Source: a bacterium (GTDB taxonomy: Bacteria; Patescibacteriota; Minisyncoccia; Phycocordibacterales; CALRBL01). Taken from it: a stretch of DNA of 64,000 bases. Positions 1-64,000 of the stretch are shown piece after piece. A program made the translations under genes and the position numbers. Positions within the stretch are counted from its first letter, which is position 1; the number at the start of each line of letters is the position of its first letter. Location: NCBI GenBank assembly GCA_027487075.1, contig JAIYEG010000002.1, positions 79,202 through 143,201 of the forward strand. Reading direction: 5' to 3'. Under the pieces are notes generated by a model. That model was given only the letters and a program-made list of their open reading frames with translations. It was not told the origin of the DNA and made no database searches.

Positions 1-952
1 TAGTTGCTGTCCACGATCCTCCATAACGCCCCACACGACCCGTTCCATTGGCGTACGCGGTATTTGTTCCTATGGTGTAGTTTGCACTCGCGCTTGTTGC
101 GCCGTTTTGGATGATAAGCCAATACGTAGTACCAGGAATAAGCGAAATGCTTGTAGGAAATACTACCTCGATCCAACCATAACTCGTAGTGACGAGGCTT
201 GCATTCAGTGTTGCTGAGGTGATTGCTGTATTGTTAGGAGATCCTGCGTTGTTAGCGGCGATAATCACTGTGGCATTTGCAGGTGCTCCTGTTTTTCTCA
301 TATAGAACTGCACTTTGTTGATAGGTGCATCAGAAGTGACCCGAAAGCTTTGAGCAAAATCTTGGGTTGCTGCGGCATTGCGGAAGGTTGTTGATGTGGG
401 AGGGGGGAGCGGAGTTTCATTTGTCTGGTCTGCTGTAAGAGCGGCGCTGTCTGCTGCAACGGCTGATCCAGTGATAGTGGCACTAATTGCATTAATGCTG
501 CTATTCGAGTAAATGTTGCCATTGATTGTTGATCCTCCATTGATACTCATCCCATCAGTTCCTGCCTGAAGTCCGTAGTTGAAGTCGATACCAGAACCAG
601 TGCTGATCGCCATCTGCATTGATCGATCATATCCATCCTTTGTCCCAGTAATACTTATACTCCTATTATTTCCATTAGTAGTTGTGGTAATTGTTGAGGT
701 GCCGGAGGTAAGTGCGAGGGTAACTGAGGAAGGAAGCGTTCTTCCTGTTTTGATACGATAAAACGCCTCAGCCGATGCACTCTGTGTCGCGAGGTATGCT
801 TGTTTGGAGCTAAGAAGTCCTTTGGCAGTAGCACGATATGAAAAGAGTGGTGAAAGTGCACCAAAGAGGAGTGCAAGAATGATAGCAATAAAAATGAGCG
901 TATTGAGTAGTACCACATATCCTCCTTCGTGTGATTGCTTAAAGTCTTTCAT
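1..952 (-). CDS. Large pilus-associated (PilX/minor-pilin-like) protein; C-terminus runs off the window edge
   Basis: Open frame verified by hand from the ATG at 952 (complement) to position 1; it is absent from the ORF track because there is no stop in the window. N-terminus MKDFKQSHEGGYVVLLNTLIFIAIILALLFGA has a single hydrophobic helix, followed by a long Ser/Thr/Asn/Gly-rich region. It is the last gene of the pilin operon, 5 nt after the upstream gene's stop. Confidence 0.5.
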   Translation of the reverse strand, partial: MKDFKQSHEGGYVVLLNTLIFIAIILALLFGALSPLFSYRATAKGLLSSKQAYLATQSASAEAFYRIKTGRTLPSSVTLALTSGTSTITTTTNGNNRSISITGTKDGYDRSMQMAISTGSGIDFNYGLQAGTDGMSINGGSTINGNIYSNSSINAISATITGSAVAADSAALTADQTNETPLPPPTSTTFRNAAATQDFAQSFRVTSDAPINKVQFYMRKTGAPANATVIIAANNAGSPNNTAITSATLNASLVTTSYGWIEVVFPTSISLIPGTTYWLIIQNGATSASANYTIGTNTAYANGTGRVGRYGGSWTAT

Positions 953-957
953 AGATC

Positions 958-1485
958 TCATCGATAACTATTTTTAAGAATACCAAGCGAACTATAAGTG
1001 GTGGTAGTGGTGCCACTGCGTGTCTGATACTCAGCCTGAATTTCCGCTCGGACCGCAGATGAAAGTGCGGTGTTGAGCTGATTGAAGCGAAGGCGGGTAA
1101 TCCTGAGTGATGCGGGAGTGAGGAATTGTGTGGTGCCGGCATTGGTCTGGAGGGTGATACGATTGTTTGAAAGTGAATAGACCGATGTTTTTGTGATGCC
1201 GTTTGCATCAAGTCCGGTAATACTAAGTGTTCCTGTATCGACATTGAATGTGCTCTGACCAGCGTTTATGGTTTCTCCTCCACGGATGTCTGAGATGATG
1301 CGACTCAGGGCGAGCGTAGTTTGTGTATCTACACGTGGATATGCCACTACTTCTTGGTACCACGTATATGTATTTATGAGAGTGGTAACAATCACCCCAA
1401 GCAATAGTACGACTCCTCCAATATAAAAAAGTGTTTCGACGAGGGTAAAGCCTTTATGTGGGTGATTGTTAATTTGAGTAGACAT
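958..1485 (-). CDS. Type IV prepilin-like protein
   Basis: N-terminus MSTQINNHPHKGFTLVETLFYIGGVVLLLGVIV shows the classic class III signal (G|FTLVE) followed by a hydrophobic helix. Overlaps the neighbouring genes. Confidence 0.8.
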   Translation of the reverse strand: MSTQINNHPHKGFTLVETLFYIGGVVLLLGVIVTTLINTYTWYQEVVAYPRVDTQTTLALSRIISDIRGGETINAGQSTFNVDTGTLSITGLDANGITKTSVYSLSNNRITLQTNAGTTQFLTPASLRITRLRFNQLNTALSSAVRAEIQAEYQTRSGTTTTTYSSLGILKNSYR

Positions 1486-1966
1486 TGTGCAAAATTAGAT
1501 CACTTGAGGCGAGGGGGGTGTTGGTGGCACTGGTGGTGACGATTTGAATAGTGGCTCTTCGAGAATTTGTATCATTACTTCCACCTGAGGTTACGATATT
1601 CGAGCTCCCATCACGTGATACGGCGCTCATCATAAATTTAATGGCGTACTGATCTCGAAATGCTATTGGGGTGGTAGTGGTAGCATAATTAGAGCCATTC
1701 CACGTGAGGTAGTATGCTGTGCCGTTTATAAGGGGGGCTATGTTTGAGGTCCATGATCTATCCCGAATCAGCTGGAGTGCTTCGCCAGCTTCTTCGGTGA
1801 GGAGGGCGGTACGCACAGTGATGGCACTTGCCGCAGCGAGTTTGATGTATTGATTCCATGCTGCTGACGCTGCGGTGATAACCACCGTAATAATAGACGC
1901 AGCGATAAGTATTTCTACCAGTCCAAAGCCTTTATCGTGTTTTGAAAAGAGTGTGCTCATGGTCAT
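1469..1966 (-). CDS. Type IV prepilin-like protein
   Basis: N-terminus ...HDKGFGLVEILIAASIITVVI is a prepilin peptidase motif plus a TM helix. Its ATGA overlaps the upstream gene. Confidence 0.8.
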   Translation of the reverse strand: MTMSTLFSKHDKGFGLVEILIAASIITVVITAASAAWNQYIKLAAASAITVRTALLTEEAGEALQLIRDRSWTSNIAPLINGTAYYLTWNGSNYATTTTPIAFRDQYAIKFMMSAVSRDGSSNIVTSGGSNDTNSRRATIQIVTTSATNTPLASSDLILHNVYSN

Positions 1967-2409
1967 GATGAGGTAATGGCTCCTAAATCAGTGATGGTAA
2001 TTGTTTTTGAAAGACCAGATGAAGTGTCGATAAGAATGGCCGTACCTGTGGCACTCGGTGTACCGTAGATACGTGAGAAGAGCACTGAGGTGGTGCTTGA
2101 AGCGAGGTTGCCAGAGAGTCTAAACCCTTGAAGAGAAGTGATGACCGTTCTTGAATCAGCAGCATTGTACGAGGTGCCTGCAAAATATGCATAGCTTGAG
2201 GTAGAAAATCGCACACCAGCAGGGTCACCATCCTTTCCAGAAATCGCATCCGCCTTTGCTCGTTCGATGGTGGCGACAAGTCTGTCACTTGCTGTATTTA
2301 GACGAGAAGTATTTCGTGCGTGGTAGAAGCCAATACTACTAATACCGCCAATGACAAGCATGATAGCGATAACGACAAGTATTTCACCGAGTGTAAATGC
2401 GCGGTTCAC
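1963..2409 (-). CDS. Type IV pilin / pseudopilin-like protein
   Basis: N-terminus MNRAFTLGEILVVIAIMLVIGGI has an AFTLGE motif with a conserved Glu+5 and a hydrophobic helix. First gene of the minus-strand pilin operon. Confidence 0.75.
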   Translation of the reverse strand: MNRAFTLGEILVVIAIMLVIGGISSIGFYHARNTSRLNTASDRLVATIERAKADAISGKDGDPAGVRFSTSSYAYFAGTSYNAADSRTVITSLQGFRLSGNLASSTTSVLFSRIYGTPSATGTAILIDTSSGLSKTITITDLGAITSS

Positions 2410-2792
2410 AAAAATATTGTACCACTCATATCAAAAAGTGGCTGTATTGACAAAACTTATTAAGTCTGCTAATTTGCATTTAGACCTCGTGCAATGGACT
2501 TACGCACTTGAGGCGTGATGTTACATGCTGTCTCCACTACGTTACTGCCCACAACGTACGAGCGTGTCCTAGACGCTCCAGCTCGCATCACTGCTCCTGG
2601 TGTAGGTCCCGCGACCCATGCCTGCACTAGGAGCCCACTTTCAAGAACGTGTGTACGTATTGTCACAGCCCGCTTTCGAGCGTCCGCTGAAGGCATCGAT
2701 CTGAGGTATGTTCGTGTGAATTCAAGGACGAGAGCTCAATCTCCTTGCTCGCGCCGCAACCCCAAAATATTCCGAACAGCTCATCGATCGGC

Positions 2793-2825
2793 GCGCCTCC
2801 CTGGTTAGGGAGGCGCTTTTTGTAT
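2793..2825 (+). terminator. Intrinsic terminator (GCGCCTCCC-tggtta-GGGAGGCGC + T5)
   Basis: Perfect 9-bp GC stem followed by tttttgtattttt. It closes an unassigned GC-rich transcription unit upstream of rnpB. Confidence 0.55.
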
Positions 2826-2844
2826 TTTTGTGGTATTGTGTGGC

Positions 2845-3190
2845 TCTGCGCCAGACAATCGCTCTCGCTTGCGAGGGAGGAAAGTCCGAACACAGCCAGC
2901 TTCGGCTGGAGCACGTAGCGGGTAACGCCCGTCTTGTCATATTCAAAAAGGGGCAAAGAGGTGCGAGCAGTGACGCTTGAAGCGAAAGCAGAGAGCATCC
3001 ATAGCAATGTGGATGAATCCATGTGGTAACACACGGAGTGAAACGGCAAAATCCTTACGTCTGTGCAAGGCCGTGTCCCACGAAGTAATTCGTGGTGAAG
3101 TGCCGCTCGAGGGTGTCAGCGATGACACTCCCAGATAAATGATTGTCACCACAGCAATGTGGCACAGAATTCGGCTTATCGGCGCAGGAC
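2845..3190 (+). ncRNA. rnpB: RNase P RNA (bacterial type A-like)
   Basis: Conserved blocks in native order: gggaggaaagtccg (CR-I GGAGGAAAGTCCGGGC), ggtaacgcc, ggagtgaaacgg, acagaattcggcttatcgg (ACAGAANCCGGCTTA). P1 pairs ctgcgcc (2846-2852) with ggcgcag (3181-3187). An extended -10 tgGTATTGT sits just upstream. The ORFs called across this region are spurious. Confidence 0.85.
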
Positions 3191-3197
3191 ATACATG

Positions 3198-3226
3198 AAA
3201 AACACCGCTTAACCGCGGTGTTTTTC
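3198..3226. terminator. Bidirectional intrinsic terminator after rnpB
   Basis: aaaaACACCGC-ttaacc-GCGGTGTttttt: a 7-bp stem flanked by an A-run and a T-run. Confidence 0.6.
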
Positions 3227-3676
3227 TGTTGCTTGACAAAAATTTAATCCGTCGTATCCTGAAAACAAGTGCGCTCTTTAAGAACTAGGTTTGCTGGTAC
3301 ACTGAAGTGCGCATTAGATGCAAAAGGTGGTAATTGATTGGCCTCTGCACCTGCAAGTCATGATATCCCAAGGGTGAATTCGGAATTCACAGGCAGCTTC
3401 CTTCATCAGTCGGAAGCTGATTCCACTATCCGTCATCACTTTCTGGCGCTGGTCACAGCCAAAACGAAAGGATGAAATGCCGAGTTTAACGTCAGTTACG
3501 GCAGCTCAGGGGAAGACCTGAGTACTTTTCAAGAACATGCGGAGCGTCCCGCCTTCAGTGATCACCATCACTGGAGATTATTGTTGCAAAATGCACACCG
3601 CGACAACGCCGCCGGCAGCGCCACCAACAGGTGGGCACAGAAATACGGCGCACAACATGATCGCGCGCACTGACCA

Positions 3677-3717
3677 TCAGCCGTCGTTCCCTCGGGAGCG
3701 GCGGCTGAATTTTTTTA
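3677..3717 (+). terminator. Intrinsic terminator / possible attenuator 40 nt upstream of leuS
   Basis: TCAGCCG...(inner stem gttcc-ctcg-ggagc)...CGGCTGA followed by atttttttt. It closes a roughly 470-nt GC-rich noncoding stretch. Confidence 0.6.
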
Positions 3718-3754
3718 TATAACAACCATTTCATGCTATGATTTTTTAACTTAT

Positions 3755-6622
3755 ATGACACGTCAATACGACCCGAAAGACATTGAACCCAAGTGGCAAA
3801 AAGCGTGGGAAAAGCAGGGAATTTACGCCACCAAGGAAACCGCGGACAAGCCGAAATACTATGTACTCGACATGTTTCCGTATCCGTCTGGCGAAGGGCT
3901 TCATGTGGGGCATCCCAAGGGCTACATTGCCACCGATGTGATCTCGCGTATGAAGCGTATGCAAGGCTTCAATGTACTCCACCCGATGGGGTTTGATGCA
4001 TTCGGTCTTCCAGCCGAGCAATATGCAATCAAGATGAAGACAAACCCTGCGGTAGCAGTGGAGAAAAACGTCGCACGCTACAAGAAGCAGCTTGAAATTC
4101 TTGGTTTTGATTACGATTGGTCACGTGAAGTGAATACCACCGATCCTAAATACTATAAATGGACGCAATGGATCTTTTTAAAATTGCTTGAAAAAGGTTT
4201 AGCAGAAGAACGCTATGAACCGATCAACTGGTGTCCTGTTGATAAGACCGGGCTTGCGAATGAAGATATTGAAGATGGAAAGTGTGAGCGCTGTGGTGCA
4301 GTGGTTGAAAAGCGCCTCATGAAGCAGTGGGTGCTTAAGATTACGCAGTATGCCGATCGCCTGCTCAGTGACCTCGATGCGAAAAAAGAAGACGGCACAC
4401 CACTTCTCGATTGGCCAGAGTCAATCAAGGAAAGCCAGCGAAACTGGATTGGAAGAAGTGAGGGGGCTGAGATTGATTTTAAGTTGATCGAAGCGGGATC
4501 TAAAAATGAAATCGCATGTGCGACGGTGTTCACAACACGAGCAGACACGCTTTTTGGTGTGACGTATGTGGTACTTGCTCCTGAACACTCTCTTGTTGCT
4601 GAACTTCTTGAAAAATCTTCGAATAAAAAAGAGATTGAGGCTTACATTAGTATGACAAAGGCTAAGACTGAAATTGATCGTACTGATACAACAAAAGAAA
4701 AGACTGGAGTAGAGCTTAAGGGTGTTCGAGCTATCAACCCAGCAAATAATGAAGAAGTTCCGGTGTGGATTGCTGATTACGTACTTGCAGATTATGGAAC
4801 AGGAGCAGTAATGGCGGTACCAGCGCACGATGAGCGTGATTTTGTATTTGCAAAGAAGTTTGCATTACCTATTAAGCATGTAGTGGCTCCATATCATATA
4901 CAAGGGGGTAAACATGTGCCACGTGAAGGCATTGAAACTCTTACACGCAGAACTGTCACAGTTATTCTTGAAAACAAGAAAAATGAAGTACTTATTATTG
5001 CTGAACCGGATACCACAACTCTTCTTGGTGGAGGAATCGAAGAAGGGGAGATGCCTACAGAAACTGCACTGCGCGAAATCAAAGAAGAAACAGGATATGC
5101 TGATGTTGAGGTAAAAGAAACCATTCTTGATAACTTCTTTGCAAAAGGATACCGATATACAAAAGGTAAAAATACTTTCACAAATGACTATATCATTCAT
5201 GCTGTATTAAAAAGTGATACACAAGAGAAAAGCGAGATTGATGAAGGTCGTCACCACATAAAATGGGTACCGAAAGAAAATGTACTTAATGAAATACCTC
5301 ACACACATAGTCACTATGAAATCTTCAAGTTATTTTTAAAACCTCATCATACCGGTGATGGATTACTTGTTAATTCATGTTCATTTGATGGAAAAAATTC
5401 ATCAGACGAAGTAAGAAAGGAAATTACCAAACACGTCGGGGGCCGATGGGTGACCAAGTACAAACTCCGCGACTGGGTGTTCTCACGTCAGCGTTATTGG
5501 GGTGAGCCAATTCCTGTGGTGCATGATGAAAATGGTTTGGTGATTCCCCTCAAAGAAGAGGATCTTCCGCTTGAACTTCCAATGGTAGAGCACTATGAGC
5601 CGACTGATACGGGAGAATCTCCGCTCGCTAACATTCCTGAATGGGCAGAGTTTGAAGTCGATGGCTACAAATTTAAACGAGAGACTAATACCATGCCGCA
5701 ATGGGCGGGTTCTTCGTGGTATTACCTCCGCTATATGGATCCGCATAATGACACGACGCTCGTCGACTCTGAAAAAGAAAAATACTGGAACTCAGTAGAC
5801 CTTTATGTGGGCGGTGCAGAGCATGCAACGCGCCACCTTATCTACGCACGCTTCTGGCACAAGTTCTTGTATGACATCGGTGTGGTATCAACCCTCGAAC
5901 CATTCACCAAACTTGCAAACCAAGGGCTTATCACTGCATCAGATGGTCGCAAAATGTCGAAGCGCTGGGGTAATGTGGTGAATCCTGATGAGATGGTAGA
6001 CACCTTCGGCGCTGATTCGATGCGCCTCTACGAGATGTTCATGGGTCCATTTGACCAAGCTATCGCGTGGAATACGAATGGGGTAGTGGGAACACGTCGC
6101 TTCATCGAAAAAGTATGGAAGCTCTCATCAAAAGTGACTCACGATGCACCGTCACATCCCGCGCTGCATCGCACCATCAAAAAAGTTTCTGAGGATATTG
6201 CCGGCATGAAGTTCAACACCGCGATTTCGTCTATGATGATCTTCGTGAATGATCTTGAGAAGGCTGCCTCGGTCTCATGTGCCGATATGGAAGCATTGCT
6301 CAAACTTCTCGCGCCATTTGCTCCTCATGTTGCGGAAGAGCTCTGGGAAGTGCTTGGCAATGAAGGAAGTATTCACCTTTCATCGTGGCCGACCTTCGAT
6401 ACTTCGAAGCTCGAGGAAGATGAGGTCACTATCGCTGTGCAAATCAACGGAAAGACACGCGAAACCATGCGTGTTGCCCGCAATCTTGACGAACAGGTGG
6501 TTGTAGACATGGCAAAGGGAAGTGAGGGGCTCAAAAAATGGATCAAAGAAGGTCAGATCAAGCGGGTGATCTGGGTCAAAAACCGCCTCCTCAACCTCAT
6601 AATTGACTTATCAGCAGAATAA
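3755..6622 (+). CDS. leuS: Leucyl-tRNA synthetase carrying an in-frame Nudix hydrolase domain insertion
   Basis: HIGH-region PYPSGEGLHVGHPKGY, zinc knuckle CERCGAVVE, editing domain (TTRADTLFGVTYVVLAPEH ... AVPAHDERDFVFAKKF), KLRDWVFSRQRYWGEPIP and KMSKRWGNVV. It is 955 aa versus roughly 860 typical. An extra segment of about 150 aa between the editing domain and the LRDW motif carries a canonical Nudix box GGGIEEGEMPTETALREIKEETGY. Confidence 0.95.
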   Translation: MTRQYDPKDIEPKWQKAWEKQGIYATKETADKPKYYVLDMFPYPSGEGLHVGHPKGYIATDVISRMKRMQGFNVLHPMGFDAFGLPAEQYAIKMKTNPAVAVEKNVARYKKQLEILGFDYDWSREVNTTDPKYYKWTQWIFLKLLEKGLAEERYEPINWCPVDKTGLANEDIEDGKCERCGAVVEKRLMKQWVLKITQYADRLLSDLDAKKEDGTPLLDWPESIKESQRNWIGRSEGAEIDFKLIEAGSKNEIACATVFTTRADTLFGVTYVVLAPEHSLVAELLEKSSNKKEIEAYISMTKAKTEIDRTDTTKEKTGVELKGVRAINPANNEEVPVWIADYVLADYGTGAVMAVPAHDERDFVFAKKFALPIKHVVAPYHIQGGKHVPREGIETLTRRTVTVILENKKNEVLIIAEPDTTTLLGGGIEEGEMPTETALREIKEETGYADVEVKETILDNFFAKGYRYTKGKNTFTNDYIIHAVLKSDTQEKSEIDEGRHHIKWVPKENVLNEIPHTHSHYEIFKLFLKPHHTGDGLLVNSCSFDGKNSSDEVRKEITKHVGGRWVTKYKLRDWVFSRQRYWGEPIPVVHDENGLVIPLKEEDLPLELPMVEHYEPTDTGESPLANIPEWAEFEVDGYKFKRETNTMPQWAGSSWYYLRYMDPHNDTTLVDSEKEKYWNSVDLYVGGAEHATRHLIYARFWHKFLYDIGVVSTLEPFTKLANQGLITASDGRKMSKRWGNVVNPDEMVDTFGADSMRLYEMFMGPFDQAIAWNTNGVVGTRRFIEKVWKLSSKVTHDAPSHPALHRTIKKVSEDIAGMKFNTAISSMMIFVNDLEKAASVSCADMEALLKLLAPFAPHVAEELWEVLGNEGSIHLSSWPTFDTSKLEEDEVTIAVQINGKTRETMRVARNLDEQVVVDMAKGSEGLKKWIKEGQIKRVIWVKNRLLNLIIDLSAE

Positions 6623-6637
6623 TGATAAAAAAAAGTC

Positions 6638-7666
6638 ATGGCACTCATTACTTTTAAACCAAAGCAGGTCAGCAAGCGTCTTATTGGATCGCTCCAGTCA
6701 CGTGCCAAGGAAGTTATCATCAATCGGTATGGTCTTGGCGCAGACAGCAAGCGTATGACTCTCGAGGCTATCGGAGACATGTATCACATCACTCGTGAAC
6801 GTGTGCGTCAGATCGAAAATGCCGCCCTTTCTAATATTCGAAAGTCAGAAGAGTTTAAAAAAGAAAAAGAAGTATTTGCTGAACTTGAAGCAGTCCTCAA
6901 GAAGGCCGGAGGCATTGTTGCTGAAGAAGATTTTCTTAATCACCTCACCAAAGACAAGAGTACTCAGAATCACCTCAACTTTTTGCTTGTAATCGGCGAC
7001 TCTTTCCGCAAGGAACGTGAAGACGATGAATTCAAGCACCGATGGTATGTCGATCCTGAACTTTCAAAGAAGGTTCATGAGTCGCTCCGCAAGCTCTACA
7101 GCAGCCTTTCAGATGACACGCTCGTATCTGAATCAGAACTCATCACGCAATTCCTTGAATATCTTAAGGATGTTTCAGATGAATACCGCCAAGAAGAAGT
7201 GATCAAGCGATGGCTCTCAATCTCAAAGAACATTTCGAAGAATCCGCTCGGTGAATGGGGTCTTGCGTCATCATCAAACGTACGTGCAAAAGGTATTCGT
7301 GACTATGCATTCCTCGCAATGCGAAAACATGGTTCTCCTATTCACTTCCGTGATATTGCAAAACTCATTAGCGAACTTTTCAACAAGAAGGCTCACCCAG
7401 CAACCACTCACAACGAGCTCATCAAAGATAATCGTTTTGTGCTTGTAGGACGCGGTCTCTACGCACTTTCTGAATGGGGATATCTCTCAGGTGTGGTAAA
7501 AGATGTGATCAAGAAAATCCTCGAAAAGAATGGTCCTCTTACTCGTGAACAAATCATCGATAAAGTGATGAAAGAGCGCTACGTAAAAGAAAACACTATT
7601 CTCGTCAATCTCCAGAATCCGAAATTCTTCAAGAAATCGAAGGACGGAAAATACTCTGCTGTATAA
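6638..7666 (+). CDS. Sigma-70 region 4-type HTH protein with an N-terminal HTH and no sigma region 2
   Basis: N-terminus ...RMTLEAIGDMYHITRERVRQIENAALSNIRK matches sigma-70 region 4.2. The roughly 260 aa that follow have no motif I recognise. Confidence 0.55.
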   Translation: MALITFKPKQVSKRLIGSLQSRAKEVIINRYGLGADSKRMTLEAIGDMYHITRERVRQIENAALSNIRKSEEFKKEKEVFAELEAVLKKAGGIVAEEDFLNHLTKDKSTQNHLNFLLVIGDSFRKEREDDEFKHRWYVDPELSKKVHESLRKLYSSLSDDTLVSESELITQFLEYLKDVSDEYRQEEVIKRWLSISKNISKNPLGEWGLASSSNVRAKGIRDYAFLAMRKHGSPIHFRDIAKLISELFNKKAHPATTHNELIKDNRFVLVGRGLYALSEWGYLSGVVKDVIKKILEKNGPLTREQIIDKVMKERYVKENTILVNLQNPKFFKKSKDGKYSAV

Positions 7667-7695
7667 CTCTGTAAAGTTTGTGATATAATCTTCGC

Positions 7696-8907
7696 ATGAC
7701 CGAAACGTTAGGTGAAGTATTCGGAGACCTTCTCGTTCAAACGCTCTATGCGTTGTACGTGCTTCTCATTGTGTTTGTACCGATCATCCTCGGCTACATC
7801 TTTTTTAATGTGTGGGTGAAGTATGCACGGGCAAAATTCATATCTGAGCAGTCACACATTCTTCTTGAGTTCAAGCTTCCCAAAGAAATCACTAAATCTC
7901 CCGTTGCAATGGAGATTTTTATCAATGCACTGAGCCAAACTGGGGGCGAAGGAAATTGGTTTGATAGATATGTAAAGGGTGGTATGCGACCGTGGTTCTC
8001 ACTCGAACTCATCTCTCTTGAAGGACAGGTGAAGTTTTTGGTGTGGACACGTAAAGGCTTCAAGAAAAATATTGAGACCCAGCTTTACAGTCAGTATCCC
8101 GATGTTGAGGTGACCGAAGTTCCTGACTATACCGAAAGTATTTCATATGATCCATCAACAAATGAGGTGTGGGGCTGTCAGTTTGTTAAAACAAAAGAAA
8201 GTTTTTATCCAATCAAGACCTACGTTGACTACGGACTCGACAAGGATCCGAAAGAAGAGGTGAAGATAGACCCTATTACTCCCGTGATTGAGCTTCTGGG
8301 CTCACTAGGAACTGGCGAGCAGATGTGGATCCAGATCCTCATTCGTGCACACAAGGATGAATTCGCAAAGCCGGGAACATGGTTTGAAAAAACCGACTGG
8401 AAATATTTTGCGAAGGAGGAAGTAAAGAAAAAATTGAAGCGAGACAAGGGAGAGGGAGAGTCACAGGATCGTCTCACTAAAGGAGAGCAGAAGGCGGTAG
8501 AGGCGATCGAGAAGAGTATTGCAAAGATTCCATTCGATTGTGGTATTCGAGCAGTCTATATTGCTGATAAAGATACATTCAATAAGGCAAATGTCGGAGG
8601 ACTTACCGGATCATTCAAGCAATTTAGTGCACCAGATCTTAATGGCTTCAAGCCAGACAAGACCACATCGTTTGATTTCCCATGGCAAGATATTTTTGGC
8701 ACTAAACTCAAAGAAAAGAAGGAGAAAATCGTAAAATCATACAAAGCACGTGCATTCTTCAAGCCTTTATATCAAGGAAAACATTTCATTATGAATGCCG
8801 AAGAGTTGGTGACAATTTATCATTTCCCAGGACGAGTGTCTCGCACACCGACCTTTACTCGTATTGGATCACGCAAGGGCGATGCTCCATCAAATCTTCC
8901 TATCTAG
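7696..8907 (+). CDS. Membrane-anchored hypothetical protein
   Basis: N-terminal TM segment LLVQTLYALYVLLIVFVPIILGYIFF. No P-loop. It has a start-stop junction with mltG. Confidence 0.5.
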   Translation: MTETLGEVFGDLLVQTLYALYVLLIVFVPIILGYIFFNVWVKYARAKFISEQSHILLEFKLPKEITKSPVAMEIFINALSQTGGEGNWFDRYVKGGMRPWFSLELISLEGQVKFLVWTRKGFKKNIETQLYSQYPDVEVTEVPDYTESISYDPSTNEVWGCQFVKTKESFYPIKTYVDYGLDKDPKEEVKIDPITPVIELLGSLGTGEQMWIQILIRAHKDEFAKPGTWFEKTDWKYFAKEEVKKKLKRDKGEGESQDRLTKGEQKAVEAIEKSIAKIPFDCGIRAVYIADKDTFNKANVGGLTGSFKQFSAPDLNGFKPDKTTSFDFPWQDIFGTKLKEKKEKIVKSYKARAFFKPLYQGKHFIMNAEELVTIYHFPGRVSRTPTFTRIGSRKGDAPSNLPI

Positions 8908-8908
8908 T

Positions 8909-9781
8909 ATGTTACGACGTATCTTTCTTTCAACCGTATGTGCAGTGATGATCGTGGGTGGTGCTTTTACCGTGCGCATGTTGTATCCCGCTGACTTCAC
9001 CGAAAAGCATGTATTCTTAGCACCTGGCACGTTCCCACGCGACATTTCAAACGCGCTTCAAGACTCCGGTGTCGTGCGTTCTGGCTTTATACTCCATGTC
9101 ATTTTGTACGTCACTCGTACTGGTGACAACTTGGTACCAGGAGATTATTTGTTTGAAAAACCTCAAAATGTTTTTACCATAGCACGTCGTATTACTTCTG
9201 GAACATTTGGTGTGGAACAACGAAAGCTGGTGGTACCGGAAGGATCAACAAATCAACAAATTGCAGATATTGCTGCGGAAGCTTTTCCTGATTTTGATAA
9301 AACATTATTTATGAAGCAAGCGTCAGGTAAGCAAGGATATCTTTTTCCTGACACATACTTCCTTCTTTCAACATCAACAGAAGAAGTAATTGAAAAAATG
9401 ACTGATCGTTTTAATTTTCAAGTACGCATGCTCCAAGCTGAAGCACTCAATGAAGGTAGAAATTGGAACGATGTAGTAATACTCGCATCCATCTTGGAAG
9501 AGGAGGCAGATACCCTCGAAGATTTTAAATTAGTTTCTGGTATCTTACAAAAGCGACAAAGCATCGGCATGCCACTTCAAGTTGATGTTGCGAGAGAGAC
9601 ATACGAGCGTCTTGGTTTGCCTGACCAACCACTTTCAAACCCTGGTCTTGCCACCCTTGATGCGGTACTTCATCCTACGCCCAGCAACTTTCTTTATTAC
9701 TTGACGGGTAAGGACGGTCTCATGCATTATGCGGTCACCTATGAAGAACACAAGCAGAACATCGATCGATACCTCCGCTAA
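8909..9781 (+). CDS. mltG: Endolytic murein transglycosylase MltG (YceG family)
   Basis: N-terminal TM, then ...ETYERLGLPDQPLSNPGLATLDAVLHPTPSNFLYYL, which is YceG-like. The ORF-track start at 8864 overlaps the upstream gene. The ATG at 8909 directly follows the upstream TAG. Confidence 0.8.
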   Translation: MLRRIFLSTVCAVMIVGGAFTVRMLYPADFTEKHVFLAPGTFPRDISNALQDSGVVRSGFILHVILYVTRTGDNLVPGDYLFEKPQNVFTIARRITSGTFGVEQRKLVVPEGSTNQQIADIAAEAFPDFDKTLFMKQASGKQGYLFPDTYFLLSTSTEEVIEKMTDRFNFQVRMLQAEALNEGRNWNDVVILASILEEEADTLEDFKLVSGILQKRQSIGMPLQVDVARETYERLGLPDQPLSNPGLATLDAVLHPTPSNFLYYLTGKDGLMHYAVTYEEHKQNIDRYLR

Positions 9782-10820
9782 CACTTCAAAAAAGAAGGTG
9801 TTTGTCGGTATGTCTGGAGGTGTGGACTCCTCAGTGTCTGCAGCTCTTCTCAAAGAACAGGGATACGATGTGACGGGTGTGTTCATAAAGGTGTGGCAGC
9901 CAGACTTCATGCCCTGCAGTTGGAAAGATGAGCGTCGTGATGCGATGCGCGTTGCGGCGCACCTCAACATCCCCATCATCACGCTCGATCTCGAGAAAGC
10001 GTACAAGCAAGAAGTGGTGGACTATATGATCGACGAGTACAAGAGAGGACGCACACCCAATCCTGACGTCATGTGCAACCGCTACGTGAAGTTCGGTGGC
10101 TTTTTCGACTGGGCTATGGCACAAGGCGCTGACTTCGTCGCTACAGGTCACTACGCCCGCACGAAGGACGGCATGCTTTTGAAAGGTGAAGATGACAACA
10201 AGGATCAATCATATTTTTTGTGGACGCTCACGAAAGAAAAGCTTAAGAAAACATTATTTCCCGTTGGAGACATTGAGAAACCACAGGTACGCAAGCTTGC
10301 GAAGAAGTTCGAGCTTCCCAACGCTGAGAAGAAGGATAGTCAGGGATTATGTTTCGTGGGTAAGATCGATATGAAAGAATTTCTCGAGCATTTCATCGAA
10401 GAGAAGTCTGGCGATGTTATCAGTATCAACGGAGAAGTCATCGGTCATCACAATGGCGCGCTTTTTTTCACTATCGGCGAGCGTCACGGCTTCACGGTCA
10501 CCAAAAAGAGTCCTGATGACCGAGCATATTTTGTCGTTGCAAAGAATATCGACGCAAACACCCTCACGGTGTCACAAGACAAGCTTGAGCTTCAGGACAC
10601 AACATCAGACATCATCCTCAAAGATACCAACTGGATCAGCAGCACACCAGATGCACAAAAAGTATATAAAGCCCGCGTGCGATATCGAGGAGAACTTCAT
10701 GAGGTACAAATTGATGGCAACAAACTCAGTTTCATATCTTCAACTGACACAATCACCCCAGGACAGAGTGTTGTGGTGTATGACGGGGAGGTGTGTGTTG
10801 GGGGTGCTGTTATCGCCTAA
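9741..10820 (+). CDS. mnmA: tRNA 2-thiouridine synthase MnmA
   Basis: KKVFVGMSGGVDSSVSAALLKEQGYDVTGVF is a PP-loop motif. Start is uncertain: ATGs at 9729 and 9741 both overlap the mltG 3' end. Confidence 0.85.
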   Translation: MKNTSRTSIDTSANTSKKKVFVGMSGGVDSSVSAALLKEQGYDVTGVFIKVWQPDFMPCSWKDERRDAMRVAAHLNIPIITLDLEKAYKQEVVDYMIDEYKRGRTPNPDVMCNRYVKFGGFFDWAMAQGADFVATGHYARTKDGMLLKGEDDNKDQSYFLWTLTKEKLKKTLFPVGDIEKPQVRKLAKKFELPNAEKKDSQGLCFVGKIDMKEFLEHFIEEKSGDVISINGEVIGHHNGALFFTIGERHGFTVTKKSPDDRAYFVVAKNIDANTLTVSQDKLELQDTTSDIILKDTNWISSTPDAQKVYKARVRYRGELHEVQIDGNKLSFISSTDTITPGQSVVVYDGEVCVGGAVIA

Positions 10821-10897
10821 TAGACAACAGAAAGAAAGAGTGCTAATTTTCAAACGTTAACTTTTCATTCAACCTTAACTAAAGAAGGGATAAGACA

Positions 10898-11266
10898 GTG
10901 ATAAAGATTGTTCGTTTTGAATTAACGATTCGTTTCTGTACCAGTAAAGGTAGCTGGTTCCGCAGTGCCCAGTTTGCTACGCTTACCGGTGTGTATGAGT
11001 GGAAGCTGGAAGATGACGTGCCAAATGGGGTACAATTTATCATCGAGGCGGGGGCGCTTGGTACTGAGCGAGAGCTTCAGTTTGTCTACGACCCGAACAG
11101 GGCGGGAGTGCTCGTTGCGACGATTCAACGTGCCTTCGAAGCCTCGCGTCTTCCAGACGATTATCATCTCAATACTAAAAATCGTGTTGCGAGTTTTCTT
11201 ACCCAGGAGGTGCTGACAAGGCTGAGACAGCATGGGCAAAACTACAACTTCATCGAAGTAAGGTAG
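10898..11266 (+). CDS. Hypothetical protein
   Basis: 122-aa ORF with no recognisable motif. Followed by a hairpin-plus-T5 terminator around 11290-11322. Confidence 0.4.
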   Translation: MIKIVRFELTIRFCTSKGSWFRSAQFATLTGVYEWKLEDDVPNGVQFIIEAGALGTERELQFVYDPNRAGVLVATIQRAFEASRLPDDYHLNTKNRVASFLTQEVLTRLRQHGQNYNFIEVR

Positions 11267-11341
11267 TCCCGCACTGCATTGGCAATAAGCGCTCCCCGAC
11301 CTCGTGTCAGGGAGTGCTTTTTCGTATGTTATAATCCCTTC

Positions 11342-12184
11342 ATGGCATGGAATCCCACCTTCAAGAAAAAGCTGTTTGAGCCTGAAGTAAACGGCGATGG
11401 AACACCGTTCAAGCTTTCTCGTTCGAAGATCGATCTCTTCATCGAATGTCCTCGCTGCTTTTATCTTGATCGCCGTCTCGGCGTCTCACGTCCACAAGGC
11501 TTCCCATTCAATTTAAATAGCGCCGTCGACCACCTTCTCAAAAAGGAATTTGATGCGCATCGCGTAGCAAAGTCTGCACATCCGCTCATGACTACCTACG
11601 GCGTGGATGCAATTCCGTTTGCTCACCGTGATATGGATGTCTGGCGAGAAAACTTTGTCGGCGTGCAATCGCTTCATGAAAAAACCAACCTACTCATCTT
11701 CGGTGCAGTCGATGATGTCTGGATCAATCCAAAAGGCGAGCTCATCGTCGTCGACTACAAGGCGACAAGCAAAGATAGTGAAGTGAACCTCGATGCCGAG
11801 TGGCAAGACGGCTATAAGCGACAAATGGAAGTGTATCAGTGGCTTCTCAGGCAGAATAAATTTCCTGTTGCTGAGACGGGATATTTCGTCTATGCGAATG
11901 GTAAGCGAGATCGTGCTGCATTCGATGCGAAGCTTGAGTTTGATATTAAGCTCATTCCTTATACGGGCAACACTGATTGGATAGAAAAGACCCTCGGACT
12001 TATCAAGCAATGCCTCATGGATGATCGCATCCCGAGCGCTACTGAGACCTGCGAATACTGCTCATATCGAAACAAGGCAGGCAAGGCCATTATTGAAACC
12101 GCAGGGAAGCTCAAGGAAAAGGTAGAGCAGGAGCCTGTAAAGATAGCTAAAGCTAAGACAAAGAAAAGCAAAAAAGATGAGTAA
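11342..12184 (+). CDS. PD-(D/E)XK nuclease, Cas4/RecB-like, with a 4-Cys cluster
   Basis: N-terminal CPRCFY, IVVDYKATS (D-x-K), QMEVYQWLL (QxxxY) and C-terminal CEYCSY. A TATAAT sits roughly 10 nt upstream. The ORF-track start at 11279 is probably over-extended. Confidence 0.7.
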   Translation: MAWNPTFKKKLFEPEVNGDGTPFKLSRSKIDLFIECPRCFYLDRRLGVSRPQGFPFNLNSAVDHLLKKEFDAHRVAKSAHPLMTTYGVDAIPFAHRDMDVWRENFVGVQSLHEKTNLLIFGAVDDVWINPKGELIVVDYKATSKDSEVNLDAEWQDGYKRQMEVYQWLLRQNKFPVAETGYFVYANGKRDRAAFDAKLEFDIKLIPYTGNTDWIEKTLGLIKQCLMDDRIPSATETCEYCSYRNKAGKAIIETAGKLKEKVEQEPVKIAKAKTKKSKKDE

Positions 12185-12767
12185 GGTTGATGAATTGCAA
12201 AAGATTGAACAGGATATTCTCGATCTCACGCAATCACCTTTGTATACACACCGCACAGAAAATAAATATTTTCCTGTCATAGGAGAGGGAAGTGTTGATG
12301 CGCGCATCATGATCATCGGTGAAGCACCTGGAAAGAATGAAGCGCTTACGGGCAAGCCGTTTTGCGGAGCATCAGGAAAAATCCTTGATAAGCTTCTCGC
12401 ATCAATCGGCCTTGAGCGTCAAAGCGTGTACATCACGAATATCGTCAAGGATCGTCCGCCTGAAAATCGCGATCCGACCCCGGAAGAAATTGCGCTCTAT
12501 ACGCCGTTTCTCGATCGACAGATTGACCTCATGCAGCCGAAAGTGATCGTAACGCTCGGTCGTTTTTCTATGACGTATATCATGCAGAAGTTTGATCCAG
12601 CATGGAATGAACATATTTCTGGTGTACACGGACAGGAGATTGGCGTGCAGGCTTCGTATGGTGAGATAACGGTTTTGCCGCTGTATCATCCTGCAGCAAC
12701 GATCTATAACCAGAAGCTTAAAGAGACGTTTTTCGAAGATGGTCAAAAATTGAAGAACTATATGTAG
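12177..12767 (+). CDS. Uracil-DNA glycosylase superfamily (family 4/5-like)
   Basis: GEGSVDARIMIIGEAPGKNEALTGKPFCGASGKILD (motif A GEAPG) and ...LPLYHPAATIYN (motif B HPA). Confidence 0.8.
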   Translation: MSKVDELQKIEQDILDLTQSPLYTHRTENKYFPVIGEGSVDARIMIIGEAPGKNEALTGKPFCGASGKILDKLLASIGLERQSVYITNIVKDRPPENRDPTPEEIALYTPFLDRQIDLMQPKVIVTLGRFSMTYIMQKFDPAWNEHISGVHGQEIGVQASYGEITVLPLYHPAATIYNQKLKETFFEDGQKLKNYM

Positions 12768-12777
12768 TTAATAAATG

Positions 12778-12807
12778 AAAGCGGCGGCCATGACTGGCCG
12801 CCGCTTA
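12778..12807. terminator. Bidirectional terminator between convergent genes
   Basis: AGCGGCGGCCA-tgac-TGGCCGCCGCT: an 11-bp perfect stem. Confidence 0.65.
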
Positions 12808-12817
12808 TCCAAATGTG

Positions 12818-13720
12818 TTAGAGATGGATACCGATTATTTTTGCCCACTCACCTTGAAGATATCCGAGCGCGGCGAGCAAAACAGCTTGCTGTCCGATGT
12901 GATCAACGTTGTGCGAGCTAAAATCATACCCCCGACCTGGTACCCCAATGCTGTGCCACTCATTGGGATTTAATCCTGACGCGTCACCTGGACAGGTAAT
13001 AATCAGACCGCCTCTATTGTCACAGACGCTGCAACGGTGCAGATCGAGCCCTACATACGACTCTTTTCCAGTTCTCATCATGTGCACCCAAAGTTCGAAC
13101 ATCATTTTGGAAACGTCGCTTTTTATCATTCCGCGCATAATGCTTGGAAGCATGTTTGCAAAGCCTGGAGAAAAAGACCCGTTTAAGCTAGCACCTCCTG
13201 ACTGCTTCTCCATACATGTTTGAAGGGTGAGAGGCTGATTAAATGACGGTTGAATTTCATTGTTTTCAGGCTCAAATGCGAGCAAGTCAAAGAACAATGC
13301 CAGGCTTGCTCCAAGCGCGTCAGCTTCCTGCCAGCGCAGTTCATAAGTGACACCTCCATCGCAGCTAAAGCAATTCATACCATCATTTTCTCCGGTGCCA
13401 CTGCACGTAGAACAAGTTCCGGTGATATGAGTTACTTTGGGAAAAGGCGCTTCAAAAATTTGAAAGTCCTCGCTCTCTGCAACATACTTGATGACTCCTC
13501 CGAACCCGAAACCACTTTGAAAGGAACGAGAAAAGGAAATGTCATCAGGTATTGAAAGTGAAGATCGAAACCTTCTGACAAAATCAGGCCCCAGGCCCAG
13601 ATCTGCCTCTGCACTCCGAATCACATCTTTTCGGACATGAAAACGTAAGATTTTTTGAACTGGGTCGTAGACAAACGCGTACCAGGCCGGAATCGGCCCT
13701 TCAGTGATAATTCGATTCAT
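12818..13720 (-). CDS. Cys-rich hypothetical protein (zinc-ribbon-like CxxC pairs)
   Basis: CSTCSGTG...CFSCDGG and CSVCDNRGG...CPGD. No family recognised. Confidence 0.5.
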   Translation of the reverse strand: MNRIITEGPIPAWYAFVYDPVQKILRFHVRKDVIRSAEADLGLGPDFVRRFRSSLSIPDDISFSRSFQSGFGFGGVIKYVAESEDFQIFEAPFPKVTHITGTCSTCSGTGENDGMNCFSCDGGVTYELRWQEADALGASLALFFDLLAFEPENNEIQPSFNQPLTLQTCMEKQSGGASLNGSFSPGFANMLPSIMRGMIKSDVSKMMFELWVHMMRTGKESYVGLDLHRCSVCDNRGGLIITCPGDASGLNPNEWHSIGVPGRGYDFSSHNVDHIGQQAVLLAALGYLQGEWAKIIGIHL

Positions 13721-13790
13721 TTTTTAGGTTCTCCGGTTAAGGCTTACGTAGAGGCTACTATAAAGTAGTGTTATTGTGCAATAACACCCA

Positions 13791-15572
13791 TTGTCATATA
13801 CTCGGCTTATGAAAACCAAGATCAAAACTGAGTGGGATCTCAAAAGCCTTTTTTATGAATCTCATGATGATCCTAAGATTGAAAAGGATCTTAAGAAATG
13901 CGAGAAACTTACTGATGACTTTTCAAAAAAGTATAAAGGTGTGAATTTTACAAAGAATGAAGATTCGCTTTTTGCCGCTCTGACTGACTACGAAGAATTG
14001 ATGGGTGATTCTTCAGGAGCGCGAGCGATTCGCTATTTCCAGTACGCACACGATAAGAATGCTGAGGATAAAAAGGCAGAAGCTGCATTACAGCAGCTGA
14101 ACGACCGTCTTACCAAGGCTTTTAATAAAATCATCTTTTTTGAGCTTGAAATCGGGAAAATTCCTAAAATTGATCAGGTACGCGTATTGGAATCAAAAAA
14201 ATTAAAACATTTTGAGTATTTCCTTTCAAAGAGTTTTCAAAGATCAAAATATAATCTTTCTGAGCCTGAAGAAAAAATCCTATCACTCAAGTCGCTTACT
14301 TCTCGAGAGCTTTGGATATCGAGCAATCAAAAATCTATTAGCAAGCAAACGATTGTCTGGAAAGGGGAAATAACACCCATCGCAAAAGCTTCTGCAATGA
14401 TATCAACTCTGCCTTTGAAGGAGCGACGTTCTCTGCATTCGCTTGTATTAAAAAAATTAGAATCAATCAGTGATTTGGCTGAAGCAGAAATAAATGCGGT
14501 ATATATCGATAAGAAAATAAACGATGAGCTTCGCGGCTTTAAGAAGCCTTATGATGCGACACTTTTGTCGCATGAGACAGACGAGAAGATGGTGACTACT
14601 CTTGTAGACACGGTTACGGATAAATTTTCTATAAGCCATCGTTTCTATAAGCTCAAAGCACGATTATTGAAGTTAGAAAAACTAAGCTACGCCGATAGGG
14701 CTGCCGGTATTGGAAAAACGACAAAAAAAGTTGAGTTTGAGGAAGGGTTAGATATTGTAAAGAAATCCTTCGGTGAAATGGATGAAGATTTTGAGAAATT
14801 GCTTGATAGTTTTATAAGAAACGGCCAGATTGATGTATATCCTAAAAAGGGTAAGCGTGGTGGCGCATATTGCTCTGGCACGACTAATCTTCCAACAATG
14901 CTGTTGCTCAACAATATTCCTGAGATGGGCTCTGTTTCTACCTTAGCTCATGAAATGGGTCACGCAATTCATTTTGAGTACTCGAAAAAACAAAGCCCGC
15001 TCTACCAAGATATCACCATAGCGGTTGCTGAAGTGGCGAGCACTTTTTTTGAAGAAGTCATTTTCAATAATTTATTGCCTACCTTATCCAAAAAAGAGCA
15101 GATTATCGCGTTGCATGACAAGATCAATGATGAGATTAGCACTATTTTCCGTCAAATTGCCTGTTTTAACTTTGAGAATGAGTTGCATCAACTTATAAGA
15201 GCAAAAGGCGCACTATCAAAAGAGGAGATAGGTAACGTTCTTAATAAGCACATGAGGTCATACCTTGGTCCAAAAGTTGGCATGACTGAAGAAGATGGAT
15301 ATTTCTTTGTCATGTGGGGTCATATTCGTAACTTTTTTTACGTGTACTCTTATTCATATGGAAATCTCGTCAGCAAGGCGCTCTATAGGAAGTATCAGCA
15401 AGATAATACGTACATAGAAAAGATTAAGTCATTCTTAAGTGCGGGTAATTCAAAAAGCCCTCGCGACATCTTTAATGACATCGGTATCGACACGTCAGAT
15501 CCGAAGTTCTGGGAAGAAGGACTTGCTCAGATCGAAGATGATATCAAGAGACTGGAGAAACTAACGAAATAA
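13791..15572 (+). CDS. pepF: Oligoendopeptidase F (M3B)
   Basis: Zinc motif TLAHEMGHAIHF (HEXXH). Length and layout are typical of PepF. Confidence 0.85.
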   Translation: MSYTRLMKTKIKTEWDLKSLFYESHDDPKIEKDLKKCEKLTDDFSKKYKGVNFTKNEDSLFAALTDYEELMGDSSGARAIRYFQYAHDKNAEDKKAEAALQQLNDRLTKAFNKIIFFELEIGKIPKIDQVRVLESKKLKHFEYFLSKSFQRSKYNLSEPEEKILSLKSLTSRELWISSNQKSISKQTIVWKGEITPIAKASAMISTLPLKERRSLHSLVLKKLESISDLAEAEINAVYIDKKINDELRGFKKPYDATLLSHETDEKMVTTLVDTVTDKFSISHRFYKLKARLLKLEKLSYADRAAGIGKTTKKVEFEEGLDIVKKSFGEMDEDFEKLLDSFIRNGQIDVYPKKGKRGGAYCSGTTNLPTMLLLNNIPEMGSVSTLAHEMGHAIHFEYSKKQSPLYQDITIAVAEVASTFFEEVIFNNLLPTLSKKEQIIALHDKINDEISTIFRQIACFNFENELHQLIRAKGALSKEEIGNVLNKHMRSYLGPKVGMTEEDGYFFVMWGHIRNFFYVYSYSYGNLVSKALYRKYQQDNTYIEKIKSFLSAGNSKSPRDIFNDIGIDTSDPKFWEEGLAQIEDDIKRLEKLTK

Positions 15573-15588
15573 TGCTAAAAATAGGCAC

Positions 15589-17367
15589 ATGACCTCAGCC
15601 GAAATACGCAAGCGATTCATATCATTTTTCGAGAAACGCGGGCACGCCGTGCTTCCTTCGGCATCACTCGTACCTGAAAATGACCCATCAGTACTCTTCA
15701 ATACTGCCGGAATGCAACCGCTCGTACCATACCTTCTCGGCGAAAAGCACCCGCTCGGCACACGTCTCGTGAACTTCCAGAAATGCGTGCGCACAGGCGA
15801 CATCGATGATATTGGCGACAACACACACGCTACCTTCTTCGAAATGATGGGGAACTGGTCGCTCGGCGATTACTTCAAGGAAGACGCTATCAAATGGAGC
15901 TACGAGCTCCTCACTTCAAAAGATGAAGGATTCGGCCTCGATCCACATCGCCTCTACGTGACGGTATTTGAAGGTAACGAAGATGCGCCTCGCGATGATG
16001 AGGCTGCGGCAATCTGGAAAAAATATCTTCCTGAAAACCGCATCTACTACCGACCGGCAGACAAGAATTGGTGGAGCGCGGGTGATAACGGCCCATGCGG
16101 ACCTGACACCGAAATGTTTTACGACGTTACGGGAACGCTCGGCGACATGACGCTTGAAGAGTATCTCAAAGCTGATGATGAGCAGAAAGTTGTTGAGATC
16201 TGGAACGACGTATTCATGGAATACCTCAAGAAAGACGGAAAGGTAGTAGGGAAGCTTGCCAACAAGAACGTGGATACAGGATCAGGATTCGAGCGCATCA
16301 CGATGGTGCTCCAGGGAAAGGATAATATCTTCGACACCGACCTTTTCCTGCCGATCATCAACAAGATCAAGGAATTTACCTCCGTCGATACGACCACCAA
16401 AGAATCTATCCGAGCAATGCGTATTATCGCTGACCATCTTCGCGCTACAACATTTCTTATCGGTGACGGCGTGCTTCCTGGTAATAAGGATCAGGGATAC
16501 ATCCTCCGACGTCTTCTACGACGCGCTGTTCGCTATGCGGATACACTCAACATGAAGCACGGTAGTCTGTTTTGGATTGCAGATACCATTGTGACTGAAT
16601 ACAAGGATGCATATCCGATGCTTATCACCCAGAAGGAGCATATTAAGAGTGAGATAGATAAAGAAGAGCAAAAGTTTCGCTCAACTCTTGCTAAAGGCAT
16701 GAAAGAATTCGAACGTATGGCAACGAGTAGTATTTCGGGTGATGATGCCTTTCTTTTGCTTTCAAGCTATGGATTTCCTATTGATCTCACCAAAGAATTA
16801 GCAAAGGAACGAGGTCTAACGGTAGATGAAAAAGGATTTGAAGAGGCATTCAAAAAGCACCAAGACCTCTCACGCTCAGGATCTGAACAGAAGTTCAAAG
16901 GAGGGCTTTCGGGGACTGGAGAAATGGAAACCCGCTACCACACAGCAACCCATCTTCTCAATGCCGCACTCCGCGAAGTGCTTGGAAATCACATCTCACA
17001 AAAGGGAAGCAACATCACTGCAGAGCGCATGCGCTTCGACTTCTCGCACGGCGCAAAAATGACTGATGAAGAAAAGAAGAAAGTGGAAGTTCTTGTGAAT
17101 CAGAAGATCGATGAAGCGCATCCTGTGACATTCAAAGAGATGCCGAAAGAAGAAGCAGAGCGTATCGGAGCAATCCATGCATTTGGAGACAAGTATGGTG
17201 ACATCGTAAAAGTATATTCGATCGGCAATGAGACCGATGGCTACTTCAGTCGTGAATTCTGTGGAGGTCCGCACGTGGCAAACACGAAAGAGCTCGGCCA
17301 CTTCAAGATCGTGAAGGAAGAAGCAGTCTCTCAAAGCGTGCGACGAATAAAAGCTGTGTTAGAATAG
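15589..17367 (+). CDS. alaS: Alanyl-tRNA synthetase, short form lacking the C-Ala domain
   Basis: N-terminus FISFFEKRGHAVLPSASLVPENDPSVLFNTAGM. Editing-domain HxxxH (RYHTATHLLNAALREVLGNH) and CGGPH are present. Only 592 aa. Confidence 0.9.
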   Translation: MTSAEIRKRFISFFEKRGHAVLPSASLVPENDPSVLFNTAGMQPLVPYLLGEKHPLGTRLVNFQKCVRTGDIDDIGDNTHATFFEMMGNWSLGDYFKEDAIKWSYELLTSKDEGFGLDPHRLYVTVFEGNEDAPRDDEAAAIWKKYLPENRIYYRPADKNWWSAGDNGPCGPDTEMFYDVTGTLGDMTLEEYLKADDEQKVVEIWNDVFMEYLKKDGKVVGKLANKNVDTGSGFERITMVLQGKDNIFDTDLFLPIINKIKEFTSVDTTTKESIRAMRIIADHLRATTFLIGDGVLPGNKDQGYILRRLLRRAVRYADTLNMKHGSLFWIADTIVTEYKDAYPMLITQKEHIKSEIDKEEQKFRSTLAKGMKEFERMATSSISGDDAFLLLSSYGFPIDLTKELAKERGLTVDEKGFEEAFKKHQDLSRSGSEQKFKGGLSGTGEMETRYHTATHLLNAALREVLGNHISQKGSNITAERMRFDFSHGAKMTDEEKKKVEVLVNQKIDEAHPVTFKEMPKEEAERIGAIHAFGDKYGDIVKVYSIGNETDGYFSREFCGGPHVANTKELGHFKIVKEEAVSQSVRRIKAVLE

Positions 17368-17371
17368 TGGC

Positions 17372-18337
17372 ATGGATCCACTGAAGCTCCTTATCACCGA
17401 CACTTCTTTTCTCCTTTCGCGAAAAGGCGAGATGATTGCGCATGAAATATTTGCCACAGATGACGAATGTTTTGAAAAAATTAAGAACGCACTCGCTTCA
17501 CACAAAAACACATCTCTCATCTGTTACTTTTCCGGAAGTCGCGTCAAAACTTCGGGAAAAACCATCCACTACGAACAAAAAACTCCATTCTCTGCTGACA
17601 AAGAGCTCCTTGAGACGCTGGTTTATCAGGCAAAAGATGCTTTTTTAAAGGAACATTCAGAGGAAGTATATGAATTGTGTGATTCTTCGGTGCGTAATAT
17701 CCGTCTCAATGACTATCCGGTGACTGAGTTGCAGAAAACCAAGGCACTGGATCTTAAAGTGAATATCTTTTTGGTCGCTATTGGCAAGAAGTATCTTTTC
17801 TCACTCAAACAGGCTCTCAAACCGTTTAAGGAAAATGCTGTGACCTATCGAGCATTTGCGGAATCACTCGCATCACGTGCCGAAGCCCTCACACACAAGA
17901 ATGATTTTATGGTGTGTTCAGCATATGAGCGATCAACAGATATTGCGGTACATAAGATAGGAAACTTTTTTGCACTGACCACGGTTCCGCTCGGTACTCA
18001 TCATGTACTCGAACACCTTGCAAAAGGGCTTTCACTTACCATGGAACAAGCTGAAGAGCAGCTTCTTGCGTATAATGAAGGTCATCTTGATGTCGCACTC
18101 AGCACAAAAGTCGATGAAGCTCTCCTTTCATTCCAAATTTCTTTTGATAATGAAGTAAAAAAAGCACTCACGTTTCTTTCTGCGGGAATATCTCTTCCAT
18201 CACAAGTATTTTTGCTCGCATCACCGTTTTTCAGAAAGGCATTTGATGCAGCTTTTGTCAGCGACTCATATCATGCACATGTCTTTAGTGAAAAGGGATT
18301 TGAAGTTACCAATATGAGTAGTATACTTACATCATGA
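17372..18337 (+). CDS. Hypothetical protein (possibly actin-like ATPase fold, FtsA/PilM-like)
   Basis: N-terminus LKLLITDTSFLLSRKGEMIAHEIFATDD. Weak resemblance only. Confidence 0.45.
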   Translation: MDPLKLLITDTSFLLSRKGEMIAHEIFATDDECFEKIKNALASHKNTSLICYFSGSRVKTSGKTIHYEQKTPFSADKELLETLVYQAKDAFLKEHSEEVYELCDSSVRNIRLNDYPVTELQKTKALDLKVNIFLVAIGKKYLFSLKQALKPFKENAVTYRAFAESLASRAEALTHKNDFMVCSAYERSTDIAVHKIGNFFALTTVPLGTHHVLEHLAKGLSLTMEQAEEQLLAYNEGHLDVALSTKVDEALLSFQISFDNEVKKALTFLSAGISLPSQVFLLASPFFRKAFDAAFVSDSYHAHVFSEKGFEVTNMSSILTS

Positions 18338-19650
18338 ATTCAAAGCATGCATTTGATGATATTATTCCCCCTTCAAAAGCACCGTCACAACGACGTAGTA
18401 TCCGCGATATACCCGTCAGAGAAAAAAAGCAAAACAAAATAGAAGAATTACTTGAAGAAACAGCAGAGATTCGAGCGGAGCATCACACCCCACCTCCTGC
18501 TTATACACCTCCCGTACGTATGCGTCCTATAAACACAAGAAAGAAATCAAGCAAGCTTCCTTTGATTCTTTTAGTAGTTATTGTGCTCATTGCACTCGGT
18601 GGTGCAGCCATGACCTTCGTCTTCGATGGAGCAAACGTTAAGGTTACCATCAAATCTGAGTCAATTCCTGTAGAAGTAACCGCAACCTCGACTCCTGATA
18701 GCTCATCAGCAACAGGAACACTTCCATATAAGGTGATTCCAGTTCAGAAGGAAGCATCAGCAGAAGTAACTGCTACCGGGGCACCCTCAAAAGTTGAGAA
18801 GAAAGCGAGTGGTATCATTACTATCGTCAACAAAAACACCGCCCCACAGCAGCTCATTGCCACTACACGCTTTGAAACTTCCGAAGGTCTTGTCTACCGT
18901 CTGGATGAGCCGGTGACCGTGCCCGCAAATGGAAGTATTGATGCCAAAGTTACCGCAGATCAACCTGGTGACAAGTATAATGTAGGCCTCAAGGACTTTA
19001 CTCTTCCTGGGTTCAAGGGAACACCAAAGTTCACCACCATCACCGCTCGATCAAAGACCACCATGACCGGCGGATTCTCAGGTATGCTTCCAAAAGTAGA
19101 GGAGGCTGATCTTTTGCAAGCAAATAAGACACTCGAAAAGACACTCACTGAACAAGCGATTGCAGAGGCAAAACGCCAGCTTGGTAAAGACCAGCTAATT
19201 TTTGCAAATGGAGGTGTACGCACTACGTATACTAGCAGTCTCGAGCCAGGATCAGCAGGAAAAGCAACAGTAAAGGGGAAGGTAGTAGCAGAAGCTCTGG
19301 TTTACGATATTTCAGCAATCGAAACCCTCATCGCTAACACCAAAAATGGACAGCGATATCGCTTCGATAATCTCGACAGCTTGGCTGTGAGCTTCAACAA
19401 CCGTAACCCTATCACTTCATATATTGGCGGACCCGTGCTACTCTTGAAGCTCACCGGAACACTTACCACCGGCCAATCATTCGATGAGAATGCACTTAAG
19501 GGAGCACTTTCAGGTAAAGCAAAGGGGCAAATGCCACAAATTCTTGGTATGTACCCCGAAATCACCGAAGGAAATGCTACGATCAGACCATTTTGGAGTA
19601 AGTCATTCCCAACAGATACCAATAAAATAATTATACACATCACACAATAA
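18334..19650 (+). CDS. Membrane-anchored hypothetical protein
   Basis: Basic N-terminus, then a single TM (LPLILLVVIVLIALGGAAMTFVF), then a Thr/Ser-rich ectodomain. Its stop overlaps the infA start. Confidence 0.5.
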   Translation: MNSKHAFDDIIPPSKAPSQRRSIRDIPVREKKQNKIEELLEETAEIRAEHHTPPPAYTPPVRMRPINTRKKSSKLPLILLVVIVLIALGGAAMTFVFDGANVKVTIKSESIPVEVTATSTPDSSSATGTLPYKVIPVQKEASAEVTATGAPSKVEKKASGIITIVNKNTAPQQLIATTRFETSEGLVYRLDEPVTVPANGSIDAKVTADQPGDKYNVGLKDFTLPGFKGTPKFTTITARSKTTMTGGFSGMLPKVEEADLLQANKTLEKTLTEQAIAEAKRQLGKDQLIFANGGVRTTYTSSLEPGSAGKATVKGKVVAEALVYDISAIETLIANTKNGQRYRFDNLDSLAVSFNNRNPITSYIGGPVLLLKLTGTLTTGQSFDENALKGALSGKAKGQMPQILGMYPEITEGNATIRPFWSKSFPTDTNKIIIHITQ

Positions 19651-19865
19651 TGCCCGCAGATAACACCCCTCAGAAAATTACCGGTTTTGTCACCGAAGCC
19701 CTCCCCAATACCGAATTTAAAGTCCAACTCGAAGATGGGCGTATTATTCACACGTATTTAAGTGGTAAAATGAAGATAAATCGTATCCGTGTGCTCGTGG
19801 GAGATAAGGTAGAAGTCGAACAAAACCCCTACGAAGGTAAGAGCCGTTTGACGAGAAGATTGTAG
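19650..19865 (+). CDS. infA: Translation initiation factor IF-1
   Basis: ITGFVTEALPNTEFKVQLEDGRIIHTYLSGKMKINRIRVLVGDKVEVE. Confidence 0.9.
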   Translation: MPADNTPQKITGFVTEALPNTEFKVQLEDGRIIHTYLSGKMKINRIRVLVGDKVEVEQNPYEGKSRLTRRL

Positions 19866-19895
19866 TATGATAGCTTTGTATTTACTGGCAAATTT

Positions 19896-20012
19896 ATGAA
19901 AGTAAAGGCATCCGTCAAGAAAATATGCGCAAAATGCAAGGTTGTACGCCGAAAGGGGTATGTCTACGTTACGTGCAAATCAAACCCTCGCCATAAACAG
20001 CGTCAGGGATAA
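19896..20012 (+). CDS. rpmJ: 50S ribosomal protein L36
   Basis: Hand-translated 38 aa [38 protein letters not shown]. Missing from the ORF track because it is under 60 aa. Confidence 0.85.
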
Positions 20013-20034
20013 CTTTTAATTATTTAATTTATTT

Positions 20035-20412
20035 ATGCGTATCCTAGGTATCACTATTCCAGATGAGAAGCGACTTGAGATCGGCCTTACCGCACTCTAC
20101 GGTATCGGACGCCCTCGAGCCCTTAAGATCCTTGCACAAGCTAAAGTAGACGCGGGAAAGAAGTCAAAAGACCTCACCCCTGAAGAAGAGAACACTATCC
20201 GTACTATCGTAGAAGCCTTCAAGATCGAGGCGGACCTCAAACGAGAAGTATCAGCAAACATCAAGCGCCTCAAAGATATTAAGTCATACCGTGGTAGCCG
20301 ACACGCAAAGCGCCTTCCAGCTCGCGGTCAGCGCACTAAGACCAATGCTCGAACACTCAAGGGAGTGAAGAAGACTATGGGAAGCGGACGACGCAAGGAA
20401 TCAAAGACATAA
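20035..20412 (+). CDS. rpsM: 30S ribosomal protein S13
   Basis: MRILGITIPDEKRLEIGLTALYGIGRPRA. Confidence 0.95.
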   Translation: MRILGITIPDEKRLEIGLTALYGIGRPRALKILAQAKVDAGKKSKDLTPEEENTIRTIVEAFKIEADLKREVSANIKRLKDIKSYRGSRHAKRLPARGQRTKTNARTLKGVKKTMGSGRRKESKT

Positions 20413-20430
20413 ACATAATTAATTAGCCAT

Positions 20431-20856
20431 ATGGGAAAAAAACGAATTGCAAAATCAGGAGGTGAAGAATCAAAGGCAAGCTCAGGAGCTGTAGCTTTTT
20501 CAAAGAAGCGTGTTGATAACGGCACACTTTATGTTCAGTCTACCTACAACAACACTAAGGTAGTGCTTGCTGATGCTAAGGGAAACACTCTTGCATGGTC
20601 ATCTTCTGGCTCAATTGGTTTCAAGGGTGCAAAGAAGGGTACTCCGTTTGCAGCTGCAAAGATCGGCGAAACTCTTGGAGCAAAGGCACAGACCATTGGC
20701 ATGAAGGAGGTTGATGTTGTCGTTAAAGGTGTAGGATCAGGCCGCGAATCAGCTATTCGCGGTTTCATTTCTAAAGGAATCGTTATCAACACTATCAAAG
20801 ACGTAACCCCCGTTCCTCACAACGGACCACGCCCTAAGAAACCACGACGAGTATAA
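20431..20856 (+). CDS. rpsK: 30S ribosomal protein S11
   Basis: VQSTYNNTKVVLADAKGNTLAWSSSGSIGFKGAKKGTPFAA. Confidence 0.95.
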   Translation: MGKKRIAKSGGEESKASSGAVAFSKKRVDNGTLYVQSTYNNTKVVLADAKGNTLAWSSSGSIGFKGAKKGTPFAAAKIGETLGAKAQTIGMKEVDVVVKGVGSGRESAIRGFISKGIVINTIKDVTPVPHNGPRPKKPRRV

Positions 20857-20875
20857 ATTTTAATAACATACACAT

Positions 20876-21490
20876 ATGATACGAGGACCAAAATACAAAA
20901 TAGCACGACGCCTGGGAGCTCCTGTGTTCGAAAAGACACAGACTCAGAAGTTTAAGATCTCAGAAGAGCGCAAATCAAAAGGAAAGCGCAAAGGCGGCTT
21001 CGGTACTGCTACCAACTTTGCACTCCAGCTCAACGAAAAGCAGAAGGCGCGCTTTACCTATGGTGTTTCTGAAAAGCAATTTAAGAACTACGCAATGAAA
21101 GTTATTAATGCGAACTCATCAAACCCTCAGGAAGCACTCTTCACCGCACTCGAAACTCGCCTCGACAACGTCGTAGCACGTATCGGTCTTGGTTCTACGC
21201 GCGCTTTTGCACGTCAGCTCGTATCTCACGGACACATTCTCGTAAATAATCGCAAGGTAACCGTTCCTTCATACAAGGTTGAGAAGGGCGATGTTATTGC
21301 TATCCGAGAAGGAAGCAAAACAAAGACCGTTTTCAAAGACACTTTTGAGCAGGCAAAGACCCGCGAACTTCCTTTGTGGATTGCATTCAATGCAGAAAAG
21401 AAGTCATGGACCATCCAGGGTGCGCCGAAACTCGAAGGGGAGAACTTACTGTTTGATCTGGATTTAGTGATTCAGTATTACAAGCTATAA
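20876..21490 (+). CDS. rpsD: 30S ribosomal protein S4
   Basis: MIRGPKYKIARRLG plus the S4 domain. Confidence 0.95.
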   Translation: MIRGPKYKIARRLGAPVFEKTQTQKFKISEERKSKGKRKGGFGTATNFALQLNEKQKARFTYGVSEKQFKNYAMKVINANSSNPQEALFTALETRLDNVVARIGLGSTRAFARQLVSHGHILVNNRKVTVPSYKVEKGDVIAIREGSKTKTVFKDTFEQAKTRELPLWIAFNAEKKSWTIQGAPKLEGENLLFDLDLVIQYYKL

Positions 21491-21499
21491 TTTTTATAT

Positions 21500-22468
21500 A
21501 TGTCTGACCAACACGTTTTGCTACCATCAAAGCCAAAAATCATTGAAGAAGGCGACAAGCGCGGTGTTTTCGAAATTGACGGTCTTTACCCAGGCTACGG
21601 ACACACTCTTGGAAACTCTCTTCGCCGTATCATTCTTTCATCTCTTCCTGGAGCAGCTATCACTTCTATCAAAATCAAGGGCGTAAACCACGAATTTTCA
21701 TCAATGTCAGGTCTTAAGGAGGATGTGCTTACTCTTGTGCTCAACCTCAAAAAAGTGCGTCTTGAGACAGTATCAGACGAACCTCAGACACTTACCCTCA
21801 AAGTAAAGGGTATTAAAGAAGTAACCGCAGGAGATATCACTAAGAGTGGACAGGTAACTGTTCTCAACCCTGACCTCTACCTTGCAAGTATTACTGATAA
21901 AAATGTGGAGCTCGATGTCGAAATCACCGTAGAAAAGGGTCTTGGCTACGTAAGCAAGGAAGTGCTCCAGAAAGAAAAGATGGATATCGGAGCAATCGCT
22001 CTTGATGCACGTTTCAGCCCTATCGAGCGCGTAAGCTACGAGGTAGAAAACATGCGCGTTGGAGATCGAACAGACTTCAACCGTCTTAAGATCGCTATCG
22101 AGACAGACGGCACCATCACTCCAAAGCGTGCTCTCGAGAAGTCTATCGAAATCATGATCAACCAGCTTAAGGCGATCGTTGGTTTCAAGGAAGAAAGCCG
22201 TTTCCTCATCGAAGATGAATCATCAGAAGAAGCGGGTGAAGTTTCTTCAGAAAACAAAGAAGAAATGGAGGATTTCCTCAAGACCCGCATCGAATCTCTC
22301 GATCTTTCAGCTCGTGCGATCAATGCACTTATCAATGCAAACATCCGCACTGTCGGAGGTCTTGCTCGTAAGAAAGAGAAGGATATCCTCAGCATTGAAG
22401 GACTAGGCGCAACCAGCGTAGAGGAGATCAAGAAGATGCTCCTTGCAAATGGCATCACTCTTAAGTAA
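21500..22468 (+). CDS. rpoA: DNA-directed RNA polymerase alpha subunit
   Basis: [23 protein letters not shown]. C-terminal domain present. Confidence 0.95.
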   Translation: [322 protein letters not shown]

Positions 22469-22496
22469 TATAGCAATCTGCCCGTAATCACCATAT

Positions 22497-22847
22497 ATGA
22501 GACACCACAACAAGAACCGAATACTAGGACGAGACCGTAAGGGAAGAGCTGCTCTTCTCAAGTCTTTGATGTACTCTCTTCTTGTACACGAAGGTATGGT
22601 GACTACTCTTGCTAAAGCAAAAGAAGTACGCCCACACGTCGAAAAGCTCCTCACTACTGCAAAGACCGATACCCTCGCTTCACGAAAGCTTGTCTATTCA
22701 CGCGTAGGATACAGCGAGGCTTCTAAGAAGCTCTTCACCACCATCGCTCCTCGCTATGCAGACCGCAACGGTGGATATACCCGTATCCTCAAGATGCCTC
22801 GCCGAAAGAGCGACGCAGCAGAAATGGCTCGTATCGAATTCGTATAA
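22497..22847 (+). CDS. rplQ: 50S ribosomal protein L17
   Basis: MRHHNKNRILGRDRKGRAALLKSL. Confidence 0.95.
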   Translation: MRHHNKNRILGRDRKGRAALLKSLMYSLLVHEGMVTTLAKAKEVRPHVEKLLTTAKTDTLASRKLVYSRVGYSEASKKLFTTIAPRYADRNGGYTRILKMPRRKSDAAEMARIEFV

Positions 22848-22857
22848 TTTCATTACC

Positions 22858-23205
22858 ATGACTACAAAAACTATTGATGCAACAAATAAGAAACTAGGAC
22901 GTGTCGCGAGCGAAGTGGCTTCAGTCCTTCGTGGCAAAGACACCGTCGCTTTCACCCCTCATGTTTTCGCTGATGTGAAAGTAGAAGTTACTAATGCATC
23001 AAAGATCAATGTAGATGACACCAAGAAGCGCACCAAGATGTACAAGCGCTATTCAGGATACCCAGGAGGTCAGCGAGAGCTTTCTCTCGAGAAGGTGACC
23101 GAAAAGAAGGGTATGAAAGAAGCAGTTCGTATTGCAGTTCGCGGCATGCTTCCTCCAAACAAGCTTCGCGCAAAGATGCTTCGCAATTTAACCATCACTG
23201 ATTAA
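22858..23205 (+). CDS. rplM: 50S ribosomal protein L13
   Basis: MTTKTIDATNKKLGRVASEVASVLRGK. The ORF-track start at 22756 overlaps rplQ. The ATG at 22858 is 10 nt after the rplQ stop. Confidence 0.9.
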   Translation: MTTKTIDATNKKLGRVASEVASVLRGKDTVAFTPHVFADVKVEVTNASKINVDDTKKRTKMYKRYSGYPGGQRELSLEKVTEKKGMKEAVRIAVRGMLPPNKLRAKMLRNLTITD

Positions 23206-23211
23206 TATTTT

Positions 23212-23619
23212 ATGACCACAGCTACCAAAGACCGATACGTAGAAGGAGTAGGACGACGCAAGACGTCTGTTGCACGCGCCCGCCTTACTGAAGCTTCAAA
23301 GGCTTCATTCCTCATCAACGATCGCGACATCGCAGAACACTTCAAGACCGAAGAGCTCCGCCGTGTAGCTACCGAAGCATTTGATGCTGCAGGTACCGCC
23401 ATCAAGTACAAAGTGACCGTCAAGGTGACTGGTGGAGGTGTGTCATCTCAAGCAGTTGCCGTACGCCACGCTATCTCACGTGCACTCAATGATATCGACG
23501 GGGCAATGCGCGCACCCCTCAAGAAAGCCGGATTCCTCAAGCGAGATCCTCGCGCAAAAGAGCGCCGCAAGTTCGGTCTCAAGAAAGCCCGCAAGTCTCC
23601 TCAGTGGAGCAAGCGATAG
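23212..23619 (+). CDS. rpsI: 30S ribosomal protein S9
   Basis: GRRKTSVARARL ... and a C-terminal KKARKSPQWSKR. Confidence 0.95.
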   Translation: MTTATKDRYVEGVGRRKTSVARARLTEASKASFLINDRDIAEHFKTEELRRVATEAFDAAGTAIKYKVTVKVTGGGVSSQAVAVRHAISRALNDIDGAMRAPLKKAGFLKRDPRAKERRKFGLKKARKSPQWSKR

Positions 23620-23621
23620 TC

Positions 23622-23652
23622 AAAAAAAAGTCCCCGCAAGGGGATTTTTTAA
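23622..23652 (+). terminator. Intrinsic terminator after rpsI
   Basis: aaaaaaaag-TCCCC-gcaa-GGGGA-tttttt, with a GNRA tetraloop. Confidence 0.7.
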
Positions 23653-23673
23653 TGCTAGTATAGAGGCAAGCAT

Positions 23674-23817
23674 ATGAGCACACTGACACCTACGCAAGCG
23701 CGCATCCGCCATGAAAGAGCAGTTGTTGCACAAAGGATGCAGCAAAAACCAAAGAATAAGAAAAGACGGAAAAATACTCACCGAACGTTCCGAAGTCTTC
23801 AAAATCCCGGTGAGTGA
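23674..23817 (+). CDS. Candidate small basic protein (47 aa)
   Basis: Hand-translated MSTLTPTQARIRHERAVVAQRMQQKPKNKKRRKNTHRTFRSLQNPGE. A tagtat -10-like element and a GAGG Shine-Dalgarno lie upstream, and a terminator hairpin follows directly (23833-23866). Under 60 aa, so absent from the ORF track. Confidence 0.3.
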   Translation: MSTLTPTQARIRHERAVVAQRMQQKPKNKKRRKNTHRTFRSLQNPGE

Positions 23818-23832
23818 AATACACCAACAAGC

Positions 23833-23866
23833 AAAAGGGCTCCCACTCGGGGAGCCCTTTCCTTTT
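23833..23866. terminator. Bidirectional terminator hairpin
   Basis: aaaaGGGCTCCC-actcg-GGGAGCCCtttcctttttg. Confidence 0.5.
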
Positions 23867-23869
23867 TGC

Positions 23870-24235
23870 TCAGTTAGCAAACTGCTTCATACGTGCACGC
23901 AAATTCCTTTTTCCACAGTGAACTGGGATCACTCCCTTGAGACCCCATTGCCCTTGGAAGGCAATAAACATCTCAGGTAGTGGTACCTGATCAACGAGAA
24001 AGACGATTGCGAGCGACGGATGACTACGATGGATACGAGAAAGCGCCTCTGCTTCGGCGGGTACTTGAAGAAGGTTTTCGCGACATACAAGCTCGTGGCA
24101 TACCGGAGTTTGCTCGAGCATACTTTCAGCAGTAGCAATCCGGAAACACCACTGGACATCGATATGTGAGCGGACAAGGTGATTTTGCCAGGCCCTTTGC
24201 AGCAACCGATTTGGTTCAGCAATTATGACATTCAT
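23870..24235 (-). CDS. Hypothetical protein, possibly a degenerate receiver (REC)-like domain
   Basis: MNVIIAEPNRLLQ...SLAIVFLVDQ has REC-like spacing, but the acidic pocket is not conserved. Confidence 0.3.
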   Translation of the reverse strand: MNVIIAEPNRLLQRAWQNHLVRSHIDVQWCFRIATAESMLEQTPVCHELVCRENLLQVPAEAEALSRIHRSHPSLAIVFLVDQVPLPEMFIAFQGQWGLKGVIPVHCGKRNLRARMKQFAN

Positions 24236-24331
24236 ATGAAGAGAGGTTATGGAGGGTGAAGAGAACTCAGGTTCGACTGTAAGTATACGCCTCTTTGCAT
24301 TTTAAAAACAGGTGAGTACAATAAGTGTCCT

Positions 24332-24886
24332 ATGAACGACGAACAAGATATCATTATCGAACAAGACGGCAATGAAGAGCTTCCGAAAGATGAGCGTGGT
24401 GGAGATACTGTTTCAAAGCTTCGGGAAAAACTAAGGGTAGCTATCGAAGAAAAACAGAAGTATCTTGATGGATGGCAGCGTGACAAAGCCGAGTTTGTGA
24501 ATGCTCGCAAACGCGATGAGGAAGATAAAAAGAATCTCATCAAGTTCGCAACGAGCAATCTCATCTCTGAGCTCATCCCCACACTCGACGCATTCGACAT
24601 GGCTATGGCCAACAAGGAGGCATGGGAAAAGGCAGATAAGAACTGGAGAACAGGTGTAGAATATATTTACTCACAGATATCTAACACACTACAAAACAAT
24701 GGACTTACGAAAATTGATCCAAAAGGCCAAGTCTTCGATCCCACTCATCATCACTCTGTTGCAGCTGTACCGGTTACTGAAAAAGATTTGGACGGGAAGG
24801 TCATCGAAGTAGTTGCCTACGGGTATACACTCAATGGAAAAGTGTTGCGCGAGCCGCAGGTGAAAGTTGGAGAATATAAAGCATAA
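24332..24886 (+). CDS. grpE: Nucleotide exchange factor GrpE
   Basis: YLDGWQRDKAEFVNARKRDEED ... IPTLDAFDMA ... VAYGYTLNGKVLREPQVKV. Confidence 0.9.
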   Translation: MNDEQDIIIEQDGNEELPKDERGGDTVSKLREKLRVAIEEKQKYLDGWQRDKAEFVNARKRDEEDKKNLIKFATSNLISELIPTLDAFDMAMANKEAWEKADKNWRTGVEYIYSQISNTLQNNGLTKIDPKGQVFDPTHHHSVAAVPVTEKDLDGKVIEVVAYGYTLNGKVLREPQVKVGEYKA

Positions 24887-24900
24887 GGTATACTTGGTGT

Positions 24901-25293
24901 ATGGAAGTACCTAGGTTTGAATCTCACGAAGAAGATATTTATGAGCCAGTGCTTGAACTTGGTGACTATCTTAATGAGTTACAAGCAGCTGGAATGGTGA
25001 TCGATGGCGAGTTAATTCGAGTCGGCAACAAAATGAAAACTGTTGAAGAACGCTACAAACTACTAAAGGGAAGAACCGGAGGACCATCAGATGAAGAGAT
25101 ACAAAAACTCATTAGTGCCCATCCGAAAAAAGTAGAACTCATTAATTACCTTGCACACCTCATTAATGAACATGGGGATGACACTATTCTATTTATGCAA
25201 GCTTCAAATAAACTTCACCAACTGGTAAAAGGGAAAGATACTCCGCTTTTCTATACAGAACCCGAAGCAAATCCCGATAATCTTGCGCTTTAA
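24901..25293 (+). CDS. Hypothetical protein (AT-rich insert between grpE and dnaK)
   Basis: 130-aa ORF with no motif. Visibly more AT-rich than its flanks. Confidence 0.45.
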   Translation: MEVPRFESHEEDIYEPVLELGDYLNELQAAGMVIDGELIRVGNKMKTVEERYKLLKGRTGGPSDEEIQKLISAHPKKVELINYLAHLINEHGDDTILFMQASNKLHQLVKGKDTPLFYTEPEANPDNLAL

Positions 25294-25340
25294 CAAGGCA
25301 TTCTTGACACCTCCATATTTCTGATATAATACCGCTATCT

Positions 25341-25640
25341 ATGCAGCTTACTCGACAACACGTACAAATTATAGAGAAAGTCGTACACACCGAGCAAGGC
25401 GTATTTTTGGCGCGTTTTGCCGTTGCAAACATTGGCGGCGTCCTCAAAGCCAAACTCATTTCGATGGTCTCAGTCGACGAGCCAAGTGCTATCCAAAACT
25501 CAGTTTTTCTTCTTGAAAATCCTCGCACTGCTCAGCAAGTCATCTATGTAGAACCTTCATCAGACCTTATCGTATCACCGTACTCAGAACTTTTTTTCCT
25601 TACTTCAATATCACCTCGGGCTCCCAACACTACGAAATAA
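25341..25640 (+). CDS. Hypothetical protein
   Basis: 99-aa ORF with no motif. Confidence 0.35.
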   Translation: MQLTRQHVQIIEKVVHTEQGVFLARFAVANIGGVLKAKLISMVSVDEPSAIQNSVFLLENPRTAQQVIYVEPSSDLIVSPYSELFFLTSISPRAPNTTK

Positions 25641-25769
25641 CTCTCCGAAGAACACGCATATTTTTCTGCTGAAAAATTGCTATGCTCGCTTCGTCAAGCG
25701 TGCGCAATGTTCTTCTTGAGAGTTTTTTCTCCGTTCTTTTATTCACATTAACTCTCAAATAAAACTAAC

Positions 25770-27647
25770 ATGGCAAAAATCATTGGAATTGATCTCGGAA
25801 CAACCAACTCTGCAGTCGCAGTGATGGAAGCAGGAGATCCAAAAATCTTGGAAAACACTGAAGGCGCACGCACCACTCCCTCAATCGTTGCTCAGACCAA
25901 AACGGGTGAGCGCGTAGTGGGACTCATTGCTCGTCGTCAGGCGGTAACCAACCCAAAGAACACCGTCTACGGTATCAAGCGATTCATCGGACACACCTTC
26001 GACGAAGCTGCTGTGCAGAAAGACAAGAAGACCGTTCCGTACGAAGTGTCAAAATCTTCAAACGGCGGTGTAGAAGTTAAAATGGGTGATAAAGGATATC
26101 GTCCTGAAGAAATTTCAGCGATGATCCTCACCAAGCTCAAGAACGATGCAGAGGCAAAACTCGGCGAGAAAATCACCGAAGCAATCATCACCGTACCTGC
26201 ATACTTCAACGACTCACAGCGTCAGGCAACAAAAGACGCGGGAAAGATTGCAGGTCTTGATGTGAAGCGTATCATCAACGAACCTACCGCAGCCGCACTT
26301 GCGTATGGTTTCAACAAAAAGAAAGATGAAAAGATCGTAGTATACGACTTCGGAGGAGGAACCTTCGACATCTCAGTGCTTGAAGTAGGTGATGATGTAG
26401 TGGAAGTGAAGTCAACTGATGGAGACTCACACTTGGGAGGTAAGGACATCGACCAGAAGATCTTGAATTGGATTGCAGAAGAATTCAAAAAAGAATCTGG
26501 TATCGACGTGCGCAACGATGCACTCGCTATCCAGCGACTCGACGAAGCCGCAGAAAAAGCAAAGATCGAGCTCTCAACCGCAATGGAAACTGAAATCAAT
26601 ATTCCATTCATCACCTCAGATGCATCAGGTCCTCGACACCTTCTCATCAAGATGACCCGCGCAAAGCTCGAAGAGCTCACTCGCGAATTCATCGATCGCT
26701 CAATCGAAATCACCAAGCGCGCCATGGAAGCATCTCCCTTCAAGCTTGCTGACATCAACGAAGTGATTCTTGTGGGAGGACAGACACGTATGCCTGCCAT
26801 CATTGAGGCGGTGAAGAAATTCTTCGGCAAGGAGCCAAACAAGAGCATCAACCCTGACGAAGTAGTAGCACTCGGAGCTGCAATTCAGGCAGGTATCATT
26901 CAAGGAGACGTGAAGGATATCCTTCTTCTTGATGTGATCCCGCTTTCTCTTGGTATCGAAACTATGGGAGGCGTTGCAACAAAGCTCATCGAGCGCAACA
27001 CCACCATCCCCACCTCAAAGTCACAGGTGTTCTCAACCGCTGCTGACAATCAGACATCGGTAGAGATCAACATTGTGCAAGGAGACCGTGCTATGGCATC
27101 AGACAACAAATCACTCGGACGCTTCGTGCTCGAAGGTATTCCGCCCGCACCACGAGGTATTCCTCAGGTTGAAGTATCATTCGATGTCGATGCAAACGGT
27201 ATCTTGAATGTGAAAGCAAAGGATAAGTCGACTGGAAAAGAACAGACCATTCGCATCGAAGCATCATCAGGTCTTTCAAAAGATGATATCGAGAAGATGA
27301 AGAAGGATGCTGAGATGAACGAAGAAGCTGACAAGAAAAAGAAGGAAGTGGTAGAAGCAAAGAACTTTGCTGAACAGCTTCACTACACTGCAGAGAAGTC
27401 ACTCAAAGACGGAGGTGACAAAATCCCTGCAGACGTGAAGGCAACCGTTGAAGGAAAGATGGAAGCGCTAAAGAAAGCAAAGGAAGGTGATGATCTTGAG
27501 ACCATCAAGAAAGCAACTGAAGAACTTTCAACGGAACTTCAGAAGATCGGCCAGTACATGCAGCAGGAAGCTCCAAAAGAAGAACCTAAAAAGGAAGGCG
27601 AGGGAGACATCCGTGACGCCGAAGTGAAGGAGGAACCTAAGGCATAA
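25770..27647 (+). CDS. dnaK: Chaperone DnaK (Hsp70)
   Basis: [26 protein letters not shown] and full length. Confidence 0.97.
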
Positions 27648-27655
27648 ATAGAAAA

Positions 27656-27705
27656 AGACCCCGTCTCTGCCCATCACCGTAGCGGTGGGCAGGACACGGG
27701 GTCTT
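27656..27705. terminator. Long imperfect hairpin between dnaK and a convergent small gene
   Basis: gaccccgtctctgcccatcacc-gtag-cggtgggcaggacacggggtc. A T-run (ctttttcta) lies on the minus-strand side. Confidence 0.5.
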
Positions 27706-27711
27706 TGAAAT

Positions 27712-27909
27712 TCACTGACGTTTGAAGAGTCGGTGAGCAGCGTACATGGTGATTACGATTGTCTCCCAAAAAACCACTTGCTTTACCCATTCAGGGTACT
27801 GCGAAAAGTGTTGGTAAACGTACTGATTGACCCATACAGCTCCAGCAATGACCTGAAGAAGGATGAGAACCCTCAGAACCTTTTCAACAACGGCATTAAG
27901 TCGCTTCAT
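27712..27909 (-). CDS. Small membrane protein (2 TM)
   Basis: VLRVLILLQVIAGAVWV and VVFWETIVITMYAA. Its terminator lies downstream on the minus strand. Confidence 0.4.
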   Translation of the reverse strand: MKRLNAVVEKVLRVLILLQVIAGAVWVNQYVYQHFSQYPEWVKQVVFWETIVITMYAAHRLFKRQ

Positions 27910-27982
27910 TTGAATTAATTTACTTAGTTACCGCACACCTCATTGCGCACGGTTTTAAAATAAAGTATCATAAAATATATAT

Positions 27983-28846
27983 TTGTCAATGAATAACAAA
28001 GACTACTACAACATACTCGGCGTCCAAAAGAACGCGTCTCAAGACGAGATCAAGAAGGCGTTCCGCAAGCTCGCGCACGAACATCACCCCGACAAAAAGG
28101 GTGGTGATGATGCGAAGTTCAAAGAAGTGAGCGAGGCATACAGTGTCCTCAGCGATGAGAAGAAGCGTGCGCAATACGATCAGTTCGGCTCAAACTTTGG
28201 AAATATGGGAGGTGCGGGTGGATTCAATCCGAACGACTTCGGCTTCGACTTCTCTGGATTCCAAGGCGGCTTCAATGGTCAAAATGTTGAGTTCGATCTT
28301 GGCGATATCTTTAGTACATTCTTCGGAGGAGGTCGCATGCGTCGTGGGAAGACCATCCGCGTTGATATAGACTTAAGCTTCAAAGAATCCATCTTTGGTA
28401 CCGAAAAAACCGTCCGTGCAGGTGGCAATTCAAGTGTGACCATCAAGATTCCTCCAGGGGTAGAACATGGTACCACCTTACGTGTTGCAGGCCGTGGCGA
28501 ACCTCTCGAGGGAGGGCAGCCGGGCGATCTCCATGTGCGCATTTATGTCACTCCAGACCCACGCTTCAAAAAGCAGGGAATGAATATTGTCACCGATGCA
28601 AAGATTGCGCTGTCGATGTCACTTCTTGGAGGAGAACTGCTCATTCCTACACTCGATGGCGATATGACGCTCAAGATCCCAGAACGCGTTTCAAACGGAG
28701 AAATACTTCGCATCAAAGGTAAGGGTGTACCTGATGAACGAGGACGACGAGGCGATTTGTATGTGCGTGTAGTGGTGGATGTATCAAAGAAACTTTCGAA
28801 GGATGCACGAAAGTTGGTGGAAGAGCTGAAGAAAGAGGGGTTCTAA
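27983..28846 (+). CDS. dnaJ: DnaJ-family co-chaperone (J domain plus G/F region, no zinc finger)
   Basis: DYYNILGV...HPDK J domain, a Gly/Phe-rich linker and C-terminal client-binding domains. No CxxCxGxG repeats. Confidence 0.85.
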
Positions 28847-28905
28847 TATAAAAACCGCCCCGCCACGTGTGTGGAGGGGACGGTGATTGATGTGCGTTCG
28901 GCGTC

Positions 28906-29139
28906 TTACGACTTCTTTTGCTCGCTTTTCGTCTTGATGAACAGGTTCAAGACAGTGCCAATGAATGCGAGCCACAGAATACACCCGATGAAGGGATAAA
29001 AAGGGTCGGTATGGAATCCGGTCCAGTGGTATCCTGTCTTTTGGCTAACGTAAGCCTCGATTGAGGGGAACGCATAGAAGAAGCCGAACAGTCCGTTGGT
29101 GACTGCGAAGGCGATAACTATAATCTTAAGGACGAGCAT
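28906..29139 (-). CDS. Small membrane protein (about 78 aa, 2 TM)
   Basis: The internal ATG at 29139 has GGAGAT 7 nt upstream. MLVLKIIVIAFAVTNGLFGFFYAF...FIGCILWLAFIGTVLNLFI. A T-run-backed hairpin lies downstream. The ORF-track start at 29316 is likely over-extended. Confidence 0.45.
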   Translation of the reverse strand: MLVLKIIVIAFAVTNGLFGFFYAFPSIEAYVSQKTGYHWTGFHTDPFYPFIGCILWLAFIGTVLNLFIKTKSEQKKS

Positions 29140-29354
29140 GATGTGGTGATCTCCTGGTATGTAATTTACATGCGTAGGTGCGCATGGGTTCGGTAAGACC
29201 ATAGCATATTTTAAGTAGACAGGCACCTTTTGTCCCATAGGGAGACTCGCGGAGCGCGACGGCGCGAGCGTGAAGAATTTTATACCAATAAAATATCTGT
29301 GCTCCCGAAGGGACAAAAGGTGCCTGTCCCCATTTAATTTGATATGGTGTCAGC

Positions 29355-30041
29355 ATGCCTCAGACAGATGCGTGGGAGCGAGAGTATCGCAATCCAAAAC
29401 TCGTCACCAAAAAAGCCGAGCCACAGAACGATGTAAAACGTTTTTTGAAGTGGCTCAAAAAAGAGCAGGGTGTTGCACTCGAACATTTACACGTTCTTGA
29501 TCTTGGGTGTGGTACCGGTCGCAATGCAAACTATCTTGCGGAACTAGGATGCATAGTCACCGGCTTTGAAATATCTTCAACCGCACTTCGCATTGCACAA
29601 GAGCGTGCCACTGAACTCGGAGTAAGCCCTTCCTACCATCTCCGTAGTATCGGCGCTCCATACCAACTCTCCGATGACAGTATTGATCTCGCTCTTGATG
29701 TCACCTCTTCGAATTCTCTGAACGAGCACGAGCGATCAGTATATCTCACTGAGACAGCACGTGTACTTAAAACAGGAGGATATATATTTGTGCGCGCACT
29801 GTGCAAAGAAGGGGATGCGAATGTCAAAGAATTACTAAAACGGAACCCCGGATCAGAATATGATACCTATGTGAATACTCAAATGGGGCTCACTGAACGC
29901 GTCTTTAGTCGAGAAGATTTTGTTGCAACTTATTCACCACTGTTTTCTATCGAGCATCTCGAAAAGAAAAGCGGGTATGCACACTTTAATGGTCGCATCT
30001 ATAAGCGTAACTATTGGCTCGCGTATCTAAAAAAGATATAA
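29355..30041 (+). CDS. Class I SAM-dependent methyltransferase
   Basis: VLDLGCGTGRNANYL (motif I) and post-I EISSTALRIA. Confidence 0.8.
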   Translation: MPQTDAWEREYRNPKLVTKKAEPQNDVKRFLKWLKKEQGVALEHLHVLDLGCGTGRNANYLAELGCIVTGFEISSTALRIAQERATELGVSPSYHLRSIGAPYQLSDDSIDLALDVTSSNSLNEHERSVYLTETARVLKTGGYIFVRALCKEGDANVKELLKRNPGSEYDTYVNTQMGLTERVFSREDFVATYSPLFSIEHLEKKSGYAHFNGRIYKRNYWLAYLKKI

Positions 30042-30048
30042 TCTACCT

Positions 30049-30420
30049 ATGCACATTTTGTTATCGTTGATTCTTTCGTTTTATCCCGCACTCTTCGTCT
30101 ATCAATCACTGCCACTTGCGTGGGCAAAACAACTCGACATTCTAACACTCAAGTTTCTCGCGTTTGCTCTTATTTTTGCTTGCACATATCTTGTGATGAA
30201 AAAGTTTGTCTCGCTCGGGTACCACATTCCGCGATCAGGCATCCTTCGTGGTGTGCTTCTCACGGTGTTTACCGTCGTCCTTGCTCTCATTAGTTTCTAT
30301 GTATTCCTCCCAGGCGAAACCGTCTACGCATCACCAAAAATTCTCGATAGCTATGTTCTCAAAAATCCTTACATGTTCTTGTGGCTTATTGCGCCTTTTG
30401 TGTATTTGTTTTTTGAGTAG
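30049..30420 (+). CDS. Membrane protein (about 4 TM), hypothetical
   Basis: Hydrophobic throughout. Tightly packed between the methyltransferase and the ALDH-like gene. Confidence 0.5.
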   Translation: MHILLSLILSFYPALFVYQSLPLAWAKQLDILTLKFLAFALIFACTYLVMKKFVSLGYHIPRSGILRGVLLTVFTVVLALISFYVFLPGETVYASPKILDSYVLKNPYMFLWLIAPFVYLFFE

Positions 30421-30433
30421 TAATTAAAACTAT

Positions 30434-32197
30434 ATGAATTTACAACCATACTCAGCAATAAGTTTTGATGATTGCAATAAGTTAGCGCTTACACTTGCCA
30501 ACCTTATTATTTCACAAAGAACTGAACTTGTTACTTTACTTACAACATATGAAAGTCACGAGGTGGCTGAAGACGAAATTAGCAGATCATTGGATCTTTT
30601 ACAGAATCTTCATGAAAACAAGGAATATTTCAAATTTCGCGTAGGACAAATTGCCGCATTTCTTCCACGAAACCAACCTTTATATGCGTTTAGCTGTTTT
30701 GTAATTGTGCCAGCACTTCAGGCAAGTGAGGTGCATTTTCGTATTCCACATCCCATGAAGGGATTTTTCCCACAGCTTATGAAAATGTTGCGTATTGAGG
30801 AGTTGTTCCCTCATGTAAAACCATCACCAAAGGAGCGCATGGATTTCCTCAAGGAACGAACCTCATTGTATGTTCATAAAGAAACGGGTGAGACAAAACC
30901 TATCACGGACGCAGTTATTTTTACAGGAACTCCTGCACATGCCGACCAGCTACGTCTTGTGTTCGACAAGCGAACACTTTTCATTACAAACGGTGCTGGA
31001 CACAATCCAATTGTTATCGCAGAGGGAGCAGACATAAAAGAAGCCGTTCAAGCAGCTACCACCCTTATTTTATACAACCAAGGACAAGACTGTGCGGCAC
31101 CAAACTCTATTTTGGTTCACAAAAATGTGTACGAATGCTTTTTAAAACATCTCACTAAAACTCTTAGAAACGTGAAGATTGGTCCTTATCATGACCACAC
31201 TTCACAAGTTGGCCCTATTAGCGACAGTGATGACCTCGTAAGAATCCAAGAAATATTGGTCACACATCGTGAATGGATTCATGAGAGTACAAGAGGAGTA
31301 ATTCGCACCAAAGATTCGATTGTTGAACCAACCATCATTTGTAAACCACTTTCTGAGGGAGGAAATTATGACGAATCATTCGCTCCAATCTTCTTTGTAC
31401 AGCGATATGAAGAGGACGAAGATCTTGCTCAGTATTTTGAAAACAAGCGCTACGCCCAGCACGCTATGTACGTAACACTCTACGGAGAAAGTCCTTACAC
31501 TGAAAGCCTTGTCGACAAAAAATATGATGGACGTATCCTTCATAGTGAATCAACCTTCGTTAAAAACACCCATCTTCATGCTTACGGAATCGAACGAGGA
31601 GTGCAGCCATACGGAGGTTTCGGCTACGGCGCATCAAGCATCAGTATTAGTGGAAAAGTAATTGCGATCCCTACACTTCCACAGCGTGATATTTATGAAT
31701 GGGTTGCAGAGCCATACATCAGTGATAAAAATCTCCTCAAGAATCAAACTGAAAATCTTGAAATCAGAAACAAGCATATTGATAAGCTACTCAAATTCAA
31801 AACAGAGGTTCTTGATAAAAAGGATGTTCCTCTATATGCAGGTAAAACATTTTTTGACACAGCATCTCTCAAGGATGTAAAAGATAGGCGCTTTATCAAG
31901 GTAGAAGATAGATATATTCACCATCTTAATCAAACACCACATGTTGAGTTTATTGCCACACTCACTCCGATAGATATTGCAGACATTCGAAAACTTCTTG
32001 AACTTCTCAAAGAAAAGCACCAACATCCACTTGAAACATTCACTACTAAGCTCTACGCTGTTCCTCCAAAGGAAAAACAGCTTATATTCTTCCAAACACT
32101 CTACCATCTGCTGTTTAGTAAAAACTCAGGCCCAAAACTCGGTCACTTCCTGTGGGAAATTGATAACGATAGCATCTGGCACCTTTTGGATATATAA
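30434..32197 (+). CDS. Divergent aldehyde dehydrogenase-superfamily protein with a C-terminal extension of about 170 aa
   Basis: ILYNQGQDCAAPNSILVHKNVY resembles the ALDH catalytic Cys loop (FxNxGQxCxA). FAPIFFV resembles EIFGPV. GFGYGASSISISG resembles the GG...SG motif. AT-rich. Confidence 0.5.
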   Translation: MNLQPYSAISFDDCNKLALTLANLIISQRTELVTLLTTYESHEVAEDEISRSLDLLQNLHENKEYFKFRVGQIAAFLPRNQPLYAFSCFVIVPALQASEVHFRIPHPMKGFFPQLMKMLRIEELFPHVKPSPKERMDFLKERTSLYVHKETGETKPITDAVIFTGTPAHADQLRLVFDKRTLFITNGAGHNPIVIAEGADIKEAVQAATTLILYNQGQDCAAPNSILVHKNVYECFLKHLTKTLRNVKIGPYHDHTSQVGPISDSDDLVRIQEILVTHREWIHESTRGVIRTKDSIVEPTIICKPLSEGGNYDESFAPIFFVQRYEEDEDLAQYFENKRYAQHAMYVTLYGESPYTESLVDKKYDGRILHSESTFVKNTHLHAYGIERGVQPYGGFGYGASSISISGKVIAIPTLPQRDIYEWVAEPYISDKNLLKNQTENLEIRNKHIDKLLKFKTEVLDKKDVPLYAGKTFFDTASLKDVKDRRFIKVEDRYIHHLNQTPHVEFIATLTPIDIADIRKLLELLKEKHQHPLETFTTKLYAVPPKEKQLIFFQTLYHLLFSKNSGPKLGHFLWEIDNDSIWHLLDI

Positions 32198-32208
32198 TTA
32201 CAACAATA

Positions 32209-33681
32209 ATGAGTAAACTTTTTAGACTTCTAAAAAATAGTAAAGGTCCAGTACTTCTTGGAATCACCATTGTGCTTGCAACCATTTTTGTAATTCTTTT
32301 TTCTTCTCGACTTCTCTATATACGTACGGTCGATCTTCTCACGGTGAATCTTCGAGAACGTATTCAGGCAATCTCTACAACTGCAGCAGCAACACTCAGT
32401 TATCAGGACATTGAAGCCCTACACAAAGAAGAGGATTGGTTGAAGCCTGAGTGGGCATATGTGGTTAACAAGCTCCATAGAATAAAGTATACAAATAAGG
32501 ATATTGTATTCATGTATATCTTTAGAAAAAATGCACAAGACCCAACAAAGATGGAATTTGTGGCTGATGCCGACTCAATTGATCCCTACGCAAACAGTGG
32601 TAGTGATATTTCAAAATATGTTGATGTAAATCGTGATGGAAAGGTTGAACCAGAAGGCCCAGATAAGCTCCAGTGGCCAGGACAACCGTATCCAGAGGCT
32701 GCAGATATTCCTGAAACATTCATAGCGTATGAGCGCCCCATTACCAGCAAAGACATTTACTCAGATGAATATGGTTCAGTTATTACTGGATATAGTCCTA
32801 TAAAAAATGATAACGGAGAAACCGTTGCTGTTCTTGCGGTAGACATGAAAGCTGACGACTTTCTAAAAATAACCACACAAACTCTTCAACCCTTCGTTAT
32901 TTTTATTGTATTTCTTACACTCACCATCTCTATTCTTACCATTATTCTTATGTTCTCTTGGCGAAGGTATGCTCATTTTCTTGAAGAGTCAAATAAAGAA
33001 AAGTCAGAATTTATCTCATTTGCTTCTCATCAAATTCGAACACCACTTACTTCTATCAGAGGCTTTTCATCCAACCTTCTTGAAGGAGATTATGGGAGTC
33101 TTCCACCACAAGTGCGTGAAATTATACTTAAAATACTGGTGAGATCGCAGGAAGTCGTTTCCCTCATCGGACAATACCTCGATAAGTCAAAAATGGAGCT
33201 CGGGCAGCTTGATTATGATTTTAAACCATTCGATATTACGAGTCTCACACAACAAATCGTAAACGAGTTTACTCCGGCAGCCCAGCAACAAGGAATTGAA
33301 TTGCGTTTTGATCAATCTAAAACACCAGATTGTGTCGTAAAAGGAGATCAAGGTAAAATCAAAGAACTTCTCAGCAACTTACTCGACAACTCTATTAAGT
33401 ATACGCCGAGCGGATATGTCGAGGTTACAATAGAAAAAAAGGATCAAAAAGCACTCGTATATATCAAAGACACAGGGGTAGGAATGAGCACTGATACCAT
33501 CAAGGGTCTTTTCCAAAAGTTTGGACGAGGTAAGGATGCAGCAAAGACGAATATTCTCGGAACAGGACTCGGACTCTATCTCGCACAAATATTCGCTGTT
33601 GCACATAAGGGTAAAGTTATAGCCCAGTCAGAAGGTGAGGGTAAAGGCTCAACATTCATTACCGAACTTCCTCTTGCATAG
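32209..33681 (+). CDS. Sensor histidine kinase (TM - extracytoplasmic domain - TM - HisKA - HATPase_c)
   Basis: H-box FISFASHQIRTPLTSIRGF, N-box LLDNSIKYT, G-boxes DTGVGM and GTGLGL. No response regulator is adjacent. Confidence 0.85.
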   Translation: MSKLFRLLKNSKGPVLLGITIVLATIFVILFSSRLLYIRTVDLLTVNLRERIQAISTTAAATLSYQDIEALHKEEDWLKPEWAYVVNKLHRIKYTNKDIVFMYIFRKNAQDPTKMEFVADADSIDPYANSGSDISKYVDVNRDGKVEPEGPDKLQWPGQPYPEAADIPETFIAYERPITSKDIYSDEYGSVITGYSPIKNDNGETVAVLAVDMKADDFLKITTQTLQPFVIFIVFLTLTISILTIILMFSWRRYAHFLEESNKEKSEFISFASHQIRTPLTSIRGFSSNLLEGDYGSLPPQVREIILKILVRSQEVVSLIGQYLDKSKMELGQLDYDFKPFDITSLTQQIVNEFTPAAQQQGIELRFDQSKTPDCVVKGDQGKIKELLSNLLDNSIKYTPSGYVEVTIEKKDQKALVYIKDTGVGMSTDTIKGLFQKFGRGKDAAKTNILGTGLGLYLAQIFAVAHKGKVIAQSEGEGKGSTFITELPLA

Positions 33682-33682
33682 G

Positions 33683-33716
33683 AAAAGCGGCAGTCGAGTG
33701 AACGACTGCCGCTTAA
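33683..33716. terminator. Bidirectional terminator (12-bp stem)
   Basis: AAGCGGCAGTCG-agtgaa-CGACTGCCGCTT. Confidence 0.65.
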
Positions 33717-33732
33717 GCGATGACTCTTCCCG

Positions 33733-34083
33733 TTACTTGATGTGAAGCATCACCACTGACGCAATTCCCATACACAGTCCAATCAGTTGAGTACCGGACA
33801 TATTTTGGTAATCGCGCTGGAAGATGATTCCAACCAAGACAGTGCCGATGATCAGCATCCCGTCAATCTTTCCTGAGGCAGTAGACAGTCCACCACCTTG
33901 TTGGGTCACCACGCCGAACGTGATGAACACCAAAGGAGAGACAACGAGGAGTGCGAAAAGCCAGGCATTGTACCAGCCGTGCTCATTCACATTCGACGCC
34001 CATCGTTGACCGATGAGGTTGCCGAAAATGGCAAAAGCGACCGCAGCGAGGGTTGAGATCCAGGAGACGAGAGTTGTATTCAT
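33733..34083 (-). CDS. Small 4-TM membrane protein (SMR/DMT-like)
   Basis: 116 aa, four hydrophobic helices. Family not established. Confidence 0.45.
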   Translation of the reverse strand: MNTTLVSWISTLAAVAFAIFGNLIGQRWASNVNEHGWYNAWLFALLVVSPLVFITFGVVTQQGGGLSTASGKIDGMLIIGTVLVGIIFQRDYQNMSGTQLIGLCMGIASVVMLHIK

Positions 34084-34170
34084 GAGCTATTTCAATAAAA
34101 CTATAGTACAAAATATTTGACATGTCAAACAGGTGTGGAGCTCGACGAAAAGAAATGCTAGTATAGCTTC

Positions 34171-35397
34171 ATGTTAGACACACTATTCAACCGCATTTCA
34201 GCCGACTGGCGAGGCATGCCTCCAGAAGAATTGTTGGGATATATTCGACCAAAGTGTCAGGAAATTTTGCCTTTAGAGCAACTCAAAACCCTCCTTGCAT
34301 CAGGTGCAAAACTCAAAATCAAGCTCGGCGTCGACGCCACAGGATCAGATCTCCATATTGGCCACATCGTGCCACTCATGCTCCTTCGCCAATTCCAGAA
34401 AGCAGGGCACCACATCGACTTCATCATCGGTGACTTCACCGCAACCATTGGCGATCCATCTGGCCGTGAAAGCGAACGCAAGGCACTCACCGCATCTGAA
34501 GTGAAGAAGAATGCAAAAGGCTTCACCGCACAGATCAAGCCATACCTCGACACGCGCAAAGCAAACGTGCACTTCAATTCAAAGTGGCTCTCGAAGATGA
34601 AGATGTCTGACATGATTAGCTACCTCCAACATGTGAGCATGTCATCAGCAACGCAGCGAGAAGACTTCCGCAAGCGCTTGACTGCGGGAAATTCGGTGAG
34701 TCTCGCCGAGACAATCTACGGCTTTCTCATGGGGCTTGATTCGCTCCACCTCAAGAGCAACATCGAAGTCGGCGCTATCGACCAACTCATCAACTTTCAG
34801 CAGTGCCGAGAGCTCATGTCATCACAGGGTATAACTCCTGAAACCGTACTCTGCGTAGCACTCATCGAGGGAACAGATGGTTCGGGAAGAAAGATGTCAA
34901 AGTCGGTCGGCAACACTATCAATCTGAATGCATCATTCGAAGACAAGTTCGGCAAAGTCATGAGCATTCCCGACAAGCTCATCTTGCCGTGGTATATCGC
35001 ATTCACCGACGTGCACGAGAATGAGATCGAACTCTTGAAGAAAGCTATTGAAGCAGATCCGCTCGAGATGAAGAAGCAGCTCGGCATGCTTCTCATTGCA
35101 CTTGAAACGAAGAGCCTGAAAGAAGGACAAATAGAGCGAGAGAAGTTCGAGCGAAAGTTCACGAAGAAAGAGCTGAGCGATGATGACTTTGTGGAAGTGA
35201 AAGCTGAAGCGCACCACACCCTTTTTGACGCACTCGTTCCACACTTTGAAAGCAAGAGTGAACTCCGACGACTGTTTGAACAAGGAGCAGTGAAGCATGC
35301 TGATACTGAGCATGTGCTTACGATAGATTCAACGATTCAGAACAATATGAAGGTGAGGGTGGGGAAGAGGGGGTTTTTTAGGATAATTAACTACTAA
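34171..35397 (+). CDS. tyrS: Tyrosyl-tRNA synthetase
   Basis: HIGH as DLHIGHIV, IGDFTATIGDPSGRESER, KMSKSVGN and a C-terminal S4-like domain. Confidence 0.9.
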   Translation: MLDTLFNRISADWRGMPPEELLGYIRPKCQEILPLEQLKTLLASGAKLKIKLGVDATGSDLHIGHIVPLMLLRQFQKAGHHIDFIIGDFTATIGDPSGRESERKALTASEVKKNAKGFTAQIKPYLDTRKANVHFNSKWLSKMKMSDMISYLQHVSMSSATQREDFRKRLTAGNSVSLAETIYGFLMGLDSLHLKSNIEVGAIDQLINFQQCRELMSSQGITPETVLCVALIEGTDGSGRKMSKSVGNTINLNASFEDKFGKVMSIPDKLILPWYIAFTDVHENEIELLKKAIEADPLEMKKQLGMLLIALETKSLKEGQIEREKFERKFTKKELSDDDFVEVKAEAHHTLFDALVPHFESKSELRRLFEQGAVKHADTEHVLTIDSTIQNNMKVRVGKRGFFRIINY

Positions 35398-36480
35398 ATG
35401 AAGCTTTTTTCTAAAAGAAACAAACCAATATCAAATCATGGATTTGCTTATAGACCGAATAGATTTCATGAAGTTAGCACTATTGGCAACAGATACAGAC
35501 TAGTTTCTAAAGAAACTAGGAATAGAATGGTTTCTGAAATAAAGTTCTTAACATCTAGTGATGATTTTCTAGAGTGGTTTATTTTATTTGAAAATGAAGA
35601 TAAAGGAAAAATTTTTTTTGATAAAAATAAAATTGATAAATTTTCATTATCTGAATTAGGTTACAAAATGTCTGATTTTTTCGATTTTGAAGATTTTGCA
35701 ATGTTAAAACAACGACAAAAACCTGATGATCCCGAAACAGAGTATTTAGACGATTACAAACTTTTTGATATAGCGGAAATTACAATACTATTTTCATTGG
35801 ATAATAAAAGAAGTGCAGTTATAGATAGATTCAATTCTATATTCATTGAAGAGGACACTGATTTTCAAATAATAGAACATCTTATCACCCGTAAATCTGG
35901 TGACAGTATAAAAACATTGCTAAATTTGTTAAAAGACGAAAATTTAAAAAAGAAATTAAAAATGTTTTTTGAATCGTACGATAACTACGATTTTATTAAT
36001 TCTGCTAAAACATCGGCTGATATTCTTAATATTATATTTTCGGATTATATAAAAAATGAGAAATCAAAAAAGATTTCTGAATTATGTAACAAATTAGCTG
36101 ATAAGATTGTAGTGTCAGATACCAAAGGAGATAAGAGAAAAAGATTCCTTGAGTACATGAACGATTTACTTAAGTTATCTAAAAACTTAAGTAATGATAT
36201 CTATGATGTTCGTCATACTGAAAAATCAACAATAATACTTTCTAATGAAAATATCTATAAGTTAATTTCGAATCAAAACATATCTTTAGTTGAGCTAGTA
36301 TTAACCACATTGAAAGATGACTATGTTCTTGGAGATAACTGGGAAAAAATTAAAGACGATTACATTACGAAATATAATATTAATAAATTATCAAGACAAG
36401 TAATTAAAAAGAGAGTTATTCCTACAATTTTAAAAAGCAACGTGGATGACGAGATCGATCCGGATGACATTCCATTTTAA
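35398..36480 (+). CDS. Hypothetical protein, extremely AT-rich, start-stop coupled to tyrS
   Basis: Its ATG directly abuts the tyrS TAA. 360 aa, Lys/Asp/Phe/Ile-rich, no motif recognised. Composition is sharply different from tyrS and ABC-F. Confidence 0.55.
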   Translation: MKLFSKRNKPISNHGFAYRPNRFHEVSTIGNRYRLVSKETRNRMVSEIKFLTSSDDFLEWFILFENEDKGKIFFDKNKIDKFSLSELGYKMSDFFDFEDFAMLKQRQKPDDPETEYLDDYKLFDIAEITILFSLDNKRSAVIDRFNSIFIEEDTDFQIIEHLITRKSGDSIKTLLNLLKDENLKKKLKMFFESYDNYDFINSAKTSADILNIIFSDYIKNEKSKKISELCNKLADKIVVSDTKGDKRKRFLEYMNDLLKLSKNLSNDIYDVRHTEKSTIILSNENIYKLISNQNISLVELVLTTLKDDYVLGDNWEKIKDDYITKYNINKLSRQVIKKRVIPTILKSNVDDEIDPDDIPF

Positions 36481-36523
36481 TTTTACAAGACAAAATCCCC
36501 AATTTGTGCTATAGTCTTTCTCT

Positions 36524-38017
36524 ATGTCAGGCCCCCACAACAACCGTCCTACCGTCATTCGGTTCGACAATACGAGCTTCGAATTCGGTCACAATCACCC
36601 CATCCTGAAGGAGGTCAATTTCAACGTGCGTGCGGGATCAAAGATCACTATCATGGGTCAAAACGGCGCCGGCAAAAGCACCATCTTCAAACTCATCGAG
36701 GGCATCTATCAACCCGAAGAAGGATTCATTCATATTCAGCAAGGCGCAACCATCGCTACGGCAAAGCAGGTCATACCTCGTGACGAGCTCGACCTTTCGG
36801 TCACTGCTTTTTTTGAAAAAGCCCTTGCACGCGTATCTGACAAGAAGATCTATGACATCGACCGTCGCATCGCAAAGGTGCTTGAGATCGTGAACCTCCA
36901 CATCGACCCCGCACTCTACGCAGAGCGCATCGTGCGTTCATTTTCTGGTGGTCAGCAAGCACGTCTTCTCTTGGCATCTGCCATCATCCAGGATCCTGAC
37001 ATTCTTCTGTTGGACGAGCCGACTAACAACCTCGACCATGCCGGCATCGAACATCTCAAGACCTTCATCAAGAACTACAAGAAAACTATTCTCGTTATTT
37101 CCCACGATGCAGAATTTTTGAATTCATTCACCGAAGGCGTGCTGTATCTTGATGTACACACACAGAAAGTGGAACAGTACACCGGAAACTATTACGACCT
37201 CCTCAAAGAGATCACTGCTCGTATCGAAAAGGAAAATCGCGCTAACGCACTTCGTGCAAAAGAAATCCAAGAGAACAAAGACAAGGCGAACTTCTTTGCC
37301 AACAAAGGAGGACAGATGCGCCTCGTCGCCAAGCGCATGCGCGAAAAAGCAGAAGAACTCGAAGAGGAGATGGTGGACGTGCGCAAGGAAGACAAGACAA
37401 TTCGCTCATTCAGTATTCCTTCGCAGCAGGAGTTTGTGGGACCATTGGTGACTATTGAGTCATATAGCATCATCAGCCCGAAGACCCACAAGCCCGTGAC
37501 ACGAAAGTGCGACATCAGCCTCAACAAGAAGCAGCACCTTCTTCTCAAGGGTCCGAACGGTATCGGCAAGAGCACACTCCTTGAGACGCTTGCTTCAGGC
37601 AAAGCAAAAGGTGTGACCATCACTGAAGGAGTGCGCGTCGGCTACTACCGACAGGATTTCTCAACACTCGACTTCGAGCACACCGTATACGAATCGCTGC
37701 GCGAAGCGAATGAAACGACAAGTGACGACAATTTTCGCAGCACGGCAGCAGGGTTCCTCATCGGAGGCGACATGATGAAAAAGAAAGTGGGCATGCTCTC
37801 TGAAGGACAGAAGGGGCTTGTGGCGTTTGCTCGCCTCGTACTCCAAAAGCCGGGACTTCTCATCTTGGACGAGCCGACCAACCACATCAACTTCCGCCAC
37901 ATTCCTGTGATTGCAAAAGCCCTCGATACATACGAAGGTGCCATGATCCTCGTGAGTCACGTACCAGAGTTCGTAGAGCAAATCCGCATTGATGAGACGT
38001 TGGATTTGGAGAAATAA
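36524..38017 (+). CDS. ABC-F family ATPase (tandem ABC domains, no TMD)
   Basis: Two Walker A motifs (GQNGAGKST, GPNGIGKST) and two signature/Walker B motifs (LSGGQQARL...LLLDEPTNNLD, LSEGQKGL...LILDEPTNHIN). Extended -10 tgcTATAGT upstream. Confidence 0.85.
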   Translation: MSGPHNNRPTVIRFDNTSFEFGHNHPILKEVNFNVRAGSKITIMGQNGAGKSTIFKLIEGIYQPEEGFIHIQQGATIATAKQVIPRDELDLSVTAFFEKALARVSDKKIYDIDRRIAKVLEIVNLHIDPALYAERIVRSFSGGQQARLLLASAIIQDPDILLLDEPTNNLDHAGIEHLKTFIKNYKKTILVISHDAEFLNSFTEGVLYLDVHTQKVEQYTGNYYDLLKEITARIEKENRANALRAKEIQENKDKANFFANKGGQMRLVAKRMREKAEELEEEMVDVRKEDKTIRSFSIPSQQEFVGPLVTIESYSIISPKTHKPVTRKCDISLNKKQHLLLKGPNGIGKSTLLETLASGKAKGVTITEGVRVGYYRQDFSTLDFEHTVYESLREANETTSDDNFRSTAAGFLIGGDMMKKKVGMLSEGQKGLVAFARLVLQKPGLLILDEPTNHINFRHIPVIAKALDTYEGAMILVSHVPEFVEQIRIDETLDLEK

Positions 38018-38037
38018 AATCTTTCTCAAATCGAGTC

Positions 38038-38065
38038 TTGACTTAACCCTTTTATTAACTACAAT
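38038..38065 (+). promoter_or_regulatory. Near-consensus sigma-70 promoter (TTGACT-16-TACAAT) firing into a terminator about 10 nt downstream
   Basis: ttgact taacccttttattaac tacaat at 38038-38065. No ORF follows before the terminator at 38092-38120. Confidence 0.45.
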
Positions 38066-38091
38066 GCAGGTACATTCGGCATTCGCCGCGA

Positions 38092-38120
38092 CCCCGCCCG
38101 CAAGGGCGGGGAATTTTATT
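38092..38120 (+). terminator. Intrinsic terminator (CCCCGCCC-gcaa-GGGCGGGG + aattttattt)
   Basis: Perfect 8-bp GC stem, GNRA loop and a T-run on the plus strand only. Overlaps the 3' end of the minus-strand toxin gene. Confidence 0.65.
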
Positions 38121-38505
38121 TATATAAGGAATGAAACTGTGCTTTTACTTTTTTAAAATCATTTCCATCAACTTGACCGAGGCGAGTAAAAAGTCTTCTG
38201 TAATCTATAGTTCGCACCCGGTGTAAACAAACCTTCATTTCTGTATTATCTAAAATTAATGGTACATACCATGATCCTTCTTTTATCTGAGTAGTCGTAG
38301 GCGCAACCAAGTAGAAACCACGAGCTAATTTCTTAAGAATCAAACCAGGTCTTGTATAAACAGAGCTTTTACCATTAATTTCAGAACCAATATTTTGACC
38401 AAAACTTATCCACCATATATCCCTTTCACTGACCAACGGAGGAGAAGCTTCGACTGAATGCAGTTTTACCTTTACTGCTATCCACTTTAAAAACACATCA
38501 ATCAT
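38116..38505 (-). CDS. MazF/PemK-family endoribonuclease toxin-like protein with no adjacent antitoxin gene
   Basis: ...ERDIWWISFGQNIGSEINGKSSVYTRPGLILKK...FYLVAPTTTQIKEGSWYVPLILDN...KVCLHRVRTIDYRRL matches the PemK/MazF pattern (RPxLVL, PxTS/T, IRTID.RRL). AT-rich. There is no upstream ORF on the same strand. Confidence 0.7.
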   Translation of the reverse strand: MIDVFLKWIAVKVKLHSVEASPPLVSERDIWWISFGQNIGSEINGKSSVYTRPGLILKKLARGFYLVAPTTTQIKEGSWYVPLILDNTEMKVCLHRVRTIDYRRLFTRLGQVDGNDFKKVKAQFHSLYK

Positions 38506-38541
38506 GTACTCATTTTAGAGTATGGGAGTAAAATGCTACCG

Positions 38542-38843
38542 AATATATCTTCAGTTTATCCTAAATTTGGAGAAATAATCTCCTCATGTCAGGATATACA
38601 CGGAACCTCTTACGTGTGAGAGTAACACGTCGATAATCGACCTGAGCCACAATGTCGGCCGTATCTATAACGGTCCGGTGGAAGGAAGAGTCTGCGGCCT
38701 ATCAGCTAGTTGGTGTGACGTAGTAAGTAGCGTCGAGCGAAGATGACGTCGAGTCCAGGTTCACCTGGAGGAGGGTAAATGCCTACCAAGGCTATGACGG
38801 GTAGCGAGAACAGAAGATGAACTCGCCTCACACAAGGGAATCC
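38542..38843 (+). pseudogene. Orphan 16S rRNA 5'-domain-like fragment (E. coli positions about 8-330 equivalent) with a 58-nt insertion
   Basis: 16S blocks in native order: agtttatcct, gtgagagtaacacgt, gcggcctatcagctagttggtg, then the insertion, then ggtaaatgcctaccaaggctatgacgggtagc, then degenerate. Ends in its own terminator. No remainder of the SSU gene follows. Confidence 0.7.
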
Positions 38844-38878
38844 CGGCGGCGTGTCATGTACACGCCGCCGCTTTTTAT
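38844..38878 (+). terminator. Intrinsic terminator ending the 16S-like fragment
   Basis: cGGCGGCGTGT-catgt-ACACGCCGCCg + cttttt. Its T-run overlaps the stop codon of the convergent gene. Confidence 0.6.
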
Positions 38879-40116
38879 ATATTATTTCCCGCAACAAACC
38901 CCGTCGTCCAGCAGAGCTGCAGGCTGTACCCGCCGCTTGGCCTATCAATATTCAAAATATCTCCCACGAGGTAAAGATTCGGGAAGAACCGTGACTGCAT
39001 AGTCTTGAAATCTACTTCATCGAGCTTCACGCCGCCTGAGGTCACGATGGCCTGGTCTGTTCCTAAAAGTCCTTCTACATGAAGCGGGATATTCTTGAGC
39101 GTCTGGATGAGCTTGATGCGTTGTTCACGTGTGATATTGCTGTTGGTGGTATCAAGATCAATTCCTGAAAGCGTGAGTACCGGCTCGACGAGTGTCGAAA
39201 GTATGATCGTGCCAAGCGCATTCTTCAGCTTCTTTTTATTCTCTTTTGCAAAAAGTTCCATGAGCATCGTATTGATGCGGTCATGACCTTGGTTGGGAAG
39301 GAGATCGAGCCCGATCACCACCTCGCCATATTTCAACAGCTCGCCGACATCCTGGCTCATATTGAGCACCATCGGTCCAGAAACTCCGAAATGCGTGAAG
39401 AGTACACGCCCCGTCTTTTTGCTCACCGCGCTTTCTTGCTTCACGCCATTTTGAAACAGCGTCAGTCGGACCTCCTGAAGCGTCGCTCCTTGGAGTTTCT
39501 TGGTCCACTCATCTTTGAGTGCTACGGGCACGAGCACCGCTTGAGGCTCGATGACGGTGTGGCCGATCTGCTTCAACCATTCGAAACCATCACCCGTCGA
39601 TCCTGTTTCTGGCCGAGACTTTCCGCCGGTTGCCAGTACATATGATTTTGCCTTGAGGATTTCGCCGCCTTTGAGGGTGACACCTACGATCTCTGACCCT
39701 TCCTTAACAAACCCCGTCACCTCTGCATTTGAACGCACCTCGACGCTTTGCGATCGCATATATTCCACAAGTACATCCCACACCGACTGCGCTTTGTCCG
39801 TGACAGGGAAGACGCGTTTCTCGTTTTCCACTTTGGTCTCCATGTCGCGCAGATGAAAGAACTCAAGCGACTCCTTGACGCTGTATTGTGAGAATGCCGA
39901 GAACAGATACTTGCCATCATCCTTGAATTTGGCGAGGAGTGCGCGGTCATCGAACTCGGCATTAGTCACATTACAACGTCCGCCACCAGTGATGAGGAGT
40001 TTTTTGCCGAGAGTGTCATTTTTCTCGAGCAGCAACACCGAAAGGCCGCGCTCCGCAGCGCGTCCAGCTGCCATCATGCCCGATGGCCCGCCTCCGATGA
40101 CGATTACATCGTACAT
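38875..40116 (-). CDS. NAD(P)/FAD-dependent oxidoreductase, HI0933/BaiN family
   Basis: MYDVIVIGGGPSGMMAAGRAAERG dinucleotide-binding motif. Full-length HI0933-like layout ending ...GYSLQLCWTTGFVAG. Confidence 0.85.
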   Translation of the reverse strand: MYDVIVIGGGPSGMMAAGRAAERGLSVLLLEKNDTLGKKLLITGGGRCNVTNAEFDDRALLAKFKDDGKYLFSAFSQYSVKESLEFFHLRDMETKVENEKRVFPVTDKAQSVWDVLVEYMRSQSVEVRSNAEVTGFVKEGSEIVGVTLKGGEILKAKSYVLATGGKSRPETGSTGDGFEWLKQIGHTVIEPQAVLVPVALKDEWTKKLQGATLQEVRLTLFQNGVKQESAVSKKTGRVLFTHFGVSGPMVLNMSQDVGELLKYGEVVIGLDLLPNQGHDRINTMLMELFAKENKKKLKNALGTIILSTLVEPVLTLSGIDLDTTNSNITREQRIKLIQTLKNIPLHVEGLLGTDQAIVTSGGVKLDEVDFKTMQSRFFPNLYLVGDILNIDRPSGGYSLQLCWTTGFVAGNNI

Positions 40117-40165
40117 ACGCCCATCCTAGCATAGTGCCCTCAATATCTGTTATAGTAGGGGTATT

Positions 40166-40621
40166 ATGACATCAACACACGAATTACCATCAGAATTATA
40201 CGGGGTTGAAAAGTGGAAGAAGATGGCTCTTGATAATGAGCTCATTTCTCAAGAAGAGGCGACACAGATTGAATCAACGAAGGATCTAGGAATACTCGCG
40301 AAACATCATGCAGAGTTACTCAAAAGCAAGTTGCATGAATCTCCGTTTTTTGCTATCGGCTCAGGTGAACAAATGGAACTTTCATTTGAAAGAAGTCAGT
40401 TACTTGATTTTCGCTTCAAGACAATCTTTGGATATTCTCAAGCTGAATTTTATCTGCAACTTGATACGGTTATTGAGAATCTAGGTAAAGTTACTTCAAA
40501 TGAAGAAGTGAGCGAAGAAACATCAGGGAATTATTTTCTCATTATCCTTCGCACCCTTTACGACATTGCAAAGAAAGTTGCAGAAACTCACGAACACGGA
40601 TACGAGACACCCCAAGCTTAA
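40166..40621 (+). CDS. Hypothetical protein (AT-rich), 3 nt upstream of trpS
   Basis: 151-aa ORF with no motif. Confidence 0.4.
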   Translation: MTSTHELPSELYGVEKWKKMALDNELISQEEATQIESTKDLGILAKHHAELLKSKLHESPFFAIGSGEQMELSFERSQLLDFRFKTIFGYSQAEFYLQLDTVIENLGKVTSNEEVSEETSGNYFLIILRTLYDIAKKVAETHEHGYETPQA

Positions 40622-40624
40622 CCT

Positions 40625-41569
40625 ATGCAGAAAACCCTCCTTTCAGGTGTAAAACCAACAGGACGACCACACATTGGCAACTATTTCGGTGCCATGAAGC
40701 AATTTGTGGATCTTCAACATGACTACAAAACATACGTCATGATTGCTGATTATCATGCGCTCATATCGACTCATAACAAAGAGCAGCTTCACCAAGATCT
40801 CCTCGATCTCATGATTGACTACCTTGCAATTGGTCTTGACCCTGAGAAGTGTGTCATCTTCAAACAATCTGATGTATCAGAGCACACCGAGCTTGCGTGG
40901 ATTTTCAACTGTTTGACCACTATGCCATATCTCATGCGTGCACACGCCTACAAAGATGCAGAAGCAAAAGGAAAAGAGGTGAATGTAGGACTCTTCGGAT
41001 ATCCTGTACTTATGGGGGCAGACATCCTTTTGTATGATGTCGACACCGTACCTATCGGTATCGACAACAAGCAACACCTCGAAATCGCACGAGAACTCGC
41101 ACGAAAATTCAACACCACCTTCACTGAGGTCTTCAAAGAACCTACCGAAGCGATTGTTCCTGAGGTTGCCACCGTCCCCGGCATCGACGGACAAAAAATG
41201 TCAAAGAGCTACAACAACACCATTCCGCTTTTTGCATCCGATGAAGAGATAAAGAAGCAAGTGATGGCAATTGTGACCGACTCAGGCTCAGACATTCCAA
41301 AAAATGTGTATGCCATCCACGCACTCATCAAACCAAAAGAGGAGCTCGACGCACTCTACGAAGCCAACAAAGGCAAGTACAAAGTCCTCAAGGACGCACT
41401 CATCGACGACCTCATCGCATTCATCGCACCACTTCGTGAAAAACGCAAAGCATGGGAGAATAGAATCGACGACGTAAAAGAGATACTCCGAAAAGGTGGC
41501 GAAGAAGCCAAAAAGACCGCATCAGAAAAGATGAAGAAAGTGAGGGAAGCAATCGGAGTGACGTTGTAG
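40625..41569 (+). CDS. trpS: Tryptophanyl-tRNA synthetase
   Basis: SGVKPTGRPHIGNYFGA (HIGH-like), IADYHALI and KMSKS (DGQKMSKSYNN). Confidence 0.9.
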   Translation: MQKTLLSGVKPTGRPHIGNYFGAMKQFVDLQHDYKTYVMIADYHALISTHNKEQLHQDLLDLMIDYLAIGLDPEKCVIFKQSDVSEHTELAWIFNCLTTMPYLMRAHAYKDAEAKGKEVNVGLFGYPVLMGADILLYDVDTVPIGIDNKQHLEIARELARKFNTTFTEVFKEPTEAIVPEVATVPGIDGQKMSKSYNNTIPLFASDEEIKKQVMAIVTDSGSDIPKNVYAIHALIKPKEELDALYEANKGKYKVLKDALIDDLIAFIAPLREKRKAWENRIDDVKEILRKGGEEAKKTASEKMKKVREAIGVTL

Positions 41570-41575
41570 TTACAT

Positions 41576-43366
41576 ATGCAAAAAGTAACAGACGTTCTTA
41601 TCAATGCCAAGCGGCTCAATGCAATCTTGTGGAAGAACCGCAAGAGCTTTTTGCTATTCTCTATCGTATTCTCCATCATCAGTGCCCTCATTCCGTATGC
41701 AACATCGGGAGTGAACGCACTTCTCGTCAATCATCTCACTACGACTGCGGGGGCGGGCATTTCAGATACACTTCTCGTCCTCGCTCTCACCTCAGCCATC
41801 CTTTTCTTCATCCCAGACATCGTCAGCTCAATCAATACATGGGTAGAAAAACGCATTTGGGTCGACATCGGCCAAATCATTCAACTTCAGTACCTCAAGA
41901 AAAAGGGAGAGATTGATATTCAAACCTACGAAGACCCTAAATTTCTTGATACGCTCAACAAAGCAGAAGATCGTGGTGTGTGGCCGACCACAAACTTTCT
42001 TAGCCTTCAATTCAACGCATTCGGCAATATCATTGGCCTCATCACAGGACTTGGGATTCTCTTGTTCTTCAACTGGATGATCTGTCTTCTCATCATTATT
42101 GCTATCATTCCTCAATTTATCGTGGAGATTAAGTTCAACAACGACACATGGGGAATTTGGAATGCAGATGCTGCAACCCGCCGAAGATTCAATAATCTGC
42201 GTGATCATTTCGAACAAAAGAATTGGCTCATTGAGCTCAAACTCTTCCAGAATGTACACCTATTCTACACACAAATCAAAGAGATTCTCATTTCATTTAA
42301 TGACAAACAACGAAACATCGAGCGTACCAAACTTTTCTTTGAAATTGGTTCGACCATACTAAGTGGAGCAATCATCGGTGGTGTCATCATCTGGGTAGTC
42401 CTCAATGTTGCTAAGGGGGACTCAAGTATTGGCGCTCTTTTGTTTCTCATGACTTCTATTAGCCAACTTCAAGGTTCACTCATCGCATTCCTCAGCCGTC
42501 TTGCACGTCTTCACGAATACAGCTTGTATTGTGCAGACATATTTAAGGTACTCAGTACTTCACCCGCACTTCCGCGTGCTCAGCATCCTGTCACCCTCAC
42601 GGGAGAAACTCCTGAAATCATCTTTGAGAACGTCTCATTCGCATATCCCTCAAGCCCTGAAAAGCTCACGCTCGAACACATTTCACTCACCATTCGCAAA
42701 GGAGAGAAATTTGCGCTGGTAGGAGAAAACGGTGCAGGGAAGACCACCTTCGTGAAGCTTTTGTGCCGTATCTACGATCCCACCGAGGGACGTATTCTCG
42801 TCGATGGTGTTGACCTTCGCAAAATCGACCTCGAGAGCTGGTACAAGACCTTGGGAATTTTGTTCCAAGAATATGCGCCGTATAAGTTTGCAGTGAAGGA
42901 CTCCATTGCACTTGGTCGTTCAGATGACCCCTTCGACTTTGAGCGTATTCAAAATGCTGCACTTGCCAGTGAGTCTGATAGCTTTATCCAACAGTGGCCA
43001 CAGAAGTACGATCAACAGCTTGGCACAGAGTTTGATCAAGGAATCGACCCATCAAAAGGTCAACAACAACGTCTTGCTATTGCTCGCCTCATGCACCGCA
43101 AAGCAGGAGTGCTTATTCTTGATGAGCCGACCGCTGCTATCGACGCAGAAGCAGAGAAGAAGATTTTTGACCAAATCGAACGAGAGGCGAAGAACCAGAC
43201 CGTCATTCTTATTTCTCACAAGTTTTCAACGGTAAAGAACGCAGATCGTATCTGCGTATTCAAAGGAAAGACCGTGCATGAGATGGGTTCACACGAGGAA
43301 TTGCTTCGTAAGAAAGGGACGTATGCGAGGTTGTTTAGTGAGCAAGCGGAGGCGTATACTATCTAA
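41576..43366 (+). CDS. ABC exporter, fused TMD-NBD (MsbA/type I exporter-like)
   Basis: Six-TM N-terminal domain, Walker A GENGAGKTT, signature LSKGQQQRLAIAR, Walker B LILDEPTAAID. Confidence 0.85.
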   Translation: MQKVTDVLINAKRLNAILWKNRKSFLLFSIVFSIISALIPYATSGVNALLVNHLTTTAGAGISDTLLVLALTSAILFFIPDIVSSINTWVEKRIWVDIGQIIQLQYLKKKGEIDIQTYEDPKFLDTLNKAEDRGVWPTTNFLSLQFNAFGNIIGLITGLGILLFFNWMICLLIIIAIIPQFIVEIKFNNDTWGIWNADAATRRRFNNLRDHFEQKNWLIELKLFQNVHLFYTQIKEILISFNDKQRNIERTKLFFEIGSTILSGAIIGGVIIWVVLNVAKGDSSIGALLFLMTSISQLQGSLIAFLSRLARLHEYSLYCADIFKVLSTSPALPRAQHPVTLTGETPEIIFENVSFAYPSSPEKLTLEHISLTIRKGEKFALVGENGAGKTTFVKLLCRIYDPTEGRILVDGVDLRKIDLESWYKTLGILFQEYAPYKFAVKDSIALGRSDDPFDFERIQNAALASESDSFIQQWPQKYDQQLGTEFDQGIDPSKGQQQRLAIARLMHRKAGVLILDEPTAAIDAEAEKKIFDQIEREAKNQTVILISHKFSTVKNADRICVFKGKTVHEMGSHEELLRKKGTYARLFSEQAEAYTI

Positions 43367-43367
43367 T

Positions 43368-44960
43368 ATGAAAACTGGAAAGGCTGAATCACTCGAACAA
43401 ATGAAGAAAGCCGGTTTCAATGTGCCTGATTTTTTTATTGTTGAGCAGAGGCCAACCAAAGAAACAAGTGACACATTTCTCGCCAAGTTTGACGCGCTTA
43501 AGACCAAAAGTGTTGCAGTACGATCTTCAACAAATGTTGAAGATGGGGAACATAATTCTTGGGCAGGGCAGTTCACTTCACACTTGAATGTGGCAAAAGA
43601 AAATCTTATTGAGAAAATAAATAGTTGTTTTGATTCAGTTCATACAACAAACGTTACATCATATAAAAATTCATTTGGTATAGAGAAGGAGATTAGTATG
43701 AATGTTATCGTTCAAAAAATGATTCATGCTGACTATGCAGGTGTAGCATTTTCAGTAAATCCGATAACTAAAAAATCTGATGTTTTAATTGAAGTTGTTA
43801 AAGGTACTGGTGAATCACTAGTTTCTGGCAAAGTAACCCCCCAAACATATCACATTGATAAGACAACTAAACAAATTGATATTGTTAGTAGTGATTCTTC
43901 AGATACCCTAAATTCATTTCCGATTTTACAACTATTTGAAATTATTTTAAAAATAGAATCATTTTATAACTTTCCGTGTGACATTGAATGGGCATACGAA
44001 AAAGATACTTTTTATATTCTCCAATGTCGCCCTATAACAACTATTAAGGACACTGACTTAATCGAAAGTTATATTGCAACACAAAGAATGATCTCACTCG
44101 GTACCCGAGGCCCTGATACACTTGAAGCAAAACTTAAAATAATGGGATGGTCAACAAATTTTAAGAAGGAGTTTGGGGTTGGTTACCGTACCATAGTTAT
44201 CAATTCTGAAGGTAAGCAATACGGTGATTTTGAGAGTCTTGAAAAGATTGATTTCTTTTTTGATAACAGGGATATTTCTTTTGCAAAAAAGTACATCAAG
44301 AAAATGTCAGATTTAAATAGCGACCTGAATGATAAAATATTAAGATTTCCTGATGAAGAATTTATTGAAGAACTTTCTTATCTTTTTACCTACTTTAGCG
44401 CAATTCGTTGGACAATAGAAAATGTTTACAAAAAATCTTCAGCAGAAGATAAAAAATTAATTGATGATTGGAGAAACGACGAAACTATATTTTCGTCACT
44501 GGAGTTATATGGAAAAGTTCACCCTCTTTCTGATCCAGATTCTTGGAGTGTAGTGGGAATCGATGACCAGATCACCATCTTACCAAAAGTAATTAACTGC
44601 GCCATTAAAAGTGAGGCATCCTCTTCTCATGAAATTAAGGGTCAGACAGCTTATCCCGGTATAATTTCTGGCACAGCAAGAGTTGCACTAACGGACGAAA
44701 TTAGAGATTCGATTAAAGAGGGAGATATTATTGTAGCACCGATGACAACGCTCGATTTTACCCACGCCATGTCAATTGCAGCAGGCTTTGTTACTGATGA
44801 AGGTGGAATTACCTGCCATGCGGCTATAGTTGCGAGAGAATTGAAGAAACCTTGCATCATTGGAACACGTAACGGTACTCAAATAATTAAGGATGGTGAC
44901 ATTGTTGAGCTTGATGCAACTAACGGAATTGTGAGAATACTTAATGTACCGGAAGCATAG
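43368..44960 (+). CDS. PEP-utilising phosphotransferase (PPDK_N ATP-grasp N-terminus plus PEP-utilisers swivel-His C-terminus, Rph/PEP-synthase-like architecture)
   Basis: N-terminus ...VAVRSSTNVEDGEHNSWAGQFTSHLNV...GVAFSVNPITKKSDVLIEVVKGTGESLVSGKVTP. C-terminus ...GGITCHAAIVARELKKPCIIGTRNG. An AT-rich middle domain of about 250 aa is unknown. The ATG is 2 nt after the ABC exporter stop. The ORF-track start at 43278 is over-extended. Confidence 0.7.
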   Translation: MKTGKAESLEQMKKAGFNVPDFFIVEQRPTKETSDTFLAKFDALKTKSVAVRSSTNVEDGEHNSWAGQFTSHLNVAKENLIEKINSCFDSVHTTNVTSYKNSFGIEKEISMNVIVQKMIHADYAGVAFSVNPITKKSDVLIEVVKGTGESLVSGKVTPQTYHIDKTTKQIDIVSSDSSDTLNSFPILQLFEIILKIESFYNFPCDIEWAYEKDTFYILQCRPITTIKDTDLIESYIATQRMISLGTRGPDTLEAKLKIMGWSTNFKKEFGVGYRTIVINSEGKQYGDFESLEKIDFFFDNRDISFAKKYIKKMSDLNSDLNDKILRFPDEEFIEELSYLFTYFSAIRWTIENVYKKSSAEDKKLIDDWRNDETIFSSLELYGKVHPLSDPDSWSVVGIDDQITILPKVINCAIKSEASSSHEIKGQTAYPGIISGTARVALTDEIRDSIKEGDIIVAPMTTLDFTHAMSIAAGFVTDEGGITCHAAIVARELKKPCIIGTRNGTQIIKDGDIVELDATNGIVRILNVPEA

Positions 44961-45009
44961 CATACTTGACCTCTGTAAGCAAATGTGACCTTTTTACGTC
45001 TATCGTTAT

Positions 45010-45915
45010 ATGCTTACCATAACAAAGATACCAAGAGGAAATGAGGGACACGAAGTAATTGAGTGTTTTTTGAAAACAAAAAAGGTAAGCTCTATCTTCT
45101 TTTGTTCTCCCTTTACAATTCAAACATGGCTAAATACTGAGATAAAAGAGCTTTACCTTGCGAGTTTTAGAAATGAAAAGATACTTTTGGTCTATGACAT
45201 TAAAAGAAAGAAAGATGTGCGCTTCTTGCTTGAATATCCATCCGATGAATTTATGAGAAGCGTCATCGAATACTTCGATGCAAAGTATATTGGAGTTAAT
45301 GAGCTTCATCATATTCCACCCCACATTGAAAATCCCCATGATCAATGTGACGATTATTTAGTTGATGTTGCTACTGTTGAAGGAATGTTCGATGGGATGG
45401 TACGTAGAGAATATAACAGATGTGTGAGACGACACCCAAGAATCTTTTTCAAAGAAGTTGAAAACAGCGATAGAGTCGCTATAAAATTGTTTCTTGAAAA
45501 ATGGCTTTATACCCGTACTGACGAACAGAATAAATTCTCTCGTATTTCGAATGAACTCTATTTTATTGATTCTTATCTTGATAATCCCCAAGCATATGGT
45601 GGTGTAGTTTATGATGGCGATCAGATTGTGGCACTTACTTTTTTTGTGCAATCGATGATAGAGGGTGTAGCTCTTTCAACCACCAGCAAAGTGTTAAGGG
45701 GCTATACAAAGCTAGGAACATATCTTTCCGTGGAACAGGCAAAAATGTTAAAGAAAAAAGGATTCAATAAGGTAAATATCGGGAAAATGAATAACGAATT
45801 TAAGAGAAAATTCTTGCTAAATGCCACCCCTCTCAGTATATACGCTTACGAAGCGTGGATTAAGGAGGGCTGGAAATTTACTTCGAATTTTCTTCAGAGA
45901 GGACTTATCATGTAA
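45010..45915 (+). CDS. Hypothetical protein (AT-rich)
   Basis: 301-aa ORF with no confident motif. Composition matches the neighbouring phosphotransferase gene. Confidence 0.45.
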   Translation: MLTITKIPRGNEGHEVIECFLKTKKVSSIFFCSPFTIQTWLNTEIKELYLASFRNEKILLVYDIKRKKDVRFLLEYPSDEFMRSVIEYFDAKYIGVNELHHIPPHIENPHDQCDDYLVDVATVEGMFDGMVRREYNRCVRRHPRIFFKEVENSDRVAIKLFLEKWLYTRTDEQNKFSRISNELYFIDSYLDNPQAYGGVVYDGDQIVALTFFVQSMIEGVALSTTSKVLRGYTKLGTYLSVEQAKMLKKKGFNKVNIGKMNNEFKRKFLLNATPLSIYAYEAWIKEGWKFTSNFLQRGLIM

Positions 45916-46320
45916 ATAAAACACATCACCAAAAGGGATAGTGAATACAAGCGACTATATGAACTTCAGATTGGTTTGCATGAGTAAAAAAATTGACAAA
46001 CCCTTGATACTTTCTTCGGATGTACTTGAGCCCTTTTCTTTATTATAGTGAGTATTATCATTAGCATATATTCGCCATGACCACTACAACTGAACAAGTA
46101 CTGATCAAGGAAATCCGCACCATGACATTAACAGCCTCAAGAGCGATGTGTCGGACATCCGATCTGGTATACACACACTTAATGCACAGAAAGAACAGCA
46201 TTTCACCGACATCATGTCGACTCTCCAGCATGGTGGCACCTTCTTCCAAGATCATGAGGGTCGGATCACTGTTCTCGAAGAATCTCGCCCCTAAGCCCTT
46301 TTTCTGCTATATTCAGGGCT

Positions 46321-47736
46321 ATGAACAACGATACACGTACGTACATAAAAGACCTCAGTGGCAAGGTGGGGAATGAAGTCACCATCAAGGGATGGGTGGA
46401 TATTCGTCGCGACCAAGGAAAACTTATTTTCCTCGATTTTCGTGACATGACGGGCAAGGTGCAGGGAGTGATTCTCCCTAATGCAAAAGAAGCGCACGAA
46501 GTGGGTACTCAGCTCCGCTCTGAATGGGTGGTAGAAGTGAAGGGGAAGGTAAATCCTCGTCCAGAAAAAAACGTGCAGAAGGACAAGCTCAACGGCGACA
46601 TCGAGCTCGAAATTCTTTCGATCACCATTTTGAACCAGGCAGAAACTCCAGGATTCGACATCGGAAACGATACCCGTGTCGTCAACGAAGACACTCGCCT
46701 CGAACAACGCTACCTCGATCTCCGCAGTGAACGTCTTCAAAACAACATTCGCGCTCGCCACAAAGCCATCAAGCTCGTACGTGATGTACTCGACACAGAA
46801 GGCTTCATCGAAATTGAGACCCCACTCCTCACCAAATCAACTCCTGAAGGTGCCCGCGACTTCATCGTGCCGTCACGCCTCGAACGTGGCACCTTCTACG
46901 CACTTCCTCAGTCACCGCAGCAGTACAAGCAGCTCCTCATGGCTGCTGGCATGGAAAAATATTTCCAGATCGCACGTTGCATGCGTGATGAAGACACGCG
47001 TGGAGACCGTCAGCCAGAGTTTACTCAGCTCGATATGGAGATGAGCTTCGTGCGCGAAGACGACATTATGGCGTTGAACGAAAAACTCCTCATCGAGCTC
47101 GTCACCAAGCTTTATCCTCACAAGAAAATCCAAGAAATCCCATTCCCACGCATTTCATACAAGGACGCTATGGAAAAGTACGGCAATGACCGCCCTGACA
47201 TCCGTACCAACAAAGAAGATCCGAACTTGCTCGCATTCTGCTGGGTGGTAGATTTCCCGATGTTCGAAAAGAACGACCAAGGAGGCTGGACTTTCACCCA
47301 CAATCCGTTCTCAGCAACTCAAAAAGACCACGAGGAGGCTCTCATGAATGCAAAAGCAGATGACGCCAACCTCACCCACATTAAAGCTGCACAGTACGAC
47401 ATCGTCCTCAACGGCTATGAGATCGGTGGCGGGAGCGTGCGCAATCACGACCCTGAAAAACTCCTCAAGGTATTTGAGATTATGGGATACGAGCGCTCAA
47501 ACGTTGAACAGAACTTTGGTCACATGCTCAAAGCTTTTCGTTCAGGAACACCACCACACGGGGGTATTGCATGGGGTTTTGACCGCCTCATGATGCTCCT
47601 TCAGAACGAGCCAAACATCCGCGAAGTGATCGCATTTCCTAAAACAGGGGAGGGTCGTGATCCGATGATGAAGAGTCCTGATACTGTTTCTGAGGCGCAG
47701 CTTCGAGAGCTCGGTATTGACATAAAGCAAAAATAA
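46321..47736 (+). CDS. aspS: Aspartyl-tRNA synthetase (bacterial type, no GAD insertion domain)
   Basis: OB-fold N-terminus, motif 2 FQIARCMRDEDTRGDRQPEFTQLDMEMSF, motif 3 GGIAWGFDRLMMLL. 471 aa. Confidence 0.9.
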   Translation: MNNDTRTYIKDLSGKVGNEVTIKGWVDIRRDQGKLIFLDFRDMTGKVQGVILPNAKEAHEVGTQLRSEWVVEVKGKVNPRPEKNVQKDKLNGDIELEILSITILNQAETPGFDIGNDTRVVNEDTRLEQRYLDLRSERLQNNIRARHKAIKLVRDVLDTEGFIEIETPLLTKSTPEGARDFIVPSRLERGTFYALPQSPQQYKQLLMAAGMEKYFQIARCMRDEDTRGDRQPEFTQLDMEMSFVREDDIMALNEKLLIELVTKLYPHKKIQEIPFPRISYKDAMEKYGNDRPDIRTNKEDPNLLAFCWVVDFPMFEKNDQGGWTFTHNPFSATQKDHEEALMNAKADDANLTHIKAAQYDIVLNGYEIGGGSVRNHDPEKLLKVFEIMGYERSNVEQNFGHMLKAFRSGTPPHGGIAWGFDRLMMLLQNEPNIREVIAFPKTGEGRDPMMKSPDTVSEAQLRELGIDIKQK

Positions 47737-47751
47737 CTTAATACTTATTCC

Positions 47752-48009
47752 ATGCCAACAAAATCAAATTCAGCATTTATGAAGCCTATGACCATCAGCG
47801 CCGATTTGGCTGCTGTTGTGGGAAAGGGTCCAATGCCTCGTTCAGAAGTTACTAAAAACATTTGGGCTTACATCAAGAAGAATGGTCTTCAGGATGCAAA
47901 GAACAAGCGAAACATCAACGCAGACGAGAACCTCAAGAAGGTCTTCGGTGGAAAGGCTACTGTAAGCATGTTCGAAATGACCAAGCTTCTTTCAAAGCAC
48001 CTTTCATAA
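47752..48009 (+). CDS. SWIB/MDM2 domain protein
   Basis: MTISADLAAVVGKGPMPRSEVTKNIWAYIKKNGLQDAKNKRNINADENLKKVFG. Confidence 0.75.
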   Translation: MPTKSNSAFMKPMTISADLAAVVGKGPMPRSEVTKNIWAYIKKNGLQDAKNKRNINADENLKKVFGGKATVSMFEMTKLLSKHLS

Positions 48010-48095
48010 AGATTTTACTTACCTGTATACAGCAAAGCCGCTTGCCGTAAGGTGAGCGGTTTTGTGTGATGCATGTTCTGCGATATACTTCACCC

Positions 48096-48491
48096 ATGTC
48101 GTGCATCTTCTGTAACATTATTTCCGGTTCGATTCCCGCATACAAAGTGTACGAGGATACCGACACACTTGCATTTCTTGATATTCATCCGATCAACCCT
48201 GGTCATGTACTCGTTATTCCGAAAGTTCATGTTCCCGAATTCCAAGACCTCGATGATGAAATCTATACCAAGACAATGAACACGGTGAAGAAGATGGCAC
48301 AGAACCTCACAAAACTTGAACCAAAACGTATAGGGCTCAAAGTAGAGGGATGGGATGTGTCACACGCACATATCCACGTGGTACCACTTCTTGATCCACA
48401 CGATATCACTTCAAAGCGAGCAGTAGAGGGAACACTCCTCAATCCAACAAAAGAAGAACTTGAGGCTATATTACTGAAACTAACCACATAA
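48096..48491 (+). CDS. HIT-family hydrolase
   Basis: CIFCNI... and the histidine triad HAHIHVVP. The start is taken at the internal ATG (MSCIFCNI). Confidence 0.8.
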   Translation: MSCIFCNIISGSIPAYKVYEDTDTLAFLDIHPINPGHVLVIPKVHVPEFQDLDDEIYTKTMNTVKKMAQNLTKLEPKRIGLKVEGWDVSHAHIHVVPLLDPHDITSKRAVEGTLLNPTKEELEAILLKLTT

Positions 48492-48500
48492 CTATTTACC

Positions 48501-48752
48501 ATGGAACAATTGAGAATGAATGACGGCTTCGAAAACAGTAGTGAGAAAGAGCCAAAACGGTCTTTTATCGTGATTGATTTTGAAAATGAGGATGACCCTA
48601 AAGTTGTTTTTGGTGGGGAAGCAACATCTGAAGATGAAGCAAAAGAAATTATCGAACGCGAAAAGGGAATCGTCATTGATTTTGAAAAGAATCCAAACAT
48701 CGAAATTGCCTTTCAAACAGGAGATGACAATGAATGGCAAAAGGCCGCATAA
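48501..48752 (+). CDS. Small acidic hypothetical protein
   Basis: 83-aa ORF, Glu/Asp-rich, no motif. Confidence 0.35.
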   Translation: MEQLRMNDGFENSSEKEPKRSFIVIDFENEDDPKVVFGGEATSEDEAKEIIEREKGIVIDFEKNPNIEIAFQTGDDNEWQKAA

Positions 48753-48762
48753 CACCTAACCA

Positions 48763-49500
48763 ATGCCCGCATTCTCAATCAAAACCGAAGTATTCGAAGG
48801 ACCACTCGACGTCCTCCTTTCGCTTGTCGAAAAGCGTAAGCTCTTCATCAATGACATTTCGCTTGCAAAAGTGACTGACGACTACATTGCGTACATTCAA
48901 CATCTTCCCGAACTCCACATGCGTCACACAGCAGACTTCGTGGTGATTGCATCAACACTACTCCTCATCAAATCAAAATCTCTTCTTCCTGAACTCACCT
49001 TCACCGAAGAAGAGCAACAAAGCGTCGAAGAACTCGAGGATCGCCTCAAACAGTATCAACGTATCAAAGAACTTTCAGTACATCTTAAAAAGCGTTTTGG
49101 TAAGCACATCCTCTTTGCAGCAAAAGATCCAAAGCCTGAGGTCATCTTCTCACCCTCACCAGACATTACTCTCGGAAACATAGTCACCGCAATCAAAAAC
49201 GTACTTGCTGCACTTCCGAAAAAGGAAAAACTTCCCGAAGTCACCGTACGCAAGATACGTACCCTCGAGGAAACCATCAACGATCTTGCGAGTCGTGTGC
49301 AATCCGCACTTAAAATGAGCTTCCGCGAATTCTCAAAGCATGGGAGCGGCTTGAGTAAAGAGGAAAAGGTGAATGTTATCGTGAGCTTTCTTGCAATGCT
49401 CGAACTTGTGAAGCAGGGCATCGTGGAGGTCAATCAACACGAACTCTTTGACGACATTGCTATTGAGACACATAATGTAGGAACACCGACATATCTATGA
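48763..49500 (+). CDS. scpA: Segregation and condensation protein A
   Basis: FEGPLDVLLSLVEKRKLFINDISLAKVTDDYIAYI. Confidence 0.85.
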   Translation: MPAFSIKTEVFEGPLDVLLSLVEKRKLFINDISLAKVTDDYIAYIQHLPELHMRHTADFVVIASTLLLIKSKSLLPELTFTEEEQQSVEELEDRLKQYQRIKELSVHLKKRFGKHILFAAKDPKPEVIFSPSPDITLGNIVTAIKNVLAALPKKEKLPEVTVRKIRTLEETINDLASRVQSALKMSFREFSKHGSGLSKEEKVNVIVSFLAMLELVKQGIVEVNQHELFDDIAIETHNVGTPTYL

Positions 49501-50051
49501 CTACGCTTTCACTTACCGCAAAAATCGAGGCTCTTCTGTTCTACAAAAATGAGAGTGTCACCATAGCGTGGCTCGCGAAAGCTCTTGGGGAAGACAAAGA
49601 AGCGATAACCACAGCACTTCGTGAGCTTGAAGCAGCTCGCGCCAACACCGGCATCGTCCTCCAGCGAAACGGGGAAGAAATTGCACTCAAAACTTCGCCA
49701 GAAGCAGCATCACTCATCGAGGCATGTGCAAAAGATGAAATTGCCAAAGAACTCACCCCATCAGCTCTCGAAACACTTTCTATCATCATGTATCGCGGAC
49801 CCTTGCCGAAAAAAGAGATCGATTACATAAGAGGGGTTAACTCCGGTTTTATTTTGCGCAATCTTCTCATTCGAGGACTCATCGAAAAACAGGACGGTGC
49901 AGGAGGAAGTGTGCTATACAAGCCAACCATGGATCTCATGTCACTTCTCGGCTTGCAATCAATCGAAGATCTTGAAGAGTACACCAAGGTTCGTGAAGAA
50001 CTTGAGCAGTTTAATAAGCAAGACACCCATGTGGAAGCAGACCGTACATAA
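49497..50051 (+). CDS. scpB: Segregation and condensation protein B
   Basis: IEALLFYKNESVTIAWLAKALG...ALRELEAARANTGIVLQRNGEEIAL. Overlaps scpA by 4 nt. Confidence 0.85.
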   Translation: MTTLSLTAKIEALLFYKNESVTIAWLAKALGEDKEAITTALRELEAARANTGIVLQRNGEEIALKTSPEAASLIEACAKDEIAKELTPSALETLSIIMYRGPLPKKEIDYIRGVNSGFILRNLLIRGLIEKQDGAGGSVLYKPTMDLMSLLGLQSIEDLEEYTKVREELEQFNKQDTHVEADRT

Positions 50052-50967
50052 CAATTTTGCATACATATCTGTATGTGCAGTGCTCGCTCTTAGTACAGGC
50101 TTTATGTATATCGAGAATGCACGCTATCTTGATGCACGTACAAAAGAACAAGCATCAGCTACCGCCCTACAAAGCATGGGTCCACTTCTCAATAAAAAAC
50201 TTTTCAAAAATCTTTCCTTGGAAGCACAAGCAGTGTATGTCTACGACATCACCACAGACAGAGTGCTCTATCAAAAGAATGCTGACACTCAACTTCCGCT
50301 CGCCTCAATTACTAAAGTCATGACCGCACTTATTGCTTCAGAGCTTGCCACCGCACAAACTACATCAATCACAATTTCGCCTACTGCTATCGCATCTGAC
50401 GGAGATACGGGGCTCATCGCAGGAGAAGCATGGAATATGTCAGACCTTATTTCATTTACTCTCATCAATTCATCAAACGATGGGGCAACAGCAATTGCTG
50501 AAACGTTTCCGCGCTTTGTCGATACCATGAACACAAGAGCGAAAGATCTAGGTCTCTCATCGTTAGTATTTAATAACCCCACAGGTCTTGATATCGAAGT
50601 GGCAAGTACGAGTATAAGCGCAGGGGGATATGGATCAGCTAAGGATGTAGCTCAACTGATGGTACACATTGTCAAACACAGGCCGACCCTCCTTGAATCT
50701 ACCACTGCTACATCATCTACATTTAGGTCTACAAGCGCTTCACACACCGCCTACAATACCAATCCAATGATTGAATCATTACCAAACCTCGTAGCATCAA
50801 AAACAGGCTACACCATACTCGCTGATGGCAATCTTGCCGTTGTATTCAATCGAGGACCACAACAACCCGTCGTTGCGGTAGTCCTTGGATCTAGCTTTGA
50901 TGGTCGTTTTAGCGATATTCTTAGCCTTGCTTCGACCACCCTCAGAGCGTATAATGGTCAGCAATGA
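50029..50967 (+). CDS. D-alanyl-D-alanine carboxypeptidase (S11, PBP5/DacA-like)
   Basis: SxxK as LPLASITKVMTA, SxN as INSSND, KTG as SKTGYT. Signal-anchor AYISVCAVLALSTGF. Start taken at the internal ATG at 50029. Confidence 0.8.
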   Translation: MWKQTVHNNFAYISVCAVLALSTGFMYIENARYLDARTKEQASATALQSMGPLLNKKLFKNLSLEAQAVYVYDITTDRVLYQKNADTQLPLASITKVMTALIASELATAQTTSITISPTAIASDGDTGLIAGEAWNMSDLISFTLINSSNDGATAIAETFPRFVDTMNTRAKDLGLSSLVFNNPTGLDIEVASTSISAGGYGSAKDVAQLMVHIVKHRPTLLESTTATSSTFRSTSASHTAYNTNPMIESLPNLVASKTGYTILADGNLAVVFNRGPQQPVVAVVLGSSFDGRFSDILSLASTTLRAYNGQQ

Positions 50968-52037
50968 CCCCTCTTACCCTTAGCGTTATAAAGGTATTTG
51001 CTCCAGCTGTGGTTTCATTCTTTGTCGGTCTTGCGATTACTCCTGCGCTGAGCAAGCTTTTCTTTAAACATCGACTGTGGAAACAATCTTCTCGTACCAT
51101 CGAAAGCACGACAGCAGCAGAAGATCAGATGTCTGAAGAATTCAAAAAGATTCACAATGAAAAAGGCGAACTCTCCACTCCACGTATTGGAGGTATTATC
51201 ATTTGGCTGTCAGTGGTTATCACCATCATGATTGGATACCTCAACTCATTCTTTTTTGACAACGACATTACCACCAAACTCGACTTTCTTAGTAAAAATC
51301 AGACACTCCTTCCTTTGTTCGCACTGTTATTTGCATCCCTTATCGGCCTCGTCGATGATCTACTACAAATAAAAGGAGGTCACGGCTTTAGTGACGGCAT
51401 CTCACGAAAATATCGCATTCTCGTCGTACTCTGTATTGCCATCGTAGGAGCATGGTGGTTTTCAGTAAAGCTTGGTGTATCAAGTATTTATGTGCCATTT
51501 ATTGGTGATTGGAATATTGGTCTGTGGTTTATTCCGTTCTTTATTATCACCATGCTTGGCGTCTTTTCTGGTTCTGTCATCGATGGTATTGATGGACTTG
51601 CTGGTGGTGTCATGATTTCGGCATTCGGTTCATATATGGTGATCGCTTTTTTCAACCAGCAGATCGACCTTGCCGCATTTTCTGCAGTGATTGTTGGAGG
51701 TATTTTAGCGTTCTTATGGTTCAATATCCCACCTGCACGCTTTTACATGGGTGAGACGGGTATGCTCGGCCTTACCGTTACTCTCGCTTTGATAGCATTC
51801 CTCGCAGAACAGCCACTACTTCTTCCAATCATCGCTTTTCCTCTTTTTGTAACCTCACTTTCTTCGTCGATCCAAATGTTTTCTAAAAAATACTTCAAGA
51901 AAAAAGTATTCCGTGTTGCTCCACTCCATCACCACTTCGAAGCGCTGGGCTGGCCTTCATACAAAGTCACGATGCGTTTTTGGATTGTCTCTATTATCTT
52001 TGGTTTTATTGGCATTCTTATCGCTCTTATCGGATAA
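50964..52037 (+). CDS. mraY: Phospho-N-acetylmuramoyl-pentapeptide transferase
   Basis: GLVDDLLQIKGG, PLHHHFEALGW and about 10 TM helices. Confidence 0.9.
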   Translation: MTPLTLSVIKVFAPAVVSFFVGLAITPALSKLFFKHRLWKQSSRTIESTTAAEDQMSEEFKKIHNEKGELSTPRIGGIIIWLSVVITIMIGYLNSFFFDNDITTKLDFLSKNQTLLPLFALLFASLIGLVDDLLQIKGGHGFSDGISRKYRILVVLCIAIVGAWWFSVKLGVSSIYVPFIGDWNIGLWFIPFFIITMLGVFSGSVIDGIDGLAGGVMISAFGSYMVIAFFNQQIDLAAFSAVIVGGILAFLWFNIPPARFYMGETGMLGLTVTLALIAFLAEQPLLLPIIAFPLFVTSLSSSIQMFSKKYFKKKVFRVAPLHHHFEALGWPSYKVTMRFWIVSIIFGFIGILIALIG

Positions 52038-52040
52038 CCT

Positions 52041-53156
52041 ATGAGTACACCCGCCCCAAAGAAAAAGGTGGATAAGCCATTTCTTCTCATTGTTATTTTG
52101 ATTGTTATTGCAGGGGTGCTCATCTTTACCTCGGCTTCACTCGGACTACTTGCACGAACTGAAGAACTGTTCAAATCGGTGATGTTTAATCAAATTGGAC
52201 TTGGGTTAGTCGGTGGACTCATTGCCATGCTTGTCATTGCATCTATCAATGTTAAGCATTTCAAACGCGCTGCGTTCCCGTTTTTTATCTTTTCGATCAT
52301 TTTACTCTTGCTGGTATTTGTTCCTCATATCGGGTTTGCTCATGGTGGAGCAAAGCGCTGGATACACGTAGGAAGTCTGTTCTCTATGCAGCCCTCTGAG
52401 ATATACAAAATTGCATTTGTTCTCTTTTTTGCACTATGGCTTTCTAAGCTCAAAGACCGAATTAAAACATTTCGCTACGGCACTACCGCATTTTGTGGGT
52501 TTACCGCTATTTCAGCACTCCTCATTCTGAGTCAACCAGACACTGCCACTTTTGGCGTGGTTACCTTTGCAGGGCTTGGTATGTACCTTGTTGCAGGAGC
52601 TCGCTGGAGGGATATTATTATTTTTATTGGGGCAGGGATCATCGGGCTTGCATTACTCGCTTTTACTCGACCGTATGTAATGCAACGTATTGAAACATTC
52701 CTCAATCCCGCACACGATGCAACAGGCTCAGGATATCAAATCCAACAATCAATGATCGCTATCGGGTCAGGGCAGGTATTTGGCAAAGGGTTTGGTCAAA
52801 GTGTACAAAAATTCAACTTTCTTCCCGAACCAATAGGAGACTCGATTTATGCAGTAGCCAGCGAGGAGTTCGGGCTCGTCGGTGCAACTATTATTATCAT
52901 CCTATATGTTGTGCTTGCACTACGTGGTTTCAAAATAGCCTCAAGAGTTCCCGACATGTTTGGTAGACTTGTCGTTGTAGGAATTGTTATACTTATCGCG
53001 TCTGGATCGTTTATAAATATTGCATCGATGCTCGGACTGATGCCTATTTCTGGAATTCCACTCATGTTCATCAGTCACGGAGGTACCGCGCTCTTTATTT
53101 CACTTGCAGGGGTTGGCATCATTCTCAGTATTTCAAAACATCAAACAACCACATGA
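52041..53156 (+). CDS. ftsW: SEDS-family peptidoglycan glycosyltransferase FtsW/RodA
   Basis: Polytopic membrane protein. C-terminus LGLMPISGIPLMFISHGGTALFISLAGVGIIL. Confidence 0.85.
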   Translation: MSTPAPKKKVDKPFLLIVILIVIAGVLIFTSASLGLLARTEELFKSVMFNQIGLGLVGGLIAMLVIASINVKHFKRAAFPFFIFSIILLLLVFVPHIGFAHGGAKRWIHVGSLFSMQPSEIYKIAFVLFFALWLSKLKDRIKTFRYGTTAFCGFTAISALLILSQPDTATFGVVTFAGLGMYLVAGARWRDIIIFIGAGIIGLALLAFTRPYVMQRIETFLNPAHDATGSGYQIQQSMIAIGSGQVFGKGFGQSVQKFNFLPEPIGDSIYAVASEEFGLVGATIIIILYVVLALRGFKIASRVPDMFGRLVVVGIVILIASGSFINIASMLGLMPISGIPLMFISHGGTALFISLAGVGIILSISKHQTTT

Positions 53157-54289
53157 AAATCGTATTTACCGGAGGGGGAACAGGAGGACATTTTTATCCG
53201 CTTATTGCGGTTGCTGAGGAGCTCGATCAGCTCGCTGCCGAGACGGGCATGCTTCCACCCGAATTTCACTTCTTTGCTCCAGAGCCATACAGCGAGAGCA
53301 CGCTTTTTGAACATCGCATTGCATTCACACAGATTCCTTCAGGAAAACTCCGACGCAATGCAGGACTTCTCGCTCCATCAAATATAGCAGGACTCCTCAA
53401 GGCTCTTAAAGGTGGCTTCATTGCGCTCTACAAGCTCTTCAGACTCTATCCCGATGTGGTATTTGCCAAAGGAGCATACGGAAGCTTTCCGACCATCTTT
53501 GCAGCACGTCTTCTCTTTATCCCCGTGGTGATCCACGAATCAGATTCAAAACCAGGTCGCGTGAACGCCTGGGGAGGGAAGTTCGCTCGCTATATCGCGG
53601 TCTCGTATCCTGATGCGGCAAAATATTTCCCTGCACACAAAGTCGCATGGGTAGGGCAGCCACTACGTCGTGAGATCATCGAACCAGCAAAAGACGGCAC
53701 TCGCGAAGCATTTGATCTTGAAGAGGGAATTCCTACCATTCTTGTGCTCGGTGGCTCACAAGGTGCCGTCATTATCAATGATGCACTCCTCGACACGCTT
53801 TCATTCCTTTTAAATGACTATCAGATCATTCACCAAACAGGTGCGGGCAATTTTGACTCCGTCAAAAATCAATCAGAGGTGACTCTTGAAAAACACCCAC
53901 ACAAACATCGCTATAAGCCATATCCCTATCTTTCAGAAGACATGATGAAAAAAGCGGCAGGAGTTGCATCACTCGTGATATCGCGTGCAGGCTCTACTAT
54001 CTTTGAAATCGCTGTGTGGGGACTTCCAAGCATCATTATCCCAATCCCTGAGCGCATCAGCCATGACCAACGCACCAATGCCTACAACTACATGAGAGCA
54101 GGGGCATGTTCGGTCATCGAAGAGCAGAACCTACGCCCTGAAATTATCCAAGCCGAAATCCATCGCATCCTCAATCATCCCGATGTTGTGGAAGAGATGA
54201 AAAAGAATGCGGGCGCATTTGCACGGCGCGATGCTGCACGCGTGATCGCTCAGGCACTTATCACCATTGCAGACGAACATAAAAAATAA
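53153..54289 (+). CDS. murG: UDP-GlcNAc:lipid I GlcNAc transferase MurG
   Basis: MKIVFTGGGTGGHFYPLIAVAEEL. The ATGA overlaps ftsW. Confidence 0.9.
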   Translation: MKIVFTGGGTGGHFYPLIAVAEELDQLAAETGMLPPEFHFFAPEPYSESTLFEHRIAFTQIPSGKLRRNAGLLAPSNIAGLLKALKGGFIALYKLFRLYPDVVFAKGAYGSFPTIFAARLLFIPVVIHESDSKPGRVNAWGGKFARYIAVSYPDAAKYFPAHKVAWVGQPLRREIIEPAKDGTREAFDLEEGIPTILVLGGSQGAVIINDALLDTLSFLLNDYQIIHQTGAGNFDSVKNQSEVTLEKHPHKHRYKPYPYLSEDMMKKAAGVASLVISRAGSTIFEIAVWGLPSIIIPIPERISHDQRTNAYNYMRAGACSVIEEQNLRPEIIQAEIHRILNHPDVVEEMKKNAGAFARRDAARVIAQALITIADEHKK

Positions 54290-54304
54290 TATCACCTCTA
54301 CAAC

Positions 54305-54526
54305 ATGAAAGCTTTTGGCGCACACATACAACCCACCCAGCAAGTCATCGATATCCAGGAAGAGAAGCAGATCGAGAAGGAAGCGCAGGGACTCGTCGAG
54401 CTTCATGACTTCATTAAAGCGCACCCTGATGCGCCCGTAAAAGAGATAGCGAAGTTTATGCCGCCGGTAGATTCTCGTGCGGTGAACAAAGCAATTCAAC
54501 TCATTGCACTGCGGGATAAAAAATAA
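54305..54526 (+). CDS. Small hypothetical protein
   Basis: 73-aa ORF after murG. Confidence 0.35.
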   Translation: MKAFGAHIQPTQQVIDIQEEKQIEKEAQGLVELHDFIKAHPDAPVKEIAKFMPPVDSRAVNKAIQLIALRDKK

Positions 54527-54582
54527 CCTCCCCAGTTCCACGATGGGAAAAGGGGAGGGGTAGAGTTTGTCGAGCGCTTGTT

Positions 54583-55437
54583 TTACGTCACAACAAACTC
54601 CTGCTCGAGTTCAGGCTCAGGCAATTTCGCCAGACCAGCGCGCTGTGCCGCATCAGCATGATGATTGAGCGATTTGTCGGTTTCGCCCAGCGCGTGCGGT
54701 AAACCACGCGCAAGGGATTCGATGGCGAGGAGCATGTGCGAGACAGGCACTTCCGTCTCTGTCACCACCTGATCCGGCGTTGGTGCCGGAAACACGACCA
54801 TCATTTTCGGATCACCCTGACCGGGTAAAGCGGGAAGATAGTGGTTGCATCCACAACCGTGAAGGGGAATAGTCCCCGTATGACGGTTGATGACACTCAG
54901 GATGTGAAGATACAGCGACGTTGCGGGAGGCAACCCATGCCACACAGCGTCAATCGTCTCCCAGGGCAGCCCCTCGGGAAGATGAGGGGCGAGCTCAGGA
55001 AGACGTTCGGCCTGGTGGAGATTTGGCCTCGTCACCATGAACATGTAGCCGCCGTAGAGAGCCCACGGCAAGCGCATGCCATAAAGATCGAAGAGCTCAA
55101 GCATCGCCACTCGCATCCCGTCACGAATGCGAATTGCGACGGTGCCCGCAGTAGACGATGCGCGAAACTCATCGATCTTGAGCTCGAATGCTTTACGATC
55201 GGTCGGCATGTAGCCCTCACACAGGCGCAAGGCTGAATTCAGACACCGAACCTTGATCTTTTTTGAAACCGCAGGGTCATCCGCATACTGACTCGCCGAT
55301 ACATGATCGACGAATGCCGCGAACTTCGAAGCGATGTCGGGGCTGCCGGCATCATTCAACCTCGACACCGCAGTGCCAAGGGCATTTTTTGCATTACACA
55401 AAGTGCACATAGATACATAAGGAACACCCATTCTCAC
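54583..55437 (-). CDS. GC-rich hypothetical protein with a CxC motif (possible metal-binding partner of the upstream ATPase)
   Basis: 284 aa, HGCGCNHY, Pro/Leu/Gly-rich. Visibly more GC-rich than its neighbours. A hairpin plus T-run terminator lies downstream on the minus strand (54530-54561). Confidence 0.5.
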   Translation of the reverse strand: MRMGVPYVSMCTLCNAKNALGTAVSRLNDAGSPDIASKFAAFVDHVSASQYADDPAVSKKIKVRCLNSALRLCEGYMPTDRKAFELKIDEFRASSTAGTVAIRIRDGMRVAMLELFDLYGMRLPWALYGGYMFMVTRPNLHQAERLPELAPHLPEGLPWETIDAVWHGLPPATSLYLHILSVINRHTGTIPLHGCGCNHYLPALPGQGDPKMMVVFPAPTPDQVVTETEVPVSHMLLAIESLARGLPHALGETDKSLNHHADAAQRAGLAKLPEPELEQEFVVT

Positions 55438-55503
55438 TGGCCATGAGAACAGTTCGTTTGTTTCAAGTTGAGCGGCCAGTTATAAATTCGGAGTAACCCG
55501 AGC

Positions 55504-56325
55504 CTAAGACTGAACGCCCAAATCGTGCTTGCGCTTCCATTCTTCTAAACGATGAATCGTTGAAGTGTGTGGTATATGCTTTTGGATATGAGAAAGCACG
55601 GCATCACACATGCTCTTATTCTTCTCCATAACATTTTCATATTCATATGTTGCAAAAGCGGGATCAAATAAGAATGCACCTATAGGATCGACAGACATGT
55701 TAACATTCGTGATATCTACACACTTATTCAGAACAACAAAAAAAGGAATTCCATATGCATCAGCAATACGCTTTGTACTTTCCATTACTGCAATACTGTT
55801 TTTTGTTTGCTCTACAACACAGATGATCGCATCGACACCTAGATACAACCCATAATTCAACATGTCAGTGCCTGCAACTGAATCGATAATCACCATTTCA
55901 TCTGAACGAAGGTGTAAGTAAGGGAGGTAAAATTTTATTGACTTTGCATATGCATGACTGCAGCGTCCGCTATACATAGTTTCTTCATCATGATCTCCAA
56001 GTACCATAAGTTGCAAATTGTCTGAAACCTTTTTAGCGTAGGTGTTCATAAAAGTATCATCGAATGTAAATGACTCTTTTTTATGAAGTGCAAGAATATC
56101 AAATGCATTTTGAGACAGATCAATACCAAAGTGGTGGTATATATCTTTTTCCGCACCCTTAAGAAAAGGGGATGAAGGCTCGATTCCAAGATTGTGCGCA
56201 AGGTCCATATTGTAATCCGCATCAATAGCCAACGTAGGTAGACCCGAACGCGCAGCATGACACGCAAAAAGCCATGAAATCGATGACTTACCGCTCCCAC
56301 CTTTTCCTACAATTGCAATTCTCAT
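55504..56325 (-). CDS. CooC/MinD-superfamily P-loop ATPase
   Basis: Deviant Walker A IAIVGKGGSGKSS, and LAIDADYNMDLAHNLGIEP resembles the CooC IDADPDANL. The ORF-track start is a TTG at 56334. The in-frame ATG at 56325 is preferred. Confidence 0.75.
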   Translation of the reverse strand: MRIAIVGKGGSGKSSISWLFACHAARSGLPTLAIDADYNMDLAHNLGIEPSSPFLKGAEKDIYHHFGIDLSQNAFDILALHKKESFTFDDTFMNTYAKKVSDNLQLMVLGDHDEETMYSGRCSHAYAKSIKFYLPYLHLRSDEMVIIDSVAGTDMLNYGLYLGVDAIICVVEQTKNSIAVMESTKRIADAYGIPFFVVLNKCVDITNVNMSVDPIGAFLFDPAFATYEYENVMEKNKSMCDAVLSHIQKHIPHTSTIHRLEEWKRKHDLGVQS

Positions 56326-56329
56326 ATAA

Positions 56330-56390
56330 TGCAAATTATTTGCAATAAGTATTGTAACATATAAGTTATTTAATGCAAACTATTCGCATT
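56330..56390 (-). promoter_or_regulatory. Promoter with two copies of a palindromic operator (ATGCAAAyTATTyGCA)
   Basis: TGCAAATTATTTGCA (56330-56344, perfect palindrome abutting the start codon) and AATGCAAACTATTCGCATT (56372-56390). On the minus strand TTGCAT-16-TACAAT is -35/-10-like, with operator 2 over the -35 and operator 1 in the 5'UTR. Confidence 0.5.
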
Positions 56391-56404
56391 AGTTTATAAA
56401 AAGG

Positions 56405-56448
56405 AATCCCCTCGAATCTTTGCCTTACAGCTAGGATTCGAGGGGATT
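56405..56448 (-). terminator. Strong intrinsic terminator (14-16-bp stem) for the upstream minus-strand gene
   Basis: AATCCCCTCGAATC...GATTCGAGGGGATT with a 12-nt loop. The minus strand continues ccttttta. Confidence 0.65.
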
Positions 56449-56467
56449 GCGGAGGGAAGCAGGGAAG

Positions 56468-56809
56468 CTAGACCGACTCAGAAAGACCGAGCACCTGGTC
56501 AAAAACATCCTGGCTGAATTCCGCTCCAGCGCGCTTTTGAACGAGGGAGCGGATCTCACTGACGATACCGGCGGAATCAAGGACTCCGGCAGTCTTTTTC
56601 TTGAGCAGGTTCTGAAGATCGATCGGCTCAAGCCAATGCATCACCATGAGGGTGAGGCAGGCATGCAGTAGAGCGTATTGCTTTTCTGCACCGAACAAAC
56701 GGAGAAGGATTCCTGCGAGAGTATTCGCGGATGGTTGTTGCGGCTCCACCTTAGAAGGTGTAGCCGTAGAGCTTGCAGGACTGCTAAAAAATCTGCGCAG
56801 TATTTGCAT
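56468..56809 (-). CDS. Hypothetical protein (113 aa)
   Basis: The ORF ends 20 nt before the strong terminator. No motif. Confidence 0.35.
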   Translation of the reverse strand: MQILRRFFSSPASSTATPSKVEPQQPSANTLAGILLRLFGAEKQYALLHACLTLMVMHWLEPIDLQNLLKKKTAGVLDSAGIVSEIRSLVQKRAGAEFSQDVFDQVLGLSESV

Positions 56810-56943
56810 GCGGGTGAGTCTTTCTAAGTTTATGGTGGGAGGAACACTTCACAATCGCGTGAAGTTTCAAGGGTAAATGATACTCTATTTTAGACAAATA
56901 GTCAATCCCCACTGTGGAAAACACCCATGATATACTAGCTACT

Positions 56944-58302
56944 ATGCACACCCCTATTGTCACCAGATTTGCTCCTAGCCCCACCGGAATGCTCCATTCA
57001 GGCAACTATCGCACCGCTGTTTTTGCCTTCCTGTTTGCCAAGCACCACGGCGGCAAAATGGTCCTCCGTATCGAAGATACCGACACCGCCCGCAGCTCAA
57101 AAACCTACGAAAATAACATCCTGGAAAGCCTCCAGTGGCTCGGTATTACCCACGACGAGTTCTACCGCCAAAGCGAGCGAGGCGAGATCTACCAAAGTTA
57201 CCTCCAAAAGCTCATCGACAGCGGTCATGCATATATCTCAAACAGCGAGCTTGGTGCCGACATGGAAGGTCGTCGCGCCTCGGTGATCCGTTTCAAGAAT
57301 CCAAATAAGAAAGTGGCCTTTGATGATGTCATTCGTGGTCACATCGAATTCGACACCACAGAGCTTGGTGACTTTGTAATTGCAAAAAGCTTGACCGAGC
57401 CCATCTTTCACTTTGCAGTGGTGGTGGACGACTATCTCATGGGTATCAGCCACGTCATCCGCGGTGAAGATCATATCTCAAACACTCCTCGTCAAATTCT
57501 CATCCAAGAAGCACTTGGTGCGCCAACACCCATCTATGCACATCTTCCGCTCATTCTTTCTCCCGATCGTACCAAGCTTTCGAAGCGCAAAGGTGCAAAA
57601 GCTCTCACCGAATACCGTGACAAAGGCTACCTCAAAGAAGCAGTGCTTAACTATCTCGCTTTCCTCGGGTGGAATCCAGGTGACGATCGCGAACTTCTTT
57701 CTGAAAGTGAGCTCATCAACCTTTTCAGCTTCGAGCGCGTGCAAAAGAGCGGTGCTATTTTCGATGAAGTAAAACTCGCATGGATGAACAAGGAGTACAT
57801 CAAACGACTTCCTGAAGAAGCATGGAAAAAAGAAGTGCTCGAGCGACTTCCCGAAGACATTCTTGAACACCCACATTTTGAAGCACGCAAAGCAAAAGTA
57901 CTTCCCCTCATTATCGAGCGTATTTCAACATTTGGAGAAGTAGAAGAGATGGCAAAAAGTGGCGAGCTCAACTTTTACTTTAATGCACCAAAACTCTCGA
58001 TCGCCAACATCATGCCTCCAGAAAAAATGCGCAAGGGCAGGGAAGTGAGCGAGGACATAGTAAAGGGAATTCTCACCCATGTCGTCAGTCTTCTCGAATC
58101 AATTCCTGAACATGAATTTACCAAAGAACGAGTTAAAGAAATCGTCTTCCCGTACGCAGATCAAGAGGGAAGAGGGATGGTCTTGTGGCCTATGCGTTAT
58201 GCACTCTCGGGCAGGGACAAATCACCTGACCCCTTCGAACTTTGTGATATCCTAGGTAAAGTAGAAAGTATTAAAAGATTACACGCATGCGTCGCACACT
58301 GA
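56944..58302 (+). CDS. gltX: Glutamyl-tRNA synthetase
   Basis: VTRFAPSPTGMLHSGNYRTAVFAFLFAK, KMSKS variant KLSKRKG. The ORF-track start is a GTG at 56914. The ATG at 56944 (MHTPIVTRF) is preferred. Confidence 0.9.
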   Translation: MHTPIVTRFAPSPTGMLHSGNYRTAVFAFLFAKHHGGKMVLRIEDTDTARSSKTYENNILESLQWLGITHDEFYRQSERGEIYQSYLQKLIDSGHAYISNSELGADMEGRRASVIRFKNPNKKVAFDDVIRGHIEFDTTELGDFVIAKSLTEPIFHFAVVVDDYLMGISHVIRGEDHISNTPRQILIQEALGAPTPIYAHLPLILSPDRTKLSKRKGAKALTEYRDKGYLKEAVLNYLAFLGWNPGDDRELLSESELINLFSFERVQKSGAIFDEVKLAWMNKEYIKRLPEEAWKKEVLERLPEDILEHPHFEARKAKVLPLIIERISTFGEVEEMAKSGELNFYFNAPKLSIANIMPPEKMRKGREVSEDIVKGILTHVVSLLESIPEHEFTKERVKEIVFPYADQEGRGMVLWPMRYALSGRDKSPDPFELCDILGKVESIKRLHACVAH

Positions 58303-59558
58303 TCATCATAAGCTTCATCGGCATCACCTGGCTCTCTGCCACTGCGGTACGTGCAGAGGATGCAGAGCAACTCCGTGCTCAAATCGAGCTTCGCAACAAA
58401 AATATCAAGGCGCTTGAAGAAGAGATTGCAAAATACCAGGCTGAAGCCGATAAAACTTCTGCCGCAGCACTGACTCTCGCTAATACCATCAAAACGCTCC
58501 AAGCAACAGGTAAAAAACTCGACACCGATATCAAGCTTACCCAAGAAAAAATTAAGGCAACAAATCTTAATATCCAAAAACTCTCAAACGATATCGGCGA
58601 CAAAGAACAGCGTATCAAAAAGAGTCGTGAATCAATCGGTGCCAACATTCGCCTTATCAATGAAAGTGATTTTTCATCACCCATTCACAACTTCCTTAGC
58701 AAGAAAAACATCTCGACAACGTGGGATGCGATCACGCGCATAGTAACGTTGCAAACACAACTTCGAGATCACATTCACAACCTTGATGGTACCAGGACGG
58801 CCCTCGAAGAAGACAAGCAAAAAACGATCGAAAAAAAGGATCAGCTCAGTGACTTTTCAAAGGAACTCACAGACCAAAAAAAAGTAGTCGCCGCAAACAC
58901 CGCTGAGAGAAATAATATCCTTAAAGAAACCAAAAATCAGGAAGCAGCATTTCAGGCACTCGTAAAAGATAAGCAGGCAGCAAAAGCAGCACTCGAAAAA
59001 GAGATTTTTGACTACGAGTCCAAGCTCAAATATATTCTCGATCCTTCGAGTATTCCCGTAGCTGGTTCAGCTCCATTCTCGTGGCCCCTAAAGGATGTAT
59101 TCATCACTCAACAATTTGGTAGAACGTCAGCATCAGGGCGTTTATATGCATCTGGTTCTCACAACGGAACCGATTTTCGAGCGCTCATAGGTACTGCTAT
59201 TTATGCAATGGCTGACGGTGTGGTGGCAGGCACAGGCAACACCGATCTTTCATGTCCTCGTGCATCATTTGGAAAGTGGATTTTGATGAAGCATGACAAC
59301 GGTCTTGCCGCGACCTTCGGACACCTTTCAGTGATATCGGTCCAGGACGGTCAGAAAGTAAAGCGTGGTGACATTATTGGATACTCAGGTAATACCGGCT
59401 ACTCAACTGGTCCACACCTCCATATCAGCGTGTATCCAAACGACGCCGTATCTCCACAGAGTCGTCCAAGCGCAAGTTGTGTAGGAAAGACGCTCTATAT
59501 GCCAATTTCTGCCGTGACCGCATACCTCGATCCGATGCTTTATTTCCCGAAATTATAA
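58287..59558 (+). CDS. M23 metallopeptidase with an N-terminal coiled coil (EnvC-like)
   Basis: Signal peptide, long coiled coil, HNGTDF (HxxxD) and GYSGNTGYSTGPHLHISV (HxH). Confidence 0.85.
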   Translation: MRRTLIIISFIGITWLSATAVRAEDAEQLRAQIELRNKNIKALEEEIAKYQAEADKTSAAALTLANTIKTLQATGKKLDTDIKLTQEKIKATNLNIQKLSNDIGDKEQRIKKSRESIGANIRLINESDFSSPIHNFLSKKNISTTWDAITRIVTLQTQLRDHIHNLDGTRTALEEDKQKTIEKKDQLSDFSKELTDQKKVVAANTAERNNILKETKNQEAAFQALVKDKQAAKAALEKEIFDYESKLKYILDPSSIPVAGSAPFSWPLKDVFITQQFGRTSASGRLYASGSHNGTDFRALIGTAIYAMADGVVAGTGNTDLSCPRASFGKWILMKHDNGLAATFGHLSVISVQDGQKVKRGDIIGYSGNTGYSTGPHLHISVYPNDAVSPQSRPSASCVGKTLYMPISAVTAYLDPMLYFPKL

Positions 59559-59574
59559 AGGTATACTATTTCTT

Positions 59575-61446
59575 ATGTGCGGAATTGCAGGCATTATCGG
59601 AAATCCTCGTTCAAAAAAAGAAACCATCAAGAAGATGGTGGACGCTATCACTCATAGAGGCCCAGACGATGACGGCTACTTTAGCGATCCGTTTGTGACG
59701 TTCGGCATGCGCCGACTTTCTATCATCGACCTTGGCGGAGGCAAGCAGCCTATCGAAAATGAAACGGGGAGCCTTGTCGTTGTCTTCAATGGCGAGATCT
59801 ACAACTATCAGGAACTCTACGACGAGCTCATCGGCAAAGGTCACACCTTTCGCACCAAGAGTGATACCGAGGTGCTCCTCCACCTCTACGAAGAAGAAGG
59901 TGAAGCTATGCTCACCAAACTTCGCGGAATGTTTGCTTTTTCTATTTATGACAAGACCACTAAAGAACTTTTCATCGCGCGCGATTACTTCGGTATCAAG
60001 CCACTTTACTACCTCGTCAAAGATGACAAGATCGTCGCTTACGGGTCAGAGATCAAAAGTTTGCTCCACTATCCAGGCTTCAAGCGAGAGGTAAACAACG
60101 ACGCGGTCTACAACTATCTTTCATATCAATACAACCCGCTCGAAGAAACCTTTTTCAAAGGTATTTGGAAACTTCCCCCTGCAAGCTATCTCAAAATAAA
60201 AATGGACGGCACCAAGCAAAACGTGAGTCAGAATACCTACTGGTCATATAAGTTCGCGCTTCCTGAGACAGACGAGAAAAAACTCAAAGCTGAAGTACTT
60301 TCAGGACTTGAGGATTCGGTGAAAGCACACATGGTAAGCGACGTGCCTGTCGGCTCATTCTTGAGCGGTGGCATCGACAGCGCATCAATCGTGGCACTGA
60401 TGAGCAAGAACACGCAGCAAAAAGTGTCGACCTTCACTATTGGCTTTGACAAAGTCAGCGAGCTCAAGGAAGCAAAGCAGATGGCAGACTTTATCGGCAC
60501 CGATCACCACGAAATCCTTCTCAAATCAGACGAGTATCTTGCCGCGCTTCCGAATATCGTATGGCATTTTGATGAGCCAGTTGCTGATCCTTCGGCCGTT
60601 GCACTTTATTTCCTTGCAAAAGAAGCCCGCAAGCATGTAAAAGTGGTACTTTCAGGTGAAGGCGCAGACGAGCTCTTCGGCGGATACAACATTTACCGCG
60701 AACCATTCGCGCTCCGCAAGCTCAACATCATTCCCAAGGCTCTTCGCGATCTCTTGCTTCGACCTCTCGCATTTTCAGGACTCAAGTTCTTCGGCAAGAA
60801 CTATCTGCGCCGCCATTTTATGAAAATCGAAGATCGCTACATCGGCAACGCCCACATCTTCAAATCAGGAGAGCTTGGACATTTGTGGGTCCACAAAGAT
60901 GGAGAGAGCAGGGAGGATCGCCTTTCACTTGAGCCATGGTATCGCAAGATGAAGGGTCTTACTGACTCACAAAAAATGCAGTCAATCGACATTGCATTTT
61001 GGCTTCCTGGTGACATTCTTCAAAAGGCAGACAAGATGACGATGGCACACTCCCTCGAACTTCGCGTGCCTTTTCTTGATAAGAAGATTGCGGAGATTTC
61101 TGAGAAAGTTCCTGAAAGTTTGAAATACAAAGGAGGGAAGACCAAATACATTTTGCGTGAAGCACTCAAGGGTGTACTTCCTAAGGCAACCGCTGGCCGC
61201 AAGAAGCTTGGCTTCCCTACAGCGCTCCGCCACTGGCTTCGTGAAAAACCTGAGGCTTTCTCTACGGTCATCATAGAAAATGAGTACATCAAAGAGCACT
61301 TCAAGCTCGGCTTCATCAAGCATCTCTTCAAAGAACACGCATCTGGCAAAGCCGACAACTCTCGTAAGATTTATATTCTTTACATCTTGGCGCTTTGGTA
61401 TACTGTGTTTATTGAAGACAAGCCGTCTGTGTCACCTACAGCATAA
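59575..61446 (+). CDS. asnB: Asparagine synthetase (glutamine-hydrolysing)
   Basis: MCGIAGIIG (N-terminal nucleophile Cys2) and SGGIDSASIV PP-loop. Confidence 0.9.
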   Translation: MCGIAGIIGNPRSKKETIKKMVDAITHRGPDDDGYFSDPFVTFGMRRLSIIDLGGGKQPIENETGSLVVVFNGEIYNYQELYDELIGKGHTFRTKSDTEVLLHLYEEEGEAMLTKLRGMFAFSIYDKTTKELFIARDYFGIKPLYYLVKDDKIVAYGSEIKSLLHYPGFKREVNNDAVYNYLSYQYNPLEETFFKGIWKLPPASYLKIKMDGTKQNVSQNTYWSYKFALPETDEKKLKAEVLSGLEDSVKAHMVSDVPVGSFLSGGIDSASIVALMSKNTQQKVSTFTIGFDKVSELKEAKQMADFIGTDHHEILLKSDEYLAALPNIVWHFDEPVADPSAVALYFLAKEARKHVKVVLSGEGADELFGGYNIYREPFALRKLNIIPKALRDLLLRPLAFSGLKFFGKNYLRRHFMKIEDRYIGNAHIFKSGELGHLWVHKDGESREDRLSLEPWYRKMKGLTDSQKMQSIDIAFWLPGDILQKADKMTMAHSLELRVPFLDKKIAEISEKVPESLKYKGGKTKYILREALKGVLPKATAGRKKLGFPTALRHWLREKPEAFSTVIIENEYIKEHFKLGFIKHLFKEHASGKADNSRKIYILYILALWYTVFIEDKPSVSPTA

Positions 61447-61804
61447 AGGAGTGATCCCACCTTACGTGCGATGACTGTTTTGTCCTGGAGATGAGTTTGA
61501 ATGGCGTTCGCACGAATGCCGGCTCTTTTCAGGAAACAACGTTAGTAATTAGCCTATCGATAAAGCGCAATGCAACTGAGTACCACTCAACACTGCCGCG
61601 GGTCCGATATCAGTATCGGACATCACCCCATCGTAACGACGGAGCCGTCCGTCCACTGAAAGGAGGTGATTTGATTCACTCAAAGGTAAGCGGCACACGC
61701 CCTCTCAACTGCGTGACCAAATACTGATGAGTAGACCGTGCGCAACGGACAACGGTCGTCCACGCGCTTAGGCCGGCGAGTTTAAACGGCTCGTCTCATT
61801 CCAA

Positions 61805-61850
61805 GCACCCGGATACATGTCTCATCGAGATGTGCCCGGGTGCTTTTTTA
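61805..61850 (+). terminator. Intrinsic terminator closing a roughly 400-nt structured noncoding region
   Basis: GCACCCGG...(inner imperfect hairpin)...CCGGGTGC + tttttt. Confidence 0.6.
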
Positions 61851-61882
61851 TTCTATTAACAATACCTGTAGATATGCTATAG

Positions 61883-62398
61883 TTGCTGTACATGAAATCC
61901 TGGCTTAAAAAGCTTTTTTATACTGTAAATAACACTCCTAAAAAACCAGATCAGGAGCTTTTTGATCGTGCTTACAGTAATCGCAAAGAAGAAATTATTT
62001 CTTTAAGAAAATATGATCGTGGAGAAAAACAAATTACACCATCCAACCTCAGAAAACTTGTTCAGAGCATACGCTAAACTGCAAGAACTTGAGTCTATTC
62101 CTATAGATATCCTACTGACGAAAATAAAGCTGCGGCATACTTCTGCTACATAATAAAAGATCATCCCGTAACAGACGGAAACAAAAGACTCGCTGTATAT
62201 TATTTAGAAATTTTCTGTGAAGAACACGATCTTAAAATTGACTTGCCGGTATACCCAGAAAAGATGACGCTAGATAAGCTTGCGGTATCAGTAGAAAATA
62301 CAAGTAGTAAAGATATGGACATGGATAATCTTATAAAAGCTGTTGAAATTATATTATTCAAACTAAACAAAGCACACAAGGAGGTAAGAATTTCATAG
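61883..62398 (+). pseudogene. Doc/Fic-family toxin gene interrupted by two in-frame stops
   Basis: The same frame reads MLYMKSW...KLVQSIR, then TAA (62075) and TGA (62090), then ...YFCYIIKDHPVTDGNKRLAVYYLEIF... (Fic motif HPxxDGNKR), ending in TAG at 62396. There is no start codon between the stops and the motif. Confidence 0.55.
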
Positions 62399-62689
62399 CA
62401 CCTAACAGTCTAGAACTTTCATGCTTGAAGAGTAGGGAAGAGTCCCCTGCTACTAAAGGCTAAAAAGTAAGACTTCGGTAAGTAGGCGAGTATACATCAA
62501 CGATGATTAAGAAACTATAAAAGTATGATGGATATTTTGCATTAGCAGAATTCATAAGAGCGCCAAAGGTATCAAAAAAAATACAGCTTTAGCAATACAG
62601 AATGTCGGGAGTAGCGTAGTATAGTGTGTCGCAAAAGATACATTGTGCGACATCATATATGCCGCTCCCCTAGGAGTTATCCACAGTCA

Positions 62690-62730
62690 ATAAATAAAAA
62701 ACTGGCGTGGATTTCTCCACGCCAGTTGAT
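62690..62730. terminator. Bidirectional terminator
   Basis: aaaaaaCTGGCGTGGA-tttc-TCCACGCCAGttgatt, a 10-bp stem with a T-run on the minus strand. Confidence 0.6.
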
Positions 62731-62777
62731 TAATCTGCCCTCCTTCCTATTAAAATTTAATTGAGAAATGTTGCAGC

Positions 62778-63212
62778 TTAGGCTGCCGCAGCCATTTCCT
62801 CAGCACCAGGAGGAAAGATCACATTCGTTGCGCACCCAACGATGTAGTCGAACGTGATGTTCTGATCGGTGACGTCGAGCGCCGTAAACGCCGCATGCGT
62901 CTTGAGGATCTTCAGTCCGATCAGCTTCCGCAGCAGATCGTTGACAACTGCTTTGGTGGTACGCATCCGACGGCAAACCACTGCACGCAACTCCTTCGTA
63001 TTCACCATAGTGGCAGTAATTTCCTCTACCACCTTCCTTCGAGTTCGCGTAGCATTGCGATTGAATTCTTCGCGAGAGCGCTCCTGGAAATGTGCGTTGT
63101 AGACGACCCGGAGGATTTCCTGAAGGATTTCCTGGGGGGTCCGGAAGTTGGTAGGATTCTGACGGACCGTCTTGCAACGAGCCCCACGATGACGAACTTT
63201 CTTTTTGATCAT
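62778..63212 (-). CDS. Hypothetical basic protein
   Basis: 144-aa ORF. A terminator lies downstream on the minus strand. No motif recognised. Confidence 0.4.
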   Translation of the reverse strand: MIKKKVRHRGARCKTVRQNPTNFRTPQEILQEILRVVYNAHFQERSREEFNRNATRTRRKVVEEITATMVNTKELRAVVCRRMRTTKAVVNDLLRKLIGLKILKTHAAFTALDVTDQNITFDYIVGCATNVIFPPGAEEMAAAA

Positions 63213-63303
63213 TGAATATGACTAACTGAGTTAACAAACGTTCCATGGCCCAATAGCCACTTCACGTACCAAAGAATATTTAACCACATAGTCTCTAAAC
63301 ACA

Positions 63304-63331
63304 CAAGACCCGCCGGTAAGGGCGGGTCTTG
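63304..63331. terminator. Terminator hairpin
   Basis: CAAGACCCGCC-ggtaag-GGCGGGTCTTG. Confidence 0.5.
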
Positions 63332-63350
63332 TGACGAAAACTTCTATTGA

Positions 63351-63821
63351 TTACTTAACACTCACATTCACAGCGAGAGCTTGGTCTGCCTTGGGTCCCC
63401 AACATGGTCGGGACGCACTCCATGGCTGAGCCCCCTGCTCGTCGTACAGATACTCACCGTACTCAAGGTTACCCTTAAGTGTATAAATATCGAATCCGAG
63501 CTCTTTAGAACGTTGGAGGTGATACTTCTCATTGATCTGCATTACCCCCACATCGGCAGGATTCACCTTCCCTCGAAGGAGTACCCCATCCGATACATAC
63601 TGTCGATAATGTGATTCACAGCGAGCGATTTCGGCAAGAAGTGGCTTGTCCTTAAAGAACTCGCGTGTAATCTTCTTGATGTCAGCACTGCTGGTTGCGT
63701 TAGTAATGTCAATATTCTGTTCTGTAGTTGTTACTGCGACTGTCTGAGCCTCTAGATTAACTGGGCCTTTGATGATGTCAGGGGTATTTGCTACCGAGAC
63801 GAGCATCATCGAACTAATCAA
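63351..63821 (-). CDS. Transglycosylase (SLT/lysozyme-like) domain protein, likely secreted
   Basis: ...IARCESHYRQYVSDGVLLRGKVNPADVGVMQINEKYH... resembles the SLT catalytic region (ES...GLMQI). N-terminal hydrophobic signal. Confidence 0.5.
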   Translation of the reverse strand: MISSMMLVSVANTPDIIKGPVNLEAQTVAVTTTEQNIDITNATSSADIKKITREFFKDKPLLAEIARCESHYRQYVSDGVLLRGKVNPADVGVMQINEKYHLQRSKELGFDIYTLKGNLEYGEYLYDEQGAQPWSASRPCWGPKADQALAVNVSVK

Positions 63822-64000
63822 TATTTGTAAAATAAGCCTTTTTTTAGCTGGTAATCCGCATATCCGTTACTCATTCGTATTATGCTGGTTGCACAGTTTT
63901 CTTAGATCACACCTTGGTCGTACTCCCCTGAATACATAATGTAGTGATGGGAAGACCAATGTGAGTTCCTTGAAAGAAAAAGCCAGATCTGATCTGGTTA

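What the first reader, a model, noticed from the sequence alone, without database searches (positions are those of the whole stretch)
35398..36480. Extremely AT-rich 360-aa ORF translationally coupled to tyrS
Its ATG immediately follows the tyrS TAA (35395-35400), so it is probably co-transcribed and translationally coupled with an essential aaRS. Its base composition is far more AT-rich than tyrS or the downstream ABC-F gene, and its protein (K/D/E/F/I-rich) has no recognisable domain. This looks like a foreign accessory ORF (addiction, abortive-infection or anti-phage type) hitch-hiking on a housekeeping operon. The same interval also holds the MazF-like gene and the 16S mimic.
Basis: seen in the sequence. 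Interest (0 to 1): 0.55.

Follow-up and report, generated by a model that had tools for sequence, protein, structure and literature searches.

The report
AbiJ-like defence gene behind tyrS
A very AT-rich gene placed directly after the stop codon of an essential tRNA-synthetase gene in a candidate-phyla-radiation bacterium belongs to an uncharacterised family that looks like a single-protein abortive-infection (AbiJ-type) phage defence: a known sensor domain joined to an unusual RNase-like domain.

The parts
34171..35397 (+). tyrS (tyrosyl-tRNA synthetase, 408 aa), the upstream housekeeping gene that most likely supplies transcription and incoming ribosomes to the ORF
   Evidence: Pfam tRNA-synt_1b, E = 4.3e-56. 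It is 70% and 64% identical to tyrS of Saccharibacteria and Nomurabacteria MAGs, and its C-terminus has a normal length.
35395..35400 (+). Stop-start junction TAAATG, with a zero-nucleotide spacer
   Evidence: Read directly from the sequence. No sigma-70-like promoter and no terminator was reported between 35200 and 35400. The only Shine-Dalgarno-like AGGA lies at -17 to -14. The GC content falls from about nt 35375, some 20 nt before the tyrS stop.
35398..36480 (+). The 360-aa ORF: a member of an uncharacterised family, whose named members are Patescibacteria/CPR, that combines AbiJ-NTD4 with a HEPN-like domain
   Evidence: 90 homologues at E <= 1e-30, mostly full length, and 76 representatives of 50%-identity clusters. 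The AlphaFold model has mean pLDDT 84.7. GC is 0.265.
35398..35931 (+). N-terminal alpha+beta domain (aa 1-178): AbiJ_NTD4, the presumed sensor or regulatory module. Residues 13-27 are predicted disordered.
   Evidence: Pfam PF18863 is hit by 11 of 62 members, with a best E-value of 3.2e-8. The consensus of the divergent subgroup scores 42.3 bits against a gathering cutoff of 34, E = 1.4e-10, covering profile positions 1-139 of 152. The window protein itself gives no hit at E <= 1.
35932..36477 (+). C-terminal all-helical domain (aa 179-360): HEPN-like fold and presumed effector, ending in the conserved tail D-D-I-P-F
36193..36216 (+). Signature motif N266-D-I-Y-D-V-R272-H273. The family pattern is N-N-x-I-x-[ND]-[IV]-R-H-[TS]-[DE]. 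This is the candidate active site.
   Evidence: R272 and H273 are invariant in 62 divergent sequences, and N266 is at least 90% conserved. The motif lies just after the long helix 243-267 and before helix 285-304. That is the topological position of the HEPN Rx4-6H motif as described in PMC3710099.
36487..36515 (+). Promoter-like site for ABC-F (AAGACA, 17 nt, TATAGT preceded by TG) in the 43-nt spacer downstream of the ORF
   Evidence: The -10 element ends 9 nt before the ABC-F ATG at 36524. This suggests the insertion landed between the tyrS stop and the native ABC-F promoter (inference).
36524..38017 (+). ABC-F type ATPase (497 aa), the downstream housekeeping neighbour, followed by a strong terminator at 38092-38111
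   Evidence: Pfam ABC_tran twice, plus a sub-threshold ABC_tran_Xtn hit. Terminator.

Best explanation
The ORF encodes a single-polypeptide, AbiJ-like abortive-infection or defence protein. The N-terminal AbiJ-NTD4 domain (aa 1-178) is proposed to act as the sensor and auto-inhibitor. The C-terminal HEPN-like helical domain (aa 179-360) is proposed to be a metal-independent RNase whose active site uses the invariant R272-H273 pair, probably helped by N266 and the conserved acidic residue D208 in helix 2. In the proposed mechanism, binding of a phage component to the NTD releases the RNase, RNA is cleaved, and translation and growth stop before phage progeny are made.

The gene reached this genome by horizontal transfer as a bare ORF, without its own promoter. 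It was inserted exactly between the tyrS stop codon and the ABC-F promoter. It is therefore transcribed from the tyrS promoter and translated by termination-reinitiation at UAAAUG, which would give constitutive expression at a low level.

Shown: the ORF, its composition and the junction; family membership; the NTD4 domain; the HEPN-like fold; the invariant RH pair at the HEPN motif position; absence from relatives' tyrS loci; the variable contexts, which include R-M operons.

Inferred: RNase activity, sensing of phage, the defence phenotype, co-transcription and translational coupling.
For: The ORF, its composition and the junction are established.

The gene is real and conserved. There are 90 and 76 homologues with full-length alignment, a conserved N-terminus MKLFSKRN and a conserved C-terminus DDIPF. 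Identical junctions occur in two other assemblies.

NTD4 is supported, where the consensus scores 42.3 bits against a cutoff of 34.

The invariant R-H follows the long helix directly. [quoted passage not shown] The published description also includes an extra helix inserted between helices 2 and 3 and an acidic residue in helix 2 (PMC3710099).

The context points to defence. The gene lies between hsdM and hsdS of type I R-M operons in L004, which also carries a reverse transcriptase, and in L031. In L032 it is 2 kb from a Type ISP R-M enzyme. Other loci place it near Fic, NYN, Imm5-like or rolling-circle Rep genes, or directly after tRNA genes.

Its GC is below that of the flanks in all 11 loci. 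It is absent from 15 tyrS loci of relatives.

The published model for AbiJ-NTD/HEPN proteins, with the NTD as sensor or antitoxin and HEPN as suicidal RNase, comes from PMC3710099. The Abi_C homologue SadR is reported as a defensive RNase in PMC13590631.

No promoter or terminator lies between tyrS and the ORF. A stop-start overlap also occurs in L004 (ATGA) and the gene overlaps hsdS in L031.
Against: The canonical Rx4-6H motif is absent. No His lies 5-7 residues after R272, and the conserved pair is adjacent (RH).

No sequence-level link to any HEPN family was found. Pfam, including Abi_C, finds nothing for the members (62 scanned at E <= 0.01) or for the consensus sequences (at E <= 10). 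PDB sequence and profile searches give nothing.

PADLOC gives only a weak hit to the uncharacterised candidate PDC-S32. No homologue was found in phage, plasmid or viral-contig collections.

Several homologues have purely housekeeping neighbours (L008, L027/L028).

Translational coupling is suggested only by geometry. There is no expression data.
Confidence: 0.6

Rival explanations
1. The protein belongs to a conflict system, but its HEPN-like domain is not catalytic. Having lost the canonical Rx4-6H, the C-terminal domain would act as a binding or regulatory module. One option is an accessory factor that modulates type I R-M activity. Another is an effector that works by sequestering a target rather than by cleaving RNA.
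Against: R272 and H273 are absolutely invariant, and N266 and [DE]275 nearly so, across sequences that are otherwise only 21-35% identical. That pattern is typical of a catalytic site and not of a binding surface. PMC3710099 documents HEPN families with alternative His or Arg placements that are still predicted to be active, and notes that the residue after the conserved R is often H and contributes to catalysis in the KEN domain. Most homologues are not next to an R-M system.
Confidence: 0.2
2. The gene is a lineage-specific housekeeping or physiological gene of CPR bacteria, for example a translation-related factor that works with tyrS and ABC-F. On this view its AT-richness reflects only its amino-acid composition.
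For: The ORF lies between two translation-related genes with no intervening terminator. The family is widespread, and its named members are CPR. In a TGA-recoded host the gene carries 7 in-frame TGA codons at conserved Gly positions, so it can reside in a genome for a long time. Some neighbourhoods are purely metabolic.
Against: None of the 15 tyrS loci from relatives carries it. The two closest relatives have tyrS followed by trpS and an ABC exporter. No neighbour is conserved across the independent loci, apart from the two related R-M operons. GC3 is also depressed (0.22 against about 0.6 in the neighbouring genes), so amino-acid composition alone cannot explain the AT-richness. AbiJ_NTD4, a HEPN-like fold and embedding in R-M operons all point to conflict systems.
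Confidence: 0.1
3. The gene is the toxin of a two-component toxin-antitoxin ('addiction') module. Its partner would be nearby, either a small protein or an RNA antitoxin, or possibly the MazF-like locus downstream.
For: HEPN toxins often come with MNT or RNA antitoxins (PMC3710099 and PMC13064643). A PemK/MazF-like gene lies 1.6 kb downstream.
Against: No small ORF or conserved non-coding sequence accompanies the gene. Upstream and downstream sequences share nothing between loci, and the neighbouring genes differ everywhere. The repeat search around the ORF found only low-complexity AT-rich chance matches. The MazF-like gene is on the other strand beyond ABC-F and is not seen next to any homologue. 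The architecture is the single-chain NTD-plus-effector type.
Confidence: 0.05
4. The ORF is not a real gene: a chance open frame in AT-rich junk, or an assembly chimera joining DNA from two organisms.
For: There is an abrupt GC step at both ends. The deposited annotation is truncated to 317 aa.
Against: More than 150 homologues align over their full length and share invariant motifs. The structure model is confident. Contigs from two other sequencing runs are 100% identical across tyrS-ORF and tyrS-ORF-ABC-F.
Confidence: 0.01

Closest known systems
AbiJ / Abi_C family: Lactococcus AbiJ (Abi-859), S. aureus SadR, and Abi_C proteins carrying AbiJ-NTD1-5
   Same: Both are single polypeptides with an N-terminal AbiJ-NTD (here NTD4) followed by a C-terminal HEPN-type helical domain. 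Both occur alone or inside R-M operons and are distributed patchily and horizontally. The proposed logic is the same, with the NTD as sensor or auto-inhibitor and HEPN as a suicidal RNase (PMC3710099; PMC13590631).
   Different: The C-terminal domain does not match Pfam Abi_C (PF14355) at any threshold tried. Its conserved motif is N-x5-R-H, with Arg and His adjacent, and not the Rx5H that predominates in Abi_C. The named members of the family are from Patescibacteria/CPR, whereas the Abi_C survey covered Bacilli, Proteobacteria and Actinomycetes and found only 3 of 2,815 proteins with NTD4. The C-terminal domain was found only together with NTD4.
HEPN superfamily RNase toxins: HEPN-MNT toxins (8xdj, 7ae2, 5yep), the AbiA C-terminal domain (8oz7), Csm6/Csx1, RnlA/LsoA
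   Same: These are the best structural matches, with about 100 residues aligned at 2.8-3.7 A rmsd. They share a four-helix core with an inserted helix between helices 2 and 3. [quoted passage not shown]
   Different: Sequence identity is 5-13%, and no profile-level similarity was found. The motif spacing is non-canonical. There is no MNT, CARF or reverse-transcriptase partner domain.
PADLOC candidate system PDC-S32
   Same: This is the only defence-profile hit. P0076 scores E = 1.3e-5 over residues 70-240, and the family consensus scores E = 1.3e-3. Like this family, it is a single-gene candidate, of about 285 aa.
   Different: The hit is weak and partial. The window protein itself does not hit. 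PDC-S32 is uncharacterised, and no paper in the library mentions it.
Accessory defence genes embedded in type I R-M operons (the HEPN/Abi-in-R-M arrangement of Anantharaman et al. 2013)
   Same: Homologues P0013 and P0044 lie between hsdM and hsdS and overlap neighbouring genes, and one of these operons also carries a reverse transcriptase.
   Different: In the window there is no R-M system. The gene is attached to a housekeeping aminoacyl-tRNA synthetase gene.

Membership tests
AbiJ (NTD + Abi_C HEPN) | N-terminal AbiJ-NTD domain (NTD4, Pfam PF18863) | tested here: met
   11 of 62 family members hit PF18863 at E <= 0.01. P0076 scores 34.6 bits against a cutoff of 34. The consensus of the divergent subgroup scores 42.3 bits, E = 1.4e-10, over profile positions 1-139 of 152. 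The window protein alone is below detection, so the assignment is made through the family.
AbiJ (NTD + Abi_C HEPN) | C-terminal Abi_C domain (Pfam PF14355) | tested here: not met
   There is no Abi_C hit for the window protein (E <= 1), for 62 members (E <= 0.01) or for the C-terminal consensus sequences (E <= 10).
AbiJ (NTD + Abi_C HEPN) | Conserved Rx4-6H motif (predominantly Rx5H in Abi_C) | tested here: not met
   The family motif is NNxIx[ND][IV]RH[TS][DE]. No His lies 5-7 residues after the invariant Arg. His is adjacent to Arg, and N266-x6-H273 mimics the spacing (definitions).
AbiJ (NTD + Abi_C HEPN) | Confers abortive infection or phage resistance | not testable with these tools
   This requires phage challenge of an expressing host.
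HEPN superfamily | [quoted passage not shown] | tested here: met
HEPN superfamily | [quoted passage not shown] | tested here: inconclusive
   The position is right. R272 and H273 are invariant and follow helix 243-267 directly, and D/E208 in helix 199-214 is mostly conserved. The spacing is non-canonical.
HEPN superfamily | Metal-independent endoribonuclease activity | not testable with these tools
   This requires a biochemical assay.
Type II/III toxin-antitoxin (addiction) module | A conserved adjacent antitoxin gene or repeat RNA | tested here: not met
   The flanking sequences and neighbouring genes differ in all independent loci apart from the two related R-M operons. There are no meaningful repeats around the ORF.
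Known defence systems in PADLOC-DB v2 | Significant match to a system protein model | tested here: inconclusive
   The window protein has no hit. Family members and the consensus give only weak hits to the candidate PDC-S32, E = 1.3e-5 and 1.3e-3.
Horizontally acquired accessory gene | Atypical composition, absence at the orthologous site in relatives, variable genomic context | tested here: met
   GC z = -4.9 within the window. The gene is absent from 15 tyrS loci. Contexts differ between loci, and the gene's GC is below that of the flanks in all 11 loci examined. Caveat: the closest relatives (70% and 64% tyrS identity) are not syntenic downstream of tyrS, so a clean empty site was not seen.

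The most novel reading that the evidence does not exclude
This may be the founding example of a CPR-wide family of single-protein abortive-infection systems built on a new HEPN variant. Its catalytic centre would be an adjacent Arg-His dyad (N-x5-R-H) in place of Rx4-6H. The family would spread as promoterless, ORF-only cassettes that take over the transcription and terminating ribosomes of host operons, including aaRS genes and type I R-M operons. Its persistent AT-richness holds even in a TGA-recoded host where the gene has clearly evolved in place. That AT-richness would be maintained by selection, for instance to keep a toxic protein at very low expression, and would not simply mark recent transfer.
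Probability: 0.2. Interest if true: 0.65.

Novelty: new variant of a known kind. Interest (0 to 1): 0.45.

Why it matters
Based on my own knowledge of the field, not on a tool result: Patescibacteria/CPR bacteria have tiny genomes, few recognised defence systems and almost no genetics, so how they resist phages is largely unknown.

This family gives a concrete candidate that standard tools miss. It is annotated as 'hypothetical' almost everywhere, it lacks a Pfam model for its effector domain, and PADLOC barely sees it.

If the adjacent Arg-His pair is catalytic, it widens the sequence definition of active HEPN RNases, and motif-based HEPN screens would need to change accordingly.

The placement also shows how a promoterless defence cassette can be expressed: it abuts the stop codon of an essential gene, which has its own bearing on how accessory genes become fixed in streamlined genomes.

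On the practical side, the database entry for this protein starts 43 codons too late and should be corrected.

Tried and rejected
1. Direct scans of the window protein against Pfam, PADLOC, PHROGs, NCBIfam and PDB sequences found nothing meaningful. A family profile searched against PDB sequences also found nothing.
2. Foldseek of the full model against the PDB found nothing significant; the best hit was Csm6 at E = 1.1. The afdb50 library was not available.
3. The profile search with the divergent alignment A2 returned essentially the same family members, because the candidate cap filled with close relatives. It reached no more distant relatives.
4. The search with the C-terminal-domain profile at E <= 10 returned only 9 proteins, all family members of 296-327 aa. 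No alternative architecture and no annotated relative appeared.
5. A viral-contig scan and tblastn against the phage and plasmid collections found no homologue.
6. I looked for the supplement of PMC3710099, hoping for AbiJ/NTD4 alignments to use with hhalign. It is not held as text.
7. I searched for target-site duplications or terminal inverted repeats flanking the AT-rich island. Only AT-rich chance repeats turned up.
8. I looked for conserved upstream or downstream sequence among homologues, such as a promoter, an RNA antitoxin or att sites. There was none.
9. An exact-protein lookup of P0001 failed. Cluster-member lookups gave no organism names.
10. I looked for an empty tyrS-ABC-F site in relatives. 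The closest relatives have trpS after tyrS, so the precise pre-insertion state was not observed.
11. A literature search for PDC-S32 returned no papers.
Full report
**1. The observation**

The ORF at 35398..36480 (+ strand) is 360 aa. Its ATG directly follows the tyrS stop codon, so 35395-35400 reads TAAATG. The ORF's GC is 0.265, against 0.486 for tyrS and 0.502 for the downstream ABC-F gene. Its GC3 is 0.219, against 0.582 and 0.608. The sliding profile drops to 0.25-0.27 only inside the ORF and returns to 0.46-0.51 on both sides.

Among the 42 non-overlapping ORFs of at least 150 aa in the window, this is the extreme outlier. The z-scores are -4.9 for GC, -4.7 for GC1, -2.7 for GC2 and -3.0 for GC3. 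The ORF is also the lowest-GC 500-nt stretch in all 64 kb. The GC step on the left begins about 20 nt before the tyrS stop. The step on the right falls in the 43-nt spacer before ABC-F.

Contigs from two other sequencing runs (L024, L025) are 100% identical to the window across tyrS-ORF and tyrS-ORF-ABC-F, which excludes a chimeric assembly. The only inaccuracy concerns the MazF-like gene and the 16S-like stretch. Both lie 1.6-2.3 kb downstream, beyond ABC-F, and not in the stated interval.

**2. A real, conserved gene**

Direct scans of the protein against Pfam, PADLOC, PHROGs, NCBIfam and PDB sequences gave nothing. Homology searches did better:
- There were 90 proteins at E <= 1e-30. Most are 347-372 aa, cover the full query, and are 40-62% identical.
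- The few with names come from Candidatus Saccharibacteria, Paceibacterota, Kaiserbacteria and 'Patescibacteria group'.
- An exhaustive search of 50%-identity representatives found 76 clusters, reaching down to 23-30% identity.

The N-terminus MKLFSKRN and the C-terminal tail DDIPF are conserved throughout the family. This fixes the ATG at 35398 as the true start. The 317-aa database version (P0001) therefore starts 43 codons too late.

**3. Domain anatomy**

AlphaFold2 with a 40-sequence alignment gave a confident two-domain model, with mean pLDDT 84.7 and pTM 0.73. Only residues 13-27 are disordered.

*N-terminal domain (about residues 28-178, alpha+beta).*
- Ten homologues with precomputed PF18863 annotation hit AbiJ_NTD4 at 25-34.6 bits.
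- 11 of 62 divergent members hit it at E <= 0.01, and no other Pfam family recurs.
- The consensus of the divergent subgroup scores 42.3 bits, above the gathering cutoff of 34. E is 1.4e-10, over profile positions 1-139 of 152.
- AbiJ-NTD4 was defined by Anantharaman et al. 2013 as an alpha+beta domain of about 160 aa fused to AbiJ-type HEPN domains or HEAT repeats. They proposed it as a sensor of viral components and a possible intramolecular antitoxin (PMC3710099).

*C-terminal domain (residues 179-360, all helical).* It matches no Pfam family, and the consensus sequences do not change that.

*Candidate active site.* The only invariant residues across the 62-sequence alignment are E127, R272 and H273. 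N266 is at least 90% conserved. The local pattern is N-N-x-I-x-[ND]-[IV]-R-H-[TS]-[DE]. In the model this segment follows the long helix 243-267 directly and precedes helix 285-304. [quoted passage not shown]

The model also has an extra helix (219-237) between helices 2 and 3, and a mostly conserved acidic residue (D/E208) in helix 2. Both are described features of HEPN domains.

The motif is nevertheless not the canonical Rx4-6H. No His lies 5-7 residues after the Arg. The His is adjacent to the Arg, and N266-x6-H273 mimics the canonical spacing. The same paper notes two relevant points. The residue right after the conserved R is often N, D or H and contributes to catalysis in the KEN domain. 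Some HEPN families (AbiV, AF0298) use alternative histidines.

A profile of the C-terminal domain alone found only family members, 9 proteins of 296-327 aa. The effector domain therefore appears confined to this NTD4 architecture.

**4. Genomic behaviour**

*Relatives' tyrS loci.* None of the 15 tyrS loci recovered from species-representative genomes (tyrS identity 70% down to 33%) encodes a homologue. In the two closest, L009 and L010, tyrS is followed by trpS and an ABC exporter. The gene is therefore not a fixture of the tyrS locus. Synteny downstream of tyrS differs in those relatives, however, so a clean empty site was not seen.

*Contexts of homologues.*

| Locus | Homologue | Neighbourhood |
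|---|---|---|
| L004 | P0013 (Saccharibacteria) | Inside a type I R-M operon: hsdM, DUF4357, the gene, hsdS, reverse transcriptase, hsdR. The start overlaps the upstream stop (ATGA). |
| L031 | P0044 | Inside a type I R-M operon: hsdM, two small ORFs, the gene, hsdS, two ORFs, hsdR. The gene overlaps hsdS. |
| L032 | P0018 | 2 kb downstream of a Type ISP R-M enzyme, with an ATPase_2/DUF234 gene nearby |
| L001 | P0011 | After a Fic gene, and about 95 nt after a tRNA interrupted by a group I intron |
| L005 | P0025 | Next to a NYN-domain gene |
| L008 | P0015 | 210 nt after tRNA-Ser |
| L026 | P0090 | After an Imm5-like gene |
| L029 | P0088 | Near a rolling-circle Rep gene |
| L027/L028 | P0066 | Between metabolic genes |

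The hsdM genes of L004 and L031 are about 77-85% identical across the longer aligned segments. These two loci therefore reflect one older association with R-M and are not two independent events.

*Cassette boundaries.* No upstream or downstream sequence is shared among loci, so the mobile unit is essentially the ORF alone. No flanking direct or inverted repeats were found in the window. No homologue occurs in the viral-contig, phage or plasmid collections.

*Composition.* In all 11 loci the gene's GC is below that of its flanks, by 0.07 to 0.19. In 9 loci it is the lowest-GC window of its size.

In L027 the gene has 7 in-frame TGA codons. Under code 25 these read as Gly at conserved glycine positions. 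The gene has therefore evolved in place in a recoded host while staying 13 GC points below its surroundings. AT-richness thus looks like a family trait and not only a mark of very recent transfer.

**5. Expression in the window (inferred)**

The consensus scan reports no sigma-70-like promoter in the last 200 nt of tyrS. It reports no terminator between tyrS and the ORF, or between the ORF and ABC-F. The first strong terminator is at 38092-38111, after ABC-F. The only Shine-Dalgarno-like element (AGGA) lies 14-17 nt upstream of the ATG.

The simplest reading is co-transcription from the tyrS promoter and translation by termination-reinitiation at UAAAUG. ABC-F keeps a promoter-like site with an extended -10 (AAGACA, 17 nt, TG-n-TATAGT at 36487-36515) inside the 43-nt spacer. 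This suggests the cassette landed exactly between the tyrS stop and the native ABC-F promoter.

None of this has been tested experimentally.

**6. Mechanism**

I commit to the following mechanism: a single-chain AbiJ-like abortive-infection protein. NTD4 senses a phage-derived component and relieves inhibition of the C-terminal HEPN-like RNase. The RNase uses the R272-H273 dyad to cleave cellular or phage RNA and stop translation.

This follows the model proposed for AbiJ-NTD/HEPN proteins (PMC3710099). It is consistent with the defensive RNase reported for the Abi_C homologue SadR (PMC13590631). Reviews stress that even for Lactococcus AbiJ itself the mechanism remains inferred (PMC13064643).

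My confidence that the gene is a conflict or defence gene of this architecture is about 0.6. My confidence that it is an active RNase is about 0.4-0.5.

Rival explanations:
- Non-catalytic HEPN-like binding or regulatory module: 0.2.
- CPR housekeeping gene: 0.1.
- Two-component toxin-antitoxin module: 0.05.
- Artefact: 0.01 or less.

**7. Comparison with known families**

The protein works like an AbiJ-type protein and shares the NTD4 domain. It fails two defining features of the AbiJ/Abi_C family that I tested: there is no Abi_C match and no Rx4-6H motif. I therefore do not file it as an AbiJ family member. It is a new variant, NTD4 fused to a distinct and highly divergent HEPN-like domain.

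In a survey of 2,815 Abi_C proteins only 3 carried NTD4, and no CPR lineage is among the bacterial classes the paper names. This underlines that the present family lies outside what has been catalogued. PADLOC gives only a weak partial match to the uncharacterised candidate PDC-S32, which no paper in the library mentions.

**8. Verdict**

The gene is foreign, of the abortive-infection type, and hitch-hikes on tyrS. I add that the protein does have recognisable domains once the family is used, and that the 'addiction' reading is unlikely.

Novelty: new variant of a known kind. Interest: moderate (0.45). The gene is a credible, testable candidate defence gene family for CPR bacteria, with an unusual HEPN motif and an instructive way of being expressed. 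It fits the established NTD-HEPN Abi pattern, and every functional claim remains an inference.

Noticed in passing
window 38116-38505 (-): A PemK/MazF-like toxin ORF of 129 aa (Pfam PemK_toxin, E = 6.7e-11) runs convergent to ABC-F. Its GC is lower (0.355-0.37) than its surroundings, and the ORF list shows no obvious small antitoxin ORF next to it. It has no PADLOC hit.
   Followed up: partly
window ~38690-38810 (+): The region upstream of the MazF-like gene contains a stretch that, from my memory of the 16S sequence, resembles the region around E. coli positions 230-290 (…CTATCAGCTAGTTGGTG… CCTACCAAGGCTATGACGGGTAGC…). Rfam at gathering threshold reports no rRNA there. A 16S-like fragment next to a MazF-type RNase may deserve its own analysis.
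   Followed up: no
window 38092-38111: A strong GC-rich hairpin (CCCCGCCCGCAAGGGCGGGG) followed by a T-run sits between the convergent ABC-F and MazF-like genes. It is a likely terminator for the tyrS-ORF-ABC-F unit and may work in both directions.
   Followed up: no
window 36487-36524: The extended -10 promoter-like site for ABC-F ends only 9 nt before its ATG, which implies a leaderless or nearly leaderless mRNA. Similar TGCTATAAT/TGCTATACT elements lie close to start codons downstream of homologues in L001 and L008.
   Followed up: partly
window 43278-44960 (+): This is the second-lowest-GC region of the window (0.30-0.33 around 43500-44100). It is a 560-aa ORF whose sequence looked to me like a PEP-utilising / pyruvate phosphate dikinase-type enzyme. 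I ran no family scan on it. Its 5' end overlaps the end of an ABC exporter gene.
   Followed up: no
window 2843-3194 (+): Bacterial RNase P RNA, class A (119 bits). It is the only Rfam family detected in the window at gathering threshold.
   Followed up: no
window 35398-35526 / protein P0001: The deposited NCBI protein for this gene is 317 aa and starts at Met44. Family conservation of MKLFSKRN shows the true start is the ATG abutting the tyrS stop, so the public annotation is truncated by 43 codons.
   Followed up: yes
L001 5550-5857: A group I intron (Rfam RF00028, 91.5 bits) interrupts a tRNA gene immediately upstream of homologue P0011. ARAGORN misses the split tRNA. The homologue starts about 95 nt after the tRNA 3' end, just after a hairpin-plus-T-run terminator.
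   Followed up: partly
L027/L028 7001-8044: Homologue P0066 contains 7 in-frame TGA codons that read as Gly at conserved glycine positions under code 25. The host is therefore a UGA-recoded lineage (Gracilibacteria/Absconditabacteria-like). The W-rich sequences in the database (P0066, P0068, P0078) are probably mistranslations under code 4.
   Followed up: partly
L004 8277-9836 and L005 9142-10140: A reverse transcriptase (RVT_1) is embedded between hsdS and hsdR in the type I R-M operon that carries homologue P0013. An Mtd_N (diversity-generating-retroelement target-like) gene lies near homologue P0025.
   Followed up: no

Follow-up and report, generated by a model that had tools for sequence, protein, structure and literature searches.

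In the type I toxin-antitoxin systems txpA/RatA and bsrG/SR4 of Bacillus subtilis and par RNA I/RNA II of Enterococcus faecalis, a convergent antitoxin RNA whose sequence complements the 3' end of the toxin mRNA is made from a promoter far stronger than that of the toxin, a terminator hairpin lies between the two genes, and the toxins are hydrophobic, membrane-damaging peptides of fewer than 60 amino acids. The type II mazEF/pemIK systems (Escherichia coli MazEF, B. subtilis EndoA/EndoAI) carry a MazE/PemI gene beside the toxin gene, and the type III systems (ToxIN, CptIN, TenpIN, AbiQ/antiQ) combine an endoribonuclease toxin, which in the case of ToxN has a Kid/MazF-like fold, with a structured RNA antitoxin encoded by a tandem-repeat array upstream on the same strand. 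SymE/SymR of E. coli offers a precedent in which a protein of type II ancestry is controlled by a cis-antisense RNA and not by another protein; SymE has the AbrB (MazE-like) fold and SymR lies over the 5' end of the mRNA. A pemK RNA motif, reportedly defined by bioinformatic means by Weinberg et al. in 2017, is said to be named after neighbouring pemK genes.

For the plasmid pVir of Campylobacter jejuni, an antisense RNA antitoxin, CjrA, acting in a type I system was reported by Shen et al. 2016 (Mol Microbiol 101:909), according to passages in PMC7826846 and PMC10470494 that refer to that work. On pVir, dRNA-seq and Northern blotting detected CJpv3, a convergent RNA of 77 nt running from 31119 to 31043 (Dugar 2013, PMC3656092), with a start-site step height of 16164, compared with 28 for pVir0047, the toxin gene (PMC3656092, Tables S12 and S5), so that the antisense RNA is initiated about 600-fold more strongly than the toxin mRNA. 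CJpv3/pVir0047 are probably the published CjrA/CjpT.

Here we describe a locus in a 64-kb stretch of a CPR chromosome (the whole stretch analysed, referred to below as the window) in which a predicted MazF-like toxin gene converges with a putative small-RNA gene. The locus resembles txpA/RatA, bsrG/SR4 and par in its predicted convergent RNA, complementary to the 3' end of the predicted toxin mRNA, in the terminator hairpin between the two genes and in an RNA promoter that looks much stronger than the toxin promoter, but the toxin is a predicted 129-aa soluble RNase of the MazF fold, and the primary sequence of the RNA is kept far beyond antisense needs. The layout would be compatible with type I, with its conserved promoter in convergent orientation, its putative RNA gene and the lack of a terminator ahead of that gene on the sense strand, while the toxin departs from the small hydrophobic peptide that is the usual, though not universal, type I trait. 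With type II mazEF/pemIK the locus shares the fold, the Pfam family and the catalytic Arg/Thr; it differs from them in having no MazE/PemI gene, in an extra N-terminal helix on the toxin and in a solitary toxin gene with a leaderless-type promoter. The predicted combination of an endoribonuclease toxin with a structured RNA antitoxin recalls type III, yet the RNA gene is single-copy and convergent and has its own promoter in place of a same-strand upstream tandem-repeat array, and the toxin resembles MazF, not ToxN, and has no PADLOC match. Compared with SymE/SymR, the fold is that of MazF, and the RNA maps to the 3' rather than the 5' end of the mRNA. We think it probable, though well short of certain, that the locus represents a toxin-antitoxin cassette of ~550 bp, self-contained and horizontally mobile, with an RNA antitoxin that most likely acts in a type I-like manner.

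The toxin gene occupies positions 38116–38505 of the minus strand and, on the evidence of Pfam, an AlphaFold model and a family alignment, encodes a predicted PemK/MazF-fold endoribonuclease of 129 aa. Residues 28–125 match Pfam PF02452 (PemK_toxin) with 42.8 bits (E 6.7e-11), against a curated cut-off (GA) of 23.1 bits, and cover profile positions 3–106 of 109; a profile search of the PDB matches B. subtilis EndoA/MazF at E 1.2e-5, and the MazF equivalog of NCBIfam is matched below threshold only. The AlphaFold model (pLDDT 76.5) predicts an SH3-like barrel of the MazF/Kid/CcdB type, with target-normalised TM values of 0.74–0.80 to MazF of E. coli, B. subtilis and S. aureus, and all 50 Foldseek PDB matches listed are MazF-type toxins (MazF, PemK/MoxT, YdcE/EndoA; probability 1.0). 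The extra N-terminal helix (residues 2–17) is conserved in the family. R52 (in RPG) and T71 (in APTT) show no variation among 26 family members and correspond to R25 and T48 of B. subtilis MazF, a correspondence drawn by eye on the 4mdx chain since the ungapped HMMER alignment to 4mdx does not put R52 on R25; the catalytic Arg/Thr of MazF we take to be R29/T52 in E. coli and R25/T48 in B. subtilis. As judged from sequence, then, the catalytic Arg and Thr are intact, the MazF/PemK identity proposed in the initial annotation holds, and the toxin would be a sequence-specific endoribonuclease causing growth arrest. A weak tblastn match at 34990–35214, which would make a second MazF-like gene in the window, lies inside tyrS and is spurious. 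Members of the toxin family are 50–72% identical between CPR lineages, several copies can be found in one genome, and at 50% identity the clade falls into at least 1350 clusters.

That no MazE/PemI-like ORF accompanies this gene, as the initial annotation had stated, is borne out both in the window and across the family. The eight small ORFs in 38020–38870 have no Pfam match even at E ≤ 10, and when every ORF of 35 aa or more lying no more than 450 nt from the toxin was clustered for about 80 loci, no shared partner family emerged. By these searches a conserved protein partner of the toxin is absent, and a hidden protein antitoxin was rejected as a candidate, there being none in the ORFs of the window or among the neighbours at about 80 loci. 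A 16S-like RNA upstream (38618–38829) was also considered as a decoy or antitoxin and discarded; it is absent from every other toxin locus. The databases label the proteins of this clade 'type II', a label that does not fit the gene layout around these toxins.

Facing the toxin gene, on the plus strand, is a promoter with a -35 box TTGACT at 38038–38043, a 16-nt spacer and a -10 box TACAAT at 38060–38065. It had been picked out as near-perfect in the initial annotation and agrees with the consensus at 10/12 positions, and the TTGACT-16-TACAAT pattern occurs once in the window, where shuffles expect 0.03. From it a small RNA of about 50 nt would be transcribed in this organism (predicted at 38072–38122, plus strand, from the covariance model R1, the fold and promoter geometry), with a putative start placed by promoter geometry together with the onset of conservation and a putative 3' end placed by the terminator. 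The 5' end is single-stranded and has the conserved start ACAUUCGG; it is followed by a first hairpin at 38077–38088 (CGGC-AUUC-GCCG), a CGA linker and a second hairpin at 38092–38111, whose 8 G-C pairs and GCAA loop agree with the GNRA-looped stem described earlier, and then AATTTTATTT. The hairpin had been said to overlap the toxin stop codon (38116–38118), and this stands for the U tract (38112–38124), which covers the codon, and fails for the stem, which ends 5 nt short of it. The fold of the predicted 51-nt RNA has an energy of -25.6 kcal/mol (z = -3.9), and R1 matches 38071–38120 with 71.4 bits (E 1.4e-16), its sole significant match in the window.

This unit recurs with the toxin. In 80/81 loci the toxin stop codon is followed, directly 3' of the toxin gene and on the opposite strand, by a -35/-10 promoter, a ACAUUCGG start, two covarying hairpins and a U tract, so that what had been noted as a promoter firing into a terminator proves to be a conserved, covarying small-RNA gene. 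In the family promoter profile, built from 75–79 loci, TTGAC of the -35 box is conserved at 69–93% per position, the T, A and final T of the -10 box at 100%, 99% and 99%, and a pyrimidine at -1 and an A at +1 in 99% each; conservation begins exactly at the predicted small-RNA start. An alignment of 74 distinct sequences has 96.5% of its cells paired and double-sided changes in 10/11 base pairs, with a covariation score of 0.35 against at most 0.09 in slid controls, and both hairpins are thus strongly supported by covariation. Outside the toxin loci the element was absent from about 1.2 Mb, made up of 467 kb of flanks, the 64-kb window and 670 kb of motif-bearing viral DNA, and phage carriage was rejected, none of 72 motif matches in IMG/VR passing the covariance model. 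Nearly all members of the toxin family have the promoter-RNA-terminator unit beside them, which puts the arrangement far outside what chance would give. The small-RNA gene is conserved and exclusively linked to the toxin gene, and the pairing is present in hundreds of ultra-small (CPR) bacteria. A cmscan of Rfam 15 with a 121-nt search of the element gave nothing at E ≤ 10, as did searches with the L039 elements and the pVir RNA, and RF02913, the pemK RNA motif, which Rfam 15 should include, was likewise matched by none of the three at E ≤ 10. It is well supported by these comparisons that the small RNA represents a covarying RNA class without an Rfam match.

The small-RNA gene, the toxin gene and the toxin promoter lie together on what is evidently an inserted cassette (38018–38564), recognised by a direct repeat, by G+C content and by an empty site in a relative. 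On either side of it stands a perfect direct repeat of 14 nt, ATTTGGAGAAATAA; the first copy (38004–38017, plus strand) makes up the final 14 nt of the ABC-F ORF, stop codon included, and the second (38565–38578, plus strand) lies 59 nt upstream of the toxin ATG. The G+C of the cassette is below that of its flanks; the toxin gene, rightly called AT-rich at the outset, has 35–38% G+C and the neighbouring genes about 50%. In a relative with an 84% identical ABC-F, the stop codons of the ABC-F and HI0933-like genes are just 3 nt apart, and this junction is the empty site. In the family, 19/77 loci are flanked by direct repeats that reach a 12-nt minimum (lengths 14–129 nt), compared with 0.7% in mismatched-locus controls. 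Where the cassette ends with respect to the conserved small-RNA block differs between loci, and the cassette is patchily distributed. Target duplications of such variable length suggest an uncharacterised route of mobility for very small cassettes.

The toxin gene itself has a probable -10 box, TAAAAT (38512–38517, minus strand), read from the sequence 6 nt before the ATG. A TAnnnT hexamer ending 4–10 nt (mode 6–7) before the start codon is present at 48/81 family loci, where shuffles give 18.8 ± 3.7, and 25 of the 48 have a TGn extension, while motifs resembling a Shine-Dalgarno sequence occur at 3/81 toxin loci only; the toxin mRNA would accordingly be leaderless and free of a Shine-Dalgarno sequence. 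No minus-strand terminator was found in 37000–40000, and the toxin transcript, having no terminator in the sense direction, must therefore read through the small-RNA gene, which would make the 3' end of the toxin mRNA perfectly complementary to the small RNA.

The same layout is found with other toxins and other RNAs. A second CPR toxin family shows it with a different RNA at 31/37 loci; that RNA starts with ACAAAUGG, so that the RNAs of both CPR families begin with ACA. The hairpin loop of family B is a UUCG tetraloop. Homologues of the toxin on epsilonproteobacterial plasmids, in Nitratiruptor, Helicobacter and Campylobacter, have the layout with different RNAs again, and with the filters off R1 had no match in the L089, Helicobacter and Nitratiruptor loci. 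The C. jejuni toxin pVir0047 is a homologous, N-terminally extended member of the PemK/MazF family (32% identity, E 2e-16), neither locus has an adjacent protein antitoxin, and CJpv3 resembles the RNA predicted here in being an abundant convergent RNA with its own -10 promoter, whose last hairpin (CCCCG...CGGGG plus AU-rich tail in CJpv3) ends 5 nt from the toxin stop codon. By eye, CJpv3 and the small RNA look alike in this terminal hairpin and tail only, and neither R1 nor Rfam reveals homology of sequence between the two; CJpv3 is 77 nt long, compared with about 50 nt and two hairpins here, and does not begin with ACA as the CPR RNAs do. The pVir toxin mRNA also has a 26-nt leader, whereas the CPR toxin genes look leaderless, and its host replicon is a plasmid, not a CPR chromosome.

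Our best reading is that the small RNA is an RNA antitoxin, most likely replacing the missing protein antitoxin and acting either on the toxin mRNA, as an antisense RNA at its 3' end, or on the toxin itself through direct binding. In the type I-like form of this reading, the minus strand would encode a MazF-fold endoribonuclease expressed as a leaderless mRNA from a weak, -10-only promoter, and the near-consensus sigma-70 promoter facing it would make the two-hairpin RNA of about 50 nt, with an intrinsic terminator bordering directly on the stop codon of the toxin gene. The toxin mRNA would run through the small-RNA gene and its 3' end would pair with the abundant small RNA, the resulting duplex would reduce the stability or output of the toxin mRNA, with convergent transcription probably assisting repression, and loss of the cassette or a drop in the short-lived RNA would free the toxin. 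Several observations appear to count against antisense action: the small RNA overlaps the toxin ORF itself by a few nucleotides only, stable tetraloops such as GCAA here and UUCG in family B would be poor sites for loop-loop antisense initiation, and the folding energies of the two strands are equal. Pairing in trans between the 5' end of the RNA and the 5' coding region of the toxin was rejected, a weak 5-bp CAUUC/GAAUG match being confined to some family members and missing from the window.

A second reading, which we consider doubtful though deserving of serious attention, is of the type III kind: as a pseudo-substrate, the small RNA would attach directly to the MazF-like dimer and close off its RNA groove, whether or not it also has an antisense effect. 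The stems covary while the unpaired positions ACAUUCG, CGCG and GAAUAU are almost invariant in very divergent lineages; this points to a sequence-specific protein partner, since a cis-antisense pair changes together and needs no such invariance. The closed tetraloops also fit a protein-binding scaffold better than a kissing antisense RNA, and in the tandem array L039 every diverged toxin paralogue retains its own RNA type. The nearest solved relative of the toxin is B. subtilis MazF, which recognises UACAU, and the ACA start shared by both CPR families (ACAUUCGG, ACAAAUGG) would have a ready meaning here: an RNA that begins pppACA lacks the phosphodiester bond 5' of ACA that MazF cuts, and so may fill the active site uncleaved. 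Against this stand the absence of tandem repeats of the ToxI kind in 37800–38900 (TRF and repeat search), the convergent rather than same-strand upstream position of the RNA gene, and pVir, whose RNA has no ACA start and whose system is called type I in the literature passages cited above. Nor are ACA-type motifs depleted in the toxin ORFs; a cleavage motif sought there through k-mer avoidance did not emerge, ACA, UAC, ACAU and ACAUU being not strongly depleted and the strongest avoidance, of UAC and UACA, reaching z of about -3 only. Stated in full, and put forward tentatively, the proposal is that the small RNA is an uncleavable pseudo-substrate binding a MazF protein, starting at the conserved pppACA and displaying its invariant unpaired nucleotides on a scaffold of two hairpins, in a type II/type III hybrid on a selfish cassette of ~550 bp; if true, such a hybrid spreads through the CPR, and occasionally into Alphaproteobacteria-labelled MAGs, with target duplications of 14–129 bp.

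It is improbable, in our view, that the conserved 3' block acts instead on the toxin-sense strand, as an element in the 3' UTR for stability or processing of the toxin mRNA, or as DNA, as a folded site of recombination serving cassette mobility, with the promoter-like boxes secondary in either case. Covariation is blind to strand, and a comparison of folding energies, discarded as a means of assigning the strand since the two do not differ, does not favour the small-RNA strand (p = 0.44); wobble-pair counts favour it only mildly, and some C.A mismatches would read as G.U on the sense strand. The cassette is moreover mobile and carries target duplications. Such an element would, however, not be expected to have full -35 and -10 boxes at a fixed distance, a Y/R start signature or an onset of conservation at the predicted start. 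The U-rich tail after hairpin 2 is found on the small-RNA (antisense) strand only, the cassette ends vary relative to the block, and the antisense RNA of pVir is real, with the markedly stronger initiation given above.

Still less credible to us is that the protein is a domesticated RNase held with the small RNA in a stable ribonucleoprotein, for defence or RNA processing for example, and not a growth-arresting toxin. The unusually high conservation of the protein (50–72%) in deep CPR lineages, the several copies per genome and the conserved added helix would suit such a role, but the cassette is a mobile, patchily distributed insertion of atypical G+C, homologues sit on plasmids in Campylobacterota, PADLOC has no defence model matching the toxin, and the pVir pair is reported, in the passages cited, as a toxin-antitoxin system. 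Hardly any credence can be given to the hairpin being a terminator common to the convergent ABC-F and toxin genes beside a chance promoter match, and we reject this explanation. The position of the hairpin, 75 nt past the ABC-F stop codon, would let it end ABC-F transcripts too. Yet in about 80 unrelated genomic contexts the toxin gene is followed by this promoter, RNA and hairpin, and the ABC-F gene of the relative is without the element entirely; it is the toxin, not ABC-F, that the element accompanies.

To our knowledge, regulatory RNAs in the CPR are almost unknown, and CPR organisms are not culturable. Showing that a conserved small RNA is paired with these toxins would correct the 'type II' annotations of the clade, and would extend control by an RNA antitoxin from a single case on a Campylobacter plasmid to a large share of the CPR radiation.

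The toxin (129 aa; 38116-38505, minus strand) scores 42.8 bits (E 6.7e-11) with the Pfam family PF02452 (PemK_toxin), for which the curated cut-off is 23.1, and its AlphaFold model (pLDDT 76.5) has the MazF barrel with an additional N-terminal helix (residues 2-17). All 50 of the PDB structures listed as matches to this model are MazF-type toxins, with TM scores of 0.74-0.80 to E. coli MazF; by sequence the closest solved relative is B. subtilis MazF (4mdx, E 1.2e-5). Among 26 family members compared, R52 of the RPG motif and T71 of the APTT motif never vary. By eye on the 4mdx chain they correspond to R25 and T48 of the B. subtilis enzyme, which we take to be catalytic, and R52 and T71 with them. 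Given these invariant residues and the modelled barrel, the toxin looks like an active MazF-type endoribonuclease. The Pfam match, the barrel and the two residues bear out the MazF/PemK assignment of the initial annotation, as does the base composition its remark that the toxin gene is AT-rich (35-38% G+C, about 50% in the surrounding region).

Toxins of this type, ~129 aa long and 50-72% identical, form a family of hundreds of members. Searching 1.84 billion cluster representatives with a profile returned 2312 clusters at E <= 1e-3, of which 1350 reach E <= 1e-10, and most among the cluster matches listed cover the whole profile including the N-terminal extension. From one-genome-per-species data 114 loci were found and 80 retained (loci are numbered throughout with the prefix L), spread over many CPR/Patescibacteria lineages, the taxon labels being those given by the MAG depositors. 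The hosts include the Vogel-, Taylor-, Giovannoni-, Nomura-, Kaiser-, Adler- and Wolfebacteria groups of Paceibacterota, as well as Peregrinibacteria/Peribacteria, Gracilibacteria and MAGs labelled Saccharibacteria; several genomes hold two or three copies, sometimes in tandem. Four loci (L032, L051, L059 and L074) are complete cassettes of toxin and small RNA (53-71 bits) on contigs 73-324 kb long, from MAGs labelled Alphaproteobacteria, Hyphomicrobiales or Hyphomicrobium, reflecting either transfer beyond CPR or a binning or labelling error. Within the toxin ORFs of the 80 family loci AGTCA and AAGTC are depleted (z = -5.5 and -4.4 against synonymous-codon shuffles), which may be avoidance of spurious antisense promoters, the complement TGACT resembling a -35 box.

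The eight small ORFs at 38020-38870 of the window have no Pfam match even at E <= 10, and when every ORF of at least 35 aa lying no more than 450 nt from the toxin gene was clustered over ~80 loci, no partner protein family was common to more than three of them, paralogous toxins excepted. Both results agree with the earlier observation that no MazE/PemI-like ORF is present. Gene neighbourhoods are otherwise unrelated between loci. DNA similarity extends ~45 nt beyond the toxin stop codon and exceeds there that of the coding region. With the sequences printed in register, a shared block follows the stop codon in nearly every locus. Read on the strand opposite to the toxin, it starts with TTGAC(A/T), a spacer of 16-17 nt, TAnnnT (frequently TGn-extended) and five variable nucleotides, and continues with (T/C)ACATTCGG, hairpin 1, CGCG(G/A), a G+C-rich hairpin 2 and GGAATATTTATTT, its tail overlapping the stop codon and final codons (LYK*) of the toxin.

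Per-position profiles of 75-79 loci show TTGAC of the -35 box conserved at 69-93%, the T, A and final T of the -10 box at 100%, 99% and 99%, and a pyrimidine at -1 and A at +1 each in 99%, the usual start-site signature. The five variable positions directly precede the predicted start and near-invariance sets in exactly there; signature and onset together place the predicted small-RNA start of the window at A38072. The near-perfect sigma-70 promoter noticed at first, TTGACT-16-TACAAT (38038-38065, plus strand), agrees with the consensus at 10 of 12 positions, with one exact occurrence in the 64-kb window where shuffles lead one to expect 0.03. For the predicted 51-nt RNA, folding gives two hairpins (-25.6 kcal/mol, z = -3.9), the second with eight G-C pairs and a GCAA loop (38092-38111, plus strand) followed by AATTTTATTT. 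The initial annotation was right about the GNRA-looped 8-bp hairpin but not about its lying over the stop codon (38116-38118), which falls in the U tract, 5 nt past the stem. In 16 of 79 loci (L003, L014-L018, L022 and others, the window not among them) a DnaA-box-like 9-mer, TTATCCACA with at most one mismatch, lies just upstream of the small-RNA -35 box, ~50 nt before the start (shuffles give ~3 per 130 nt), a hint that some of these promoters are coupled to DnaA.

The two-hairpin structure is well supported by comparison of sequences. In covariation counts made independently of the covariance model, on a MAFFT alignment, 96.5% of the cells of both hairpins pair, 10 of 11 pairs show two-sided changes and the covariation score is 0.35, against at most 0.09, with 45-58% pairing, in controls whose partners were slid by 1-3 columns; none of 500 shuffles attained the observed values. 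One pair of hairpin 1 changes from C-G to G-C in 33 of 74 distinct sequences and another from G-C to A-U in seven, with no broken pair. The covariance model built on this alignment has a sole match in the window (38071-38120, 71.4 bits, E 1.4e-16) and 81 matches over 81 loci (467 kb), each immediately beyond the 3' end of a toxin gene and on the other strand; most of these loci also built the model, and its value lies in specificity, with zero matches elsewhere. It further recovers three elements outside its training set (L072, L088 and a second copy in L075), and L054 is the only one of the 81 loci without a match. None of the viral contigs chosen for the 16-base core motif (670 kb) passes the model, and no Rfam 15 family matches the element. 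The convergent promoter-to-terminator unit originally proposed thus recurs as a covarying RNA gene adjoining the toxin gene in nearly every locus, its transcription being predicted.

On the toxin side, 48 of 81 loci have a TAnnnT hexamer whose end lies 4-10 nt (mode 6-7) upstream of the start codon, compared with 18.8 +/- 3.7 for shuffles, and 25 of these hexamers carry a TGn extension; Shine-Dalgarno-like motifs precede only three of the 81 toxin genes. The window reads TAAAAT-GAGTAC-ATG, with the hexamer at 38512-38517 (minus strand). From this spacing the toxin mRNA is probably leaderless, which would leave it without a 5' UTR through which to be regulated. At 37000-40000 no minus-strand terminator was found, so that the toxin transcript should run through the RNA gene and be fully complementary to the small RNA.

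Small-RNA gene, toxin gene and toxin promoter are bounded in the window by two perfect copies of the 14-nt repeat ATTTGGAGAAATAA, one consisting of the final 14 nt of the ABC-F ORF, stop codon included (38004-38017), and the other 59 nt upstream of the toxin ATG (38565-38578). In a relative with an 84%-identical ABC-F, the ABC-F and HI0933-like stop codons are 3 nt apart, with neither the cassette nor the 16S-like segment that adjoins it in the window. The window cassette is an insertion, which also explains its low G+C content. Flanking direct repeats of at least 12 nt (range 14-129 nt) occur at 19 of 77 loci, against 0.7% of mismatched-locus flank pairs; cassettes with such repeats of variable length include L003, L016, L019, L028, L078 and L086. 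Because the repeat sequences and their distances to conserved features vary between loci, they look like target duplications rather than element ends, and their variable length does not resemble the fixed-length duplication made by a transposase.

An orphan fragment resembling the 16S rRNA 5' domain lies nearby (38618-38829, plus strand). In a 401-nt search it matches positions 106-311 of the Rfam SSU_rRNA_bacteria model with 26.2 bits (E 6.9e-6), short of the gathering score of 50; it has several shortened helices and a 64-nt insertion, and is followed by a strong plus-strand terminator (38844-38870). No other rRNA was found in the 64-kb window. Since the fragment is missing from the other toxin loci and from the relative's empty site, it is a separate insertion. 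Directly after the tyrS stop codon, a 360-aa ORF of 22-30% G+C (35398-36480, plus strand), with neither a Pfam nor a PADLOC match, looks like another foreign insertion in a variable neighbourhood ordered tyrS - X - ABC-F - X - HI0933-like - trpS. The window also holds a bacterial RNase P RNA of class A (2843-3194, plus strand, 119 bits), and ARAGORN found no tRNA genes in its 64 kb.

The same layout recurs in more distant relatives. One locus, L039, contains a tandem array of paralogues 31-39% identical to each other and to the window toxin; at least four diverged MazF-like cassettes (2455-4112) each have their own type of convergent small-RNA gene with promoter and hairpins, the next toxin ATG lying ~10-20 nt past the preceding RNA's -35 box. 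One of these paralogues defines a second large CPR toxin family (family B; 127 aa, more than 800 matches), in which 31 of 37 metagenome loci (L090-L126) have a conserved convergent element 3' of the toxin, TTGACA-17-TATACT-N5-6-ACAAATG(G/C)CTTCGG(G/C)CCGTCC-hairpin-GAGAACAA. In its RNA, hairpin 1 has a UUCG loop and covaries; as the RNA lacks a U tract, it should extend antisense into the toxin 3' end. Among PLSDB plasmids, homologues of the toxin are confined to Campylobacterota. The loci of Nitratiruptor, Helicobacter suis, Helicobacter sp. and the Campylobacter jejuni plasmid pVir each combine a -10 box with two or three hairpins, of which the last (CCCYG...CRGGG with an AAUAUU-like tail) abuts the toxin stop codon. 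On pVir, dRNA-seq placed the 77-nt RNA CJpv3 on the minus strand (31119 to 31043) between the toxin homologue pVir0047 and pVir0048, where it is 'Detected on Northern blot' (Dugar 2013, Table S12, PMC3656092). Its start site, flagged antisense to pVir0047, has a step height of 16164; pVir0047 itself (405 nt) has a start site at 30608, where the step height is 28, and a leader of 26 nt (Dugar 2013, Table S5, PMC3656092). The CJpv3 promoter as printed there agrees with the one derived here from the plasmid sequence. For pVir of strain 81-176 a type I system has been described whose antitoxin is an antisense RNA, CjrA (Shen 2016, as cited in PMC7826846 and PMC10470494), and it is reasonable to infer that CjrA is CJpv3 and CjpT is pVir0047. 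The covariance model of the window RNA detects neither the family-B nor the epsilonproteobacterial RNAs; the subfamilies have their architecture in common, with no detectable RNA sequence homology.

We consider it fairly probable that the module is a two-gene addiction or defence-type cassette with the abundant small RNA as antitoxin. By a type I-like route, favoured because it fits the gene layout and the published description of the pVir system, the small RNA would base-pair to the toxin mRNA at its complementary 3' end and cause the mRNA to decay, and convergent transcription would add to the effect. A type III-like route, in which the RNA would neutralise the toxin by direct binding, is a serious but distinctly less probable alternative. 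Some observations suit this second route better: the unpaired RNA nucleotides are near-invariant in lineages between which toxin identity is only 50-60%, the hairpins are capped by tetraloops and the ACA at the RNA 5' end is conserved in both CPR families, all features unneeded for cis-antisense pairing. By analogy with general MazF enzymology, an RNA beginning at pppACA could be an uncleavable substrate mimic, having no scissile bond 5' of ACA.

It seems improbable that the conserved block is instead a sense-strand 3'-UTR element or a DNA recombination site. Covariation is uninformative on its strand and folding energy is neutral between strands (mean difference -0.03 kcal/mol, p = 0.44), with a mild lean to the small-RNA strand in the wobble cells (~25, against ~15 that would wobble on the toxin strand). 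Four lines of evidence assign the RNA to the strand opposite to the toxin: a full promoter at constant distance, a start-site signature with conservation beginning at that site, the U-rich tail that follows hairpin 2 on the small-RNA strand only (the toxin strand reads on with CCGCGGCG), and the experimental precedent of CJpv3 beside pVir0047. That the module is a domesticated RNase-RNA particle is more doubtful still, and a chance promoter on a shared terminator is effectively refuted.

The small-RNA antitoxin reading has its closest known counterpart in cjrA/cjpT of pVir, and in mechanism in the type I pairs with 3' overlap, txpA/RatA, bsrG/SR4 and par. By tests of protein-family membership the window module belongs with MazF/PemK, but it lacks the adjacent protein antitoxin that defines type II and the tandem-repeat RNA that defines ToxIN-type type III, and its gene layout fits type I whereas its kind of toxin does not. 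A literature search for MazF in combination with Patescibacteria or RNA antitoxins yielded no prior description. We regard these loci as a CPR branch of probably RNA-controlled MazF toxins that is large and had gone unrecognised, with a conserved RNA class of its own, putatively leaderless toxin genes and organisation as a mobile cassette.

Follow-up and report, generated by a model that had tools for sequence, protein, structure and literature searches.

Ribosomal proteins (r-proteins) can exert autogenous control through mRNA leaders that mimic their binding sites on rRNA, as described for the rpsF leader recognized by S6:S18 (PMC3895269), and this leader mimicry has been the subject of a review (Meyer 2018, as cited in PMC11109978). 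Known leaders of this kind are short 5' UTR motifs of r-protein operons, usually convergent mimics that share limited identity with rRNA. On the 16S rRNA itself, S17 interacts with helix 11 and S20 binds h6, h8, h9 and h10 (PMC4604426). In 16S rRNA the h7/h11/h12 junction is the binding domain of uS17, a primary assembly protein, and bS16 contacts the base of h12. Two other kinds of sequence have to be considered when an rRNA-like stretch is found outside an rRNA operon. rRNA pseudogenes are partial copies that decay uniformly, while type III RNA antitoxins (ToxI-type) are structured non-coding RNAs with a terminator that lie next to the gene of an endoribonuclease-fold toxin; they consist of tandem direct repeats, upstream of the toxin gene and on its strand, and co-occur with the toxin family. 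Some MazF homologues cleave rRNA. Our search of the literature for stand-alone rRNA mimics, selected orphan 16S fragments and CPR rRNA-like RNAs found no precedent.

Here we analyzed an element of about 326 nt located next to a PemK/MazF-like gene in a 64-kb stretch of DNA (the window) from a CPR bacterium (Paceibacterota) with a tiny genome. The element shares with the h7/h11/h12 junction of 16S rRNA the order of its blocks and its architecture, and in h11 and the strands beside it its sequence is that of the common bacterial 16S consensus. It departs from a 16S rRNA by its size (~325 nt) and by its terminator, which falls at about 16S position 350, with no other rRNA domain. It either lacks counterparts of h6 and h8-h10 (the bS20 site) and of the five-way junction (the uS4 site) or has other sequence in their place, and it is dispensable and patchily distributed. 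With r-protein leaders it would share a principle, a non-ribosomal RNA reproducing the rRNA site of an r-protein in order to bind the free protein; in contrast to them, it is a 200-300-nt rRNA descendant, standing alone or 3' of non-r-protein genes (ABC-F, mnmA) rather than in the 5' UTR or an intercistronic region of the operon of the bound r-protein. It resembles an rRNA pseudogene in being an incomplete copy that looks non-functional and lies outside any rRNA operon; unlike one, it has blocks that are identical among members and stems that covary, and its truncated design is found again at an unrelated locus. Like a type III antitoxin, it is a structured sequence with a terminator beside an endoribonuclease-fold toxin gene, but it has no tandem repeats, lies on the strand opposite to the toxin gene and does not co-occur with the toxin family.

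Results

Boundaries and layout of the element

The features of the locus are collected in Table 1. A preliminary description, made from the letters of the window only, had placed the start of the element at 38506. Comparison with relatives that lack the element moved this boundary to about 38551: the 45 nt from 38506 to 38550 align to these relatives and are the native upstream region of PemK, whereas the rest does not align. The HI0933 and PemK genes are separated by 369 nt in the window, compared with only 30-49 nt in L086 and L087. Relative to this compact HI0933-PemK junction of the closest relatives, the element is an insertion. All the sequence features quoted in the preliminary description were found where it had placed them, including gtgagagtaacacgt (38616-38630), a 22-nt block gcggcctatcagctagttggtg (38694-38715) and ggtaaatgcctaccaaggctatgacgggtagc (38774-38805). 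The divergent orientation relative to the MazF-like gene was likewise as described, and so was the terminator hairpin with its T5 tract, except that the stem, first counted as 10 bp, measures 11 bp. The convergent HI0933 gene does end inside the T-run, its stop codon occupying 38875-38877.

Table 1. Coordinates of the element, its predicted modules and the adjacent features, numbered from the first letter of the window
Feature	Position	Strand	Description
Promoter convergent with PemK	38038-38065	+	conserved; not part of the element
Small RNA convergent with PemK	~38072-38122	+	~50 nt, with terminator; not part of the element
PemK/MazF-like gene	38116-38505	-	129 aa; PF02452, E 7e-11; not part of the element
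Whole element	38551-38876	+	~326 nt, non-coding
5' leader	38551-38613	+	AGTTTATCCT at 38553-38562 and TCAGGAT at 38589-38595, resembling the 16S 5' end
Leader hairpin	38569-38583	+	GGAGAAATAATCTCC, between the two 16S-5'-end-like motifs (sequence and MFE fold)
Closing helix, 5' strand	38614-38620	+	GUGUGAG, pairs with CUCACAC at 38827-38833 (MFE fold)
Block A	38620-38629	+	GAGTAACACG; 16S ~107-118; covered by the SSU-model alignments of the window copy and L096
h7-like arm	38628-38696	+	base helix CGUCGAU (38628-38634) / GUCUGCG (38690-38696); extension and tip variable
Tip hairpin	38656-38676	+	CGGCCGTATCTATAACGGTCC, at the end of the h7-like arm
Block B	38694-38715	+	GCGGCCTATCAGCTAGTTGGTG; h7 3' strand and h11 5' strand; 16S ~228-255
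Insertion in h11 loop	38716-38773	+	58 nt, two hairpins
Insertion hairpin 1	38717-38750	+	stem GACGU/ACGUC around AGTAGCGTCGAGCGAA (38726-38741)
Insertion hairpin 2	38755-38768	+	CCAGG-UUCA-CCUGG
Block C	38773-38805	+	GGGTAAATGCCTACCAAGGCTATGACGGGTAGC; h11 tip and 3' strand; 16S ~260-290
h12-like hairpin	38804-38826	+	GCGAG-N13-CUCGC
Closing helix, 3' strand, and mini hairpin	38827-38843	+	CUCACAC (16S CACAC after h12), then GGGAAUCC at the h13 position
Intrinsic terminator	38844-38876	+	perfect 11-bp stem 38844-38870 (9 GC pairs), 5-nt loop, then T5

The element has no reading frame common to its members. Upstream of the window copy we found no convincing sigma-70 promoter, the best candidate being TGTACT-N18-TAAAAT, which ends at 38534 and scores 8/12 by eye. 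The window copy contains no tandem repeats, and its mapped ends (38551 and 38876) show neither the terminal inverted repeats nor the target-site duplication that MITE- or IS-derived ends would have. Its neighbours in the window are genes for ABC-F, PemK, HI0933 and tRNA synthetases; no r-protein gene and no integrase, transposase or reverse transcriptase (RT) gene was found within 10 kb.

Kinship with 16S rRNA

In a permissive Rfam scan, positions 38618-38829 aligned collinearly with SSU positions 89-295, with a score of 14.6 bits (E 0.12 when corrected for 4227 families, or ~1e-4 by our own arithmetic if the SSU clan alone is taken as the hypothesis). The member at locus L096 aligned with positions 107-310 of SSU_rRNA_bacteria at 29.4 bits (E 6.7e-7). 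Both scores lie under the gathering score of 50 bits for the SSU rRNA gene (RF00177 / CL00111), at which a scan of the whole window returned only RNase P; the covariance-model check proposed in the preliminary description gave no SSU match at gathering score and a collinear alignment under permissive conditions. When L084, L087 and L096 were pooled for the permissive scan, the weak SSU match disappeared; with L096 alone it came back. nhmmer with the E. coli 16S rRNA gave no match in the window or in the loci, the E. coli blocks being too divergent, while a profile built on the family detects the h11 region of a genuine 16S rRNA (L099, E 1.9e-8). The collinear homology with helices h7, h11 and h12 of the 5' domain shows that the element descends from the start of a 16S rRNA (the first ~350 nt).

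The preliminary description had read the element as the first ~330 nt of 16S rRNA in order. This reading agrees with the collinear alignment to SSU positions 89-295. Two places need a caveat: the 27F-like end bears a weak likeness to 16S positions 8-30 that does not reach significance by itself, and the stretch assigned to h8-h10 is not 16S-like. A leader comparable with that of the window copy is found in L084 (AAGTTCTTCTGCCCAG..CGAAC), and L096 has none. Other short matches of the window copy to universal 16S sequences are at chance level (16S 1187-1200 at 38742-38755, and 16S 1391-1403 inside the terminator).

The alignment ends at model position ~295-310 and the terminator follows. As first described, no further SSU sequence comes after it: the permissive Rfam scan detected no other rRNA-like piece, SSU or LSU, within the 64-kb window. 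A full SSU of ~1500 nt with its central, 3' major and 3' minor domains is not present, and the element is not an rRNA gene. We also considered a split or fragmented 16S gene and rejected it, since the element is missing from close relatives and is without most of the domain.

Conserved blocks, covarying stems and fold

Four distinct members of the family were found: the window copy (also seen as L001 and L002), L084 (the same as L092), L096, which is complete, and L087, which is partial. Their alignment was built module by module; MAFFT misaligned L096. At the four-fold degenerate sites of HI0933, the window, L087 and L096 genomes are only 33-40% identical, which corresponds to saturation. In contrast, the members are identical at 10/10 positions in block A, at 92-100% in block B and at 93-100% in block C. 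Block A and the 16-nt core of block B, CCTATCAGCTAGTTGG, are the same in the window copy, L084 and L096, and ACCAAGGCTATGACGGGTAGC of block C is the same in 4/4 members. Because the four-fold sites are saturated, neutral decay cannot explain this identity. The linkers differ completely among members. The 3' tails of L087 and L096, which are not 16S-like, are 87% identical over 76 nt, against 33% at neutral sites.

The base helix of h7 is kept in the three complete members, with pair 5 being GC, AU and AU and pair 7 being UG, UG and GC, and it aligns to the h7 pairs of the SSU model in the window copy and L096. L084 carries both hairpins of the h11 insertion, with compensatory stems CAAAGA/UCUUUG and CCGAG/CUCGG. 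Pairing in the base of h7, in the hairpin at its tip and in the two hairpins of the insertion persists through double compensatory changes, a covariation read from few sequences (four members), while h11, which has internal loops, is invariant. h12 is variable, being longer and branched in L096 and missing in L084; the CACAC that comes after h12 is common to the window copy and L084. The MFE folds of the window copy and L096 predict the same four-way junction. The closing helix of the window copy corresponds to the short 16S helix that closes the h7/h11/h12 junction; among the other members it has no conserved position. L084 folds differently, with a weak z-score (-1.0). For the window copy, the folding z-scores of the plus (-3.05) and minus (-3.78) strands did not discriminate between them. 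We took the 16S sense (+) as the strand because several G.U pairs are valid only there and because the terminators of three members are so oriented (T5 in the window copy, T8 in L096 and T7 in L087); L084 has a weaker hairpin.

The best explanation of these patterns is that selection kept only block A, the base of h7, all of h11 and the base of h12, and that the peripheral arms were swapped for lineage-specific hairpins.

Hairpins resembling 23S rRNA

The stretch that had first been read as 16S h8-h10 matches 23S rRNA instead. The tip hairpin of the h7-like arm is identical at 20/21 positions to E. coli 23S 1905-1925 (helix 69); no other stretch of the 64-kb window matches 23S better (E 0.009), and its 34.2 bits exceed the 28.2 bits reached at most in 100 shuffles. 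L084 and L096 also form a hairpin at this position, whose stem differs and whose loop resembles that of the window copy only loosely. The helix-69-like sequence is clear in the window copy only. Within the h11 insertion, 38726-38741 is identical at 15/16 positions to 23S 241-256 (0.01 expected by chance in the window), a loop of domain I, in the H13/H14 region. Its counterpart in L084 is AGTAGTGGCGAGCGAA, and the block is limited to these two members, L096 being devoid of the whole h11 insertion. The 58-nt hairpin insertion was correctly located by the preliminary description, but its reading as a generic CPR expansion segment does not fit a 23S-like block that is missing in L096. Each 23S-like copy forms the loop or body of a hairpin with its own stem. 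Unlike in 23S rRNA, the two are grafted on a scaffold of 16S type, the helix-69-like one where the h7 arm ends and the other inside the h11 loop. An internal repeat (72% between 38727-38751 and 38801-38825) was considered as the origin of the 23S-like block and not adopted, as it is missing in L084.

A hypervariable slot and a patchy distribution

The slot between HI0933 and ABC-F is hypervariable, with at least 8 states in genomes that share 80-94% identity in their HI0933 proteins. At L098 it is empty, with 8 nt between the two genes. The element is also missing from other close relatives (L086, L088-L091, L097) and from the relatives of L084, and therefore it is dispensable. L084 stands in an unrelated context, between mnmA and an MGMT-like gene, both co-oriented with the element. 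Carriers are scattered in the HI0933 tree, so that the distribution does not track the host tree, and the h11 insertion is common to the window copy and L084, from distant hosts, and not to L096, which occupies the same slot as the window copy. This patchiness and the insertion shared by distant hosts point to horizontal movement, which alone could account for part of the block identity.

The window holds one copy, and 750 kb of related DNA holds none beyond the four members. Viral contigs scanned with family-specific signatures gave zero matches, blastn against phage records gave nothing meaningful, and blastn against plasmids returned only genuine 16S genes, over the h11 stretch alone. The metagenome search pattern, which demanded a long h11 insertion, picked up L084 only; it was too narrow, as L096 has a normal h11. 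Independent assemblies agree on the element: it is 100% identical, with both junctions, in L001 (SRR30952591), and 100% identical over a partial cover in L002 (SRR16126832), while the L084 homologue is identical in JGI and ENA assemblies.

The PemK/MazF-like neighbour

Searches by blastn, nhmmer, fuzzy block search and the family profile found the element in 0/80 loci with PemK homologues. Conversely, L096 and L084 carry it with no PemK nearby, and L086 has PemK without it. Where both occur, the element is upstream of PemK in the window and downstream in L087. The link with PemK/MazF is incidental. The preliminary description had called the MazF-like gene antitoxin-less, which is now doubtful, since the PemK family has a conserved small-RNA gene convergent with it: the promoter, the RNA and its covarying terminator are conserved in 33 PemK loci, and the 5' end of the RNA contains UACAU.

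Discussion

The helices bound by S20 are those not retained in the element, and the retained core coincides with the helices that are reported to make up the uS17 domain and with the place where bS16 makes contact. Our tentative reading, which we hold at somewhat less than even chances, is that the element is a small ncRNA gene or 3'-UTR module with a terminator of its own, belonging to a small family in Paceibacterota (CPR), a domain-scale rRNA mimic that would most probably bind uS17, a candidate suggested by the E. coli proteins that bind the same 16S helices. The RNA would fold into the h7/h11/h12 junction and be bound by the protein or proteins that recognize this junction on nascent 16S rRNA, most probably free uS17 and possibly bS16. 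Once bound, it would serve as a decoy or as a sensor of the free r-protein pool, either as a separate trans-acting RNA or as part of the ABC-F mRNA transcribed from upstream, at its 3' end. Among the origins offered by the preliminary description, an expressed rRNA mimic is thus the one that the evidence favours; we infer transcription itself, as well as the binding of protein, which protein binds and what role the RNA has in the cell. The uS17 decoy reading leaves the 23S-like hairpins unexplained. A wider reading would take them in, although we regard it as doubtful: a new class of ncRNA made of stand-alone 16S-5'-domain mimics, with a selected uS17/bS16 junction and exchangeable hairpins including 23S copies, spreading horizontally into hypervariable CPR intergenic slots. 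Such RNAs would be multivalent decoys or sensors, and their targets would be ribosome-binding proteins: r-proteins, factors for assembly or modification, or toxins aimed at rRNA.

Other explanations have to be weighed against an r-protein-binding mimic. The element could be selfish, an rRNA-derived sequence that moves horizontally (SINE- or MITE-like, or a recombination cassette) and has no function for the host, its blocks reflecting recent spread or a need of the transfer itself. The precise insertion relative to relatives, the empty site at L098, the many states of the slot, the scattered carriers, the h11 insertion shared by distant hosts rather than by same-slot L096, the similarity of the L087 and L096 tails and the relatives of L084 without the element would all fit such mobility. 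We nevertheless consider it unlikely, if to be taken seriously, given that terminal inverted repeats, target-site duplication, tandem repeats and nearby mobility genes were all absent, that the window has a single copy with few members elsewhere and none in viral contigs, and that the wholly different linkers imply transfers that are not recent; identical blocks and covarying stems would in any case still need selection on the RNA. A neutral 16S 5'-end pseudogene, left decaying by a rearrangement of an rRNA operon, would be collinear with 16S ~1-357 at a similar length, would score far under the gathering threshold and would be dispensable in relatives, all of which is seen. The divergence of the element is however neither even nor at the neutral rate, as the conserved blocks and compensatory stems stand beside saturated neutral sites. 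In addition, the same shortened architecture is found at the unrelated L084 locus in a distant host, the terminator is intact and no rRNA remnants lie nearby. Patchy gene conversion from the real 16S could in principle refresh the blocks, but it would not account for the inserted hairpins that covary or for the conserved tail of L087 and L096, which is not 16S. We thus consider the decayed relic proposed in the preliminary description improbable, and its argument that a clean terminator and retained helices speak against random decay holds.

Very improbable in our view is a purely local action, in which, in the window, the sense RNA or its strong hairpin would work as a cis-antisense or insulator on read-through HI0933-PemK transcripts and the likeness to 16S would be irrelevant. 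In its favour, the element runs antisense to HI0933 and PemK at three loci (the window, L087 and L096) and supplies a terminator between convergent genes having none at the empty site L098, but the L084 element is co-oriented with both of its neighbours and the 100% conservation of 16S blocks is left unexplained. The preliminary description had also proposed a decoy for the MazF rRNA endonuclease. Two points speak for the element as a decoy substrate of the PemK/MazF-like protein beside it, or as an RNA antitoxin against that protein: its position next to PemK in the window and L087, and the cleavage of rRNA by some MazF homologues. Its absence from the PemK loci surveyed and from L086, its presence without PemK in L096 and L084, its opposite sides in the window and L087, an organization unlike that of type III antitoxins, and the small RNA that the PemK family already has of its own make this hardly credible. 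As for an assembly chimera, it was a prior suspicion only, rRNA-like sequence being a classic source of misassembly; the identical recurrence of the element and its junctions in independent assemblies, together with the syntenic positions of other members, refutes it, and we give it practically no weight.

If the members do function as rRNA mimics, no stand-alone mimic of domain size would have come before them; the bacterial mimics known so far are short leader motifs tied to r-protein operons. On the wider reading, rRNA mimicry would extend from short cis-acting leaders to trans-acting mosaic 'mini-rRNAs'. The ribosomes, rRNA genes and regulation of Patescibacteria are atypical and poorly understood, and a functional element would offer a handle on the sensing or buffering of free r-proteins in these bacteria. 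The mosaic of SSU and LSU hairpins raises the question of how rRNA pieces recombine and get reused. Exact 16S primer- or probe-like blocks outside rRNA genes also matter for rRNA annotation and for chimera filters. As a by-product of the analysis, the ~50-nt RNA convergent with a widespread 'solo' PemK/MazF family is a candidate for a new toxin-RNA pairing.

An orphan 16S-derived element with its own terminator

The element, a non-coding stretch resembling the 16S 5' domain, lies within the 369 nt that separate the PemK/MazF-like gene from the HI0933-like gene, and the T-run of its terminator contains the HI0933 stop codon. All the sequence features quoted in a preliminary description of this DNA were found in this gap. 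The Rfam scan gave a divided answer: at the gathering score the window contained no rRNA, its sole match being an RNase P RNA, but a permissive scan of the region aligned the element collinearly with the SSU model, including the pairings of 16S helices h7, h11 and h12, scoring no more than 14.6 bits (E 0.12 after correction for 4227 families). A permissive scan of the whole window detected no further rRNA-like piece in the 64 kb. Given this sub-gathering collinear alignment and the lack of any other such piece, the element is, as had been described, an orphan piece descended from the 16S 5' domain with its own terminator, and no rRNA gene. No convincing sigma-70 promoter was found for the window copy.

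Features of the window (an empty cell means that no value applies or is available)
Feature	Position	Strand	Remarks
RNase P RNA, bacterial class A	2843-3194	+	119 bits, E 7e-36
ctRNA_p42d match (plasmid antisense RNA)	23833-23869	+	weak, sub-threshold: 27.6 bits (gathering score 50); E 0.075
ABC-F/HI0933 slot	38018-38874
Convergent RNA site	38038-38122	+	promoter and RNA
Convergent-RNA promoter	38038-38065	+
Convergent RNA, ~50 nt	~38072-38122	+	predicted
PemK/MazF-like gene	38116-38505	-	PF02452, E 7e-11
Element	38551-38876	+
SSU-collinear segment	38618-38829	+	SSU 89-295
h7-arm tip	38656-38676	+	CGGCCGTATCTATAACGGTCC, 20/21 to E. coli 23S 1905-1925 (helix 69)
Short 16S-block match	38742-38755		GATGACGTCGAGTC, 13/14 to 16S 1187-1200; chance level on its own
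Intrinsic terminator of element	38844-38870	+	11-bp perfect stem, 9 GC pairs, then T5
Short 16S-block match	38857-38869		TGTACACGCCGCC, in terminator stem, 12/13 to 16S 1391-1403; chance level on its own
HI0933-like flavoprotein gene	38875-40116	-
HI0933 3' coding end	38925-38947		GGCCTATCA, identical to start of block B; TGTACCCGCCGC, 11/12 to terminator arm

The two short matches to universal 16S blocks are notable in view of the mosaic make-up of the element. The two matches in the HI0933 3' coding end are probably due to chance; they could also represent microhomology with a bearing on insertion here.

Members of the family

Two Logan contigs from other samples (L001, SRR30952591; L002, SRR16126832) also encode the PemK protein; both contain the element at 100% identity, and L001 spans both junctions. 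A metagenome collection, scanned for the two h11 blocks with a long insertion between them, yielded one locus, L084, where an element of about 328 nt, with no rRNA in its vicinity, is flanked by an mnmA-like gene and a small MGMT-like gene; this sequence recurs in an independent ENA assembly (L092). Close relatives fetched via the flanking HI0933 gene (80-83% identical proteins) provided two more members. L096 carries a complete 309-nt element on the same strand as ABC-F; it begins right after the stop codon of that gene and terminates with a hairpin and T8 abutting the HI0933 stop. The L087 element, truncated by the end of its contig, is found on the other side of PemK, with a hairpin and T7 terminator. 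L096 aligned to SSU_rRNA_bacteria 107-310 at 29.4 bits (E 6.7e-7), which puts the family's descent from 16S on a statistically secure footing. Searches by blastn, fuzzy block matching and a family nhmmer profile found no further members in about 750 kb of related DNA or in the rest of the window.

Anatomy of the RNA

All complete members have in common three 16S-like blocks, A (GAGTAACACG), B (CCTATCAGCTAGTTGG) and C (ACCAAGGCTATGACGGGTAGC), with start-to-start spacings from A to B of 78, 68 and 78 nt, against about 124 nt in real 16S. The minimum free energy folds of the window copy and L096 form the same four-way junction, made of a closing helix, an h7-like arm, h11 and an h12-like arm. Seven pairs at the h7 base are kept in the three complete members with compensatory changes (pair 5, GC/AU/AU; pair 7, UG/UG/GC), and h11 does not vary, matching the common 16S consensus exactly; the remaining arms are variable. 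The RNA reads on the 16S-sense strand, as indicated by the terminators and by several conserved pairs that are G.U or U.G. The members share no reading frame.

Two of the variable arms carry 23S-like hairpins in the window copy. The h7-arm tip of the window copy is the best 23S match of the whole 64 kb (E 0.009; 34.2 bits, against a maximum of 28.2 among 100 shuffles); at the corresponding position, L084 and L096 form hairpins whose stems differ and whose loops show no more than a loose resemblance. In the window and L084, the h11 loop bears an insertion of about 58 nt forming two hairpins, the first of which presents AGTAGCGTCGAGCGAA and AGTAGTGGCGAGCGAA, respectively. Both match E. coli 23S 241-256 at 15/16 positions and deviate from it at different bases, so that their consensus is the 23S sequence. 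Both stems differ in a compensatory manner between the window and L084 (first, GACGU/ACGUC vs CAAAGA/UCUUUG; second, CCAGG/CCUGG vs CCGAG/CUCGG). L096 has an h11 of normal length, lacking the insertion. As for h12, it is a simple hairpin in the window, longer and branched in L096, and absent from L084.

A hypervariable slot

The backbone around the element is conserved and ordinary (HisKA, TyrRS, ABC-F, slot, HI0933, TrpRS, ABC transporter, Asp/AsnRS), with no mobility or r-protein genes within 10 kb. Comparison of the window with L086-L091 and L096-L098 (HI0933 proteins 80-94% identical) revealed at least eight different contents in the slot that separates the convergent genes ABC-F and HI0933: nothing in L098 (8 nt), PemK in L086, four unrelated ORFs in L088, L089, L090/L091 and L097, the element alone in L096, and PemK with the element in L087 and the window. 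L088 and L089 carry different cargo next to an identical HI0933 protein. The element lies on the ABC-F strand in all three slot carriers. Counted from ABC-F, PemK precedes the element in the window, whereas in L087 it comes after the element, on the HI0933 side. Since carriers are scattered over the HI0933 tree, the h11 insertion is common to the distant hosts of the window and L084, and the nearest mnmA relatives of L084 (63-64%) have no element, the patchy distribution points to horizontal movement or to repeated loss. The element ends showed neither terminal repeats nor target duplications nor tandem repeats.

At locus L078, extra copies of the HI0933 C-terminal coding end (3841-3918 and 4472-4609; aa 386-411 at 81% and aa 367-412 at 76%) lie on either side of the PemK gene, the intact HI0933 gene being at 5498-6826. 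This looks like the footprint of serial insertions at the HI0933 3' end.

Selection, possible role and rival explanations

Among the genomes of the window, L087 and L096, identity at the four-fold degenerate sites of HI0933 is no higher than 33-40%, which amounts to saturation, yet block A is identical (10/10) across members, blocks B and C are 92-100% and 93-100% identical, and the non-16S tails of L087 and L096 agree at 87% over 76 nt. Uniform neutral decay of an orthologous relic cannot yield such values, so the decayed relic previously considered was not borne out and, second among the rivals, is very improbable. Either purifying selection acts on the RNA, or the element moved between genomes after these diverged; even the latter would call for selection at the RNA level, because linkers have fully diverged while blocks are identical and stems covary.

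The element keeps block A, the h7 base, h11 and the h12 base. The matching part of 16S is the uS17 binding domain, and bS16 contacts the h12 base, while bS20 binds h6 and h8-h10 and the uS4 site is the five-way junction (PMC5591316, PMC4604426); neither the bS20-bound helices nor this junction is kept. The best explanation, which we propose tentatively, is a domain-scale rRNA mimic that would capture uS17, possibly with bS16, and so work as a decoy or a sensor; it would do this either in trans or as the 3'-terminal part of the ABC-F mRNA. We infer its transcription, protein binding and physiological role. The uS17 proposal does not explain the 23S-like hairpins; these suggest that rRNA hairpins may be presented more widely to other factors that bind ribosomes, a reading that is rather unlikely.

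Foremost among the rivals, although improbable, is a selfish rRNA-derived mobile element. A local antisense or insulator element ranks third, slightly below the relic. A PemK decoy or antitoxin is fourth and hardly credible, because none of the 80 genome loci with homologues of the PemK protein (50-64% identity) carries the element, and L096 and L084 have it without PemK. The association that had been drawn with the toxin is, on the same grounds, incidental. An assembly chimera, also raised earlier, fails against the identical copies in L001 and L002 and the junctions spanned in L001; it comes last, with negligible probability.

As regards known classes, neither score nor completeness fits an rRNA gene, the location is wrong for an r-protein leader, and the conservation pattern is not that of a neutral pseudogene. 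A type III antitoxin was rejected (no repeats, opposite strand, no co-occurrence with the toxin), as was a MITE (no terminal inverted repeats or target-site duplication). The nearest likeness, in the supposed manner of working, is to rRNA-mimicking r-protein binding sites, from which the element differs in being a true rRNA descendant, domain-sized, stand-alone and mosaic. Rfam has no family for it, and full-text literature searches found no description of such elements. It would be a case of rRNA mimicry, and may constitute a new class should the reading as a mosaic decoy prove right.

A predicted small RNA convergent to PemK

In the solo PemK family, a conserved sigma-70-type promoter (TTGACa-N17-TAtAaT) lies 3' of the gene on the opposite strand. 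It is followed by a predicted RNA of about 50 nt that starts with (U)ACAUUCGGCAUUCGCCGCGRCC and ends in a covarying terminator hairpin whose U-tract runs into the PemK stop codon. The whole arrangement occurs at 33 loci (sites in the window and 3' of PemK in L003-L078, L086 and L087). The 5' 22 nt are >90% conserved, whereas the PemK proteins are only 50-65% identical, and Rfam has no match for this RNA. UACAU/ACA at its start are MazF recognition motifs. The RNA is a candidate antitoxin or pseudo-substrate of PemK, and the toxin is thus probably not antitoxin-less as had been stated. Five loci (L017, L024, L034, L038, L070) have two to three PemK-like paralogues (30-37% identical) in tandem beside the conserved family member.

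Finally, the RNase P RNA of the window has a 45-nt insertion and several helices shorter than the model.
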